A DNA stretch of 64,000 nucleotides from Cyanophora paradoxa CCMP329 (lineage: Eukaryota > Plantae > Glaucophyta): the NCBI GenBank assembly GCA_004431415.1, contig QPMI01000577.1, positions 1 through 64,000 of the forward strand, given 5' to 3'. This document shows, piece by piece, positions 1 to 64,000 of the stretch. The notes beneath the pieces were generated by a model that had not been told where the DNA came from, made no database searches, and saw only the letters and a program-made list of their open reading frames with translations. The first letter of the stretch is position 1, and each line of letters starts with the position of its first letter. The translations under genes were made by a program, and so were the position numbers.

Positions 1-2159
1 TTGCATGCAAACATGAAGATATCCCCAAGCTTTTCAAAGCTATGGATTGGTGAAAAAAGAGGATTATGACAGTGGAGTTTACAGCTCCACACAGAACCTA
101 TCTGCCTCAATTGCTGCAAAGGTGAGACTCTGATGCTCAAAAAAATCAAAGAAAGATGTTGATAAAAACGTTTGCTTTAAGAAATTCGTTGACTGTGACA
201 AAGTGTTAATGCGAAATGAGGACTTCTTTGTATCTTTCTTCTCAGCTTCTACTAAACTTGTGGATGAATCGAATATTTCTGCATTCGCAAATTATAGCCC
301 TGAGCCAAAACCAGTTAAAAAGGAGCCAAAAAGTGATAAAGTGAAGACTGAGAAGGTAGAAGCTGAAAAAGACACTGAACCCGAAAATCCTGTTACTTTC
401 GAACTGCTACAAAGTGTTATAATGGGTCTGAACGGTGAGAGAGCTAATGAGTATAAACTTGGATTGATGTAGGACTGGTCATCATCAATGTTGGGGAAGA
501 CAACAAGTTTCACCCCTAAATGGCAAGCTGAACTCTTCCACCAATTCTCAGAACAGAGTGACAAGTTATGATTAGATGAATGCCAGGAGAAGTTTACACA
601 GCTTCGCAGAAGCAAGAAGAAGGCTGAGCCTGCAAAAGTGTGACCTTCAAATCCTTGGTTTATTGGTTGACAAAGATAACAATGACTTTTTCAAGGAACT
701 CTTCCCCAAAAGTATGCATTCCTACCAGAGGACACAGATGAAATCGATTACAAGACTGCAAGTATCCCTCCTTTGGCTGAACATTACAATGTGCATAAGA
801 GTATTTCAATGCTCGAATGCATCATGTTGAAATGTTGGTTGTGTGATGCTCTGGGATGAACAACTACTTTGCTGGATGCCCAAAGATATTGGGAAGCTCT
901 CTACAAAGCATTTCCCCCATTTGATGCATAAGGTGATTGTCAATGAGGGAACAGATAATGAGAAAGAGAAATGGGAGCAATCATTTAGGAAATGGATTGT
1001 GGATCCAACAGCCACAGATCAACTTACATGGATTTCCTCCCCCTCCTGCTACTCTCAGTGCAAAATGCAAGTCTGTATTTAATCTCTATCCAGGAATGAA
1101 GTCGACCATCAGCAATTCGAAAATGCTCCAGAGGATGTAATGCTGAGATGATTAAGCCTTTCCTAGATCACTTGTTCTTAATGTCTGGTGAGGATCAAAA
1201 TACCTATGAATATCTGTTGAAATGGTTGCCCACATGCTGCAAAGCCTGGGGAACTCAATGAGTATCCTTAATCTTCATTGGTGAGCAGGGAACTGGTAAA
1301 ATGTGTTGGTTGATACTTTCCAAAAGAAGATACTTGGAGATGCCCCTAAGTTATGGCAACTGGAAAGCCAAAAGAGGATCTGTTTGGTCGATTTGCCCAC
1401 AATAGAGAGGATAAGATCTTGATTGTTGTGAATGAAGCCTCAGCAAGGACACATTCGAAATAATGATATGCTCAAAGATCTCATAACTTCTGATAAGATT
1501 GTAATTGAACACAAAGGGATAGATTCATACACAAAAGCAACTTTGCCAGATTATATTCACCAGCAATAACAACATTCCAGTGAAATTGAAGCTGGAGATA
1601 GGCGATTGTGGTTGTTGAAGTTAGTAAGAAATTCGCAAAGGATAGTCATACTTCCTTCCACTTGTAAATGGCTAAATGATCACTGCAATATTCGAAACAT
1701 TGCCCACTATTAGAACCAAAGTTGACTGTGAGGATGTGAACTGGATTGCTGATAGACCCTTACAAATAAATACTATTTAGCCACAGGTGTGCGCTCCAAT
1801 CATTCTTATGTTCACTAAGTGGCTTGTGGATCGAGGCTTAATTTCCGAGAATAAATGCAAGTCTGGTAGCCTTGTGGAAACCTGGAAGTGGTTCCAGGAG
1901 TTTATTACCAGCAATAAATATAAAAACGATTATAATAGTCGCCGATATTATACTGAAATGAGAAGTGTTACATATATCCAGTGAAACTACAAATGCAACA
2001 ATACTATCATTTCCTATTCCCACAAGTATTTGAGGAATTCAGAAAGATGAAGCTTGTAGATGATGAGACTATTGAGGAAGAAGCTAATCCAAGGATGAAA
2101 CAGGACCTACTGCTGCTGATCCTGATGCATCAGATTATGATTCTGATGTTGAAGTTTAG
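1..2159 (+). CDS. Primase (PriCT-2) - superfamily 3 (D5/NrS-1-like) helicase, 5'-partial, multiple frameshifts
   Basis: Joining frames gives PriCT-2-like RANEYKTWIDVGLVIINVG (~440-495), YEYLLKW.AHMLQ (~1205-1245), Walker A GEQGTGK (~1279-1299), Walker B ILIVVNEA (~1416-1439) and motif C IFTSNN (~1553-1570). Acidic tail ends at TAG 2157-2159. Confidence 0.85.
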
Positions 2160-2169
2160 GTTTACTCAA

Positions 2170-2346
2170 AAGTGGACTCATGGTTACTCAAATTATCATA
2201 AAAGACCCAAACAGTCTTTTATTTATGGTTTATTTATCGATTAGGTTGACTAAGTGGGGGAGTTGACTCATTTTTCACAGATTCTAAAAAGGACTCTGCC
2301 CTAAAAAGAAATAAAAAGTGCCTCAACTCCACCCACTAAGTCAACC
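2170..2346. repeat. Inverted-repeat module copy 1
   Basis: ggttgactaagtgggggagttga (2244-2266) is inverted to tcaactccacccactaagtcaacc (2323-2346); homologous to 8352-8539. Confidence 0.85.
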
Positions 2347-2396
2347 AAAAATGATTTAAGAGATAGAAAAATATATTTATATGTAAGTAGTAAGAA

Positions 2397-2746
2397 ATGG
2401 CTGGAACAGATCATGATTCTGGATCGATCTATATGATTGAGAGTGAAGAATTGAATAAAGTTTATATAGGAGAACCTCACAGCCACTACAAAAAAGATGG
2501 AGACAACACAAATCAGGTCAAATGCCATCTACAGCAGACCTATGCAAGGCTTCTGATGTGAGGTTTTCAGTCCTTTATTCAACTAAGAAGGGTGGGCATG
2601 AAGACCTTATGAACAGAGAAGCATATTACATGTATCTCTTTGAACCTTGGATAGTCAATCTACAAAAACCGAAATCTCGATTTAGGATTAATAGGTTTTT
2701 GCGATTTCATTCAGAGGAAGCCAATGGATCCATTAAAACATTTTAA
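2397..2746 (+). CDS. GIY-YIG endonuclease (one frameshift at ~2473)
   Basis: ATG 2397 gives MAGTDHDSGSIYMIESEELNKVYIGE. Restoring one A gives TSQPLQKRWRQH and joins ORF 2522-2746 (LMNREAYY...IVN). GIY/YIG, Arg, Glu and Asn motifs are in the expected order. Confidence 0.8.
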
Positions 2747-2806
2747 ATTGCGTTTAGAACATCCTAAAATAAAATATCCCCTTAGAATAGGAACAAGTTA
2801 GGAATA

Positions 2807-5800
2807 ATGCCCCGAATTACCAACAAACTCATAAGGGAGAAGAAATGGGAACTCATGGGATTGCTGGGAACACTATATGCAGCCCATGAAATAACAGAGG
2901 CTGAATATGACCGGGAAATAGATTTAATTGCAAGGGGCAGACCCACTTTAAGCAGATTAACCAGAAAAGCAAATAACCTATATGATAAATTGAAACCTTG
3001 GATGAACTGGATAGGCTTAGGCAAATAGAACCAGAGGCAGAAGATGGAACAGCCATGAATGAATTATATCGCTGGCTCACATACAGAGCCAGAAGGAAGT
3101 TGTTGTAGATGTGATTGAATTCCTGGATAGAATTGCTACATCCCTTCCAAATCGATTAAAGCAGGGTTTAGATCAATTCAGGGCAATCAAGGTTCGCTTG
3201 TCTTTTATCTGCAAGTTCGTTAAAGTGAGCAATCCACAGGTTTGATATCGAAATACATTTACAGTGATTACTTTGTATTAACCAGTCGAGAAATATTCGA
3301 ACTGAGCTGAATAAAGCAGCCCAATGTGTCAGGAGCAGATGAATGTGGTTGATAGCTATCGCTTAGAAAGAATTGAAATACTCAGATGGCTATTATGAGT
3401 TATGCTCCAACTGGTGGATGCTTTCTACAAACCCCAGAGTGGATTGCTAGGAAGAGAGCCACAGTGAATATTCGAAATATAGATGATTCCTGCTTCGAAA
3501 ATGCGATTTTAGCCTCGATTTACAGAAAATCTATTAACTCCCATAAGAGGAATGAGCTTTCACAATATCGCAAATGGAAATACTCAGCAATCGCTTATAA
3601 TCCGCTGGCTCTCATTTCGACAATATCCCATTCCCTGTTGCCTGTGATGCTGAAATAATTGATAAATTCGAGGCTCAAATGCAGGCATTAGCATTAATAT
3701 ATTCGGAATCGATGGAGAGGTTGTTTATCCCTGCATCAATCCAGTTACCCAGGCAGAAAGCATAAGGTTAATCTCATGCTGATATTTGATGATGAAGGGA
3801 ATGGTCATTATATTACAATCATGTCCCTTTCAAGATTATTGAAAGTAAACCATGAAACATACAATGATCAGAAGTTACACTACTGTGACACATGCTTATC
3901 TCGATTCAGGTCTGAGGCTAAACTCACTGCTCATGTGGACTCAAATAGATGCATTGATTGGAGACTCTCAAAGGGAATCACACCAAAACCTGAGACCACC
4001 ATAGAGTTTGGACTGAAAAACCTCAGGAAAACTGTTTGGCTTCCTGTTGTGGTTTACTGCAAGATTGAACATAGAAGCATCCCATTGATGCATCAAAATC
4101 TAAGAGGGAAGTCTCAGCAGTCAACCTGAGAGTAGTCACTGGGGCAGATGTTCAGGAGTTTCGATTTGAGGGTCAGGATCCAATGGGAGGTCTCTTTGAA
4201 TGCTTGGAGTCCAAAGCAAGAGAACTAATCGATTTCCTGTTTACCAACATTCCTATGAATGAACTCACAGATGAGCAGAAAGCAATTTACAGAGCTACCA
4301 AACACTGTTACCTTTGCAGTGAGAGTTCACTAAGGAGAACTTCAAATGCAGGGATCATGATCACCACACAGGTCATTATATTGCTCCTGCATGCAGAAAC
4401 TGCAATCTCCATAGGAGAATCTCAAAGCAAACCAAAGTTGCAGTAGTTGTTGACCAAATGGATGACTGTGGGACATTCATTTTCAGAAAAATAGCAGGCA
4501 TGGGTGATAAAAGCGAATCGAAATCCTTTCGAAAAACTTTGATCAATACCTTTCATTGCAATGGGTCTTTACAAGTTCATTGATGCAAGCAATTTCATGG
4601 ATTTTGGAGCTGCTGATGTAGATGAGTTAATGAACAAATTCCAAGCCTTCAGAAGGCTTTCACACTCAGTATATGGACTTGACCCAGTTCATTATGTATC
4701 TGCACCTGGGTTATCTTGGGATGCTATGCTTAGGACCACCGAGGCAAAAATAGAGCTTATAAGTGATGTAGAGCAATACGAATTTGTTGAGAGGGAATCA
4801 GGGTGGCTTTGCAACAATGCCTTGTAGGTATGCTGAGGCTGATGGTGAGAACTCCCACATTATGCTGTTTGATGCTAACAACTGTATGGCTACTGTTTGA
4901 GTCAGCCATTCCAGTTGGTGATTTTAGATGGGAGACCGAATTCAACCCACAAGATAACAGATCCAGTTTCCTGGAAGTTGATCTGGAATACCCAATAAGG
5001 CTATATCTAGACCACAGTGATTTCCCCCTAATTATTAACAAGAAAATAGTAGAATATGCGGAATTATCACAATATCAAAAGAGCCTGTTGGATCTTTCAG
5101 GAGAAGAGCTTGATAAGACCCCTAAGCTAACTGCAACCTTTGGTTCTGTGGCAAACTATGTTATTTCTGAGCCTCTTCTGCAATATCTGTTGGACAAAGG
5201 TGTGAAATTAAAGAAAATTCACAGGGTCCTCTCATTTACTGTGGCTCCTGTAATGAAACCCTACATTGAGCTGAATACTGAGATGAGAAGGAAAGCAGTG
5301 AATAAATTCGAGGCTGATTTCTATAAACTCATGAATAACTCAATCTATGGGAAATGCATTGAATCTTGCAGAGGTAGATCTGTGGTTAAGATTGCAAACA
5401 GTGAGAAACTGTTTATGAAATATGCAGCTTCCCCATTGGTGAAATCAACAAGTCCCATAAACGAAAAAGCAGTTGCCTTTGAGTTTTACACAAAGCATGT
5501 GAAACTAGATAAGCCTGTTGCAATTGGGGCTTATGTTTTGGATGCAGCCAAACTGCATAATTACCAGTTCTTCTATGATACTGTAAGGTCCCAATGGACA
5601 AAAGCAAAGTTACTATTCCATGATACTGACTCCTTCTGTCTATATATTGAATCTAAGACCTTACAAAAAGATATAGAGAATATATCTTATGCCTTGGACC
5701 TAGGGGGATCTAACAGAATGACCCCAGGTAAATACAAAAATGAAATGCCTGGCTCTGCAATATTGGAGTATGTAGGTCTGAGAGCAAAAGTTTACAGTTT

Positions 5801-6035
5801 CAGAACTGCTGAGATTGAGAGGAGTAAGCTCTCTGGGACTTCCACTGAGGAACTCCAATTTAATGATTTTAAGCAGTGTTTATTTGCAGGTATCAGCAAG
5901 ACTGTGACTGCAAAGCAGAAGAGAAGGGCAGATCACACAATAATAGATACCGTGAGTAGAAGGGTTGCCCTAAACTGCTTTGATGCAAAGAGATACATCT
6001 TACCAGATGGTATTAATTCTGTTCCTTTTAATTAA
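2807..6035 (+). CDS. polB: Protein-primed-type family B DNA polymerase (Polinton-type), frameshifted in 5' half
   Basis: NIRNIDDSCF...GHY (OTU-like Cys/His region), C2H2 finger HYCDTC...H, EndoVII-like CYLC...RDHDHHTG...CRNCN (~4306-4406), YGLDPVHYVSAPGLSWDAML, motif A FDANNLYG (frameshift ~4883), motif B KLMNNSIYGK, motif C HDTDS, GLRAKVYS. Confidence 0.95.
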
Positions 6036-6038
6036 GAG

Positions 6039-7423
6039 ATGCCAGCAACTGGAAGAATAGTTAGGAGAACCACTGAGCAACTACAAGGTAACCTACTGCC
6101 TATCACAGTTCCAAAGGAGGAAAAAGGGGAATCTCGAATTGTCAAAAAATCAGAGATGAAAGAGCTTGTCCCTGTGGAGATCCCAGTTGCTATTGCAGTG
6201 AAAGAAACTAGCAAGATTGCCAAGAGATTCTATGATGTGAGGACTGGTTACAAAGGGCTTCAAGCTATGAGGGCTGAGTTACCAGATGAATCCTATAAGC
6301 AGTTGCAAGAGTTCTATAAAAAACAAGAGGTAGTTCAGATCAATGCACCTGCTATATCTAGGAAGAGAGATCCCATGGTTCCAATAAGGCAACCCTTGAT
6401 ACCTATGTGATTGATTTGCTCTTTTTCCCAGCTTATAAGAAACAAAACAATGGCTATGATACCTTTATGACTGCTATGGAATCAACACTGAGAACTGGAT
6501 ATATCATACCTATAAGAGATAAATCAGCTCTCACTACATTAGCTGCATTTAAGCAGCTTGAAATGAGAGTGGCAAGACCCATAGTAAAAGTTCAATCAGA
6601 TGCTGGGAGTGAGTTCCAAAATCGAATATTCCAGGAGTATTTATCTAGTAAATTCATAGAACACCAAGTGAGTGGAACTGCTGACCATAGAAGCCAAGGT
6701 CGAATTGAAGCCTTTAACAAGCAGATTAAGAGACTGATCACAAACTACTGCATAGCTAATAACACAGCTAGATTCTTTGATGTGTTAGGTGATATTGAGT
6801 ATAATTACAATAATACAGTTCACTCAGCTACTAAGATGAAGCCAGGCGAAACTACAGAGGAGCATTATAGGTATATAGTGGGATTAGAAGATGAAAGATT
6901 CAAGAAATCAATAGCTTACCTTGATACCATGCAGCCAGGCATGTTTGTTAGAGTGAAAGTTGAGAAAAATGCCTTTGCTAAACAGGGTAACAATTGGTCT
7001 AGGATGGTTTACACTGTTGATAGTAGGGAAGGCTTTAAGTTTAAGCTAAGGAGTCCCACTGGTGAGATCATAGAAAACAGGTTTGCTTTCCATGAGCTGT
7101 TACCTGTGAATTCAGTTGAGTATCTGGAAACACCTACAGTGGATGCATTAGAGCAAGCCAAAGAGGAAGCCAAGGTTGATGCTGCTATAAGGAGAGAAGG
7201 CATAGAAGCTGCTAATGAAGTCCCAGATAAGCCTTTGATAGAGGCTAGAAAGGAGAAGACTGGCAAGGTTAATAGGGAACTCAAAAAGCTCACTATAGCA
7301 GGGACACAGAAACTTTCTGAGGTTAATAGCCAGAGATGGTATAATGACTTTCAGACTACTAAGGAGTCATATACAGCCCCTAAACCTCAGAGAACACTAA
7401 GAGAAAGGACCAAAACTAGCTAG
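6039..7423 (+). CDS. Retroviral-type (rve) integrase of Polinton/Maverick type; ORFs 6039-6410 and 6407-7423 joined by a 1-nt deletion at ~6396
   Basis: Restored junction QPFDTYVIDL supplies the first Asp; QSDAGSEF and GRIEAFNK complete the DDE triad; YNNTVHSATKMKP and NWSRMVYTV are typical. Starts 3 nt after the polB stop. Confidence 0.93.
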
Positions 7424-7898
7424 TTTGCTAGGCAAAAACTCGTTTTTTCCAAATATATGTATGACTGATATACATATATGCACATGATATACACATAGTC
7501 TTGTAGATCTTATCAAGCGCTTCACAGCGATATGCAGAACGTTGCGTTTTGATGATCTGGTGATGAGATATAACAGTTTGAAGATGCAAAAGTCACTTGC
7601 CATAGTAGACTTGGTGAAACACTAGCCCAGGAGTCGACTAGATGGCAAGCCGTTTTTGGCTCAGAGAATAAAGCGCTAGATTACTGACTCAGAACTACGA
7701 GGCTCAAATCCGACCGGGAACCTTTACTTCGTTCGCCGTGAAACTTGAAAAGAAAAAAAAAAACGCGGTTTTTTCTAGATTAATGCTGTACCCGTCTAGA
7801 AACTCACTATTGCTACGATATCTCAACACCACATGCTCAAATCGATGCGCTTAAAACGTCATAAAATCGAGCATTTTAAGGCGGTCACAGCGCTACTA

Positions 7899-8270
7899 TC
7901 ACATCTAGGATTTTCGATACCTGTGACTCCAAATCGCGATGAAACCGATTTTGAATTTTGATTTTAAATTCGATTAAAATCCATTAAACGTGAGTTTTTA
8001 ATACAGATCACCAGGAAGTTATCAAATCGATACACCAACGATTCAATATAATCACCAATATCATACATAACAATAAATTGCAATCACATCTACGAATCTC
8101 GATGTGTATACATCGCTATTACGATTAAACCGATTTTGAAAATTCAAAACTAATTCGATTAAATTCGATTATAACGAAAGAGTTAAAGATCTACATCAAA
8201 TACTTATCAACTCAATCACCTGATAACATCGAATAATCAACCCAAATCTACTTTAGAGATAATCGTGATT
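7899..8270. repeat. Diverged ~185-bp tandem repeat (2 units)
   Basis: tcacatcta...aaaccgattttgaa...ttcgattaaa...ttatcaa recurs at ~185-bp offset (units start ~7899 and ~8084). Confidence 0.65.
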
Positions 8271-8351
8271 ACATATGTGAAATCATCAATCTAACACTGC
8301 ATTTAGTAAGCATCTCCCCTTGATTCCCCCTATTATATTATATTTATATTT

Positions 8352-8539
8352 AAGTGGACTCAAGGTTGACTCATATTAATCGTAAAAGTAGTAATAGTAT
8401 ATGGATTTTGTTACGAATTCAATGCAAGGGTTGACTAAGTGGGTTGAGTTGACTCAAATTTCACAGGAAATATTTGGGACCTAAAGTTTTCTAAAAAGGA
8501 TTTCAAAAAATGTGTCAACTCCCCCCACTTAGTCAACCC
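8352..8539. repeat. Inverted-repeat module copy 2
   Basis: Same ordered motifs as copy 1: aagtggactca, ggttgactaagtggg..gagttgactca, tcacag, tctaaaaagga, tcaactcc..ccact.agtcaacc. Confidence 0.85.
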
Positions 8540-8840
8540 TGACCATAAACAGTAAGGATTTGAGCTAACATGTATCACAAAGTGAACATTTTGAGTCCAC
8601 TTAGAAGATCCACTTTTGAAATCCAAGTTGATTTTGCTTGAAATTTCAAAGTTGATCTAAAAGTGAGTCCACCCTGATTGATTATGGTAACAAAGTTGAC
8701 TAAGTTGACTAAGTTGAGTCATCTTAAGAAATTCAAAGAGACTAAGAGTTCAAAATGTTTATGAAAAGTGAGTCAACTTAGACCACTTCTGATAACAAAG
8801 TTAAATATTTAATTGATTTAATCGGAAAAGAACATGATTT

Positions 8841-9065
8841 AATCGAATTTATTGATATAATTCCGATTAGATTCATTTAGGATTCAATTAAGATCAATCG
8901 AAGTTATTGATATAATTCCGATTAACTACAATTAAGATACAATATCGATTAATCGAGTTTATCGATATAACATCGATTAAATTAATTGAAAATGCATGTA
9001 AAAATATGAAAATTCAGGTGAAAATTCAAATAAATTAATCGATTTTATTGATATAACATCGAATC
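8841..9065. repeat. Four subterminal quasi-palindromic iterons AATCGA..TTAT(T/C)GATATAA...CGA
   Basis: Copies at ~8841, 8896, 8951 and 9037. Confidence 0.85.
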
Positions 9066-9138
9066 ACACATATGAATATTCATATTTTAATCCTGAGGCG
9101 GAACGCCGAGGGATTAAAATATGAATATTCATATGTGT
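9066..9138. repeat. Perfect 28-bp inverted repeat (hairpin) at the element/host junction
   Basis: acacatatgaatattcatattttaatcc (9066-9093) is the exact reverse complement of 9111-9138; 17-nt GC-rich spacer. Confidence 0.95.
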
Positions 9139-9160
9139 ATCATCTGGCATGCACATGTGC

Positions 9161-12100
9161 ATGCCTCTTGTGCGCGCGCAGCCCTCGCGTTTGATCGCCG
9201 GAGTACTCGGCGCGGTGGTTTTGGCGGCAATCGTGGCATCTTCAGCAGTCTTGGCGGACGGAAGTTTCGATGGCACTCTCGTAAGTGGCGAGCTGGGAGG
9301 TGCGCTACGTATACCGTGTACTAGGCTAGCAGTAGCGAAGCTGATCAAGCAGATCGATTACTATACTGATCATAAACCGTCGCGATGTCGATCGCTTTCT
9401 CGAAATCTTTACTTTCAAGTTTTGTTCAATCCCCGCGGCCGCGCCCCCGGCCCGGCAACACAAATAACCGACTCGGCGATGTCGCACGCAGTTAACCGCG
9501 TGTCTCTGGGGACATTCGATGTCGCTGGCAACAAGGGCGCGTTTGTGCTGTGCTCTGTCTCATCTCCGAAGGATGGATCGCTCATCGCCGCCGTTTCCGA
9601 GAGCTTTTATGCGCCGGAGGAATCGTACCTTGTGAAGGTGCAGAATTGCCAACGTCTTTAACTGGCAATGGCTCGCCGCGCTCGCGCTGCAGCGCTAGCT
9701 GATCATGATTGTCTGGTCCGGGTGTGCATGCGCCCCCGCCTGCCGCGCTCGCATGTTCAGCTCGACGCTCCGACGTGGACAACGATCTCGGCGACGTCGC
9801 GAAGCCTGGGGCTGTCGACGTCCGGATCCTTGGTGCCGAGTCAAGATCCATATCGGGAGCTCGAGGGGCGAAACGGAACCCTTCAAAGGGGCGCTATGAA
9901 CTGCAGCATCGATGCAAAAGGTGCACGTTGAATACCTTCTTAGATTTACGCCTCACGCGTACGTATACCTTATTACTAGATCGTTATATAATTATGCGCA
10001 TGCTTGTCTGCCAGGTTATGAATACATACATACGCATATAACGTATACGCACAATCAATGATTAAGCGTGAAGTAGGATTCGAAACTATGATACCTATGT
10101 ATTGCCAGGGCTGAACGAGTTCAAATTTTGCGCATGCGCAGGGCAGTACGCTTATTTTGCTGGCCCGCGGGAGGTGAGAGCGCCCGGCCCGCAGAATAAG
10201 CGTATGTATGCTGCCCTTACGTACGATCGACCGGCACTGTGCAGGTGATTCAAGTCGACGCCGCGACGCTCGTAACGACCGGCATTTACGAACTGGATTC
10301 GTCGTACCGCATTGTTGCGATTCACGCCGTCGGCGAAAATGTCCGTGCGGCACCGTTAACGTTGCCCAATCAGCTCATCACTGAGTCATCAAGCTGCGCA
10401 TGCGCACTCACATGCTCGATTGATGCAAATTCTCGCAGGTTTACGTTGTCACTGCACGGATCAGCGGCGATAGCGCCGTCGGTCGAGTCATTCGCCTCAA
10501 CAACGCACCGGCCGCGGTGTCGGCCGCCACGAAGCGCAATCTACGTGCCGTCCCTGGGCTACTCTCTGTCAACCAGACCGTCGACATCCCGAGCTCCGTA
10601 GGGCGGCCCCGCACGTCGGTCCTCGCGCCCACGGTGGGCCTACTTTTTGTCGCCAGTGACGGCCTTGGGGCGCGGGCCCTCCGCCTGGATGACGTCACCG
10701 TCCATGCCGACGTGCCCCCAGTCTCGGAGGGAATCGACACCCTGCAGGGCCCCTTTAACGGCGCGGTTGCGGAGAGCGACGGGCGCCTCTACATTCTTTC
10801 GTTTGCCAATCCAGCTCCGACGTGCGGCCCGTGCTCGGAGGAAGAGTACCGCTCGTCTATGGGGGGACACCTCCCGCCAAATGCAGTCACGCTCCCCATC
10901 GCGGACCGCGTCAGCGGCGTCGACTACTGCACCAACTGCGACACGAGTACCGGCCGTTTGTTCGACCGCCGCTGCACGCCTTGCGGTGCAGTGCCCTTCT
11001 TGAAGAACGCCCACCTCGCGCTCTTCCACTTCAAACTCGAGCCCTCCGGAGCCGGGAGCTCGTGCGCTCGTTTACTTCATTGTTATATATATATATAAGC
11101 CTATTCAGCCTCGCTTGCTCTGATCATGATCACGACTACAAACATGCCTCTTATCAGACTTACTCTCTTGCGCAACGAGACTTATCGGGCTGAAATCCCA
11201 GTGCGTCCTACATGCATATGCACGACCAGTACTGGTCAATAATATGATACTCCGCCTAGGCCTGTAACTTACACACATGGCTCCCAGGTTACATTTCCGA
11301 TCTCCAGCAGCTTGCCCTTCATGTTCTTCCCATGCGCAACCGTCAGCTCTGGCGCAAATGCGGCGCCGACCGACGCGCGAGCGTACACTGTCGCTTCCAC
11401 GATTGTCGGGACACAACGCACGTGGGGTGCGCATGCACATGGTCGCGCCATGCTAACACTCTTCCTCTCTTCTCAGGGTGCTATAGTTAATTACCAAAAA
11501 ATGAAATATTTAATTTTGATTGCACAGCGGCACGCTTTAATTTCTTGCGCAGTAATTCGGGCGTTCTCGCTGTACCCAAACCTTAGCGAAATTGGTATTG
11601 CGCACAACAGCCCGAACGTCGGCTTTTTTCTATCGAATGTTATTCAGGTGCTGTACACACACACGTTTTGCAGTTACCTTGCTGCTGCTCTCGTCTCAGT
11701 TGTTTACTTGCGGTGTGTAGGTTGTACGCAGTGGCACAAACAATTCAACGGTGTTCATGGGGGTTCAAGGATCACCCCCCCTACCGCCACCCCCCGGTTC
11801 AAATGCAACAGCACCAGGTCTCCAACGCATGGAGCGCGTAGCAACTAAATCAAATTCGCATTGTAGTAACCATGAATGCACTCCGAACGTGCAGTTGATC
11901 CCCTCTGTCCATCTGGATCCTGCCCACGATTCATCCAATACTCACTGCCCGGTCAGGATTGATTTCTAATTATCCGGCGCCCGGCTTTAAGTTTCCCATC
12001 TAATTGTAACACGACTTTCCCATCGAACACGTCAGATGTTTGCCCGGGTCCTTCTCAGCCAACCAGTCAGAGTCCAGGTCAGTCAATTCGATTTGCCCTT

Positions 12101-14635
12101 CGAATTCCGTCAATTGCAATCAGCTATAGAGCTAGGTATAAATAATTTTCTGACTTCGCATGTGGGACTCAGGCGGAAACGAGGGCGGGCCTCAGGGCTC
12201 AGGGGCAGGTGTCACATGGGGCGTCATCCTGCCTGTCAACAGCAGCTCCCTCGACGGCACTGTGGTTCGCTATATCACAGGATCGGGCTTCCCCACGAAC
12301 GACCCTGCGCTCTCCCTGACCATCGGCGACCTCGTCGTGTCGAACCTCGCTGTGGCGCCGAACGCATCGCTGCTCACCTTCACGATCCCCGCCCCTTCCC
12401 AAAACCCGAACAACGCTTTGGTCGCCGGTTCGTGCTTTCTTGACTCAGTGACGCGCGCTGCTCGCAGTCGCTTGCAAGCCGTTCGGTATAGGCCTGATCA
12501 TGAGCCCTGAGCCTATTGCCAATCGGCAGGGACGCATTACGACATCGTTCTAAGAACGTCCAATGGCGTGCAAGTGGCCACTTTCCCGAAGTCGTATGTC
12601 TTCTTTTCGCCGGTAATCGAATATATAGCTTCTTGCAAATTGTTGCCGTCTTCATTCTGAAGCACGGGAGCGGGCTTCAGAACTCGGCAGCAGGGGGGGC
12701 AGGTGTCACGTGGGGCGTCATCCTGCCTGTCAACAGCAGCTCCCTCGACGGCACTGTGGTTCGCTATATCACAGGATCGGGCTTCCCCACGAACGATCCT
12801 GCGCTCTACCTGACCATCGGCGACCTCGTCGTGTCGAACCTCGCTGTGGCGCCGAACGCATCGCTGCTCACCTTCACGATCCCCGCCCCTTCCCAAAACC
12901 CGAACAACGCTTTGGTCGCCGGTTCGTGCTTTCTTGACTCAGTGACGCGCGCTGCTCGCAGTCGCTTGCAAGCCGTTCGGTATAGGCCCTGAGCCCTGAG
13001 CCTGTTGCCGATCGACAGAGACACATTACGACATTGTTCTAAGAACGTCCAATGGCGTGCAAGTGGCCACTTTCCCGAAGTCGTATGTCTTCTTCTTGCC
13101 GGTAATTACATAATAAAATCAAACAAATTCTTACATGCGCATCCTCGAGCTCAAGCTTTGTTCCAGGGTGGAAATGGGAGCCGGCTTCAGGTCGTCGGAA
13201 TTCGCAAGCGGGTGCAGGCCAACAGCACTGAGAGCGTCTTTATCAGCTGCAAGGTGCTCAGCTGCCGACGTCGACGTCATGATCAAGTTTAGAATTTGAA
13301 GGACAATCGCTTAACCTAACGCTATCCTGCAGGGCTGCAACTTCGACCCCACAGATGTGGTAGAGGTGCGCATGCGCGGGCCCCGGGCCTGCGCGCTGCT
13401 GCTGCAATCATATATAATTAAATTGAAGCTTGATCCTGATCGGTACCATGAGCAGGTCTACATTCAAATCCCGGACTCGACGAGCCGCGGCTGGGCCATC
13501 AAAACTCCGGGGAACGTGACTTTATACCGCGGGCCCGCCAACACGTGCGGAATGAGGGCGCCGAACGCGAGGGTCGTGTCCGACTCCCAAGTGGACTTCA
13601 CGTCGCCCGTCTTCAGCTCCGCGTGCATCAGGGACAACTTCCGCCGCTCGCTGCTGCAGGCGCAGGACCAAAGGGCGCTCAACACCCCGTACAGTGCGTC
13701 GACCGCCGGACGTCGTTCCCCCGCGCCTGTTCGCCACCGATGAATCGATATCGATATCATGCGCTTGTGCAGGCGTGGTGCTGGTTTCCGCACAGCAGGG
13801 ACCCTTCGTCGTTCCTGCGGTCTGCGCCTCGCCCGCCGAGTCGATCTAGATTTAATTTGTACATATAAATGGCGATACATTAATTATAACCTTCTAGATA
13901 TAATTCGTGCGTGCGTGTACATGTGCGTGATCAAGAACGTTCGAATTCCATTCGCAGGCCTTCGAGTGGTTCGACGTCGATGCGGGGTCCGGCACACCGG
14001 CCGCTCCCACCGGAGCCACCAGCAACATTAATTACTCGCCTTACCAGTCCGCCGAGAAAAGCGTGCGCACCTGCAGCTTATTGTATAACCGCTCGTACTT
14101 GTTAATCCTTCAATTCGTGTGTGCTCACATGCTGTTCGAATTCGGAGCGCAGAGCTCGAGCTCCCCGGACCACTCGCCTGCGATCATTGTTCCCGTCGTC
14201 GTCGGCGTCTGCCTCGTCGCGCTCGCCGTCGGCCTCGTGGGAGTCTTCGCGTACCGCCGCCGCCGCTGGGGCCGCCTCCGCGAGTTCGTCGACGTCCGAG
14301 TGACCTTCGCCGACCCGGCGCCGCCAGGCGCCGACTCCGTCGCGGCGGCGATCGCGTCCTCGCTGCGTGCTCCGCGCGTTGCGGCGGTCGGGCTGAAGGG
14401 CGATCGCGAGGCCCGCGCGGCGCTCGTGCGGGTGCACGACGCGCGGCAGCGGTCGACGGGCGAGGTCCGCCGCGTGACCGAGGAGCTCCTCGCGTGGGCG
14501 TCGAAGGGCGTGGCGGGCTCCACGCTGGCCGGCCGCAAGGTCGCGTTCGCCGAGCTGCTGCGCCAGCCGGCGGCCGCAAAGTCAACCGTGGACGGCTCTG
14601 ACTTCTACTCCAGCCGCGTCAACATCGCTCTGTAG
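9161..14635 (+). CDS. Multi-exon type I membrane protein with IPT/TIG-like domains (possibly two genes)
   Basis: Signal peptide LIAGVLGAVVLAAIVASSAVLA; Cys-rich segment; IPT-like PVNSSSLDGTVVRYITGSGF...LTIG...LTFTIP and ARVVSDSQVDFTSP; TM helix IIVPVVVGVCLVALAVGLVGVFAY followed by RRRR; GT-AG introns. Confidence 0.65.
12202..13106 (+). repeat. Near-identical intragenic tandem duplication of the IPT exon region (12202-12618 / 12696-13106)
   Basis: Identical peptide GAGVTWGVILPVNSSSLDG... in ORFs 12160 and 12516; offset 494 bp. Confidence 0.95.
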
Positions 14636-14664
14636 CCGACTGTGGCTCGCGCGCTTCCGAAGCT

Positions 14665-14667
<3 letters not shown>

Positions 14668-14707
<40 letters not shown>
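14668..14707. repeat. (TA)n microsatellite
   Basis: About 20 TA units. Confidence 0.95.
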
Positions 14708-14709
<2 letters not shown>

Positions 14710-15114
14710 CAATTAATCGACATTCCGGATCCTACTGGTACCTTAGCTTTTACTGATAATTAGGTTTGCGGATACCCTCCCACTGGTAGATCTTGGATCC
14801 TACTATTCTGTGGCTCCGATCCAGTGGCTCCGATTTATTCTTATATTGATGTCGACGTCGATGTCCGCGCGCTTAAATTAAATGCCCGCTGCAGCTGGTT
14901 ATATGTATTGCCCGAGAGAACAATGCGCCCCCGGGCCCCCGGGCCCCCGCCCCCCGGCCCCTTAGCGCCCACACGCAATCTTGGTTCGCGTTTCAAGTTC
15001 GAGTCTTGCAATTGGGAAGAGGTTAAGTTCAAATCAAATAAATGCAGCGTATTCTAAAAAATAGAATTGCTACAGCTAGATGTGATGCGAAATCATTCGC
15101 GATGTGTCCAAGTA

Positions 15115-17245
15115 CTAGTATCGATATCGCCGGCGCTCGAGTTTGGACACAGTCACTCGGGCGGCCGGCCACGCGTCCTCCATCAGCTGCTGGACCACTC
15201 TCGTGTACCCCTCCAGCTCATCCTGGCCCTCGACGCGGACGGCGAGCAGGGCCGACTTGAGCGTGCTGGAGCGCGCGCACGCGCTCGAGCTCAAGCGCTG
15301 CGGGCAGAAGTAGGAAGAAGATGTGAATGAGAGCTAATATAATTATTACGGCATGTTTGATTGCTGGTTAGAAACTGAAAGAACCTGAAGAGGACGGATC
15401 TCTGGGATGGAGTGAATGATGCAGCGGAGTTCCAGGGTCGAGAGTTTCGCGCAAGCAGCGATGGCCTCCGCCTCGGAAGCGTCGAGCGGCCGCTCGAGGG
15501 AAAGCGTCAGGCCAGTGAGGATACGATTGCACGCGAGGAAGAGGCTCGCAGTGGCCGTTGCATCCACCTCGACCCCGCCTATCGGGCCTGGACCATTGGG
15601 AAGGTTGTGGCGAAGGTGGAGTTCCAGCGACTCGAGCTTCGGGCAACCCGCGATGGCCTTCTCGAGCGCCTGAAGCCGCTCGGTGATGCACGTGTCGCTG
15701 CTCACCGAGAACTTCGCCTTGCGAAGGTTCGCTGATTTGAAGGCGGCGAGGTCGGCCGGGAGCAAGCTGGAGTCGCCCAGCTGCAAACACGGGCAGTTAG
15801 CTGCAGAAATTAATATAAGCTAAAGCTTAAGATCGAGAATTGAAGGTCAAGGTCACGTCCAATTGATTGGAGATCTAGATCCGGGAACGCGCACGTCAAG
15901 AGTCAGCTCTTCGAGGATGGTGAATTGCGCAATTGCGCGCAGGGCCGCGCTGTCGATGACAAAACCTTCCCTGAAGTGACAATTTCAAAGTCATAAAGTG
16001 GATGTTAATTGATTATAATTAAATATATCGCAGTTTCTTGGCGGCAAATGGCGATTACAGACGCTTACCACGCAGACGCTTCATCCACGATCAACGCTCG
16101 AAGCGAATTGCAAGCGGAGCCGTTCACGATGGCGATAAGGGAGCTGCTGGTCCTCGAGGGGTCCTTGTGTTCCACATCCCAACCAGTGCATCGGATGATT
16201 ATATCGCTCAAAGCTGACAACGGCGCAAGGGCTGCCAGAGCTCCCAGCTGATCATCATCTTCTTCATCGGAATCATATGCGCATGCATTAGGCTGAAAGT
16301 GGATCGACTGCAGATTCGGAAGGCTTCGTGCAATCGCTGCCGCTGATTTGCTGCTCACGTGAAGTGCAGAGGGCATTAGCTTCAGGGTGCGGAGGCTGCT
16401 CAACGGCTCCAGCAACGCTTGCAGCTCTTCCACAGATGGACCTTCGCGCATGTATACACCGAAGCCAACGAAGGAGACCAGGGCATCCACATCTGGCTCG
16501 ACGGCGATGGAGAGCTTCTCCAGGGAGCTGCGCGCTGGGTGCTGCGGCCATAGCGCCGCGAGCGTCCCGTCCAGAAAGACCCGCATGCATTCCCGAGTCT
16601 GCTGCATCTGCAGCTTCTGCAGCTCCATAAGGGGATCATCCTTCACGTGATTTTTGTCGACCACTAAACTCGCGTCCGCCTCCGCCAGGCGGCCGTCCTT
16701 GCTGCAGGCCGCCAGCACGCCGCACGCCGATGCGACAAGGCTGTAGGCTTCTGGCTCCATGCGCGTGATATCGTAGGATATCAACGCTGGGTGTAGATAT
16801 CGTCGGATATCAACGTTGATCGACACTCGCGCGCGGCCAGCGAGATTGATCTTTCCGCTCCGGACGAGCGACGCAAGCTGCTCAAAATTCTGCGATTCAT
16901 TCGACCGCAGCTCGACATTGTTCCACCCTGCGCTCTCAATTGCGGTCCTCCACCGCCTGCGCACGCGCGGCGTAGCGCGGCATGCGCCAGGTCATCGATG
17001 ATGCTTATATAATGCACGATCCAATGATCTGCGAGGCCTGGACGAACCTGCACACGACGCGAAGCTGCCATGCCTCCAGAAGAGAGACTGACTGCAGAAT
17101 GCGGCCGAGGCCCTAGGACGCCATCGGGCAGGTCGGCGATGGAATAAATGCGCAGCGCCGCGCTCGCGATCGACGTCGACCCGATGTCGTTAGCTGGCGC
17201 ATCTACCGGCGCCCGTGCTCGCTTCGCTGCGCGTTCACGCGCCAT
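15115..17245 (-). CDS. F-box / LRR-like protein (paralogue 1), multi-exon
   Basis: F-box-like IADLPDGVLG...RRWR; LRR-like LSSLRTLKL, LPNLQSIHF, CPKLESLEL; ends DAWPAARVTVSKLERRRYRY*. Confidence 0.75.
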
Positions 17246-17639
17246 CTTTTCGCTCGATCGCGAGCTCGGTCGGCTGGCCGGCGGCGAAGCCCACCCTCCG
17301 TTACAATTGATCGCTTGGAATTTGATCGTGAGCTCCTCGACGTGAGCTCCTCCTCTTCGGAATTCCAGACGCGGCCCCGGCCCGGTGGAGCCCCTCTTTA
17401 ATTTTCTCTCTAGCTAGCTATATGCTAGCTATAGACTCGAGAGCTCATGCATGCCGGGCCGGTTTATCTATCGAAATGTTCTATCATTTTTCAGGAGGGG
17501 TGAGGCATCGACCCCACGGTATTTTTTGCTCAAACCGGCCCCCACGCCCGGCGGCCCAACTGGGACGGACAGGGACCTGATGGTGCGGCGGCGCTAGGGC
17601 TAGGCGCCGACAGAGGGGGGGGGGGGGGGGGGGGGGCTG

Positions 17640-19930
17640 GGTTAGAGGCCGAGGCCGCCGGGCCGAGGAGGGCGGCCAGACCCGAATTCCAAAACCTTGT
17701 CCTTCGTGCTCTCCGCGCCCGGTGCCGCCGCCGCCGCCGCAGCCGGCCCGTCGGTGGTGGCAGCGCCGGCGCCGGAGGAGAAATTTCGAAAAAGTTCTCT
17801 CAGAGAGTCTGAGTTTCTCATTACAATCATTGAATTTCTCTCTTTCGACTGCGCTTGCTACGTATACGGCATTATCTAAAGCGTATGCCAAAGCTCTTCC
17901 ATAATCCTTGCATCTTTTTCCACGTACGATTTCAGCTGCGAATTCGATCATAATATCGCTTGCATATCGATATCGATATCGGCGAAAATCGCAAGCACAC
18001 CTCGGATTGATTCTTCAGTATCTTGTCTTTGAAGCCAGCCATCCAGGACTTCGAGTGCTTGAATGTCGGCCAAGAGCTCGCAATCGCCGTGCTGGATGCG
18101 AGATTTGCGAATGTTCTCTGAGGAAGGAAAGTGAATGGCGAATTATAGTTTTATGATGGCGATATCGATATCGATCATCGGATCCGCTTTCTATTCTTCT
18201 GTAGCATCGATATTCGTATATATTCTGCAAACCTGATAGGACTCTGCGTCCGTCACGAGGTGCAGGTGGAATTGACCTGCTCGTCGTAGCAAAATCAATT
18301 GCAAATACGTTTGATTCGGCTTTGATCAGTATTAATATTGAGATCCTGCTGCGCACCCTGCGTCCGCCATCCGCCAAGATGGATCTGCGCCCCATTCAAT
18401 CATAAATCAAATCTCTACACATGCCTCAACAATTACCGAATCATACCTGAATGTCGAATTTGGCGCTCCCGTGGCTGGAAAACCTCTCCATGATCTCCGC
18501 AACTCCGCCAAAAAGCTCGCGCTTGATCCGCGGCCGCTGCTCCGACGACTCCGACGAATCCTCGAGGTCGTAATAGGAGCCGCGAAGAGAGAGCGTCTGA
18601 TGCAAATACAACCTCATTCAATTTCGGCATTTCAAGATAATCATCTCGGGCATCGATATCGCGATCAAAGACGGACCTGACTGTGCTTTGCGACGACCAT
18701 GATGTGAGGGCGTGTCTGCACATCGTATGAAACCTGTCGACGACGTCGATTCGTCGATCAGTAATTCAACTTTTCGTCTACGTAATTAAATAATCGGGTG
18801 TGATGTCGATTATCCATTAATATTTCAGATCTGGGAGCGGACCTGGAAGTGCTCGGTGTTGAATTGCGGTAAATCCAGTGACTGAAAATGGTAGGAGGTC
18901 TTGGAGGGCTCGTCGGCGACTTGCGCTTCGGGGGCCGGGATCGCGGGCCGGCTCAGGTCCACCGGGACGCTTCTGCCTCCTCGCCCAGAGATTTTGGACT
19001 CCTCCTTCGCCCTGAAAGAAATTAATGCGTGATCGTGGTCAGTTCAATTATATTTATTGCGGAGTCATGATCATGATCGGTAAACAGCTGATATGCCGAC
19101 TGTACCTGGAAGCGGCTTCATCGATGGCGTGGAGGTCGAAGGCCCAGCGGAAGTCCCTGTACTTGTCGAACCAGCGCCTGTCCAGGACGGGGCCGTCGAC
19201 GTCGCCCTTCTCGGGGCTCGCGGCCGCGGCCGCGGCCAGCCGCACGCCGGAGGCGCGGGCTACGAGAGCGAAGGAGCGGACGTCCGGTTTGATGTAGGCG
19301 CGAGTGGCGACGAGGGCGCCCGTCCCCGCCGACTTTCCCACCTCGATCCGGATGTGGAACCCCTGAAGTCGAAATATTATGTTATTACGAGGTTATTAAG
19401 TTCAAATTCGAAAGAATCAATTTCTGCACCATATCGCCTTTCTTGCAGGCGGGGTAGGACGCCGAACCTGTGTTACGCAATTCGAATTCGTCGCAATCGA
19501 TATCGTTAGCGTTCAATCATGATTACGGGGGGTTCGGTTAGATAATTAATAAATATTATATGAATCAGCCAGCGCGCACCCGGCAGGCGGAGGCGCGTGG
19601 CGGCGTTGGCGAGGTCCTCCGCGAGGCCGAGCAGCGCCTCGGGCGTCGCGGCGAGCGGGTCGCCGTCCCCGAGCTCCAGGAACAGCTCCGGCGCACCTGC
19701 GGCGCTCTTATAAATCAGGACTCGCAATCTAAAACATTGTATTGGGTGAATCAGACAGGCGAAGCGAGGCACCTCCGAGGCAGAGTCGCAGAGGGCGGCT
19801 GGGCAGAGGGGCCGCCTCCGAGGGAATCGGCTTCGAAATCGAACACGAGAGTGGCGCCGGCGCCCGCGCCCCGTGGCTGCGGCCGGGCCCCGCCGCGGCC
19901 TGCTGGACTGCAAATCTTGAGCCGCCATAG
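17640..19930 (-). CDS. HIT-like domain protein, multi-exon (ends approximate)
   Basis: Spliced by eye: TEHFQ|VSYDVQTRPHIMVVAKHSQ ... IHLGGWRTQ|GQFHLHLV, resembling the HIT N-terminal strand and histidine-triad region. Confidence 0.5.
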
Positions 19931-20812
19931 CGACCGCGGCCGTACGCGGCCCGGGGGCCATCGACATCGCGGCCGTCGCTATAGCCAGCCCCTCTCCTGT
20001 CGACATCACGCCCCCTCCAGCTCGCTCCAGCCGACGCCTCACCCGATTGCGCGGGGCCCCAGCTGTCGCCTTGGCGCTGCCGCTTGAAGTCCGGAGGGGA
20101 GTGCATGGGGCTACTGGCGGGTAGTGGCGGTTAGCTACAGCTGTCACAGTTACTGCGGCAGTTACTCGGTAACCGCCGCCCCGATCTAAAGTTCGACCGA
20201 GCAGAGTTTCGCTCTAAATTTCGGTCGAAAAGGGACGCCAGGCCAGGGTACGATTTCACAATTTTATTGTCGATCAGGTCTAGATCTCTCATGATCATGA
20301 TCAGCAGCTGTACATGTTGCCCTATAGCTAGGCCCTTCGCGATTGGGGGCGCTCGCTGACGGGCGACGCGCCCTGCAGAAGGGGAAGAGGAATAACAAGA
20401 CGACGTGGAGGCTGAGGCTAAGCAGGACGATGCGAAAAATATAAAGGGCAGAGCTACCGCACAAGGAGGACACAGAAGGCGGATCAGGCGGATCAAGAGC
20501 AGGCCAAAGGACAGTCAAAGAGATCAGTAAAGCCGGCCGGCGCTGGAGCGAGCAGTCGAAATGCAAATGACGGCGAACGACGTCGACAGGTCGAGCACGA
20601 GGACTAGCTATAGCTATAGTCCTAAAACTAGTGCTAGCATCAACACTACAATCGATATCAGAATTTGAACCAAACCTAACTACACTACAAGACGGCCGCT
20701 CCCTCCCGGGGGATCGATAGCCGCTCCGGGTCGGCCCCCCCCCCCCCCCCCCCCCCCCCCCCTTTACCTCATACCTGATCATGAGTACCACCCCCGCCAG
20801 GCCGCCGAGTAC

Positions 20813-21560
20813 ATGATCTTTGCATCCCCGGCCCCAGGGACGAGCTGGCCCTGTACTCCGAGTTGGCAGCGGCGCCGCTATCCTTCCCCAGGCTCGAGCG
20901 CATCGCCTCCAGGCTGCTCGTCCTGTACCCCCGGCTCGCTAGTCCGCCCGCCCGCCGCGATGTACACCCCACGCGGCTCCGCAGCTCGGAGGCGGGGGCG
21001 GTGGTGGTGGGGCGGCTCCTGCAGCACGGGCCGCTGCGCGCGCGAGGTTGCGCAGGCCTAGGCGCGCGCTGGAGGAGGACCGCGGGGCCGGGGCGGCCTA
21101 CTGCCGGGGCTCGCGATCGCCGTCCCGTCCTCGCCATCCGCCGCGCCCGCGCCGCCGGTCCTCGCCCCTTTCCGCCCTCGACCTCGACATCATGATCACC
21201 GCCGGTCCGGCGCCGCTCCGCCTCGCCCTTGCCTCCACCACGTGCACAGCCTCCGAGCGACCCGTCTCGCGCAGTGTCCACACGTACGGGGGGCGACCTG
21301 CAGCTGGCCCTCCTGCTGGAGGCCGCCGGGCCCGTCCCGCGGACCCACCGCCTCCGCCTGGACGTGCCGCCCCTGCCATACGAGCTCGCGGCCCTCGCCG
21401 CCTGCGCCTCCACCGGCGGCCCGCGCCGCGCACCGCCTCGCGATCGAGTCCTCTCTCCCCGCAGGTCTGGCTCGTGGCGGGACGGGGCCCGCTGCGCGTG
21501 CCTGCTCCTTGCGGCCCGCGTGCGCGTGCGCCCCGCCGCCGAGACGGACAGGCCCTGGTC
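20813..21560 (+). CDS. Hypothetical protein fragment(s)
   Basis: Coding-like peptides (LSFPRLERIASRLLVLYP, GGDLQLALLLEA); frame and exon structure unresolved. Confidence 0.3.
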
Positions 21561-21793
21561 CTTGTTCGAAAGACGATATCGATGGCACTAGTGCTGTCGC
21601 TAGCTCGATGCAGCCGCTGATCGTGAGCACCCAGTCGAAATATTAATCATTCCCCGCCCCTCGGGCCCTTGTTCATCGTTGCGAAAGAATTATAATTATT
21701 ATTGCAATTATATATGCCTTCCGAGACACGGGCCTGCATCACATCACATCACACGGCCACCACGACGATGGAGAAGGCTGCAGTAAAACACAT

Positions 21794-24700
21794 TTAAAGG
21801 GAGGCATCGTCGAAGGCCTCCTGGGCGGCCGCCCAGCCCGCCTCCTCTGCGGCCGCATTCTCAATCGACTCGAGGACCTGCGCGCCCGCCGGCCGCGGGT
21901 TCAGTCGAGCGCCGAGCTCAAGCATTTGTATATACATCATTTTATATTTATTGGCCACAGCCGCTGCGCTCACCTCGTCGTCGAAGGGCGCGCCGCCGTC
22001 CTCCTGGTTAGCGGACTGGCCATGGCCGATCGCGCCGGACTGCGGCAGCAGGTTCCGCAGCAGGCTCTTCTCGGTCGGTGGGACCGAGATGCTGTCGCCC
22101 CCGGTCACTTCCGGAGGGCCGTCCGTAGAGATGTCCAGCGAATCCGCAATGACGGTGGCGAGATCGACCGTCTCCGACCCCTCGGTGCCCGCGATCTCGG
22201 GCTCGGCGTCGCCGATGTGCTCGATCCCGTCGCTCTCGTCGTCGTCCCCGCTGTCCGCGTTCTCCGTCTCCTCGCCGGCCACCTCGTACACCTTCACCTT
22301 GACCGGAACGGTTATGACCTTGTCGCCCTTGTTCGGTCCAAAGACGCCGTTGGTCGGGTCAAAGTTCGGGCCGTCGATGGTGGTCGTCCTCTCGGTGGAA
22401 ATGACGACCTGCTTGATCGGGACGATCTCGAAGCCGGACGTGACCCCGTCTTGCCTGCGCACAGACGGTTACTGACAATAGCATGAATATGCTTAGCAAC
22501 ACTGCCGATTCGGATCGCCCATGCCGCGCGGCACGCACCACGGGAGGGCGCGGGTGATGCCGTCGGCGCCCGTCGTGTACACGAGGTCGGGCTCGTCGCC
22601 TGCGCGCAAGGCACGTGCGCGTGAGCCCCGGATCCGTGTGAAAGCACGTCGAGAGGGCGGAGCCTTCGAATTCGCACCGGCGTGGATGGCGACGACCGCG
22701 TTGCCGTCGTTCTCGCCCAGGTAGCTGAACTTCACCTGCTGGTCCTTCGCGCCCATCTGCGCATGCACGCCGGAGAAATCATTATCATGATCAGCGACAT
22801 TCGAAACAATGCTCAGCGAGCTCTTGGTTAATATTTATCCTATGAATCGTGAAATGTATTTCTAAATACAATGTGCGCGTTCCTAGATACAGATCGCACG
22901 GATACGTAGACATAGGGATAATTGTGAAGAGAAGGACGCACCGACGCGTTCCAGGCCTGGATCTTGTTGTGCTTCGCCGTGTCCTCGTTGCCGGGCGTGT
23001 CGACGAAGAGCTTCTTGTCGTCGACCTTCAGCTTGAGCAGGTTCGTCTCGTCCCCGTTCTTCGTGGCCCGCGTCTCCCACACGGTGAGCTCTGGAGCCAG
23101 GGTTGTGAGTGAGCCTGTCAGCGCGTGATAGAGATACCAGGGAGACTAGAGTTCAAAGCGCACTCCCGTTCGGGTTGCAGCTCTTCTGGACGAGCGGGGC
23201 GCGCAGATTTCCGGACTTGAAGGCAAGGCAGTTGCCAGTCGATGTCTGCAAAACCGTTCGGCTCAGTCAGCACCGCGAGCCCCATCGTTACCGGCCCGTA
23301 CAACTCGCGCACGTCCTTGAGCATGAAGAGGCCCTTCGGCATGTACGACTTGCCGACGAGGCTGGGGTCGCCAGCGTTGTCACCGGATACCTAAACACGC
23401 GCCGCGCGGCGCACAACAGTTAAAACGCTTGAATCAGTGCCGGTGACGATGATTTCTACATCGAGCAGAGGGCCTTCGTCAGCGATGCGCTTAAGCTTGA
23501 AATTGTCCTGAGCTTAGGATGCAATTGATTTATCCTAGGTCTGTGCAGTTTGTATATCTATCGGCGAGCTCACGTCATTGGTGAAATTCGCATCTTGGCC
23601 TTCGTCGTCGAACCCGATGGTGACATCCGTAGCAATCTGCGCAGTCGGTTCACTCAATACCAACTTCAGCAACTCCGCCTCTTCCCGCGACCCACCTTCG
23701 AACCGTCCTCACGAAGGAGCACAAGGTTCGCAGGCTTGACCGGTCCCTGGAGCGCACGCGTCTCCCTGATTCGCGAATTCAAAGGGTCCGTTAGCAAACA
23801 GTGCGAAATAAAATCAAAGCTCGAAATTAAAGAGGCTCCCCGGCATCTAATCAAAAGCAATGCAAATCGAATGCAATGATTGGGTTTTTGCATACGCACC
23901 CGACGACGACGCCGAGGTCCTCGGTCTGGACGCTCGTCTCCTTGAAGTCCTCCATCTCCGAAGACTCGTCCCGCTGCGTGTTGGCCGTTGAGCCGCACTC
24001 GAACTCCACGCCCGAGCTCCCCTCGACCTGGACCGAAGCAGCGCGTACGCGTAAGGCTTCGATGGCGCCATCGCAGCACGTGTACAAAGCAATCGAGTCG
24101 CGAATCGCGGACCTCGCTGCCGGGCACGACGGGGCCCGTCTCGGTCAGGGCGGGGTTGGCTTCGCCCTCGTACACGGCCGTCTCCTGCGGATCGGGGAGG
24201 CGCAGCGCGCCGCTCGGTCAGATCACAATTGAAGCTTTAAGTATGGATCCGGGCATTTCTAGCTCCGATAATCTATGTGTTGAGGTAATTGCAAGAGAAG
24301 TGCGCACCGGGCCGCTGGGCCCGCTCTCCCCCACCGTCAGCTTGACGTAGCTGCGCTCGGGCTTGCCGTCAGGGAGCCAGCTTCTAAAGCTAGGAGCGCC
24401 GAACCCGGGAGCATCGCGCGCACGTGTCGATGTGGCCGACCTCCTTGCCAGGGATCAGGTTGAAGCCCACGACCTCCGCCTCCGAGGGGATCTGCCGCAG
24501 CGAAATCGATGTCAATAACTTGGTAAATGGCGCGGACGCTGGTGTCGTGCAGAGGGGCATGCGCATGTAATGACCGCGACCGCAGTAACGCACGGTGTAG
24601 CTGACGCTTCCGGAGATCTTGCCGGGCTGCTGGAAGGCCTTGGTGCCGGAGATGGTGTAGGTCTTCTGCCAGTCGGCGGGGAGCGTGTCGATGTAGTCGA

Positions 24701-27067
24701 TGCGGTAGCCCTGCGACATCGTCGTCTTGAAGTCGTTCACGCGGTCGATCGGCTCCTCTGCGCGCAGCCTCAAACTCTCAGCAAGTGGCCGCGGGGCACT
24801 CTTGAATGTGCGCCGCACGCACCCTCCACAGCATTGAAGGGCCGCCCGAGGAGCTCCTGAACCTTGAGCTATGATTCTCGTTGTTAGTTCGGAATTCGAT
24901 GCAGAGAGACGGCCAGCGGACGAAAGTGGATAGCAATTCGTATTTATATTTCTCACCAGAACGGGCGCAGGAAGCTCGGAAGCATCGAGGACCTTGTCGT
25001 CCAGGTGCAAAGGCACCCTGATTTAGATCGAAATCGTCAGGACGCATTCACGACTCACACCAGCTCTAAAGGTAGTGCATGCGCATTTGAATTGTTTAAT
25101 ATTATATGATTATGCTCACGTGACGGCGTCATTGAACTCGGCGGGAGACAGCGTGGCGGACGCCTGCGTGCTGAGCTGGCCTGTCTGGTAGTTGTAGTAC
25201 CCCTTGCCGCCTGCTCGCGAGTCTAAGCAGCTGTGATATGGATTACAGGGCGCAGGCGTCGCACCGACGGCGGTCTTGATGGTCGAGTCCGGGATCGTCT
25301 CACCGAGCACGGGCTCGCCGCTGGGCGAGAAAGCGCCGTCTGCGGTTGTCGGCGTCTGCACGTAGAGCCACGAGAAGTAAGGAATTGGGGAATTCGAAGG
25401 GCTTCGCGATCGTGCCCAGGCGCACGCTGAACAGCGGGTTGACGACGTCGGTCGGGACCGACTTGGGGAGGAAGACGTGCTCGACCTCGCCTGCGCACAG
25501 TCGAGTTAGGTCGCCAGCTTGATCGCATACATGCACGCCTTTGGTTCAAATCGGCCATCTAGAATTACACTCGAGGAAAGCCCCGCGGCCGCTCACCGTA
25601 CTGGAACTTCTCGGGCACCACCTGCACCCGCGTCTCGACCTTGCCTGCATTTCAAAAGCGCGCCGGCGCGCGTCACGGCGTGAGCCGAGCTGGCGGAAGT
25701 TCGTTCCACCGCGCCCCGCCTTAGAGCTGCGCAGACCTGTCTGGAAGCCCGGGCGCTGAACAGTGTCGGTGCCCTTCTCCGTGACGCTGCGCAGCAGGCT
25801 GCGTGAGGGGCGCAGCTGCAGAGTCTTTCGAAGAGGCCGGCCTGCGGATTCATTTATATGTAAAACCTATCTGGGTGCGCACGTCTGGGTGTAGTTAATC
25901 TGCGCGGAAACGCGATCCGATGATCGCGAGTGAGCCCATTAAAATCGTGCTCAAATTACACCGAAGGCTCGAACCTGGCCGGTGCGGACGGCGGCCTGGT
26001 CGAAACTGCCTGTCCCCTTCACCTACGCAGGCATACATGCATGAGCTAATGCCCTGAGATGCTGCCTGAGAGATTTCGCGCACGATGTTCTCGCCGGTCT
26101 TCAGGACCCGCTCGACGAAAGTCACGTCGCGCTCATAGACCGTCTGCGCGCCCGGTAACAGTCATAAGTAATTATGCGATTACAATTGATGCATTACGTC
26201 CCCGCGTGCACGTGCGGGCACCGAGTTGATGGGCGAGCCGAGCTCGGAGAAGACATCGCCGGAGAGATCGGCGTTGTCGTCGGCGGAGAGCTTGGCGTCG
26301 TCGAGCCGTTCCAGCTGCGATGCGAAATTCACGCGCCAGCTAGCTCCCAAATATCCGGTCACGCGGACCTCTTTCTGCAACTGCTGCTCATGCTCGGATT
26401 CCCACTGGTCACGAATCTCCTTAAGCAACTGCAATGGGGTATCAGATTGTCCTTCCGCAGATTAGCTAAAGAGCTGGCACGATTTAGAGCAGCGGACCTC
26501 CTTCTTCGCCTGATTCTTGGCTACATTCCTGTCAAAACGCGCCTTTTCTTCCTGCGGTGCAGATATCCATAATTATAACAAGATCTAGAAATTCTTCTGC
26601 CGCGCCCGAAGGGCGGCGAACCGGAGACATCGGGCGAGACCCCGTGCTGGGGACCGTCTTGAAGCCTTTGAAGATGCCCGATTTTCCGAGAGCGGTTCTT
26701 GTCGACGTAGGCTTGGAAGAGCTCGTCGAGGAGTGACCCTGGGGGAGCTCGCGGGCGTCAGCGCCCGGCGGCCGGCACGGTTTTATGCGCAGGGGCGCAC
26801 CGTGGGCTTGGCCTGGGACGTCAGGTACTCATACAACCCGTGGTTAAATTCTTCAGCCTGATCCATTTCGTCCTTCATCCGCGCAGCGTCCTCAGAGGAG
26901 ATTAATCCGGATTCGACTTCCGACTGCATGAGATCCCGTTTCTCGATATCGGTTTGAAAGTTTCGCTCCATGATCTTGATGAAGTTGTCCTTGGCCCGGG
27001 GGTCAGGATCGCTGCCCAAATCGGACGCGTACTGTTGATAGGTGTGCAGGTGCTTCTCCGGAATCAT
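21794..27067 (-). CDS. Large multi-exon hypothetical protein, with apparent frameshifts
   Basis: Chain of coding-like exons (MIPEKHLH..., IDYIDTLPADWQKTY, LKVDDKKLFVDTPG, acidic C-terminus) separated by short introns; apparent +1 indels at ~26683 and ~25380; no family recognised. Confidence 0.6.
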
Positions 27068-27453
27068 CTCGGCGAACTATTCGTGGTGTTCACGCTCTGC
27101 ACGCGCGGGGTCACTCGACAGTCTTGACTGAGGCACGCGTACGGATGGGCGGCCGCGGCCGCCGAGCCATTCCGCGGCGGTCGCGCGCAGCGCGCTAGCG
27201 GGCCCCGGATTCCGCGCACCTGTATACGCAGCTGCCGCACGACTCCGCGGCGGCACGAGTACTACGTATACGTAGCGCTTGTCGAGAACAGACGAGCGTC
27301 CTCGGCCGACGGTCTCTCGAGAACGCCCGAGATCTAGAAGGCCGCCGGGCTATCGCTACTGTACTGCGTATACCCTACTACTAGGCTACTAGCCACCCTA
27401 CTGTAGCGGTCCTACTAGCGGAAGCTCAAGCCACCCTAGTGACCCTACTACTA

Positions 27454-27730
27454 CCGTGTGGCACTAAATTACTGCGGCATAAATTACCGGGCTAGAAACT
27501 CCGGCCCGAGGCCTAGGGTGGCCAAAATACCGCGGTACCATGCAAATTATCGCGTTTAAAAATACTCGAGGCTTGTCTATGGGGTGGCAATTCTTGGGGT
27601 ACTGTATATGAGGTGACTCAGGAGAGAATTACAGCGGTACCAAATTATAATTACCGCGTTTTAACAAATTCTCGACGCGGTAATTTGGTACCGCGGTAAT
27701 TAAGTGAGCGCGGTATTATAGTGCCCGCGG
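27454..27730. mobile_element. MITE family A, copy 1 (degenerate)
   Basis: TA|ccgtgtggcactaaatta...cgcggtattatagtgcccgcgg imperfect TIRs; internal aaattaccgcg repeats; homologous to 40382-40643. Confidence 0.7.
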
Positions 27731-28189
27731 CCACACGAGCTACAGGCTACTTACTAGACCCTAGCCTACCAGTACTTAGTAGGGCAGCCCGAATCATCCG
27801 AATTCGAATGATCCGATATCGATATCGATGATTTCGACCTCGAGCTCTTTCCTGCCTCTTTCTTGGCTCTTTCCTGCCTTTTTTGGTTCTGTAACGGGCC
27901 CGTCGGAAAAACAAAGAAAACAGTCGAGAAAGAGCCTGAAAGCTTTGTAGATGTTCATGAAGATTCGGAAATGTTTTTTTAAAAAAAAACTTCGAGAACT
28001 TCGGAATTGCCTAGCTGCCCTAGCATATGCATGCGCAAGTTGAAACTTGAAACTTGAAGCTAGTACTTGTGAAGTCAAGTAGTATACGTATATCGTAGTA
28101 CGTAGTTGAACTCGGAAGAGCCGAAACAGAAAAGACTTAATTCATATTATGATAATTAGTAAGCTTTGAACTTCGGAAGCTGACATGTA

Positions 28190-28375
28190 CAGACAATGAC
28201 AGTGCAGTCTACTAGTCCAGTACTAGTGCAGGTTTCTACTATAGCTACTCGCAGACTCGCAGTCTAGCACTACTAGTATATATAGTAGTTTTAGGTAGAG
28301 CAGTCTACTACTACTACTACTACTACTACTGGTATAGCAGTCTAGCACTAGTAGCTGCACTACTAGGTATACGTA
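28190..28375. repeat. Low-complexity (CTA)/TACTAG region
   Basis: (cta)n run at ~28305-28330 and repeated ctagta motifs. Confidence 0.7.
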
Positions 28376-28999
28376 GAAACCGGCGCGGGCCGTTTCAGGA
28401 ATCAGGACTCGGGGACGTCGACGTCGGCGTCTTAGGCCCGAAACAAGACTCTTGAGTCTCTGAGAGAACGCCCGTGTCTCTGATGAGAGAACGTTAACGC
28501 CGTGACGTTAACTTCGTCACTTTCACTGAGTCATGATGTGCGCATGCGTCACGGCGTCACATGATGCGTCGACTCTGCAGTCGTAAACTTTGCATACGTC
28601 GACGATCTGCATTGACTCTGCAAATTAAAAAAGACTGCAATCACCGCCGGGCCGCGTCCCTCCCCCTCGGAGCGGCGGAGGCCTCACTGCCACTGAGTCA
28701 GGGCTCCCAATTAATATATATATATTGCAAGGCCCAGCCTTCCATGCCAGGGCCCAGCTTCTCACCCCGCAGTGGGCCCGCACTGCGTTGCGCGGGGCCC
28801 CGTTCCCGCATCCGGCAGCTAAAAAGTTTTAATTTTCAAAGTCTGAAGACTGTAACGTGCGCAGCTCAGAATGCGGCGGGGCCCCGTGCGCACGTCACGG
28901 CGTGCCCCGCTGCGTTGGCCTAAGAAGACGGAGAACGTTCACTGCCATGCAATCTGCTCTAGATCTCTCAGCGTCTGCTGCCCTCGGCCTCGCCCGGCC

Positions 29000-31900
29000 T
29001 CAGAAGAGGGAGAAGAGGCAGAGGGACTCGTCGAGGGCCATCAGCGTGTTCTCCAGCCGGTCGCACGCCTTCAGCGCCTGCAGACGGGGCTGCGATCAGA
29101 GGCGGGGCGGGGCGGGGCGGGGCGGGGCGGGGCGTGGAAGGCCGGCCGCGCCTGCTGCTGCATCTCCGCGACGGTCCGCTCGCCGTCAGCGCCGGCGGCG
29201 CCCGCCTTCTCCTTGTCGCCCGCCCCCGCCTTGGCCGCGCCGCCCGCCTCCCCGCCCTCGAGCTCGTCCCCGCCGCCGCGGCGCCGCCCTCCTCCTCCCC
29301 GCCCCGCCGCCGCGCCCCGGCGGCCCCGCCGACGGCGGCGGCGGCGCCGTTGCCGTTGCCGCCGTTGCCGGAGCCGCGGAGGAGCTGGTCGCGGCGGGCG
29401 ACCTCGGCGAGGAGCCGGCGCCGCACGTTGAAGCACGCGCGGTAGAGCTGCGCGGGGGTTGGGGGCGAGGCGAGGTCAGCAGCGGCGGCGGCGGCGCTGG
29501 CGCTGGCTGCCTTCCTCCCCTTTCGTGCTAGCGGGCGAGCCTCTAGGATAGCCGTAGAGATGGAGGGCGGCGGAGGAGGGGGGAGCCGCCCCCGCCCCCG
29601 CCCCCTGCCTCCTTCCTCGCCCCAGACCCTTCTCTTCCACACCCCCCCCCTCCCACCCCCACCCCCCCCCCCCCCCCCCGCCCCCCCACGCCTAAGATAC
29701 GATGGCGGACCTGGTCGACGAGGCGGGCGAGGAGGCGGGGGAGGTTGACGGCCCACAGGTAGAACGTCCGCTGCGGGTTGTGGTCCTGGCCCCGCGGCAC
29801 CTCCTGCGCACCCCGTGAGCGACCGCCCGATTTCGAAGCGGGGCGCGGCAACGCGGGCTTTCTAGAGGTCTTTGGAGGTCGCTAGAGTAGCAGGTATTTT
29901 CGCTTTCGCTTCGCTCTGGAGGTCTCGGCGGTTCTTCTAAATATTTGTGGGGCGGGGCAGCGCGGGCCTGGAGGTAGAGGAAGTGGGCGGCGAGCATGCG
30001 GTGGAGGTGCTCCCGCGCCTCCTTCACCGGGATCATCGCCAGCTCCCCCACCTGCACCAAGCTTAGGCCTAGGCCGGCGAGCTCGCGGCGGGGGTGGGGC
30101 GGGGGCGGCCGGGGCGCTGGATGGTAGGGCGGAATGGATGGCCTAGGGATGGTCTAGGGATGGGATCATCGCCAGCTCCCCCACCTGCCCGGCCCGGAGC
30201 GGAGCAGGGCAGAGCGGAGCGGGGTCAGAGGGACGAAGCAAAAGGTGGGCACGGTGGGGAGGATGGACTAGGCGTGCCGCCGCATAGTTACCGGGGCCCT
30301 TCGAACCGCGGGCGGGCTAGCGGGGGGGGGGGGGGGGGGGGGGGCGGCGGGGCGGGCGGGGCGGGGCGGGGCGGGGCGGGGCGGGGCGGGGCGGGCGCGC
30401 CTGCTTCTCCTCGAGCTGCGTCTTGGCCAGGAGCAGCCGGAAGACGCGCGCCGGCATCTCCCCGAACCTGCGCGCAGGGGTACATGAGGTTAGGCATGGG
30501 GGTAGGAGCACGGGCAGGGGGGCCGCTCACCGCTCGCTGACGATCGCCTCGACGGTCTTCCGTTTGACCAAATCCTGCGGGGGAACCGTTTGTCCGGGCG
30601 GGTACGCGGTGCGGTGCGGAGGGGGGTACAGGCTCACCAGCGCGGCCCGCAGGTTAAGCGTGTAAGCGCCACCGCCCGTCTCGCCGTGCTTCTGCGGGGG
30701 GTTTGAGGGGAGGGGGGTAGGCTGATGCTAAGGGGGTACGGGGCCCACCGTCGCAATGCCGGTCGTGTCCTTGCAGAGAAGCTCCATGTAGTCTCCCAGC
30801 TAAGGGGGGGGGGTACGAAGCTGTGAGCTCCGAGGAGGAAGGAGGGTGGGGGGGCGGAGGAGGCGGGGGTACCTTGTTCTTGTTGACGTTCAGGTCGATG
30901 GGGAGGGAGGGGTGGACCTGATCCACATAGAATACGCCTGCGGGGTACAGGTTTCAAAAAGGATGCGCCGAGACGGGGGAAAGGGGGATACGGCGCACAT
31001 GTGGTGGGATCGCAGCGTGTCTTCTCGAAGGGGGCGGTAACCAGCAGGACGCTCTGAGACGAAGTCAGGGAAGCGGGTAATGCGATACGAGAAGGCGAGG
31101 GAGGGGGTACGCAAACCCGCACGATCGTGGCGGCGGTCGGGTTGTACTTCTCTGAGACGAGACGGACAACGGCCTGCGGGGGGTACCAGGTCGGGTCGGG
31201 TAGCGGGTGAGGGGGTACAGGGCGATTCGTGCCTCGTGGCGGAAGACGCGGACGATCTGAGGGGCGGGCGGGGGGGGGGGGGGGGTGGGCGGAGAACGGC
31301 GTCGGTCCGCGGGCTGCGGGAAGGGAGGGGCCCGGGTACGGGCCCGCACCTGGTCGTAGTTGACCCGCCAGAGGATCTCGCCTCCTGTACCCGGAAGAAA
31401 GGAATGAGATGGGCGGCGGTGCGGGCGGGGCGCGGGCGGGCGCACGGGAGTGGAGCCGGCGGGGGCGCCGGGGCCGCCGCTGGAGGGGCCGGGGCCGCAG
31501 GGCCGTCGCCCGAGGCCGCGCCCGCCGGCGCGGCCAGCGCATCCTTGCCCCGCCGCGGCTTCTGCGGCCGCCGGTTTCAGGGGCCCAGGGAGGGGGTACA
31601 CGCAGCGCGCCGGTCTCGGAAAGGGGGGGGGGGGGGGGGGCGGGGAGGAGCGCGCCTTGGCGGCCCGGGACGAGGCGCTGGCGGCGTCGGCGGCGGTGCG
31701 CTGGATCATCTCGAGCTCCAGCGCCACAGCCACGCTGGCCGGCTCGGCGGCCGCGCCGAAGGAAAGGCCGCCCGCCCGCCCGCCGCACCCTCCAGCGACA
31801 TCGGGGTGCCGGCGTCCGCACCCTTCTTCCGCTTGCGCGCCGCCGCCCCGCCCGCTGAGGGCGGCGTGGGGGGTACGGGCGCCACGGCGCTCCGTCCCGA

Positions 31901-32290
31901 CGCGGCGGCCCTGGGGACGGGGGAGGGAATGAGCCGCAGAAAGGCAGAGGGGTACGCCGAGCGCACCGCTCGACGGCCGCGGCGGCGTTCGCCGCAGCGG
32001 ATTGCTTCTTGGAGCTGCGGGGCCGCGCCTCGAACGCGGGGCGGGATGGGCGGGGGGTACGGCGCCTCACCGCTCGGCCAGCATGGCGGCGATGGAGGGG
32101 GGTAGGATGAAGCGGTTGCTGAGGTAGGAGGAGACGGCGCTGTACTGGGGATCCTCTGCAGGGGTACGCCGTCAGTGGGTGCATGCAGGCGGGACGAGGG
32201 CAAGGGGTATGTACCGGAGGGAACCGGGGCGGGGGATACGGGGGATACGGGGAGGCCGAGGGGGGGTACGCGTTCGATGTTCCCGTGCAT
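29000..32290 (-). pseudogene. RPC3: 5'-truncated duplicate of RNA polymerase III subunit RPC3 (pseudogene or truncated paralogue)
   Basis: Exons match 41921-45243 (WRVNYDQ, RFGEMPARVFRLLL, VGELAMIPVKEAREHL, EVPRGQDHNPQRTFYLWAVN, LDESLCLFSLF*); homology stops at ~32280. Confidence 0.8.
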
Positions 32291-32852
32291 ACCGGCGTAT
32301 GCTACTGTTTATGTAGAAGTACGTGTAATTATATAATTATATATATAATTCGAATTCGTTTCTGTATCCGACTTCGAATTCCTATTGCTTTATTTCGTAC
32401 GATCCGGCCGCCGACTTGTCGCTGGACAAGTATCTAGTATTAATCTCTTAAACAGTGTTAACACACACTGAGATTGCGATTGCGTTTCAGATCGATATCA
32501 CTCCAATTTATGATAGAAGCTCGAGGCAGAGAGGAAGGGCCTTATATTATTAAAGGTCTTTGAGACTCTTTGAGAAACTGGCGACAACGAAATCCGAAGG
32601 CCCTGCGGCTGAGGTTAGCTATAGCTATAGCTAGACGGGTTTGTCGCATGCAGTGTCGCAATTTGTGCAGTATTCAGAAATGCACACAGTGTCGGAAATT
32701 CTTCAGCAATTCGGACTCAGTGACTCTTTAAAAAAAGCTTCAGATATTTGGATATCGATTCTTTAGTAATCGCATATATATGTCACGGTATGCTTGCTGA
32801 AACTTGAATCTGAGCTCGCGTCGCTCCTGATGCTGCAACTAGCAATTGGGGG

Positions 32853-35800
32853 TCAACTGCAAGATCCGCGCTCGAGGTCCAGGGGCAGTACAGATCCGCT
32901 ACAGACGCAGCAGTGACGTTTGTAGGGGTCTGCGAAGATACAGCCGTTCAGCCGACTGAGAATGAAGATGTATGCGGAAAATTTGCGAGCCAGAAGAACG
33001 AGCGTAGACGAAGGATGACGGGGGCTATGGCCGAGAGGCGGCGCCGAGAAGATTGCGCGACGAGAGCGCAGAGCACGAACACCGCCATAGCAGCCCGCCA
33101 AGGCTGCGCTGATGGCCGCGAGCTGGAGCCCGATGCACGGGCCCAAAGGGGCGGCGATGAGCATGGGCATTCCGATATATTTCCCTGTCGCTGCGAGGAC
33201 GAGCACCAGAACCGCTGCAGATTGGCAGATACACACTGCGTGCAGACCGAACGAAGCAGATAATAAAGCGGGCCCGAGTCTTCTGCTCCTGTAGGCATGT
33301 ACAAAGAGGCAGCAGCCGATAAACGAAACAAGAGCTCCGGCGATTTCCACTATGAACGCAGCCAAGAACGCAAATGCTAGCTCGCACAGTTGGCTGCGAA
33401 TGTCTTTATTCCTGAACGATTTCGCATCATTGCACATATCCATCCACAGTCTGCTCTCCGATGGAGCGTATGTTCGCAAGAGATCCGCTCGGTAAGGGGA
33501 AGAAGGGTCGTTGGCTCCGAGCCCAGTCCACATTGGGAGGCCCGCGGCGAGAGCCGCGAAGCAGGTTTCGGCCAGGAAAAGTCCCGCGTGGCATGCGCTA
33601 AGCCACCTCGCTCGCATATCCACGGATCCGGAAGGTGCTACATCGACACCGCTGTATCTGTGCATCGTGCTAAAGGAAGCGATCCCGCATATCGCAATGG
33701 GCAGAACGATCACGAGCGACGACTTCAGCGCAAGAATGCCGGCTTCCGACCACGCAATCAGGGATGATGCTGACGGCTGTATAGGTACACGTGCAGACTC
33801 GGATGGCCAGTCGCGATTGTTCGAGGGCTGGCCCAAGAACACTTTCGACATGCTGAAGTCGTTTTCGAGAACGGGCTGCGGCTGAACGGCGAAAAACGCG
33901 GAGCAATCGATATCCTTGTGAACATTGAGGGTTCTGCGATATCGCCTTCGAAATTCGTGTGAGCTCGCGTTGCGATTGCTCATATATAGCCAACAGACAC
34001 CAGCTTCGCACCCGCAGATTTTGTCATACTGACTTGCATTTAACGAGAATTCGAAAAAAGTCCCTTCAAAGTCGGAGGCGATCTGTATACAGAGTTGTAC
34101 GCGTTATAGATTGGCGTCGACGAAAGTCTTTGCGACTATTTTGGTATGAATTATTGATATAATTACCTCTGCACAGAATCGAGGTTGAAGAGCCGCAGAA
34201 CGGCATAAATACAAATTCACTATCGCATTAAGATCCCAGGCGATAATGCAGCGATCGTGACAACTCGTTGAGGATGCGGTGGAGTTAATGGTTACCGTGG
34301 TCTTGAAAATGTCTACCTGCTGGGCATCGGAAGCGCTGAGATCCGTCGACGTCCTAAATCTTGAAAACAGCGTAACAACGTGTTTGCAAGGACTATATAT
34401 ATGCACGTGAAGGATATAAATATATCAGCACGCGCCGCAAAAGAAGAACGGGGGGCTTACTATTTCAAAGTGCATTCTGGAAGACTGCTTCGCAGTTGCA
34501 AAGCGTTCAGCTCGAAGGTATCATTATTTAAGCCGGTTATCTGTATCGCAATTAATATTGGAGATTAAAGCTTAAGTTAAGTAAGGATTTAACATCCATA
34601 TGTATATATTGCAATTGAGCTAACGGGGACATAATCACGATGTGCGTACGGAATAAGACTTCGGAACGAAGGTGCGAAGATGTTGACACTCTTGTGGCGT
34701 TGTGATTGCAGTGAGGTCAAGCTTAAGGTTGGGACACAATGCCAAATCAATTTTTGATGACGAGCCGAGTCGTATTTTCACCGACTCGCTCAATACGCGC
34801 GTCGGGTCTACAATCCAGTTTACGGTGCAATTGATGGGAGACATTTGCGAGGAGCAGGAAGAATTTTCAATCTTCACGGGAAGCACTTCAATCGAGATCA
34901 TAATCCTTCGGATTGCGTAGACCAATATCGGTTCAGCAGCGTCTTCCAGTATGGCTCTCGCATTTGCTGTTTGATTTGTTGCCTGCAGCTGTCCAAGTGG
35001 TCGACGTTGAGGCTCTACAACAAGTGCGGCTTCACATCCGATCGACTCGCGCCTGTTGCTACTGTTCAATGCAGTTTCCCGAAAAATACTTGAAGACCAC
35101 TCACCCACAAATCTTCACCACTGATTCAGGTTGAACGCTATAAGACACGTTCTGCTGCGCGAACTGGCGTGCAACCTGATGGAGGCGTTACGCGGCATTA
35201 CTTTGGAATTCAATATTCAGATGCACCGCAACACAGAGTGACGCTTTCACGGTATTAGTGAATAAGAAAGGAGACCTATGCAAGGTGCACAGGAAAACGG
35301 AATATGACGGGTAGTCTAAGCCAATCCAGGACACTGAGCAGCTACGGGCTCCAAAGGAGCAAGAGCTCCCTGAATACGCATTTGTGGATGAAAAAACGAT
35401 TTCCTCGGATCGGAGTTCAAGAGTTCGTGAGGAGAATAGGCCCCGCAGGTGCGATTTAACAATCAACAACCCTGTGCAAGAAATCTTTCCTTCCCTGAGA
35501 GGCTCAGTTACTCAAAAAAAGAACGTCAGCTATGTGCACTGTGAATTTTATGTTATGCGTACCCGCACAGCTCGTACACCTTCGCTTGAGTGAGCTTCAA
35601 GCTCCACTGGTTTGTCGACTCGTTGCCTGGAGACGAAAGGCCCCGCGCAATGGTGCTACATTCTTCTGGAAGCGCCAATCGCGAGCTTTTGCAGAAGGCG
35701 ATGTCGTAACGCAGATATGATCCGATCCACAGAACATGGCATAGGCTTCCGGACGTGGAAGAGCAGTTCGAGGACGACGAAGGCAGGATTTCGATGTATG

Positions 35801-38634
35801 CGAGTCGCAAAGCCACAGGACGGAACCCGCGGCCGTTCAGTGTATGGTTAAGAAGAGCATCCTCAAGCGCAGTGCCGGAGAGCTTGACGACCCAGAATCC
35901 GTCACAGGCTCGGTTTTCCGCCCTGCAAGAAGACGTCCAATGAGAGCGTGAATATTAATCGAGACTCAAATCTTTAAGAGCATGGGACTTAGACCTGCAA
36001 ATGCTTGTGAACGTCTCTCGAGCGATTTCCAAATAGTTTGTGTATACATTCACACTCCCAAAAGCGCTTGAGATTACAATGTTGCTCCCTGGGAAGAAGT
36101 CCTTCGCCATCTGTCAGCCCATTAAAATCGATTCTGATATGCTTCCAGCTGACTGCAGCGCTTTTGAATTCGACAGCAGCTGACCACGATGCAAGAATCT
36201 TTGTCGAACATCGAAGCTTCTCGCCTGCAAATGTACATGTCCACTGGCGATCGCGGTCCGATCCACGAAAGAAAGCAGCTGTACCAATCGTCAGCGGCCC
36301 CATGCGGGCTCCAGCAAGTTGCCGATGAAGAGTGCATCGTTATAGAGTCGATTTTAAGCCGTGCTCTCTTGCGATCGGTGCCTCCCCAAGCGGAATGCTC
36401 TACAACAAAAGCTGCATCGCATGCATCGATCTGACCCCTGCAAATGCGTATGTATATATGCATACATATATTCGAATTCGAATTAGGTAGGTTTCCCTCA
36501 AGATCACAACTTACCCGCATACTCGCCATACTGCAGTGCTATTTAAGGAAAAATTCAAATACGAATTATCCGTGGAGCCCAGCTAATGTTATAAAACAAT
36601 GAAAGCGAGTCAGCATATCGATCAGTACGTGCACTGAACGTGTTTGCGCGTATAATACCTCGATGCAGGATCCGGAGTGGTAGGAATTTGATTTCCAGCT
36701 TGAGTCGACGTCGGTACATAACTTCACACGAACGCTGATGGAGGCCTGATTTTGAGGAGAAAAGAACCAGGAGACGAAACAGCTGGAGAAAGAGGTTGCA
36801 CAAAATTCTGAAGACACATTCGAAATAAACACGCCAGTGAAGAAGAGGGCGACTGGGCGCGATCCTTCAAAATACGGGTCGCTCTCTGCGTGCCCGGCAG
36901 GACGGACGACCCAAGATGCGTTGCAAGATGCGTTGTTCTGGAGCGTATATTGATCCCTGCGCATGCGGAGACGAGACGAATGGAAATATCAGCTCAACAG
37001 GACATAGGAATACACATAAGAAAAACCTCTCACCCGCAAATCTTTCGCACGTCCTCCAGGGTGGGGTATATGCTAGAGTACACGCCTGCGGTCTCAGAGC
37101 TGAAAATCTGCATGAACGCAATATTTATTGAGCTCGCGACCGAGATTCGAGAACTTATAATTAATCGGCCCAGGCCCAGCATGTTTGGCTCCGCACCGTG
37201 ATGCAAGATGGTTTAGAGTAAAAAGCAGTGCTGCACAGGTAACCGTCGACGGGGGCGAGGGGCATTCTACTTGTCCATGCGATCGAGCATCCAAGTGCTG
37301 GGCTGGATTTCGCGGTCAAAGAGCCATATCCAGTGCACGTCGCGGATGATTGGGCGGTTACTGTAACAGGTCCAGCTCGGATCGTGATGGCGCGGCTCGC
37401 AACAAACGCGCTATCTGCGATGACGGCAAAGAACACAGCGCAGCTGTTCGAATTCGCGAATCAGCACATTGCTCGTTGCAATTGGAACATGCGCGCATGC
37501 TGATGCAGATATATATAGAACGCACCTGAGCACGGTGTCGCTACCACAAGCACTTGTAAAGTTGAGATCGGTGAGGCTGATGTCGGCATATCCGGCAGAG
37601 GACGGCACCATAACGTCCCGCTGAAAGAAGCTGCCGTAACTTCTGCTACAGCCACTCCATGGCCAATCCGACGCCGACGCCGCCGCGATCTCCTCTGATA
37701 CCGTCGAGTAGGTAATAGAGGCGCTGCATACTCGAATAGAGGCTTCTTCGAAATTATAGTCTGCCGAAGAGTTGCCGGCCAATGTGGTCCTCCAGATGAC
37801 TCTGCAGAGCGAGCCAACATCGCATACAGAAGCCGAGCTGGAGTCGAGGGCGACTTCGGCTGCGTATTCGTAGAGCATATTGCGAGTTATAATTAGTATG
37901 TCGCATTCGCAATTGGGATTTAGTACTAGTGTATATATATATACACGCATGCGCAAAAATACCGCCTGTTAACATGACGGGGTGGCTGATGATGTCGAAC
38001 GGATTCGGAGCGACATATCTACTATATGCTTGGGCGACGATAAAGAAAGCAGGGCACCTGCACACGCACACGAAATTAATCAGTAGGTGTTCGTGTACAG
38101 GCCTAGTTATATATAGGCCCGGTAGATGCGAATTGAATTTAAGAAACTTGAAATGCACCCGGGGCCATCGTTCGAGCCGCAAATGTCTCGGTACTCCCGG
38201 CCGGACAACGTTAAGCGAGCGGACAGCGATCCGGGATGTACCTGCTGATGTTTGCAGTTCCCAATCCAAAACTGATCAAATGCATCATTCCCCGCAAGCG
38301 GTGGATCCCTGCAAATTGAGGCGACCGCGACTATCGATTGCCCTATAGCTAGTATTCCGCTCTGGGCCCACTCCATGTCCACCTTGCAGGGTGATCCAAC
38401 AGCGCAGACAGCGTCCGACGTCGTCAGGATTGCAGCCGGTACCTGCAGCGCTATAGCTAGCTGCCCTGAGGCGGGCGCGATGGCGGCTGCTAACAAGCTC
38501 AAGGTGAGGCAGGCTCCGACTGCAAGCGTAATTGTAAGCTGGGGGCCAGCGGCTGCAGCCGGGGCTGCGATTTGGGGGGCCAGCTTGCAATCAGCGCCGG
38601 CGCCGGCCAAGCTGAAGGGACCATATATATGCAT
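32853..38634 (-). CDS. Large low-GC surface protein: signal peptide, repeated Cys/Trp modules, C-terminal multi-TM region
   Basis: Hydrophobic leader LAVGACLTLSLLAAAIA; recurring CxxxxxxCxVxW motif; ORF 32853-33983 has several TM segments and LWMDMC...LC. The single-gene model is inferred. Confidence 0.55.
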
Positions 38635-39300
38635 GCAAGCGGGCAGTCATGCATATGGTCATCCGATCGCGATTAGCTCCGATTCTGCGGGAGTCATGCA
38701 TATGCCATGATGCGCATGCCACGATGGGAGGCTGCGGCTCGCGGCTAAAGGTGCGACGGTAGCCGCTCAGCAGTGGCAGCGCCGCTGAGCTCCCGGCGAG
38801 TCCCCGGAGCTAAATCTGCGGCCGAGTGCGGATCCCGATTCCCGAGTGCGGCGCCTGCCGTAGTAACCAACAACTCCACCTCCTGCGGCCTCGAGCTCGC
38901 CGGCTACCGTACTACGGTAGTACGTATCATAGATTCATGGTATGCACTGCGGCAGGCTGAGATAATTATACTAGTGATATGCAGCGGCATTGCAGCCTGC
39001 GCATGCAGCCTGCCGCATGCGCAGTTCAGCGGCAGCCTGCAGAGTCAGTGCAGACTCGCCGGCGGCAGCCTGGCACTGGGCTGGCAGTACTACGGTAGTA
39101 CTGCCCGGCGGCCAGTAGCTTAGCTATAGGGAGTCTTAGGGACCCGACTTGGACCAACGTTCTACCGTAGTACGGTACTTGGACCGTATACGTATTGTGT
39201 AATTATATAACGTATACTGCCGTACTACGGCGTACGCGTACGTCGCGTAGTCGTCGCCGCGCGTACTACGTAAGTATACGGTACCGCCGTACCGGTAGTA

Positions 39301-39541
39301 CTGTAAAACGAGAAACGTCCGGCGTCACTTTATTTCGGCAAAACCTGAAAAATGCGCCGAAACTGTGGTTCATTGGCATCATATTTTCGGCAACACAGCC
39401 AGTCCGCCTAGGCGGCGGGTACATCGATCCCTCTTTCGCCATACATTTGCACAATTCTGGCAGTTTCAAATATTCGGCACCGCGAGGATGTGTCGAAAAG
39501 CGCCGAATATTAAGTGCTGCCGGACATTTCTCGTTTTACAG
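39301..39541. mobile_element. MITE family B (Tc1/mariner-type ends)
   Basis: TA|ctgtaaaacgagaaacgtccggcgtcactt ... aagtgctgccggacatttctcgttttacag|TA; ~30-bp TIRs with 3 mismatches; TA target duplication. Confidence 0.85.
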
Positions 39542-39589
39542 TACATAGCGGTCGGACCGTCGGACCCGGCCGCGGCCCGCGGCCCGGCG

Positions 39590-40110
39590 GGGTCCCGGTC
39601 CTGGACTCCGGGACTCCCGGACCGAGTCCCGGTCCGAGTCCCGGTCCTCCCGGGCCTCCCGGAGTCCCGGACCGATCGGTCCGGCCTGGCGCCGGCTGGC
39701 GGCCGCGGAGTCCGGAGTCCCGGGTCCGGAGTCCGGACTGCTTACTAGGCTACTGTCCGACGGTCAATGTCTGTCAGACGTCGCTAAGTTAGACGTCGCT
39801 TTAGTTAGACGTTTGCCCACCCGGCCCGTCGTGATAGACGTTCACAAACTTGACACAAAGATATAGACGAATGACGAGAATTAGCTTGATTTTACCTAAG
39901 AAATTACGCAAAAAGGACATATCTATAGACGCGTACGAGGTTTTAGTTAGACGAGTACCCACAGGGTCCACAGGGTTGTGGATGGACAGTACTCACACTG
40001 TGTCAGCTGCAGTGACTCAGCGACTGCGGCGCGGGTCCCGGACCTCCCGCCGGCTCCCGGTCCGGAGTCCGGACTCCGGACTCCGGACTCCGGAGTCGGA
40101 GTCCGGGATC
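39590..40110. repeat. CCGGAGT/ACTCCGG repeat blocks flanking a possible TA-flanked mini-element (39753-39989)
   Basis: Repeated ccggagt/ggactcc blocks on both sides; core TA|ctgtcc...ggacag|TA with ttagacg repeats (TIR only 6 bp). Confidence 0.5.
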
Positions 40111-40381
40111 CGCGCCGACCAACAGTACGTATACGTATACAGACTAGATTCGGACAACCGGAGTCCGCGCACCGGGCGGCCCGCGGCCCGGCGGCCGGGC
40201 CGGGCGGCCGCGGCCCGCGCGGCGCCGGCGCCGGCGCCGCGCGCGCGCGGCATGTACATGTGCCAGTGTCACAGTGTGCCAGAGTGTGCGCGGCACTGTG
40301 CCGCACTGCGCGCTGCGAGCCTGCGACTCTGCGAGCCTGCGAGTCTGGGCTGCGACAGCCTCCGACAGCCTACCTAGGCTA

Positions 40382-40643
40382 CCGTCGGGCACTAAATTAC
40401 CGCGGCATAAATTACCGCGTTTTAAAACCCGGCCCGCCATAGAGCAAAATACCGCGGTACCAAATTACCGCGTTTTTACAAATTTGAGGCTTGTATGGGG
40501 CGGTAATTATGGGGGGTACTGTATAGGGCGACTTCTCAGCTGCAAATTACCGCGGAACCAAATTACCGCGTTTTAACAAATTCTCGGCGCGGTAATTTGG
40601 TACCGCGGTAATTAAGTGGGCGCGGTATTTATGTGTTCTACGG
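40382..40643. mobile_element. MITE family A, copy 2
   Basis: TA|ccgtcgggcactaaattaccgcg ... cgcggtatttatgtgttctacgg|TA; multiple internal aaattaccgcg. Confidence 0.8.
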
Positions 40644-41920
40644 TACCGGTAGGCCTGCGAGCCTGCAGCTGCCAGTGCCTGCCACAGCCTGGCGAGCCGA
40701 GAGGCCCGACTCCCGACTCCCGAGATTCCCCGAGTTCCGAGAATCGAGCTCGAGATGCGCATGGCGCCGCATGCATCCATCGATCCGACGGTCGGACGCG
40801 GACGCGTCACGGTCATGATCACGTATACGTATGCATGCGCATGCCTATGCCATCATGCATTGCCATGATGCATGCATATATATAGCATTGCGTGAATTTT
40901 CGTCACAATATTTGCGCGCGCTCAGCGCCGCGCTCACCGCCGCTCATCCACGTGCACGTCACGGACTCATGGCAGATCCGACGAATCAGCGACGACCCCG
41001 AGATCCTCGAACTCGGAAGCATACTAGTATGCGCATGCGTCACATGATGCGTCACCGTGGCACGTGACTCACGTCGACGGTCTGCAATGACTTTGCATAA
41101 TTTTTTATAATGACTGAATCGCGATCGACTCTGCAATCGTTCAACGGTTATATATGATTAATTATAATGTACCCGCGCCGCCGCCGGCCCGGCCACCGGG
41201 CGCCACCGCGCCGGCGGCCCGCCGGCCGCGGGCCGCGGCCGGCGGCGGCCGGCGCCCGGCCGGGCCGCGCGCGCGGCCGCGGCGCGCCGCGTCCCTGAGA
41301 CAATCCCTGATTATCCCTACCCCTAGGCCTCGCGAGTCGGAGCCCTGGGCCCTCACTGGCAGTCTGTGGCAGAGTCACTGAGTCACTGGCACTCACTGCC
41401 CCTCACTGAGGCCGAAAACCGGATATGCGCCAACTCGGTACTTTCTCAAGTCTCTTTCCGAACTCGGGACTTGAGTGTTCGGGTATTTGCCGGGTCCTAG
41501 CATGTCAGGTGGAGACTTGAAAAGTTGAAGCAAAGACCCTCAACCGGTCAGGGCCCCGGGCCTTCCAATTGCAAGGCCCGGCCCAGCCTCCCATGCCGGC
41601 GCCAGGGCCCACTGGGCCACTGCACAGACTGTGCACAGGGCCAGCTGCTCACCCCGCACTGGCGGCACTGCGTCGCGTCGTGCGGGGGCGGCCCCGGGCG
41701 GGTCCCGCATCCGGCAGCTCATGATCAGCAGTAAAAAGTTTCAATTTTCAAAGTCTAAAGACTGGAGCGTGCGCAGCTCAGAATGCGGCGGGGCCCCGTG
41801 CGCACGTGCACGTCACGGCGTGCCCCGCTGCGTTCAACGGTTGGCCTAAGAAGAGGGAGAATGTTCACTGCCATGCAATCTGCTCTAGATCTCTCAGCGT
41901 CTGCTGTCCTCGGCCTCGCC

Positions 41921-44900
41921 TTAGAAGAGGGAGAAGAGGCAGAGGGACTCGTCGAGGGCCATCAGCGTGTTCTCCAGCCGGTCGCACGCCTTTAGCGCCT
42001 GCAGACGGGGCTGCGATCAGAGGCGGGGCGGGCGAGGAGCAAGCAGGGACTACAATTAGAAGGGCGGCCGCGCCTGCTGCTGCATCTCCGCGACGGTCCG
42101 CTCGCCGTCAGCGCCAGCGGCGCCCGCCTTCTCCTTGTCGCCGGCCCCCGCCTTCGCCCCGCCGCCCGCCTCCCCGCCCCTCGAGCTCGCCCCCGCCGCC
42201 GCCGCGGAGCCGCCCTCCTCCTCCCCCGCCCCCGCCGCCGCGCCCCCGGCGGCCCCGCCGACGGCGGCGACGGCGCCGTTGCCGTTGGCGCCGTTGCCGG
42301 AGCCGCGGAGGAGCTGGTCGCGGCGGGCGACCTCGGCGAGGAGCCGGCGCCGCACGTTGAAGCAGGCCCGGTAGAGCTGCGCGGGGGCCAAAGGCGAAGC
42401 GAAGTCAGCGGCGGCGGCGCGGGCGCTCGCACTGTCGGTCTGGCGGGCAAAGCCTCTAGGACAATTGCAACCGGAGAGCCGCCAGGCCTCTTAAGGGGGC
42501 CCCCTCCCTCCCCCCTCGAGGCGGCATAGGAGGCTCTAGGCGGGGGGCGGCGAAGGAGGGGGGAGCCGCCCCCGCCGCGAAGCTCCCCAAGCCTCCTTCC
42601 TCGGCCCAGACCGCCCCTCACCCTAAGCGAGCCGAAGCTCCCCAAGCATCCAAACTCCCCACGCAGCTCCCCTTGGACGGATCGGCGGATCTAGGCTCTT
42701 GCCCCTACGATCTTCCCCTAAGATAGTACGCGTGGGCCCCCATGCGAAGAAGCCCGGGCTTCCAGGCCCCTCTCGCCCCAAGGTGGCGGACCTGGTCGAC
42801 GAGGCGGGCGAGGAGGCGGGGGAGGTTGACGGCCCACAGGTAGAACGTCCGCTGCGGGTTGTGGTCCTGGCCTCGCGGCACCTCCTGCCCGGGGGCACCC
42901 CGCCCCGTCAGCCGCCGCCCGATCGACCCCGGATCGGTCGCCCGATCGATCGCCCCCTCGATCGCCGGAGCGGCTAGCATGGGCAGCTAAAGCTTAAGCC
43001 GGGCGACCTAGATCCAACGGTCGGAGCGGGGCTGGCCCAGAAGCTAGGCTTCTGGGAATGCCTAGGCTTCTTCTTCTGAGGATCTGGGGGCGAGGCGGGA
43101 GAGGGGAACGCTCGCCTGGAGGTAGAGGAAGTGGGCGGCGAGCATGCGGTGGAGGTGCTCCCGCGCCTCCTTCACCGGGATCATCGCCAGCTCCCCCACC
43201 TGCGAGAGCAGGAGCGGAGCGGAGTAGAGTAGAGTCAGAGAGAGAGAGCGTAGGGGGAGGGGAGGGTGGGAAGAATGGACTAGGCGTGCCGCCGCATAGT
43301 TCCCGGGCCCTTCGAATCACGGGCGGGCTAGAGGGTGGGCGGCAGGGAGGGCGGGGCGGGGCGGGGCGGGGCGGGGCGGGCGCGCTTGCTTCTCCTCCAG
43401 CTGCGTCTTGGCGAGGAGCAGCCGGAAGACGCGCGCCGGCATCTCCCCGAACCTGCGCGCCGAGGTACATGAGATTAGGCATGGGGGTAGGAGCACGGGC
43501 AGGGGGACCGCTCACCGCTCGCTGACGATCGCCTCGACGGTCTTTCGCTTGACCAAATCCTGCGGGGGAACGTTCGCCAGGGGGGTACGCGGTACGGTGC
43601 GGAGGGGGGTACAGGCTCACCAGCGCGGCCCGCAGGTTGAGGGTGTAAGCGCCACCGCCCGTCTCGCCGTGCTTCTGCGGGGGGTTTGAGGGGAGGGGGG
43701 TAGGCTGATGCTAAGGGGGTACGGGACCCACCGTCGCAATGCCGGTCGTGTCCTTGCAGAGGAGCTCCATGTAGTCTCCCAGCTAGGGGGTACGAAGTTG
43801 TGGGCTCCGAGGAAGGAGGGGGGGGGAGGCGGGGGTACCTTGTTCTTGTTGACGTTCAGGTCGATGGGGAGGGAGGGGTGGACCTGATCCACATAGAATA
43901 CGCCTGCGGGGTACAGGTTTAAAAAGGATGCGCCGAGACGGGGGAAAGGGGGGTTACGGGGTACGGCGCACATGTGGTGGGATCGCAGCGTGTCTTCTCG
44001 AAGGGAGCGGTAACCAGCAGGACGCTCTGAGACGAAGTCAGGGAAGCGGGTAATGCGATACGAGGAGGCGAGGGAGGGGGTACGCGAACCCGCACGATCG
44101 CGGCGGCGGTCGGGTTGTACTTCTCTGAGACGAGGCGGACAACGGCCTGCGGGGGGTACCGGGTCGGGTCGGGGAGCGGGTGAGGGGGTACAGGGCGATT
44201 CGTGCCTCGTGGCGGAAGACGCGGACAATCTGAGGGGGGGGGGGGGGGGGGGGGGGGGGGAGAACGGCGTCGGTCCGCGGGCTGCGGGAAGGGAGGGGTA
44301 CGGGCCCCGCACCTGGTCGTAGTTGACCCGCCAGAGGATCTCGCCCTCCTGTACCCCGGAAGAAAAGGAATGAGGTGGGCGGCGGTGCGGGGGCGCGGGC
44401 GGGGCGCACGGGAGTGGAGCCGGCGGGGGCGCCCGGGCCGCCGCTGGAGGGGCCGGGGGCCGCAGCGCTATCGCCGGGGCCCCGCCCGCCGGCGCGGCCA
44501 GCGCATCCTTGCCCCGCCGCGGCTTCTGCGGCCGCCGGTCTCAGGGACCCAGGGGGTAGACACAGCAGCGCGCCGGTCTCGGAAGTGGGCGGGGGGAAGG
44601 GGGGGGGGGGGGGAGGAGCGCGCCTTGGCGGCCCGCGATGCGCTGGCGGCGTCGGCGGCGGTGCGCTGGATCATCTCGAGCTCCAGCGCCACGGCCCCGC
44701 TGGCAGGCTCGGCGGCCCCGCCGAAGGAGAGGCCGCCCGCCCCGCCCCGCCCGCCGCCCCCTCCGGCGACATCGGGGTGCCGGCGTCCGCGCCCTTCTTC
44801 CGCTTCCGCGCCGCCGCCCCGCCCGCGGACGGCGGCGTGGGGGGTACGGGCGCCACGGCGCTCCGTCCCGACGCGGCGGCCCTGGGGACGGGGGAGGGAA

Positions 44901-46102
44901 TGAGCCGCAGAAAGGCAGGGGGGTACGCCGAGCGCACCGCTCGACGGCCGCGGCGGCGTTCGCCGCAGCGGATTGCTTCTTGGACCTGCGGGGCCGCGGC
45001 TCGAACGGGGGGCGGGATGGGCGGGGGGTACGGCGTCTCACCGCTCGGCCAGCATGGCGGCGATGGAGGGGGGTAGGATGAAGCGGTTGCTGAGGTAGGA
45101 GGAGACGGCGCTGTACTGGGGATCCTCTGCAGGGGTACGCAGTCAGCAGGTGCCTGCAGGCGGGACGAGGGCAAGGGGCATGCACCGGAGGGGACCGGGG
45201 CGGGGGATACGGGGAGGCCGAGCGGGGGTACGCGTTCGATGTAGCGGTGCCGGACCTGACGTACGCCGTCGGAAAAGGGGGGGAGAGAAAGGGGCGGAGG
45301 GGTACCAGCTCGACGAAGCAGTCACGCAGCGCCTCGCGCTCGTCTCCGGGCTCTGCGGCGGCGCGCGTGGGCGGCGGCCGCCGGCGCGGCGCGCGGCGCG
45401 TGCAGAGGGGCACCGAGCGGCTCGTCGAGAGTGAGGAGGCTCTGCGTCAGGGCGCGCTCCGCCTGTTGGCGCGGGCGGGCGGGCGGTCAGCTGGCGGGCG
45501 GGCGGACGAAGCGGAGCGCAGGCGGCCGAGGCGACGCGGGGCGGGGCGGGGCGGGACGGAGGCGCCTGTTGGGTGAGCTGGTCGACTCCGAGCCTTCCGT
45601 GCTGCACGAGCTCGTCTATGATCGCCTCGGACTGCGCGGCGCGTCGGCGGGCGCGGCCGGCGATCGCGGCGCGCGGGGCGGCGCACCCGCTGCCCGAAGC
45701 GCAGCTTCACGTGGGCCGCGAAGCGCGGGAAGCGGAGCCTGTGCAGAATGTTGTCCGCCGCGATATGGTACTGGTAGACCGGCGCTGGCGCGGGCGCGCC
45801 GGGCTTCACGGCGGCGGCGGCATCGCCGTCGATCACCGCGGAGGCGATGCTGTGTTGGAGCAGGATGAGCAGGCTGTTTCGCGTCTGCGTGTACTGGAGA
45901 CCGCTGTAGCGCATCACGTCCTGCAGGCTGAGCTTGCCCCGGTGCAGCAGGACCGCCGCGACCTTCTGCTCGACCGCGGAGCGCGGGCGGGCATCAGGCG
46001 GCCCCCGGGTCGGTTCCGCGCGAGGCGGCGCACCTCCACGATGTCCCCGAAGAAGTCTTTGACGATGTCCTGCGCGAGCTTCGCCTCGTACAGAGAGCCC
46101 AT
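41921..46102 (-). CDS. RPC3: DNA-directed RNA polymerase III subunit RPC3 (POLR3C/C82), multi-exon
   Basis: N-terminus MGSLYEAKLAQDIVKDFFGDIVE|KVAAVLLHRGKLSL...LLILLQHS, NILHRLRFPRF, ELVQHGRL, RHRYIER, WRVN; C-terminal RVFRLLL..LEEKQVGELAMIP and EVPR...RTFYLW. Confidence 0.92.
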
Positions 46103-46280
46103 CGCGTCGATGCTTGGGAGGCCCGAAAGTGCACTACGACCAGCCCGGGGGCCTCACGGGGCTGCGCCCAAGCGCATTCTCTCGCGCGGTTCGGCGGACT
46201 CGGTTGCACCTCTAGACTCGGCGGTTCGGCTCCCGGCGGTACAGTTTCTGTCGAGTGGATCAGAGGCGCCCGGGCGACCC
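46103..46280. promoter_or_regulatory. Probable bidirectional promoter (RPC3 / TPM-RING)
   Basis: 178 bp between divergent ATGs; inferred from geometry only. Confidence 0.45.
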
Positions 46281-48797
46281 ATGGCGTTCCTCTCGGCGCC
46301 GCCTTGGATTCGGAGCGATGGCGTCGATCTGAAGAACCGCCTCGATCCATCCGGACATCAATCCGCGGTTGCGAGGTCGGCACGGCAGACGCCGCGGCCG
46401 CGGCCGGCTTTCAGATCGCGTAGAGACGCCAACGCTCGACTCGGCAGCGCACGATCATTTGCCGTTCAGGCCGTCGTCGCCAATTGCAACAGCCGCTCGA
46501 AAAATTCGGAGCCGCCCGCCGGCGCCGGCGCGGCGCAGCGCAATTCGCCTGTGTACATTGGCGTCACATCAGAGCTCAGAAAAGGCGGCGATCGGCCCAG
46601 CAAGACGCCGCCGCGCGACGCGGGAAATCAAGATGATCATGACGTCGACGCCGACTTCGACGCGTACGGGGAAATTGCATCGCGCACGGCGACCCTGGGA
46701 ATCGTGGCCGCAGTCATTGCGGCCGGGTTTGTGATATCCTACGCTATCGTCCTGGCTATCAGTTTCATCCCGATCGCGACGAGCACGAGCGCGCGATCGG
46801 CGCAAGCGGGCTTCGACTTTTCGGCCTCCTCGCGATCGCTGGCGCCAGCGCCGGAGGCTCCTTTCGCGATCGCGGATTCGGGGCAGAAGCTGGATCCGGA
46901 GGCCCTGCAGCAGCCTTTTCGCCTGGGTGCCGGCGAGACGCCGAGCCCGGCCGAGCACTGACGCGTGTGCAACCGCCCGAGCAGGTGACCCCGGCCCGGC
47001 GCCGGCTGTCCCGCCAGATCTCAGCGCTACCGCCGCGGCGCCCAGGTCGCACGTGTGCAACGCCGACTCGCTCCTCTCCTCCGCCGCGGCGGACCGGCTC
47101 GACGAGATCGCCGGCGCGCTCGAGCGGGACCGCGGCTTCCAGGTGCGAGTTAAAATTACAAATACGATTTTCCCTCCCGGCCCGGCGGCCCGGACCCTCT
47201 GGAGCTGTACATGTACCCCGCGCCGCGCCTCAGATCGGGTACGCCGTCGCGGAGTCCATCAACCCCCCGGGGGGGGAGAAGGCGACGGCGGAGGAGGCCA
47301 AGCGGGCCGCGAAGCGCCTCCACGACCGGTGCTTGCAATTCCTTTAATGTGGATTGAAGGCTTAAGCTTGAAAGCTTAATTAAGCCGCTGTCACGTATTG
47401 ATTTTGGACGTCCTGGCGGGGCGGGGCGCGGCCAGGTGGGGCGTGGGGCACAGAGGCCAGGGCGATGGCGTGGTGGTGTTGCTGAGCGCACAGGACCGGC
47501 GCGCCTACATCTCCACCGGTGTGGCCCCCCTACCCCTCCCCCTCTAGATCTCCCCCCGGCCGGCCGGCCACCCCACTCGTTCTCGCTCTCCTGCCCCTTG
47601 TCCCCCTCCTCTTCCTCCCATTTCCTCCTCAAGCCCCTGATATCGATGGCCCCTCCCAAGGCCTAGGCCTCCCTTCCATTGAGATCGGAATCGGATCCCG
47701 CCATAGAGATTTCACCCGTCGCCCCCTTTTCAATTGCTTTACTCCCTGCCTGACCGGACCTATCCGAGCAAATTTTGTTCTTTTCAATGGCTCTCGCCCC
47801 AAGATAATATAAGATCCCGCCCCGAAATCTCGCCCGATCACTAATATTCGATCCCACGCCGCTCTGTTCCAATCGCGATTGCGCGCGCTCTAAATTTGCG
47901 CAGGCGCGAGGGCGCGTCGGCTGCTGCGGGACGGCGACTGCCGCGCGATTGCCTCGGCTGCGCTGCCCCTCGTCCGCTCCGGTGACTACGACGCCGCCGC
48001 CGTCGAGATGGGTGCGACCCTGCAGCTGCGCCGTCTGCTTAAGTTTCATTCGTCTTCAGATTTTCCAACTATAGCTCCGGAGTCCTGTCGTACAATGCGA
48101 CTTGTTAAACTTTATGCATATGAGCCGGCGCCAGCTTTTAATTCGAATTCAAAGATGAGATCTAGACCTCGTTCAGCGGTTCTAGATACGCGCCCGTGCA
48201 GGAGGCGCCGGTGGCGGCTCGAGCTTCACCGGGCCCGGGCCGCCTCGGGCCTAGGCCTGACCAACATTTGATTTCGCCCGGCGTCGGCGTCGCAGCCGAG
48301 GGCGTCGCGGAGAGGCTCTCCGCCGGCGCCGGCTCCCGACCATCCCCGAAGGTGTTAGCGCCCGCTTTCGTCGTCATGGGCGCTGGATACGCCCTGGTGG
48401 TCCCCTGGCAGCGGTTCCTCGCGCTGCGCGAGACGCGCGCGAGGCGGCGCCAGCGCAGGCGGGCCGCGCGGGCCCTGCTCGGGCTCCACGCGCTGAGGCG
48501 CCACCCGGGCTACGGGGGCGGCTTCTGCGCCCTCTGCTTCGAATTCGATTCCGACCGGTCCGCTGCGGCTGCGGGCGCCGAGGGCCCAGGTCTCTCGACC
48601 CTTCCGTGCGGGCACCAGTTTCATCCGCGCTGCCTCGCGGAGGGCGGCGCCGGCTACAGATGCCCCGTCTGCGGCGCCTGGAACTTAGAACAAGGCCGCC
48701 CGCTTGAGGAGCGCAATCTGAGGCGCAAGTACAAAGCCAGGGCAAGACGGGCCGACGACGAGTACGTCGCGGCGTCCCTTGCTCGAATCCAGGTCCG

Positions 48798-48830
<33 letters not shown>

Positions 48831-49220
48831 CTTCCTAGAACCCCACGCGCCTCGTCGTCGTCGATATACATCGACCGCGAATGTCGATTCGAGGGCGGCA
48901 GAAGCGGAACAGGCTCGCGGTGGGGCCCCGCACGGTGGACTCGTTCTGGAGTGCGAACAAGGGGGGCTACTACGTATACGACCCGTGGGACACCTTCCTC
49001 CTCGACGGCGAGCGCCCCGCCCCCGCGGCCATGGCCAGTGATTCATACGACGCCTCCGGTACCGGTGATCGATGCCGCGCGCGGCGCTTGCATTGCCGAC
49101 TCCGACGCAGATTGGAACGGATACGAAGGCTCCAGCTCGAGCTCGTACGGGGCCTACGAATGGGGCGGCTTCGACGGCGGGAGCAGCGACGGCGGGGGCG
49201 GCGGGGGGGACGGCGATTAG
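46281..49220 (+). CDS. TPM-domain (DUF477) protein with TM segment, RING-H2 finger and Gly-rich tail; putative plastid transit peptide
   Basis: MAFLSAPP start; HVCNADSLLS...LERDRGFQ|IGYAV...|WGVGHRGQGDGVVVLLSAQDRRAYISTG; RING-H2 CALC...LPCGHQFHPRCL...CPVC; tail WGGFDGGSSDGGGGGG. Confidence 0.8.
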
Positions 49221-49488
49221 CCATGGACGGCGACGCTTCCCTTGTCGCAGTGCTAGTCTTCGAAATTCGATACTAGCTTTTCGCGAGGCTTCGGCTTAGT
49301 ATATGTGCACGAGCTTGAACCGTGAAGTCGGACAGCCTCTAGTCGCATGTGCGTACCCCTCGCAAGCAAGCGGTACCCCTCGCGAGCTCGCAGCAGCACT
49401 CGAGATTTACGACTCTCTACTCTCCCGCGAGCGATCCGTTGAAGCGCTCGCCCCGCCGCACGCAGCGGGCGGCCGCGGGCACCGCCGC

Positions 49489-49630
49489 TCAGCCGAACTC
49501 GTCGTCGTCGCCGCCGTGCGAGGGCGCGCGGCCCCGCGGCGAGGTCGACCGCTGCCCGCCCGCCGGCACCGCCAGCCTGCGCCCGGCCCCGGCCTCAGAA
49601 CAGAATCGAACTTCAAAATATGTTAAGATG

Positions 49631-49666
<36 letters not shown>

Positions 49667-49984
49667 TTAGAAGCGATGCGGCGCACTGCTTCTGGAAGGA
49701 ACGGCGGGAGGAGGTGGAGGCGGCGGCGGCGAGCTCGCCCTCCAGCTCGTCGTCGTCCTCCAACTCCACCAGCGACTTGCCCCGCAGGATCTAAGGCAGA
49801 GGAGAATAAGAACAAGGAAAAGAATAAGATCCAAGGATCTAAGTATCTAGCAGAGGCAGCTCAGCTGAGGCACGCCTAGGGGGAGGGGGGGGGGGTACCT
49901 GGGCGGCGACGGAGGACATGCCGCCACTGGAGCGCATGGAGGCCGAGGCGAGGGGCCCGGCCGCGGCGGAGGCCGGGCGGCCTC

Positions 49985-50015
<31 letters not shown>

Positions 50016-53000
50016 GGGGGCCGGGCCCGTCTGAGAGGACCAGGAGGCGCCCCCGATGGAGTAGCGGTGGCCCCGAGGCCGGGCCGGCCGGCCCCCGGCC
50101 CGTCCTCGTCCGACTCCCCGCTCGACTCGTCCGCGAAGGCCGGCGCCGAGGCCCGCCGCGGCCCGCTCGCCCCCCCGAACGACGAGGCGGCCAGGCGGGC
50201 GGGGCCCGGGGCCGGGGCCGGGGACGCCGCTTGGGCGCGCGCGGCCGGCTGGGACGCCGCCGCCGATGCGTGAGACTGCGGCTGCGACTGCGGCTGCGGC
50301 TGCGGCTGCGGCGCCTGCGCGCGCTCCAGGGCGCAGTCCTCCAGGTACGCCGCGATCTGGGGTTCGGTTTCAGACCGGGACACTTTACATCTAGAAGGGG
50401 GTACGCGCCTTGGAGAGGGCGGCGCGCTTGTCGGCGATGCGGTCTGGCACGACGGCTGCGGCGAGGCGGGGGAGGGAGGCCTGGCGGGGCGGGGAGGCGG
50501 CGGCTCAGGTGAGCCGCTCCACGGAGGGAGCGGGGCGGCTCACCTGAGGGGCGAGGGCGCCGCGGGCCGCGAGGGCGTTGCAGAGGTCGATCGCCCGCAG
50601 GAGGAGCGCTGCGGGGGCCGTTCGCGGGCGACCGGGCGGGGCGGGGCGGGAGGGGTACGCCGATCGCGAACCGGCGGCGGTGGGGTTCGCGGAGCGCGTG
50701 AAGTCGGCGAGCGTCGCGGTCCCGGGCGGCTGCGGCGGCGAAGTAAGCCCAGGGCGGGCCGGGCTCCACGGGGCCCCGAGGGGCGGACCTGCGCCAGGAG
50801 CCGCCGCTGCACGAACTCGGGAGAGAGTACCCCTGCGGGTTGCCTGGTCAGCGAGGGGGTGGGGGTGGGGGAGCGGGGAGGGGTACGGCGGCACCGTCGG
50901 GGAAGGAGCGGAGGCAGTCGAGGAAGGCGTCGGCGCAGGCTTCGATCGCGAAGCCGTCGGCCCGGCCCTCCGCCGCCGCCCGCCTGCGGCCGCTTAGAGG
51001 GGGTACGGCGAGGGGGGCAGGGAGCGGCCCGGGTACCGGATCATCTCGTCGCGCATGCGGGCGTTGGCGTGGCCGGAGAGGAGCCGCCCCTCGCCGCCCC
51101 GGGCCGCCCGCTCGACGTGGGCGGCCAGCGCCTGCGCCGCCCGCACGAGCTCCGCCGGGGCCAGCCCCTGCGCCGTCGCGCTGACCAGCGGGCCCCCGGG
51201 CGCCGCCGCCTGCCCCTGCTGCTGCCCCTGCCCCTGCTGCTGCTGGTGCTGATGGTGGTGGTGCGCGGGGGGCCGGGCCGCGGCGGGCCCCATCGGAAGG
51301 CCCGAGGGCGAGAGCATGCCCGTGCTCGATGCCATCGACCTGCCCAGCCCAACGTCGGCCCCCGGGGTACCGTCAAGGTAGGGGGGGTACGCGCACCGCT
51401 CGGAGGTCGGGTCCTCGTCGGGGCTGGGCGCGAGGAGGGGGCTCAGGGGGCGGCCGGCGCGGGCGGCGGGCGGATCCGCACCTGTCGCTGGCGTGCCCGC
51501 CCGCGCCGCCGCCGCCCGTCTCTGCCGCCGGCGGGCTCCCCCCGAGGGGGCTGCCCCCCTGCGGGCTTGAGCCCATGCCCCCCTCCCCGACGCCGGCGTC
51601 GGACCCGCGGGGGGTACCGGGGTCCGTCGGACCCTTCTTCTTCCCCTTCTGCGGGGCGCGTCGCCCGTCAGCGGGCGCCCCCCCAGCGCGAAGGCCCTGT
51701 ACCCCCCGCACCTTCCAGAACTTCCAGGAGACTTTCTTGGTACCCTTCCGGTCCTCGCTCGAGTCGTGCGTCGCGTGCAGCGTCGACGTCGACGCCTGCG
51801 GGGCGGGTCGGGAGGGGCGGGGGAGAAAGGCTGGGGGTACGCGTTTTCGGACCTGGTGGGAGCCCGGACCGGTGGACATGCGCCGGGCCTGCTCCGCGGC
51901 GGCCGCGGCGGCCGCCTCCGCCGCGCGGCGGCGCTGCTCCTGCTCGGCGGCCCGCCGGCGCTCCTCCTGCGGGATCGTGAGGACCCGGCGCCCGGCCCGG
52001 CCCCCGAGCGGGCCGGGACGCGGACCTCGACGCGCTGGGCGGCGAGCTGCCGCTCGTGCTCGACCTGCCGCGCCGCCGCCCGCTGCGCCTCCCGCTCCGC
52101 CTCCAGCTGCCGCCCCCGTCAGCCGGGCCGCGCGGGCCGGCCGGGCGGGCGGGCGGGGCGGGCGGGCCTGGGCCTGGAGCTTCCGCTGGCGCTCCTGGAG
52201 GAGCGCGAGCTGCTGCGCCTGCGCCTGCCGCAGCCGCTCCGCCTCCGCCTCCACCTTCTCCCGCCGCCGCCGCTCCCCCTCCGCCTCCGCCGCCGCCGCT
52301 GCCGCCGCCGCCTCCGCCTCCCGCCGCCTGCGCTCCGCCTCGTCCGCCTCCTGCCGCGCCCGCCGGTCCCGCTCTGCCCCCCGCCGCCCCCGTCAGACAG
52401 GCCGGGCCGCCCGCGGCGGCGCCGGGCGCGCACCCTCGGCGCGCTCGGCGTGGCCCTCTGCGACGAACTCCTCCACGCGGAGCTCCGGCGGGGGCCGCCG
52501 CCGCGCGTCCGGCGACGGCACCGACCCCGCGCGCTGCCGCCCCGTCGGGCCGCGCGGGGGGGCAGGAAGGGAGGGAGCTGCCGGGTACGGCACCTGCTCG
52601 CCCCGGGGCTCCCCGGCGCACCCCGCCGCGCCTCCATCTGCTGCGCGCTCAGAGGCGGCGGGCGCGGCGAAAGGGCGCGCGGCGCGCCTCCTGCCGGATC
52701 CGCGCCTCGCGCTCCGCCCGCTCCTTCAGTTCCCGCCGCACTTTCGCCTCCCGCTCCTCGCTCTCCCGCAGCTGCCGGCCCCGGCGCGGGCCCCCGCTCA
52801 GGCACCGGCCCGTCGGGGGCGCGGAAGCCGGGCGCCGGCACCCGCTTCAACAGCGCCTGGTGCTCCCGTTCCTTCTGCAGCAGCTCCGCCCGCTTCGCCG
52901 CGATCGCGCCCTCCACCTGCCCCCCGTCCCGTCGGCGGCGCGCCCGCCCGCCCGCGCGCCCGAATCGCGCACCCGGTCGCGCTCGGCGTCGACGAGGTCG

Positions 53001-54606
53001 CCGGCCCTGCGCCGCTCCTCCGCCGCCCGCGCCGTCTGCAGGCTGGGGCCCGGCACGCCCGGCGAGCCCACGCCGCCACGCCCGCCCGCCCCCGCCGCGC
53101 TCTCGTCGGGGTCCGTCTGCGGGGCCGTGGGCACGCGGGAGGGCCCATCCGAGGGGCGCCGGCGCGCACGACGGACGGCTCGTCGGCCCTGTACGAGTCG
53201 CCGAGCTCGGCGCGGGCGGCGGCGAGGTCCCGCGCCAGCGAGTCCCGCGCCGACGGCGACGCCGCCTGCCGCGCCACCGCCGCGTCCGCCTCCTGCCGCC
53301 CGCCCGCCCCCGTCGACCCCGGCGGAAGCGGCCCCGCGGGGCTTCGAACCCGGAGGACGGCCTCCGCGGTCTGCAGGAGCTCCGCCTGCCGGCGCCGCGC
53401 GGCCGCGTCCGCCTCGCCCCGCCGCTCGTGCTCCTCGCGCGTCCGCCCCATCAGCGCCTTCAGGTCCTCCTGTATCCGGCCTGCCGCGCCCCGGGGCGGG
53501 GCGCGCGTCAGGCCTCGCGGGAGGGGCCCGCGGGGATTCGAACCCATGCGCTCGCGGTGGTGCTCATGGGCCTCCTTGAGCGCCTTCTCCGCCGCGGCGC
53601 GCATCTCTTCCCGCGCCGCGTCCCCCAGCGCCCGCTCCATCTCCTTCGCTGCGCCACCGTCGGCGGGGCGGGCGGGGCGAGGGGAAAGGATCCGCTGACG
53701 AACCATCCTCGTCGAGCCGCCTGCGCTCGACCTCGCGCGCGATGGCTTCTCGCCGCTCCGCCTCCTGCACCGCCTGTAGCTGCTGCTTCTGCGGCGGGCA
53801 TTGGCGGCTGCCAGAAGATACGCTGGGGCCGGGCCGGGCACCCGCTTTGCGATGGTCTCGGCCAGGACGCGTTCCTTCTCGAAAGTAACGCTCGCTAGTC
53901 GCCTCCGCGCTTCTGCCCGCGCCGCCTCCGTCTCGTACTCGTGCACCTGTCGGATCTGCGCCGCCTTCTCTCTTAGCTACGATAGCACGGAGGCCGCGGC
54001 GGGCGCAGGCCTTGTGCCGCTCGACCTCCTCGCGCCACTGCGGCCACCAGCTCTTCATCCGCGCGAAGTAGTCCGCCTGCGTGGTCCGCTTGTCAGCAGC
54101 GATCGAGCGATTGGCAGCTTTGCTGGCGGGTGCAAGCCTTGAAGTGCTCGACGGAGGATCTTTGAAGCTTCAGCTGCGTATCCTTCGACATCTGCGCGCA
54201 ACAGGCGTGATGCGGTGCAGGGCGCGGCCTGCAGTGGTGCTCGAAGCGTGGCGCACCGCCTGCAGCGAGTTTGTGATGTCGTCCAGCTTGCCGCGCATGC
54301 TCTCGTTGCGAGCCTTGGCGATTCCAGACATCTCCTCCAGCGAGCGCATCAGCTGCTGCACGCTCAGCTGTGTGCGGCTTGAGCGGCTGTGCGGCAAGAA
54401 CCTGGCCGAGCGTGTCAACGCGGGCAACGCTTATGCGGCCCTCCAGCTCCAGCTTCCTGCGTATCTCGAACTCCAGCTGCTCTCTGCGCTGCCGCCTGCG
54501 CAGAGGCGTGGGTGTGGGTCCGTTCAAGTGCGCATCGGGCGCACAGCTCAAGCCGGCGCCGCTCCAGCGGGTCTGTCTGGTCCAGAAAGGTCTCCAGCGA
54601 AGCCAT
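49489..54606 (-). CDS. Large coiled-coil / low-complexity protein, multi-exon
   Basis: MASLETFLDQTDPLERRRLEL start; E/R/A/Q-rich coiled-coil exons; short globular C-terminal exons (RMRDEMIRY, ACADAFLDCL); ends GGDDDEFG*. Confidence 0.6.
49634..49663. repeat. (AG)n microsatellite
   Basis: About 15 AG units. Confidence 0.9.
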
Positions 54607-54703
54607 CCCGGCCCGCACGCTCCTCCGCTGAGGGTCGTTCGAATTTCCAGGCCGGCCAGTTGCAACGGAGGGAGGGTACCGCGACGGCAACCCGCTGTGA
54701 GCG

Positions 54704-56626
54704 ATGCATCTGGCGCGGGGGCACACAGCGAAGCGCTTGAAGACATTTGCGCTGTCTTCAAGTGCTTTTGCGCTGCCAGCGTACTCCAATGACTACACCG
54801 ACGCGAGCGCTTCGGAAGTTTACCTATCCGACCTGCCCGACGCCGTCCTCGGCCACATTTTTCAGAAAGCGTCTCTGCCATACGCCTGGCCGCTTCGCGG
54901 AGTGTGCAGGTCCGTCGCCGGGCCTCTCGCCGATGCGCGCGTTGATCATGGCCCGCGCCGACTCACGCGCGCGCCGCCGCGCAGGCGTTGGAGGAGCCTG
55001 ATTGAGAGCACAGCCTGGGAGGAAGTGGAGCTTCGGTCCAACTGCCCTCCTCCCGGCCATTTCGATCAGCTGGCGTCGCTCGTTCGGGCCGGGCAGATCA
55101 AGCTCGCCAGCCGCGCGTGTGCACGACTGCGCGTTGGAATGTGCCACGTGAACTACTTGAACTACATCGTCGTCGCTTCAGCGTGCGGCGTGCTGGCGGC
55201 CTGCAGCAAGGACGGCCGCCTGGCGGAGGCGGACGTGAGCTTTGGTATCCCCGAGATGTACGAGGGATTAGCTTATGAGAACGGCGGCATCCTTCATGCC
55301 TTCATGATCGGCACGCTCTCAGCACTTCGGCCGCAGCACCCAACGCGCAGCTCGCTCGAGAAGCTCTCCATCAGCGTCGCTCCTGACGACAAAGATTTCG
55401 TCGACGTCGACCTGGGCACGAGCACGCCGCCGTCAGCCGAGAATCTGCAAGCGGCTCTGGAGCCGTTGGGCAGCATTCGCTCCCTGAAGATCATGCCGAA
55501 CGCGTTTCGCGTAGACAGCGCAGCGGCGGCGGCCATCGCCAGCAGCCTCCCGAAGCTCCAGTCCATCTACTTCCAGCCAGCAGACTGCGGGGCGATGGCC
55601 GCTCTCGCGCGCCTGTCGTCTCTGAGCGACGTGCTCATCCGGTGGTCTGATTTCGGAGATGAAGTGGCGCCTTGGGAGATCAGCGACGCCCTGTCTGCCC
55701 TGGCCGAGGGTCCCGCCGGCAAGTCGCTTCAGTCGCTTGTCCTGGACGACTCGTCTTTCTGGTGCGCAGTCGCATTCTCGGTCCTCGTTCATTTTTCTTT
55801 CAATTGATCCCCCCCCCCCCCCCCCCCCCAGGAACCAATTCCCCATCAACAGCGCGGCGTTGCGCAGCATCGCGCGTTTCCCGCTCCTAAAAAAGATGGC
55901 TCTACCGGTTTGCCAGCTTTCTTTCGTTTCCGCTGCGGCCTTAAGCTTTCGCCCACTGAAACCGGATCGCGAACCGCAGCTGAGCCACCCCGACCTGCTC
56001 CCCGCCGACCTGGCTGCCTTCCGCTCGCCGAGCCTGCGGGCGGTGGTGGCGCGGATCGAGAGGCCGGGGTTCACTTCTGAGCGGCTCCGGGCGCTCGAGG
56101 CGGCCCTCGCCGGCTGCCCGGATCTGGAGTGGCTGGATCTGGATCTCTGCATTCCAGGTACCGTCCACTCATTTGTTGATCGCTTGTTCGACTTTGAGCG
56201 TCTCCCAGATGCCGGCGCCGCCGACGCGAGGGAGGCTCTTGCAAGCCTCTTCCGTGCATGCGCGCCGTCGCTCTGCGAGCTGTCGCTCGAGCTCGGCCGC
56301 TTCCTGCAAGCGGGGGAGATCCAAGCGCTCGCGGAGTGCACCAGGCTCGAGCTTCTGCTCATGCGCTGCTCCGTGCGCTCGATCGCGGAGATCGGACCCC
56401 TTCAGGTGCGCCGCGCGCGCCTGCAGCTGCAGCCCCATCCGTATGGCCCTGACCCCCCCGGAAGCGCCTGGGATCGTACCCCGGCATGCTCGCGATCCGG
56501 TCCACGGCGATCGACATCCAGGTCGAGGGCCAGGAGGCAGGGTACGAGGCGATCGTCGGGCGGCTGGTGCAGGACGCGTGGCCGGCCGCCGAGGTCAACG
56601 CCTGGTTCGCGGCGGCGCCGGCGTGA
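54704..56626 (+). CDS. F-box / LRR-like protein (paralogue 2)
   Basis: LSDLPDAVLGHIF...LRGVC|RRWR F-box; shares VASACGVLAACSKDGRLAEAD, SSLEKLSI, LLPADLAAF and DAWPAA with 15115-17245. Confidence 0.8.
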
Positions 56627-56850
56627 GCGCCAGCGCTGGCCGTAGCCTGGAGCCGTATGCCATGATTTATCATAGTATTACGACTATGAAGAGATGTATG
56701 AGGCCTCAAGGTTTAGGCTCCGGGTATTATGCATGTGCCATGGTCATGATTCATGTTGGTCATTTAATTGTAATTTCCGCCTCTTCGTCTTGTTGTTCCT
56801 CTTACCTGTCCGCTTCCTGTGATCTATCTCTCTTACTGCTGTCGTCCTTC

Positions 56851-56944
56851 GTCAGTTTCGTCTCCGCAAACTAGTGATGTGGTCGTCAGTTTCGTCTCTG
56901 CAAACTAGTGATATCATAGTATGGTCGCTCTGCAAACTAGTGAC
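56851..56944. repeat. Short tandem repeat (gcaaactagtga x3)
   Basis: gtcagtttcgtct.cgcaaactagtgat repeated at ~34-bp spacing. Confidence 0.7.
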
Positions 56945-57269
56945 GTTGGTGTTAGCCCTAGCTCTTTTTTGTGTCTGTCATCCTCTAGATCTGCTCGGTT
57001 TCAATCTTTCTCGCGATCCGATGATCGCCTGACCGTCGGACTCTGTGTCTTTTGTTGTCGGTTTTGGCTCTTCGTCTTGCTTCTGTTGTCCCTGCGCCCC
57101 CTGGGCAGTTGTCCCAGTGCTGGTGTATATGGCTATATATGGCCTGGAGAAATCATTGAATCGAACATTTGCAAATGGAATTCGAAGCTTCGTGTTTACA
57201 TGTACAGGAAGCTTAAGCTCAAGCTTTCATTTGGATCCGGAATCGAAGCGCGCGACATAATGTCATCAA

Positions 57270-60200
57270 TTAGAATTTACAGGTCCTGTCGACTGTACAT
57301 GTCGTGAGCCGCGAGCAGTTGGAACCGAACGCGTCCGACCGTCGGACGGTCCGCACTGCAGCTTCGTCCGCATATGTGCACGGTTATCGAAGCGTCTAAC
57401 TCACGGAGCGCACCTGCAGCCCAGGGTTCCCGCGGGCCGTTAAGAATAGGTGGCAAAAATAATTCAACGAATCAGAGGGACGCGCGCACGAGGTGGAGGT
57501 GCCCGAGCAGGCGCACTTCTCCGCGGGGCAGGCGCTGGCGTCCGGGCAGCGGAGGCACCGGCCCCCGCAGCACCTCCCGTTCTGGAAGTGGCCCAGGTAG
57601 TCCCACGCGGCTGCCCGCCCAAATCGAGAGAGAGACGGTTTGAATATTCGAATTCGAAGTTAAGAGGTGCGTGATTTGGAGCGGACCGCAGCCGGAGCCG
57701 TCGGGGCAGGCGGTCGGGCACGCTTCGCAGCCGGAGGGGCAGTTCAGGCAGGTGAACGGCGACGAGGCGAACCTGCGGGCCACAAATTGAATTTAAAGGC
57801 CAGGTCTAGGCGAGCTCAAGGGGAAATTTTAACAGAGGGCGCGCGGGGGCAGCCCACACATTAAATTAACGCGGGGGCAGTACGGGCGAGAACCAGATCT
57901 AGAGCCGGGCTCGAGAGGAAATCAAACAGAAGGCGCGCCCCGGCGCCGGCGCCGGCGCGGATCGAAAGCGGACGCGGACCTGCAGGTGCCCGGGTTGCAC
58001 TCGCAGGCCGCCCCCAGCGAGGGGCACGTCCCGCCAGCTGCGCCGTCATTTTTATAATTACACGACTCGGTGATCATGAGTCTGAGAGCCGACAGATCTA
58101 GAGAATATATATATTAAAGAACCGTACCGCATTCGGAGTCCTGGCAGCAGCCTTCCTCGCCGATGCACCCGCCGGCCCCGCCGTTCGCGCGCTGGCAGAA
58201 CCGCAGCGGGGAGGTGCACGTCGGCGGTGGCGGCGGCGACGGAGTACTGGAGGGCGTCGGGGTGGCCGTAGGCGTCGTGGAGCACTTGTTGTCGACGCAC
58301 TCCTGATCATGAGACTCCGCTGCGCGCGCGTGCATGTAATTTAATTTCGAATTTCCGACTGAATTCGAATTCCCCGATCTCGTCGAGTCGATCGCGTGCG
58401 AACGAAATGTGGAAGAAACTCACAGCAATCCGCCTTGGTGCAACCTGTGAGTTCAATAAAGTAATCAACGATTGATCATGACGTCGACTGTACTTTGTTA
58501 AACTGCGAGCTCCAGCTGCAGCTTACACTGCACGCAGGGCCCGGTGAGGAAGCAGCGCCTCAGTCCGTCCGAGCACGGCGGGGGAGTGGGCGCCTCGCCT
58601 GCGCGCCTGCACTTCCCGTCCACGCACACATCGGTTCCGACTGCGAGTTCGAAACCGAAGTAAATAAAATTTTGAAGTGACATCGAAGTCGACATGTACA
58701 TGCTCGGGTCCTGGATTAATATTGCTGCGCATGCACGTGAACATGCGCGCGCACCGCAATGCAAATCGTAACAGCCTGCCCGCGCATAATTATAAGACCG
58801 AAGAGCTAAAATGTCGACCGCTCGACGAAGACAACTACTTACACTCTGCACACTTGCCGTTGGGACAGAGGCGCTGGTTGCCGGGACACGTATCAACAGG
58901 AATGGCTGGTCTGCATTCTCCGTTCACACAACTCTCATTTTCAGCTGCACGCGGTTTCAATTATCCATTTCGAAGAAGTCTGATTCGTGCGCGCTTTATA
59001 TTTTAATTAGCGCCCAGCCCATCATGGACGCACAGCAATCTGTCCTCTCGCAGCCTGCAATATTATAATTAGTTGAGATCAAAGTTCATTCATAATCAGG
59101 AATTCAAAAGCTTGCGATCGGGCTGGAGCTCGAGAAATCGATCAAGCTACTCACATTGCTGACAGCGGCCGTTGGCCCCAGACCCAGGGCAGCGACGAGT
59201 GTTGTCGGGGCACGGTTGGCATACGAGTTTCGAGCAATCGCCGCCCGGGCCGTTGCATACACATTGCTGATTTTGTGCTGCTCGAGAAATTGATATTACT
59301 ACAGATATCGATGCAAATTTGCATGCGAAGCTTAAGCCCCGATGATGCACGTACAGCAGTCAGTCTGCACGCAGCCTGCACTCGCAATTCGTGATCAGCC
59401 GCAGGTGCCGTCGCCGGAGTTTAATTTGGCAGGGTCGCGCGCACATTGCTGGCAGGTTTCGTCGCTGCAGAGCTTCTCGTCCGGGGGGCACTCGGGAGGA
59501 GGCTCGGGCCTCCCGCCGCCACCGCCGGGGGGGGAGTACCCGCGGGGCGGCCAAAAGAACCCGGGGGGCCACGGCCAGCCGTAGGGGGGCCACCAGCCCG
59601 GCGGCCAGTCTCCCAAGCGCGGCCGCGGGGGCCAAACGTAGCCGGGAGGCCAGTTGGAGGGGCGAGGCCAGCCGGCGGGCACCGCTGGGTACGCCGTGTC
59701 GCTGCGCATTCTCGTTGTCTCAACGGCCGATCGCAAGGCCCGCGGCGGCCCCGCGCATTTGGTGCTCGTCGCGCCCGATGTCGACGCCACGCACGTTCCG
59801 CCCGCTGTCCATGGGCGAAATTGTGATCAGCCACGAGCCGGTTCACGCGGGAATCGATGCAAATGACCATATGGCCATGGGCCCGGGCGAAATTGTGATC
59901 AGCCAAGAGCCGGCGCCGGCCACGAGCCATGTATAGGCGCCGATTTCGAAATCCATGCCCGGCGGCCGCGCGATTATAAAACCGATTATATAAGTTCGAA
60001 ATTTATTTGAAGCTAGCGCTTGAGGGACTCACGGCAATCAGCATCCGAACAACCTGCATGCGTGGCAGCGCTCTCAATATTAATCGCAGAACAACGCACG
60101 CGAAAATTCCACGAGACGCACAGACTTTGCATATGCCGTCGGGACAGCGGCGCTCGGTCGGAGGGCACACCGGCTTGCAAGAGTCGTCCACGCATTCATC

Positions 60201-60503
60201 CGATCCAGCTGCGCATGCGTATATATACGTACACGTATATATCCGCGCACGCGCAATCAAATTGAAATATCAATGAATTTCCAGGCCTAGGAGCACGGCG
60301 GAATTGAGGGGAACGTGATGCAATTAAATGCATGTGCGCATGCACATCGCGAAAACCAATCGGCAGGCGGCGCGCGCACCGCATGTGGAGGTGGAGTTGC
60401 AGGATTCGCCGGAGCTCGAGGCGCCCGCGCAGGTGGAAATCAGCTGGAGGAATCCGAGGGCCAGGAGGAGCAGCTGCCATGTTCGTTTCGAGTCGCGTCC
60501 CAT
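57270..60503 (-). CDS. Secreted Cys-rich repeat protein
   Basis: MGRDSKRTWQLLLLALGFLQLISTCAG signal peptide; repeated CVDxxC...CPxxxRxC exons; W/P-rich insert; ends TVDRTCKF*. Confidence 0.75.
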
Positions 60504-61419
60504 CGCGGACGGCTGCGATATCGACGCACTGCAATTGTTTATGAATTCGACTCGGCGAATTCGCGCGCTATCGATATCGCAATTTTTTCGGGCTCTCTAG
60601 ATCTAACTAGGCGAGCCCGGACGCATGCGCAGTGGAACACGTACGTGCACGGACGCAATCGAAGCCGCTGATCGAGCGCACCGTCGAAGCGCAAAACTGG
60701 GGGAGATCTAGATGCCAGAGCTCGAGAAGAATCTCCTCATCGGTGTAACTCCTCGCGAGGAGCTCGAGCCTCATGATCAGGAGGGGAAAATTAGGTTGCA
60801 ATTCGAATTCAATGATTGGAGATAACGGCGCCTTCTTCATTTTCGCGCCAAGGTTCCTTCTGAATTTTTCGCGCGGAGGATGGAGGGGCCGCCGGGCGCC
60901 GCGGAGGCAGCCTGACACGGGGGCCCGGGGCCAAAATCGAATCACACTGTTGGAATTACGATGAAACGCACAGGAATGGAACGCGAGTCTACACACGGCC
61001 TGCAGATCTAGAGGTCCTGGCGCGCCGCGGAGGACAAGGGCGGGGCACGCGCGTCGCGAGCTGTGGCCGGTCGCGCGAGCGCCGGCGGCCCCCCTCGCGC
61101 CGCGCCGCGCTGAGCCTTGGAGCGAGCGGGGCGGGGCCGCGGCTTTGCGCTGCGCTGCGCTGCGCTGCGCTGCGCGCCGAGCCGGCTAGATCGTCGTGGG
61201 GGCGCGCTAGGAGGGAGGGCGGGGTCCCGCGGATGCGCCGCGGGGTGGAGGCGGGGTGAGGGGAGGTCCTGTCTAGAGCTCGCGGCCGCGGGCGGGCGAG
61301 GCAGGGGGGCGGCGGGGCGAGCGGCTGGGGCGGGCGGGGCGGGGCGGGGCGGGCGGGGCGGGCGGGGCGGGGCGGGGCGGGGCGGCGGGGGGCCGCGCGC
61401 GACGGGCGCGCCGAGCGGT

Positions 61420-64000
61420 CAGAGGATCCTGCGCGGGGGTAAGCGGGTTCGAATCCGCACGGAATCAAGCAGTTCAATATCTGCGCTCGCCTGGGGTCGA
61501 CGTGGTAGACCGCCCGCAGGATGAAACGGTGCTTGCCGCCGGGGGGTACGCCCCCCGCGTCCTCCGGGCCCGCCAGGCCGCGAACGTAGTCGCCCTCCTT
61601 GAGCTTGTACGACTGACGAAGGGGGGTTATGTTTGCTCGGGCAACTGCGCAGTGTGGAGGGGGTGCGCTCACGTTGATGTTGTTGGGCATGATGATGATG
61701 GGGCCGGCGGGCGGGCCGTGCATGTACCCGTACGCCTGCGGCGGTACAAGAATCAAAAGGAGTACCAAGGCACGATAGGGAGGGGTATGGCGTCGGACCT
61801 GCAGGACAACGCGGCCAGCGCCGGAGGGCTCGTTCGGCGGCAGGTGCACCAGCCCGTGCACGAGCTGCCCGGGGAGGGGGGTACATGTAAGAACGGGGGT
61901 ACGCATCGAGCTTGGGTGAGGGTACAGGGGCACCTTGGCCTCGACCTCGCCGCCTGCATCCCCAAGGCCCGCGAATGGGTCCGTCGCCTCGTGCGCGGGT
62001 ACGCGTTTCACCGCCTTCTCCCGCGCCGTCTGAGGCTCAGGTAAGCTCTGAGGCGCTCGGGCGAGGGGCGGAGAGGGGCGGGGGCGCGCCTGCAAGTCGA
62101 CGAGGTAGGGACCAGGCTCGGCGGAGGGCCCGCCCTCGCCGTCGCCCTCGTCGCCCGGGGCCGGGGCCGGCACGTCGGCCTCGCCCCCGGCCGCCTCGTC
62201 GCCGGCCTGGAGGCGGTAGCGCGCGGCGAGGGCGGGCGCGATGCGCGGGCCGCGGCCGTCGGCCCCCTCGAGGCGCAGCGTCGCGCCGGCCGCGCGGGCG
62301 GTGCCCGCGACGGGGCGCCCGGACACAGCGGGCGCCTCGGACGCCGCGGCGGCCCAGGGGAACGCGGGCGCCGCGGGCGGCACGGGGGCGTACGGCGCCG
62401 GCGCGAAGCCCGAGGCCGGGGCGGGCGCGGCGGGGGCGGCCGCGGTCGCGGGCGGGAGCACGAGAGGCACGGGGCGGGGACGGGCGCGGCGGCGGGGGCG
62501 GCGGCGGCGGCGGCGGCGGGCTGCTGCTGGGCAGCCATCGCGGCGGCTGCGGCGGTGTACGCGGCGAAGAGGTCAGCCTGCGTGGAGCCGCCTGCGGTCG
62601 GCGACTGAACGGCAGCGGCCGGTGCGGCTGCGGCGGGCGCGGCGGCCGGAGCGGGCGGCGGAGCGTAGGCCGGAGCGTGCGCGGCGGGAGGGGCGTAAGC
62701 GCTCGCGGCGTTCGCGCCCGACCCGAAGCCGCCGGCCGAAGCGTGGCCGTAGCCGTGCCCCGCGTGGCCGGCGTAGCTCTCGTAGCCCGAGCTCGGCGGC
62801 GCGTGCCCGGAGGCCGCGGCCGCCGCTGCCGCCGCGGCCGCCGCGACGGCCGCCGGGCCCCCGTGCATCCCGTTCACGTCGAGCACCTGCGAACGAAGGC
62901 GCGACTCAGGACCGCAAATCAGATCACCTGAGCTTCGTTCGCACGCACCTCGACGAGGCGGGCCTTCTTGGCGCCGAGGTCCTGGAGGGAGACGCGCCCC
63001 GTGACGCGGTCGCCCTGCTGCAGGTTGTTCTTGCGGATCGTGTCGGGGTCCACGAAGATGTGCAGGCCCGCCGCGTTCTCCCGCAGGAACCCGAAGCGCT
63101 GCGGCGAGAAAGAAGGAAGGCGGGTGAGCACACACACGAACGCGACACGAACGCAACAAAGATATCAGAGAACACTTGAAGCTTTGAATCTAAAGCGCTC
63201 TGAAGCGATCTAAGCACTGATTCGGACTCTCGATACTCGGCAGAAGGCGAGGACAAGGGGGCGGGGCCGACCGAGGTAAAGATATCAGAGAACACTTGAA
63301 GCTTTGTTGAGTCTAAAGCGGCCCGAAGCGATCTAAACTCGGCACGAGGGAACGGGGCGGACCTTCGCGTTGATGTCCATGACGCCGGAGTCGATGAACT
63401 GCGTCGGCTGGTCCGTCCCGCCCACAGCCGCCAGCGTCGCCGCCGCCGCCGCCGGCACGCGCTGCGCCGGCTGCCCGTTGATGCTGATCACCTCCACCAG
63501 GTCTAGAGAGGGGAGGCCAGGTCAGCGGCCGCCCCGCGAGCGAGCGAGCGAGGCGCAGAGGCGCGAGAGACTCACGGGGCCGCTGCTTGCTGGGGTCTCC
63601 GCTCCCCGAGGAGACCTCCTGCACCATTCCGAAGACGTAGTCCTGGTCCTGTACCCCCCTGGCGTCAGGGGGAGGGGAATGGCGAGGGGGTACGCGGTTT
63701 TTCACCTTCATCGCGTAGTCGCGGATCACGTTCGGGGCGACGAAGATGTCCTGGCCCTGTCCGTGTCGCAGAAGGAAGCCTGGGGCGCGGAGTCGATTCC
63801 GTGCGGGGCCCGTTCCGGCGGGGGCCGGGGCGGGGCGGACCGTATCCCTTGACGGGGAAGATCTGCAGGGGGCCGCCGCCGGGGTTCTTGGCGCCGGAGG
63901 GGGTACCGAAGTCGTGGAGGCTCGAGCTGGTGTCCTGGCGCTTGGTGTCCGCCGCGTACGCGGGGGGGCTCAGCGGCCGCTTGCCGAGCGAGCTCGTGTG
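61420..64000 (-). CDS. Protein with tandem Rho-RNA-binding-like OB-fold repeats (5' end outside window)
   Basis: FIDSGVMDINAK..RFGFLRENAAGLHIFVDPDTIRKNNLQQGDRVTGRV...RLVEVLDVNG plus two or three related repeats. Confidence 0.65.

What the first reader, a model, noticed from the sequence alone, without database searches (positions are those of the whole stretch)
1..9138. Integrated Polinton/virophage-like element carrying both a primase-helicase and a protein-primed-type polymerase
Seen: four co-oriented, tightly packed genes (PriCT-2/SF3 primase-helicase, GIY-YIG, pPolB, rve integrase) and a long structured end, inside a GC-rich host. Known: Polintons carry pPolB plus rve integrase, and mavirus-type virophages add an SF3 helicase and GIY-YIG. 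Protein priming makes a primase unnecessary. Inference: the primase, duplicated origin-like module, terminal hairpin and degenerate exonuclease together suggest an undescribed lineage that may replicate by primase- or hairpin-primed synthesis. The AEP catalytic core would lie left of the window and is not directly seen.
Basis: partly seen in the sequence, partly recalled or inferred. Interest (0 to 1): 0.85.

Follow-up and report, generated by a model that had tools for sequence, protein, structure and literature searches.

The report
Proofreading-dead Polinton polymerase paired with primase-helicase
This is one end of a multi-copy, likely viral DNA element inserted in a eukaryote's chromosome; its Polinton-type DNA polymerase has lost its proofreading residues and sits beside a helicase with a likely primase, so the two likely share the copying work, a pairing already reported in related viruses but not found in print for this polymerase lineage.

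Summary
Bases 1-9138 are the right arm of an AT-rich element in a GC-rich eukaryote, carrying an SF3 helicase, GIY-YIG, pPolB and rve integrase. Two mirror-image GTTGAC blocks and a 73-nt terminal hairpin are also real. The many frameshifts are likely long-read errors. Short-read contig depth suggests tens of copies.

Added here: a probable AEP motif III lies inside the window. The pPolB is of the Endonuclease_7-bearing Polinton type, structurally far from mavirus. Its exonuclease motifs are lost or deleted, as in one 46-50% identical relative, while 97 of 97 other homologs keep the ExoI residues. It keeps the vOTU Cys/His pair, and the relative's model keeps the terminal-protein fold, so protein priming is not shown to be lost.

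pPolB plus primase-helicase, terminal palindromes and hairpin priming are all in print (2015-2026), so this is a variant of a known kind. Likely mechanism: the primase-helicase starts at the palindromic blocks, pPolB extends, and terminal-protein priming restores the ends. Capsid genes, left end and TSD could not be tested. The scan had already noted sister hairpin ends and helicase-matched blocks on other pieces of this genome.

The parts
1..2159 (+). 3' part of a likely AEP-PriCT2-SF3 (D5-like) primase-helicase gene; runs off the left edge; frame-broken in this assembly
   Evidence: SF3/DUF5906 score 119 vs shuffle max 41; phrog_1156 primase E 0.0031; PriCT_2 E 0.057; end inferred from the frame-3 stop
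68..121 (+). Probable AEP motif III (D-x-G-V-Y-x3-Q-N-L, then Lys in register after one frame break)
   Evidence: Best match in the element to the PrimPol motif printed; 2 of 200 shuffles reach the score; pattern retrieves 3 of 3 AEP-like viral ORFs
2245..2345 (.). Mirror-image GTTGAC block right after the helicase; origin-like (function inferred)
   Evidence: z -6.4; aligned with the terminal block
2397..2746 (+). GIY-YIG endonuclease gene, one frame break; variable among copies
   Evidence: clustered substitutions against contigs
2807..6035 (+). pPolB, about 1,075 aa: TP-like domain, vOTU (Cys 3479 region, His 3803 region), C2H2 finger, exonuclease fold with ExoI/ExoII substituted and ExoIII segment deleted, Endonuclease_7 insert, polymerase motifs A, B, C intact
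   Evidence: model of relative P0001 pLDDT 86, best PDB match phi29 polymerase
6039..7423 (+). rve (DDE) integrase, one frame break near 6395, no chromodomain hit
7424..9138 (.). Non-coding end region, presumably part of a terminal inverted repeat (left end not seen); 89-nt duplication 7898-7986/8083-8171 and 55-nt tandem array 8838-9083
8427..8540 (.). Second GTTGAC palindromic block, same word as 2245-2345; further copies of the word at 8365, 8695, 8704, 8772
9066..9138 (+). 73-nt terminal hairpin, 35-nt arms, tandem G.A mismatch and GAA loop on the strand that ends in the free 3' end; the other strand begins ACACAT
   Evidence: host contig starts at 9111/9112

Best explanation
This is the replication-integration arm of a multi-copy, likely Polinton-like integrating virus whose proofreading-deficient pPolB likely works with a neighbouring primase-helicase: the helicase would load at the mirror-image GTTGAC blocks, its likely AEP domain would lay primers, pPolB would extend them, and terminal-protein priming on the folded 3' end would restore the termini. 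The rve integrase would then insert the linear copy. Shown: gene content and order, loss of exonuclease motifs, intact polymerase and vOTU motifs, the two blocks, the hairpin, high depth. Inferred: AEP activity, origin function, division of labour, end patching, virion formation. The helicase-block-GIY-YIG unit is likely a swappable cassette, because pPolB contigs are about twice as deep as helicase contigs.
For: Exonuclease loss looks old and stable. ExoI Asp and Glu and ExoII Asn are invariant in 97 of 97 other full-length homologs and replaced in P0001. The window has lost the ExoI Asp, the ExoII Asn and Asp, and the same ExoIII segment; that segment spans 27 residues in P0001 and 110 or more in 97 of 97 others. 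Window and P0001 form their own long branch (support 100), while the next rows L014 and L015 keep all three motifs. PMC11161782 (passages) states that exonuclease loss goes with gain of a helicase; this fits, and mavirus pPolB is a distant structural match (rank 39, TM 0.24), so the loss is likely independent. Protein-priming parts are kept: vOTU Cys and His (94 and 93 of 97 homologs, P0001 and window), TP fold with Ser198/Tyr199 between helix 2 and strand 4 in the P0001 model, the same Asp-Ser-Tyr in the window. The block behind the helicase recurs in the end region. Internal origin plus TP-primed patching of 3' overhangs folded with sheared G:A pairs is established in Streptomyces (PMC4513846 passages).
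Against: No activity was measured. AEP motifs I and II lie outside the window; the motif III match is modest (2 of 200 shuffles; a chance match of 29 vs 28 in the 55-kb host flank) and PriCT-2 is below Pfam's cut-off. The TP loop lacks the Gly-Ser-Gly-Trp pattern (Ser in 91 of 97 homologs at the column where P0001 has Asp), against the Gly/Pro rule in PMC11161782, so TP priming may be lost. The hairpin pairs to the very last base, which suits self-priming. Depth ratio pPolB/helicase of 2.2-2.4 in 4 of 4 runs (hand-picked contig rows; the tool warns depth is no copy number) suggests many pPolB copies lack this helicase. The neighbours of P0001 are unknown. Capsid genes were not seen.
Confidence: 0.47

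Rival explanations
1. Mavirus-like mode: pPolB starts by protein priming at both ends and copies by strand displacement. The SF3 protein only helps unwinding; its AEP is accessory, and the hairpin is an end cap or integrase signal.
For: TP fold, vOTU pair and polymerase motifs kept; best PDB match is phi29 polymerase; the terminal ACACAT repeat would suit sliding-back initiation (recalled rule, not tested); low-GC EMALEs carry pPolB, rve and a primase/helicase (PMC8547959 passages).
Against: Does not explain why the word behind the helicase is rebuilt as a palindrome inside the end region, nor the altered TP loop.
Confidence: 0.25
2. Replacement in progress with hairpin priming (closest to the first reader): a mobile primase-helicase-origin-endonuclease cassette has taken over initiation, protein priming is lost, and the 3' hairpin primes its own extension.
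For: Altered TP loop and lost exonuclease; hairpin paired to its last base; GIY-YIG next to the helicase and variable among copies; models of this kind in PMC11296320 (passages) and the Halocafeteria preprint (section 7), where palindromes go with non-pPolB replicases.
Against: The exonuclease-less state is shared with a relative only 46-50% identical, so it is not a passing decay; vOTU and Asp-Ser-Tyr are conserved in both; pPolB contigs are deeper than helicase contigs. An unreviewed note reports one fixed hairpin orientation at both ends of a sister element (e1-10643541, not tested here), which flip/flop priming would not give.
Confidence: 0.2
3. The adjacency is accidental: two nested or tandem elements, or a collapsed-repeat chimera, put an AEP-SF3 replicon beside an unrelated pPolB-integrase module.
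For: The window's element sequence is error-rich; no listed contig spans the stretch; tandem and nested elements are described (Barth preprint section 13); depth differs between modules.
Against: Overlapping high-depth contigs tile helicase end, block, GIY-YIG and pPolB start (2110-2345, 2316-2844); no hairpin or TIR lies between the modules; the helicase's block word recurs in the pPolB-side end.
Confidence: 0.08

Closest known systems
Halocafeteria seosinensis endogenous virophages and PLVs (bioRxiv 10.64898/2026.07.28.741278; section 7 read, plus passages)
   Same: [quoted passage not shown]
   Different: There palindromes go mostly with non-pPolB replicases and two replicases are read as transient; 'exonuclease' status is not discussed in the parts I read. 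Here the hairpin goes with a pPolB whose polymerase motifs are intact.
Multi-replicase polisuviruses (Barth, Ha, Aylward, bioRxiv 10.64898/2026.10.13.758929; section 13 read, plus passages)
   Same: pPolB paired with a DDE integrase plus an acquired AEP gene, often beside an endonuclease.
   Different: The word 'exonuclease' does not occur in its main text; no division of labour is proposed. Figures and supplements could not be seen, so this element's family may be among their genomes.
Mavirus and low-GC EMALEs (PMC8547959, PMC11296320, PMC11161782, PMC3671162; passages)
   Same: SF3 helicase, rve, exonuclease-deficient pPolB and GIY-YIG in one end module.
   Different: Mavirus order is TIR-helicase-rve-pPolB-GIY-YIG and its helicase has no other recognisable domain; here the helicase is innermost and likely has an AEP. 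Mavirus pPolB is about 620 aa and structurally distant; this one is about 1,075 aa and keeps the exonuclease fold and an Endonuclease_7 insert.
Polintons/Mavericks/adintoviruses with Endonuclease_7-bearing pPolB (called group 2 from recall)
   Same: Domain order TP-vOTU-exonuclease-polymerase, pPolB beside rve; nearest public relatives at 29-38%; top viral structure matches are adintovirus, bidnavirus-like and MELD polymerases. PMC4405056 says some polintoviruses encode D5-like primase-helicases.
   Different: The relatives keep proofreading motifs (97 of 97 for ExoI; 0 of 45 locus ORFs lacked two or more motifs), and none of 116 other ORFs from the 23 loci of 9 kb or more hit a primase or SF3 helicase family.
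Streptomyces linear replicons (PMC4513846; abstract and passages)
   Same: Mechanistic analogy only: internal origin, 3' ends folded with sheared G:A pairs, terminal-protein-primed end patching.
   Different: Bacterial, no pPolB, unrelated Tpg/Tap proteins; no homology claimed.

Membership tests
Polinton/Maverick (Polintoviricetes) | Protein-primed family B polymerase with TP and vOTU domains | tested here: met
   Motifs and vOTU Cys/His in the window; TP fold and phi29-like core in the model of relative P0001. Linking loop altered.
Polinton/Maverick (Polintoviricetes) | rve-type integrase | tested here: met
   Pfam rve E 4.9e-4, below the curated cut-off; tblastn E 3e-30 to Pfam-confirmed rve of L011.
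Polinton/Maverick (Polintoviricetes) | Proofreading exonuclease motifs in pPolB (usual state) | tested here: not met
   ExoI Asp and ExoII substituted, ExoIII segment deleted.
Polinton/Maverick or PLV | DJR major capsid, penton, A32 ATPase (protease in Polintons); MCP type decides the class | not testable with these tools
   Would lie left of base 1; no genome held. Unreviewed notes describe 28-kb capsid-bearing elements with similar ends on other pieces.
Polinton/Maverick or PLV | Terminal inverted repeats and 5-6 bp target-site duplication | not testable with these tools
   Only one end is in the window; no second copy in bases 9201-64000.
Polinton/Maverick or PLV | Multi-copy insertion in a eukaryotic genome | tested here: met
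   Element contigs about 29-42 (helicase) and 71-92 (pPolB) times the flank depth in 4 of 4 runs (rough); flank has an RPC82 domain hit. Free virus DNA could add to depth.
Mavirus-type virophage (Lavidavirales) | [quoted passage not shown] | tested here: not met
   TM 0.24, 8% identity to mavirus pPolB; exonuclease fold present in the model.
Mavirus-type virophage (Lavidavirales) | Virophage MCP, ATPase, protease | not testable with these tools
   Outside the window.
AEP-SF3 (D5-like) primase-helicase | SF3 helicase motifs | tested here: met
   Score 119, z 27.
AEP-SF3 (D5-like) primase-helicase | AEP catalytic motifs I, II and III | tested here: inconclusive
   Motif III likely; I and II expected about 200 nt or more left of base 1, by spacing in L095.
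Tlr1-like / transpoviron pPolB-SF1 fusion | Exonuclease domain absent and SF1 helicase fused to the palm | tested here: not met
   pPolB ends at 6035 with no helicase; integrase starts 3 nt later.

The most novel reading that the evidence does not exclude
A eukaryotic virus lineage has converged on Streptomyces-style replication: a swappable primase-helicase with its own origin copies the body of the genome using a polymerase that shed proofreading independently of mavirus and Tlr1, and terminal-protein priming survives only to patch G.A-capped 3' ends. That would be a living intermediate between protein-primed Polintons and D5-primed giant viruses.
Probability: 0.25. Interest if true: 0.75.

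Novelty: new variant of a known kind. Interest (0 to 1): 0.45.

Why it matters
How most Polinton-like viruses start replication is unknown. This element offers an apparently independent case of the proposed link between exonuclease loss and helicase gain, caught with the exonuclease fold still present. It also puts a candidate origin, a primase-helicase, a terminal protein and a hairpin end into one compact, multi-copy unit, so protein, primase and hairpin priming could be told apart by experiment. If the end-patching reading holds, it would show how a protein-primed virus can move to primase-driven replication without losing its ends, the step proposed for the origin of giant viruses (PMC4405056, passage).

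Tried and rejected
No whole genome is held, so leftward extension, left TIR, TSD and capsid search were impossible. Searches for helicase relatives found nothing: 0 hits among 1.84 billion representatives and none of 4,181 candidates at E 0.01; both queries were single frames of a frame-broken gene, so the blanks mean little. No ESM Atlas result was obtained, so that comparison is open. Integrase relatives in viral contigs: none confirmed. The block word in viral contigs: 0 matches. P0001 had no PDB sequence match. tblastn of 959 ORFs from 93 loci gave no match to the helicase or GIY-YIG at E 0.01; loci are partial. Scores of the three motif-retrieved AEP ORFs against the window are circular and did not clearly exceed shuffle maxima; not used as evidence, and none of the three hit an AEP family in Pfam. 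The maximum-likelihood tree did not finish; the FastTree tree (89 rows: window, 24 of 120 protein hits, 64 locus ORFs) has no named Polinton, PLV or virophage references and its 4-row group may be long-branch attraction. No RNA holder listed; of two guessed-RNA runs, X15 laid 2 contigs at depth 3-4 and X16 none: no evidence either way. Promoter and terminator scan of the end: at chance level. 'Decayed pseudo-element' was rejected as main reading because contigs restore letters at the listed breaks, but contigs drop rare variants, so decay of this one copy is not excluded. Flip/flop state of the hairpin could not be read (219 difference rows hidden). Sequence and word look-ups in earlier findings were empty.
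Full report
What is there. Bases 1-9138 are AT-rich (GC 0.30-0.42 per kb up to base 9000) and the rest of the window is 0.44-0.83, with the step at about 9150. The flank is eukaryotic (RPC82 domain, E 1.4e-5). Unreviewed scan notes name the host as the glaucophyte Cyanophora paradoxa; I did not test this. Four co-oriented genes follow each other: helicase (1 to about 2159), GIY-YIG (2397-2746), pPolB (2807-6035) and rve integrase (6039-7423), then 1.7 kb of non-coding end.

The frame breaks are likely assembly errors. The genes are badly broken in the window; 21 breaks were called in pPolB alone. Short-read contigs from four runs put single letters back at the rows shown (12 of 84 indel rows; 12 of 48), often at the whole depth, while 1,890 bases of host flank match without a difference. 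Contigs drop rare variants, so this one copy may still be partly decayed. Element contigs are about 29-42 times (helicase) and 71-92 times (pPolB) as deep as the flank in 4 of 4 runs (rows picked by hand, a rough guide only). The host contig starts at 9111 or 9112 in all four runs, as expected if the element ends near 9138.

The helicase. The SF3 part is secure: score 119 against a phage DUF5906 protein, shuffle maximum 41. PriCT-2 is weak (E 0.057; not significant against one phage domain). Human PrimPol shows the motif. The best match to it in all six frames of the element is at base 68, and 2 of 200 shuffles reach that score; the 55-kb flank gives one chance match of similar score. A pattern built on the motif found 3 viral loci, and all 3 are ORFs with the upstream DxD and SxH-type motifs. 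So an AEP is likely; its other motifs lie left of the window.

The polymerase. Its nearest relative is P0001 (48% over the C-terminal part, next hits 32-38%; 46% over its length). The two form a long branch of their own. Polymerase motifs A, B and C are intact. ExoI Asp/Glu and ExoII Asn are invariant in 97 of 97 other full-length homologs and replaced in P0001; the window lacks the ExoI Asp, the ExoII Asn and Asp, and the same ExoIII segment of about 95 residues. Among 45 locus ORFs long enough to test, none lacked two or more motifs, and the tree neighbours L014 and L015 keep all three. The P0001 model (pLDDT 86) matches phi29 polymerase best in the PDB and adintovirus- and bidnavirus-like polymerases among viral models, with mavirus far down (TM 0.24). 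It shows the four-strand, two-helix N-terminal domain that PMC11161782 (part 2 of 6 and passages read) identifies as the terminal protein, with Ser198/Tyr199 at the helix 2-strand 4 loop. The vOTU Cys and His are kept in window and P0001. Against intact protein priming, the Gly-Ser-Gly-Trp loop of the homologs is replaced by Asp-Ser-Tyr in both.

The ends. A mirror-image GTTGAC block follows the helicase (2245-2345) and recurs at 8427-8540. The last 73 bases form a hairpin (z -12.8) with a tandem G.A mismatch and a GAA loop on the strand that ends in the free 3' end.

How it likely works. I favour a division of labour (0.47): the primase-helicase loads at the blocks and primes, the proofreading-deficient pPolB extends, and terminal-protein priming on the folded 3' end restores the termini, as in Streptomyces end patching (PMC4513846, abstract and passages); rve then integrates the copy. 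This accounts for keeping TP and vOTU alongside a primase, a cognate block and a one-strand hairpin. Every mechanistic step is inferred. Rivals are plain protein priming with an accessory helicase (0.25), takeover by the cassette with hairpin self-priming (0.20) and accidental adjacency (0.08). pPolB contigs are 2.2-2.4 times as deep as helicase contigs, so this helicase is probably one of several cassettes in the slot, which agrees with unreviewed notes on sister elements (e1-10595513, e1-10595310).

What is already known. PMC4405056 (passages) says some polintoviruses encode D5-like primase-helicases; PMC3671162 (passages) calls the pairing uncommon; PMC8547959 (passages) reports primase/helicase, pPolB and rve in low-GC EMALEs; PMC11296320 (passages) describes end modules with GIY-YIG, a repeat shared by module and TIR, and a replacement model. 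The Halocafeteria preprint (section 7) reports pPolB with D5 primase-helicase, terminal palindromes and a hairpin-priming model; the Barth preprint (section 13) shows multi-replicase genomes. PMC11161782 links exonuclease loss to helicase gain. I also saw passages of PMC10120064, PMC12721341, PMC12747079, PMC12344493 and bioRxiv 10.64898/2026.06.19.733378. In seven searches and these passages I found no report of an Endonuclease_7-type pPolB with dead exonuclease motifs beside an AEP-SF3, nor of end patching in such viruses. The library lacks most subscription papers, and I saw no figures or supplements. Among public relatives the pairing is rare: none of 116 other ORFs from 23 partial loci hit a primase or SF3 family.

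Verdict. It works like a mavirus-type end module built on a different polymerase lineage; class membership needs the capsid genes, which are outside the window. Interest 0.45.

Noticed in passing
window:1-7420 vs 7421-9138: CpG is depleted in the element's genes (observed/expected 0.24; 0.07 in the integrase) but TCGA is spared (32 of 68 CpG), while the non-coding end (1.25) and the host (1.1-1.2) are not depleted. Would fit long exposure to host CpG methylation (PMC12344493 passages, if the host named by notes is right); the spared context is unexplained.
   Followed up: partly
window:9161-14635: A likely host gene with a signal-peptide-like start begins about 23 nt past the element's end; a membrane-spanning-like stretch lies in the frame at 13931-14635. 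The insertion may sit in its promoter. No Pfam hit.
   Followed up: no
window:29238-32074 and 42167-45045: GC-rich host segment duplicated at about 12.97-kb spacing, 83-96% identical pieces.
   Followed up: no
window:12202-13106: Near-identical tandem duplication with about 490-nt spacing.
   Followed up: no
window:2445-2724: The GIY-YIG gene differs from the main contigs by clustered substitutions and has lower depth than its neighbours: several alleles, as expected of a homing endonuclease.
   Followed up: no
window:7840-8170 and 8838-9083: A second repeated word family (AATCGA/TCGATT) builds the 89-nt duplication and the 55-nt array; possibly blocks for another helicase type.
   Followed up: no
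L006:10119-12044: A viral contig with this Polinton-type pPolB family carries a Sputnik-type major capsid protein, like the hybrid rumen virophages.
   Followed up: no
L014:7517-11209: The pPolB of L014 lacks the Endonuclease_7 insert that its close relative L015 has.
   Followed up: no
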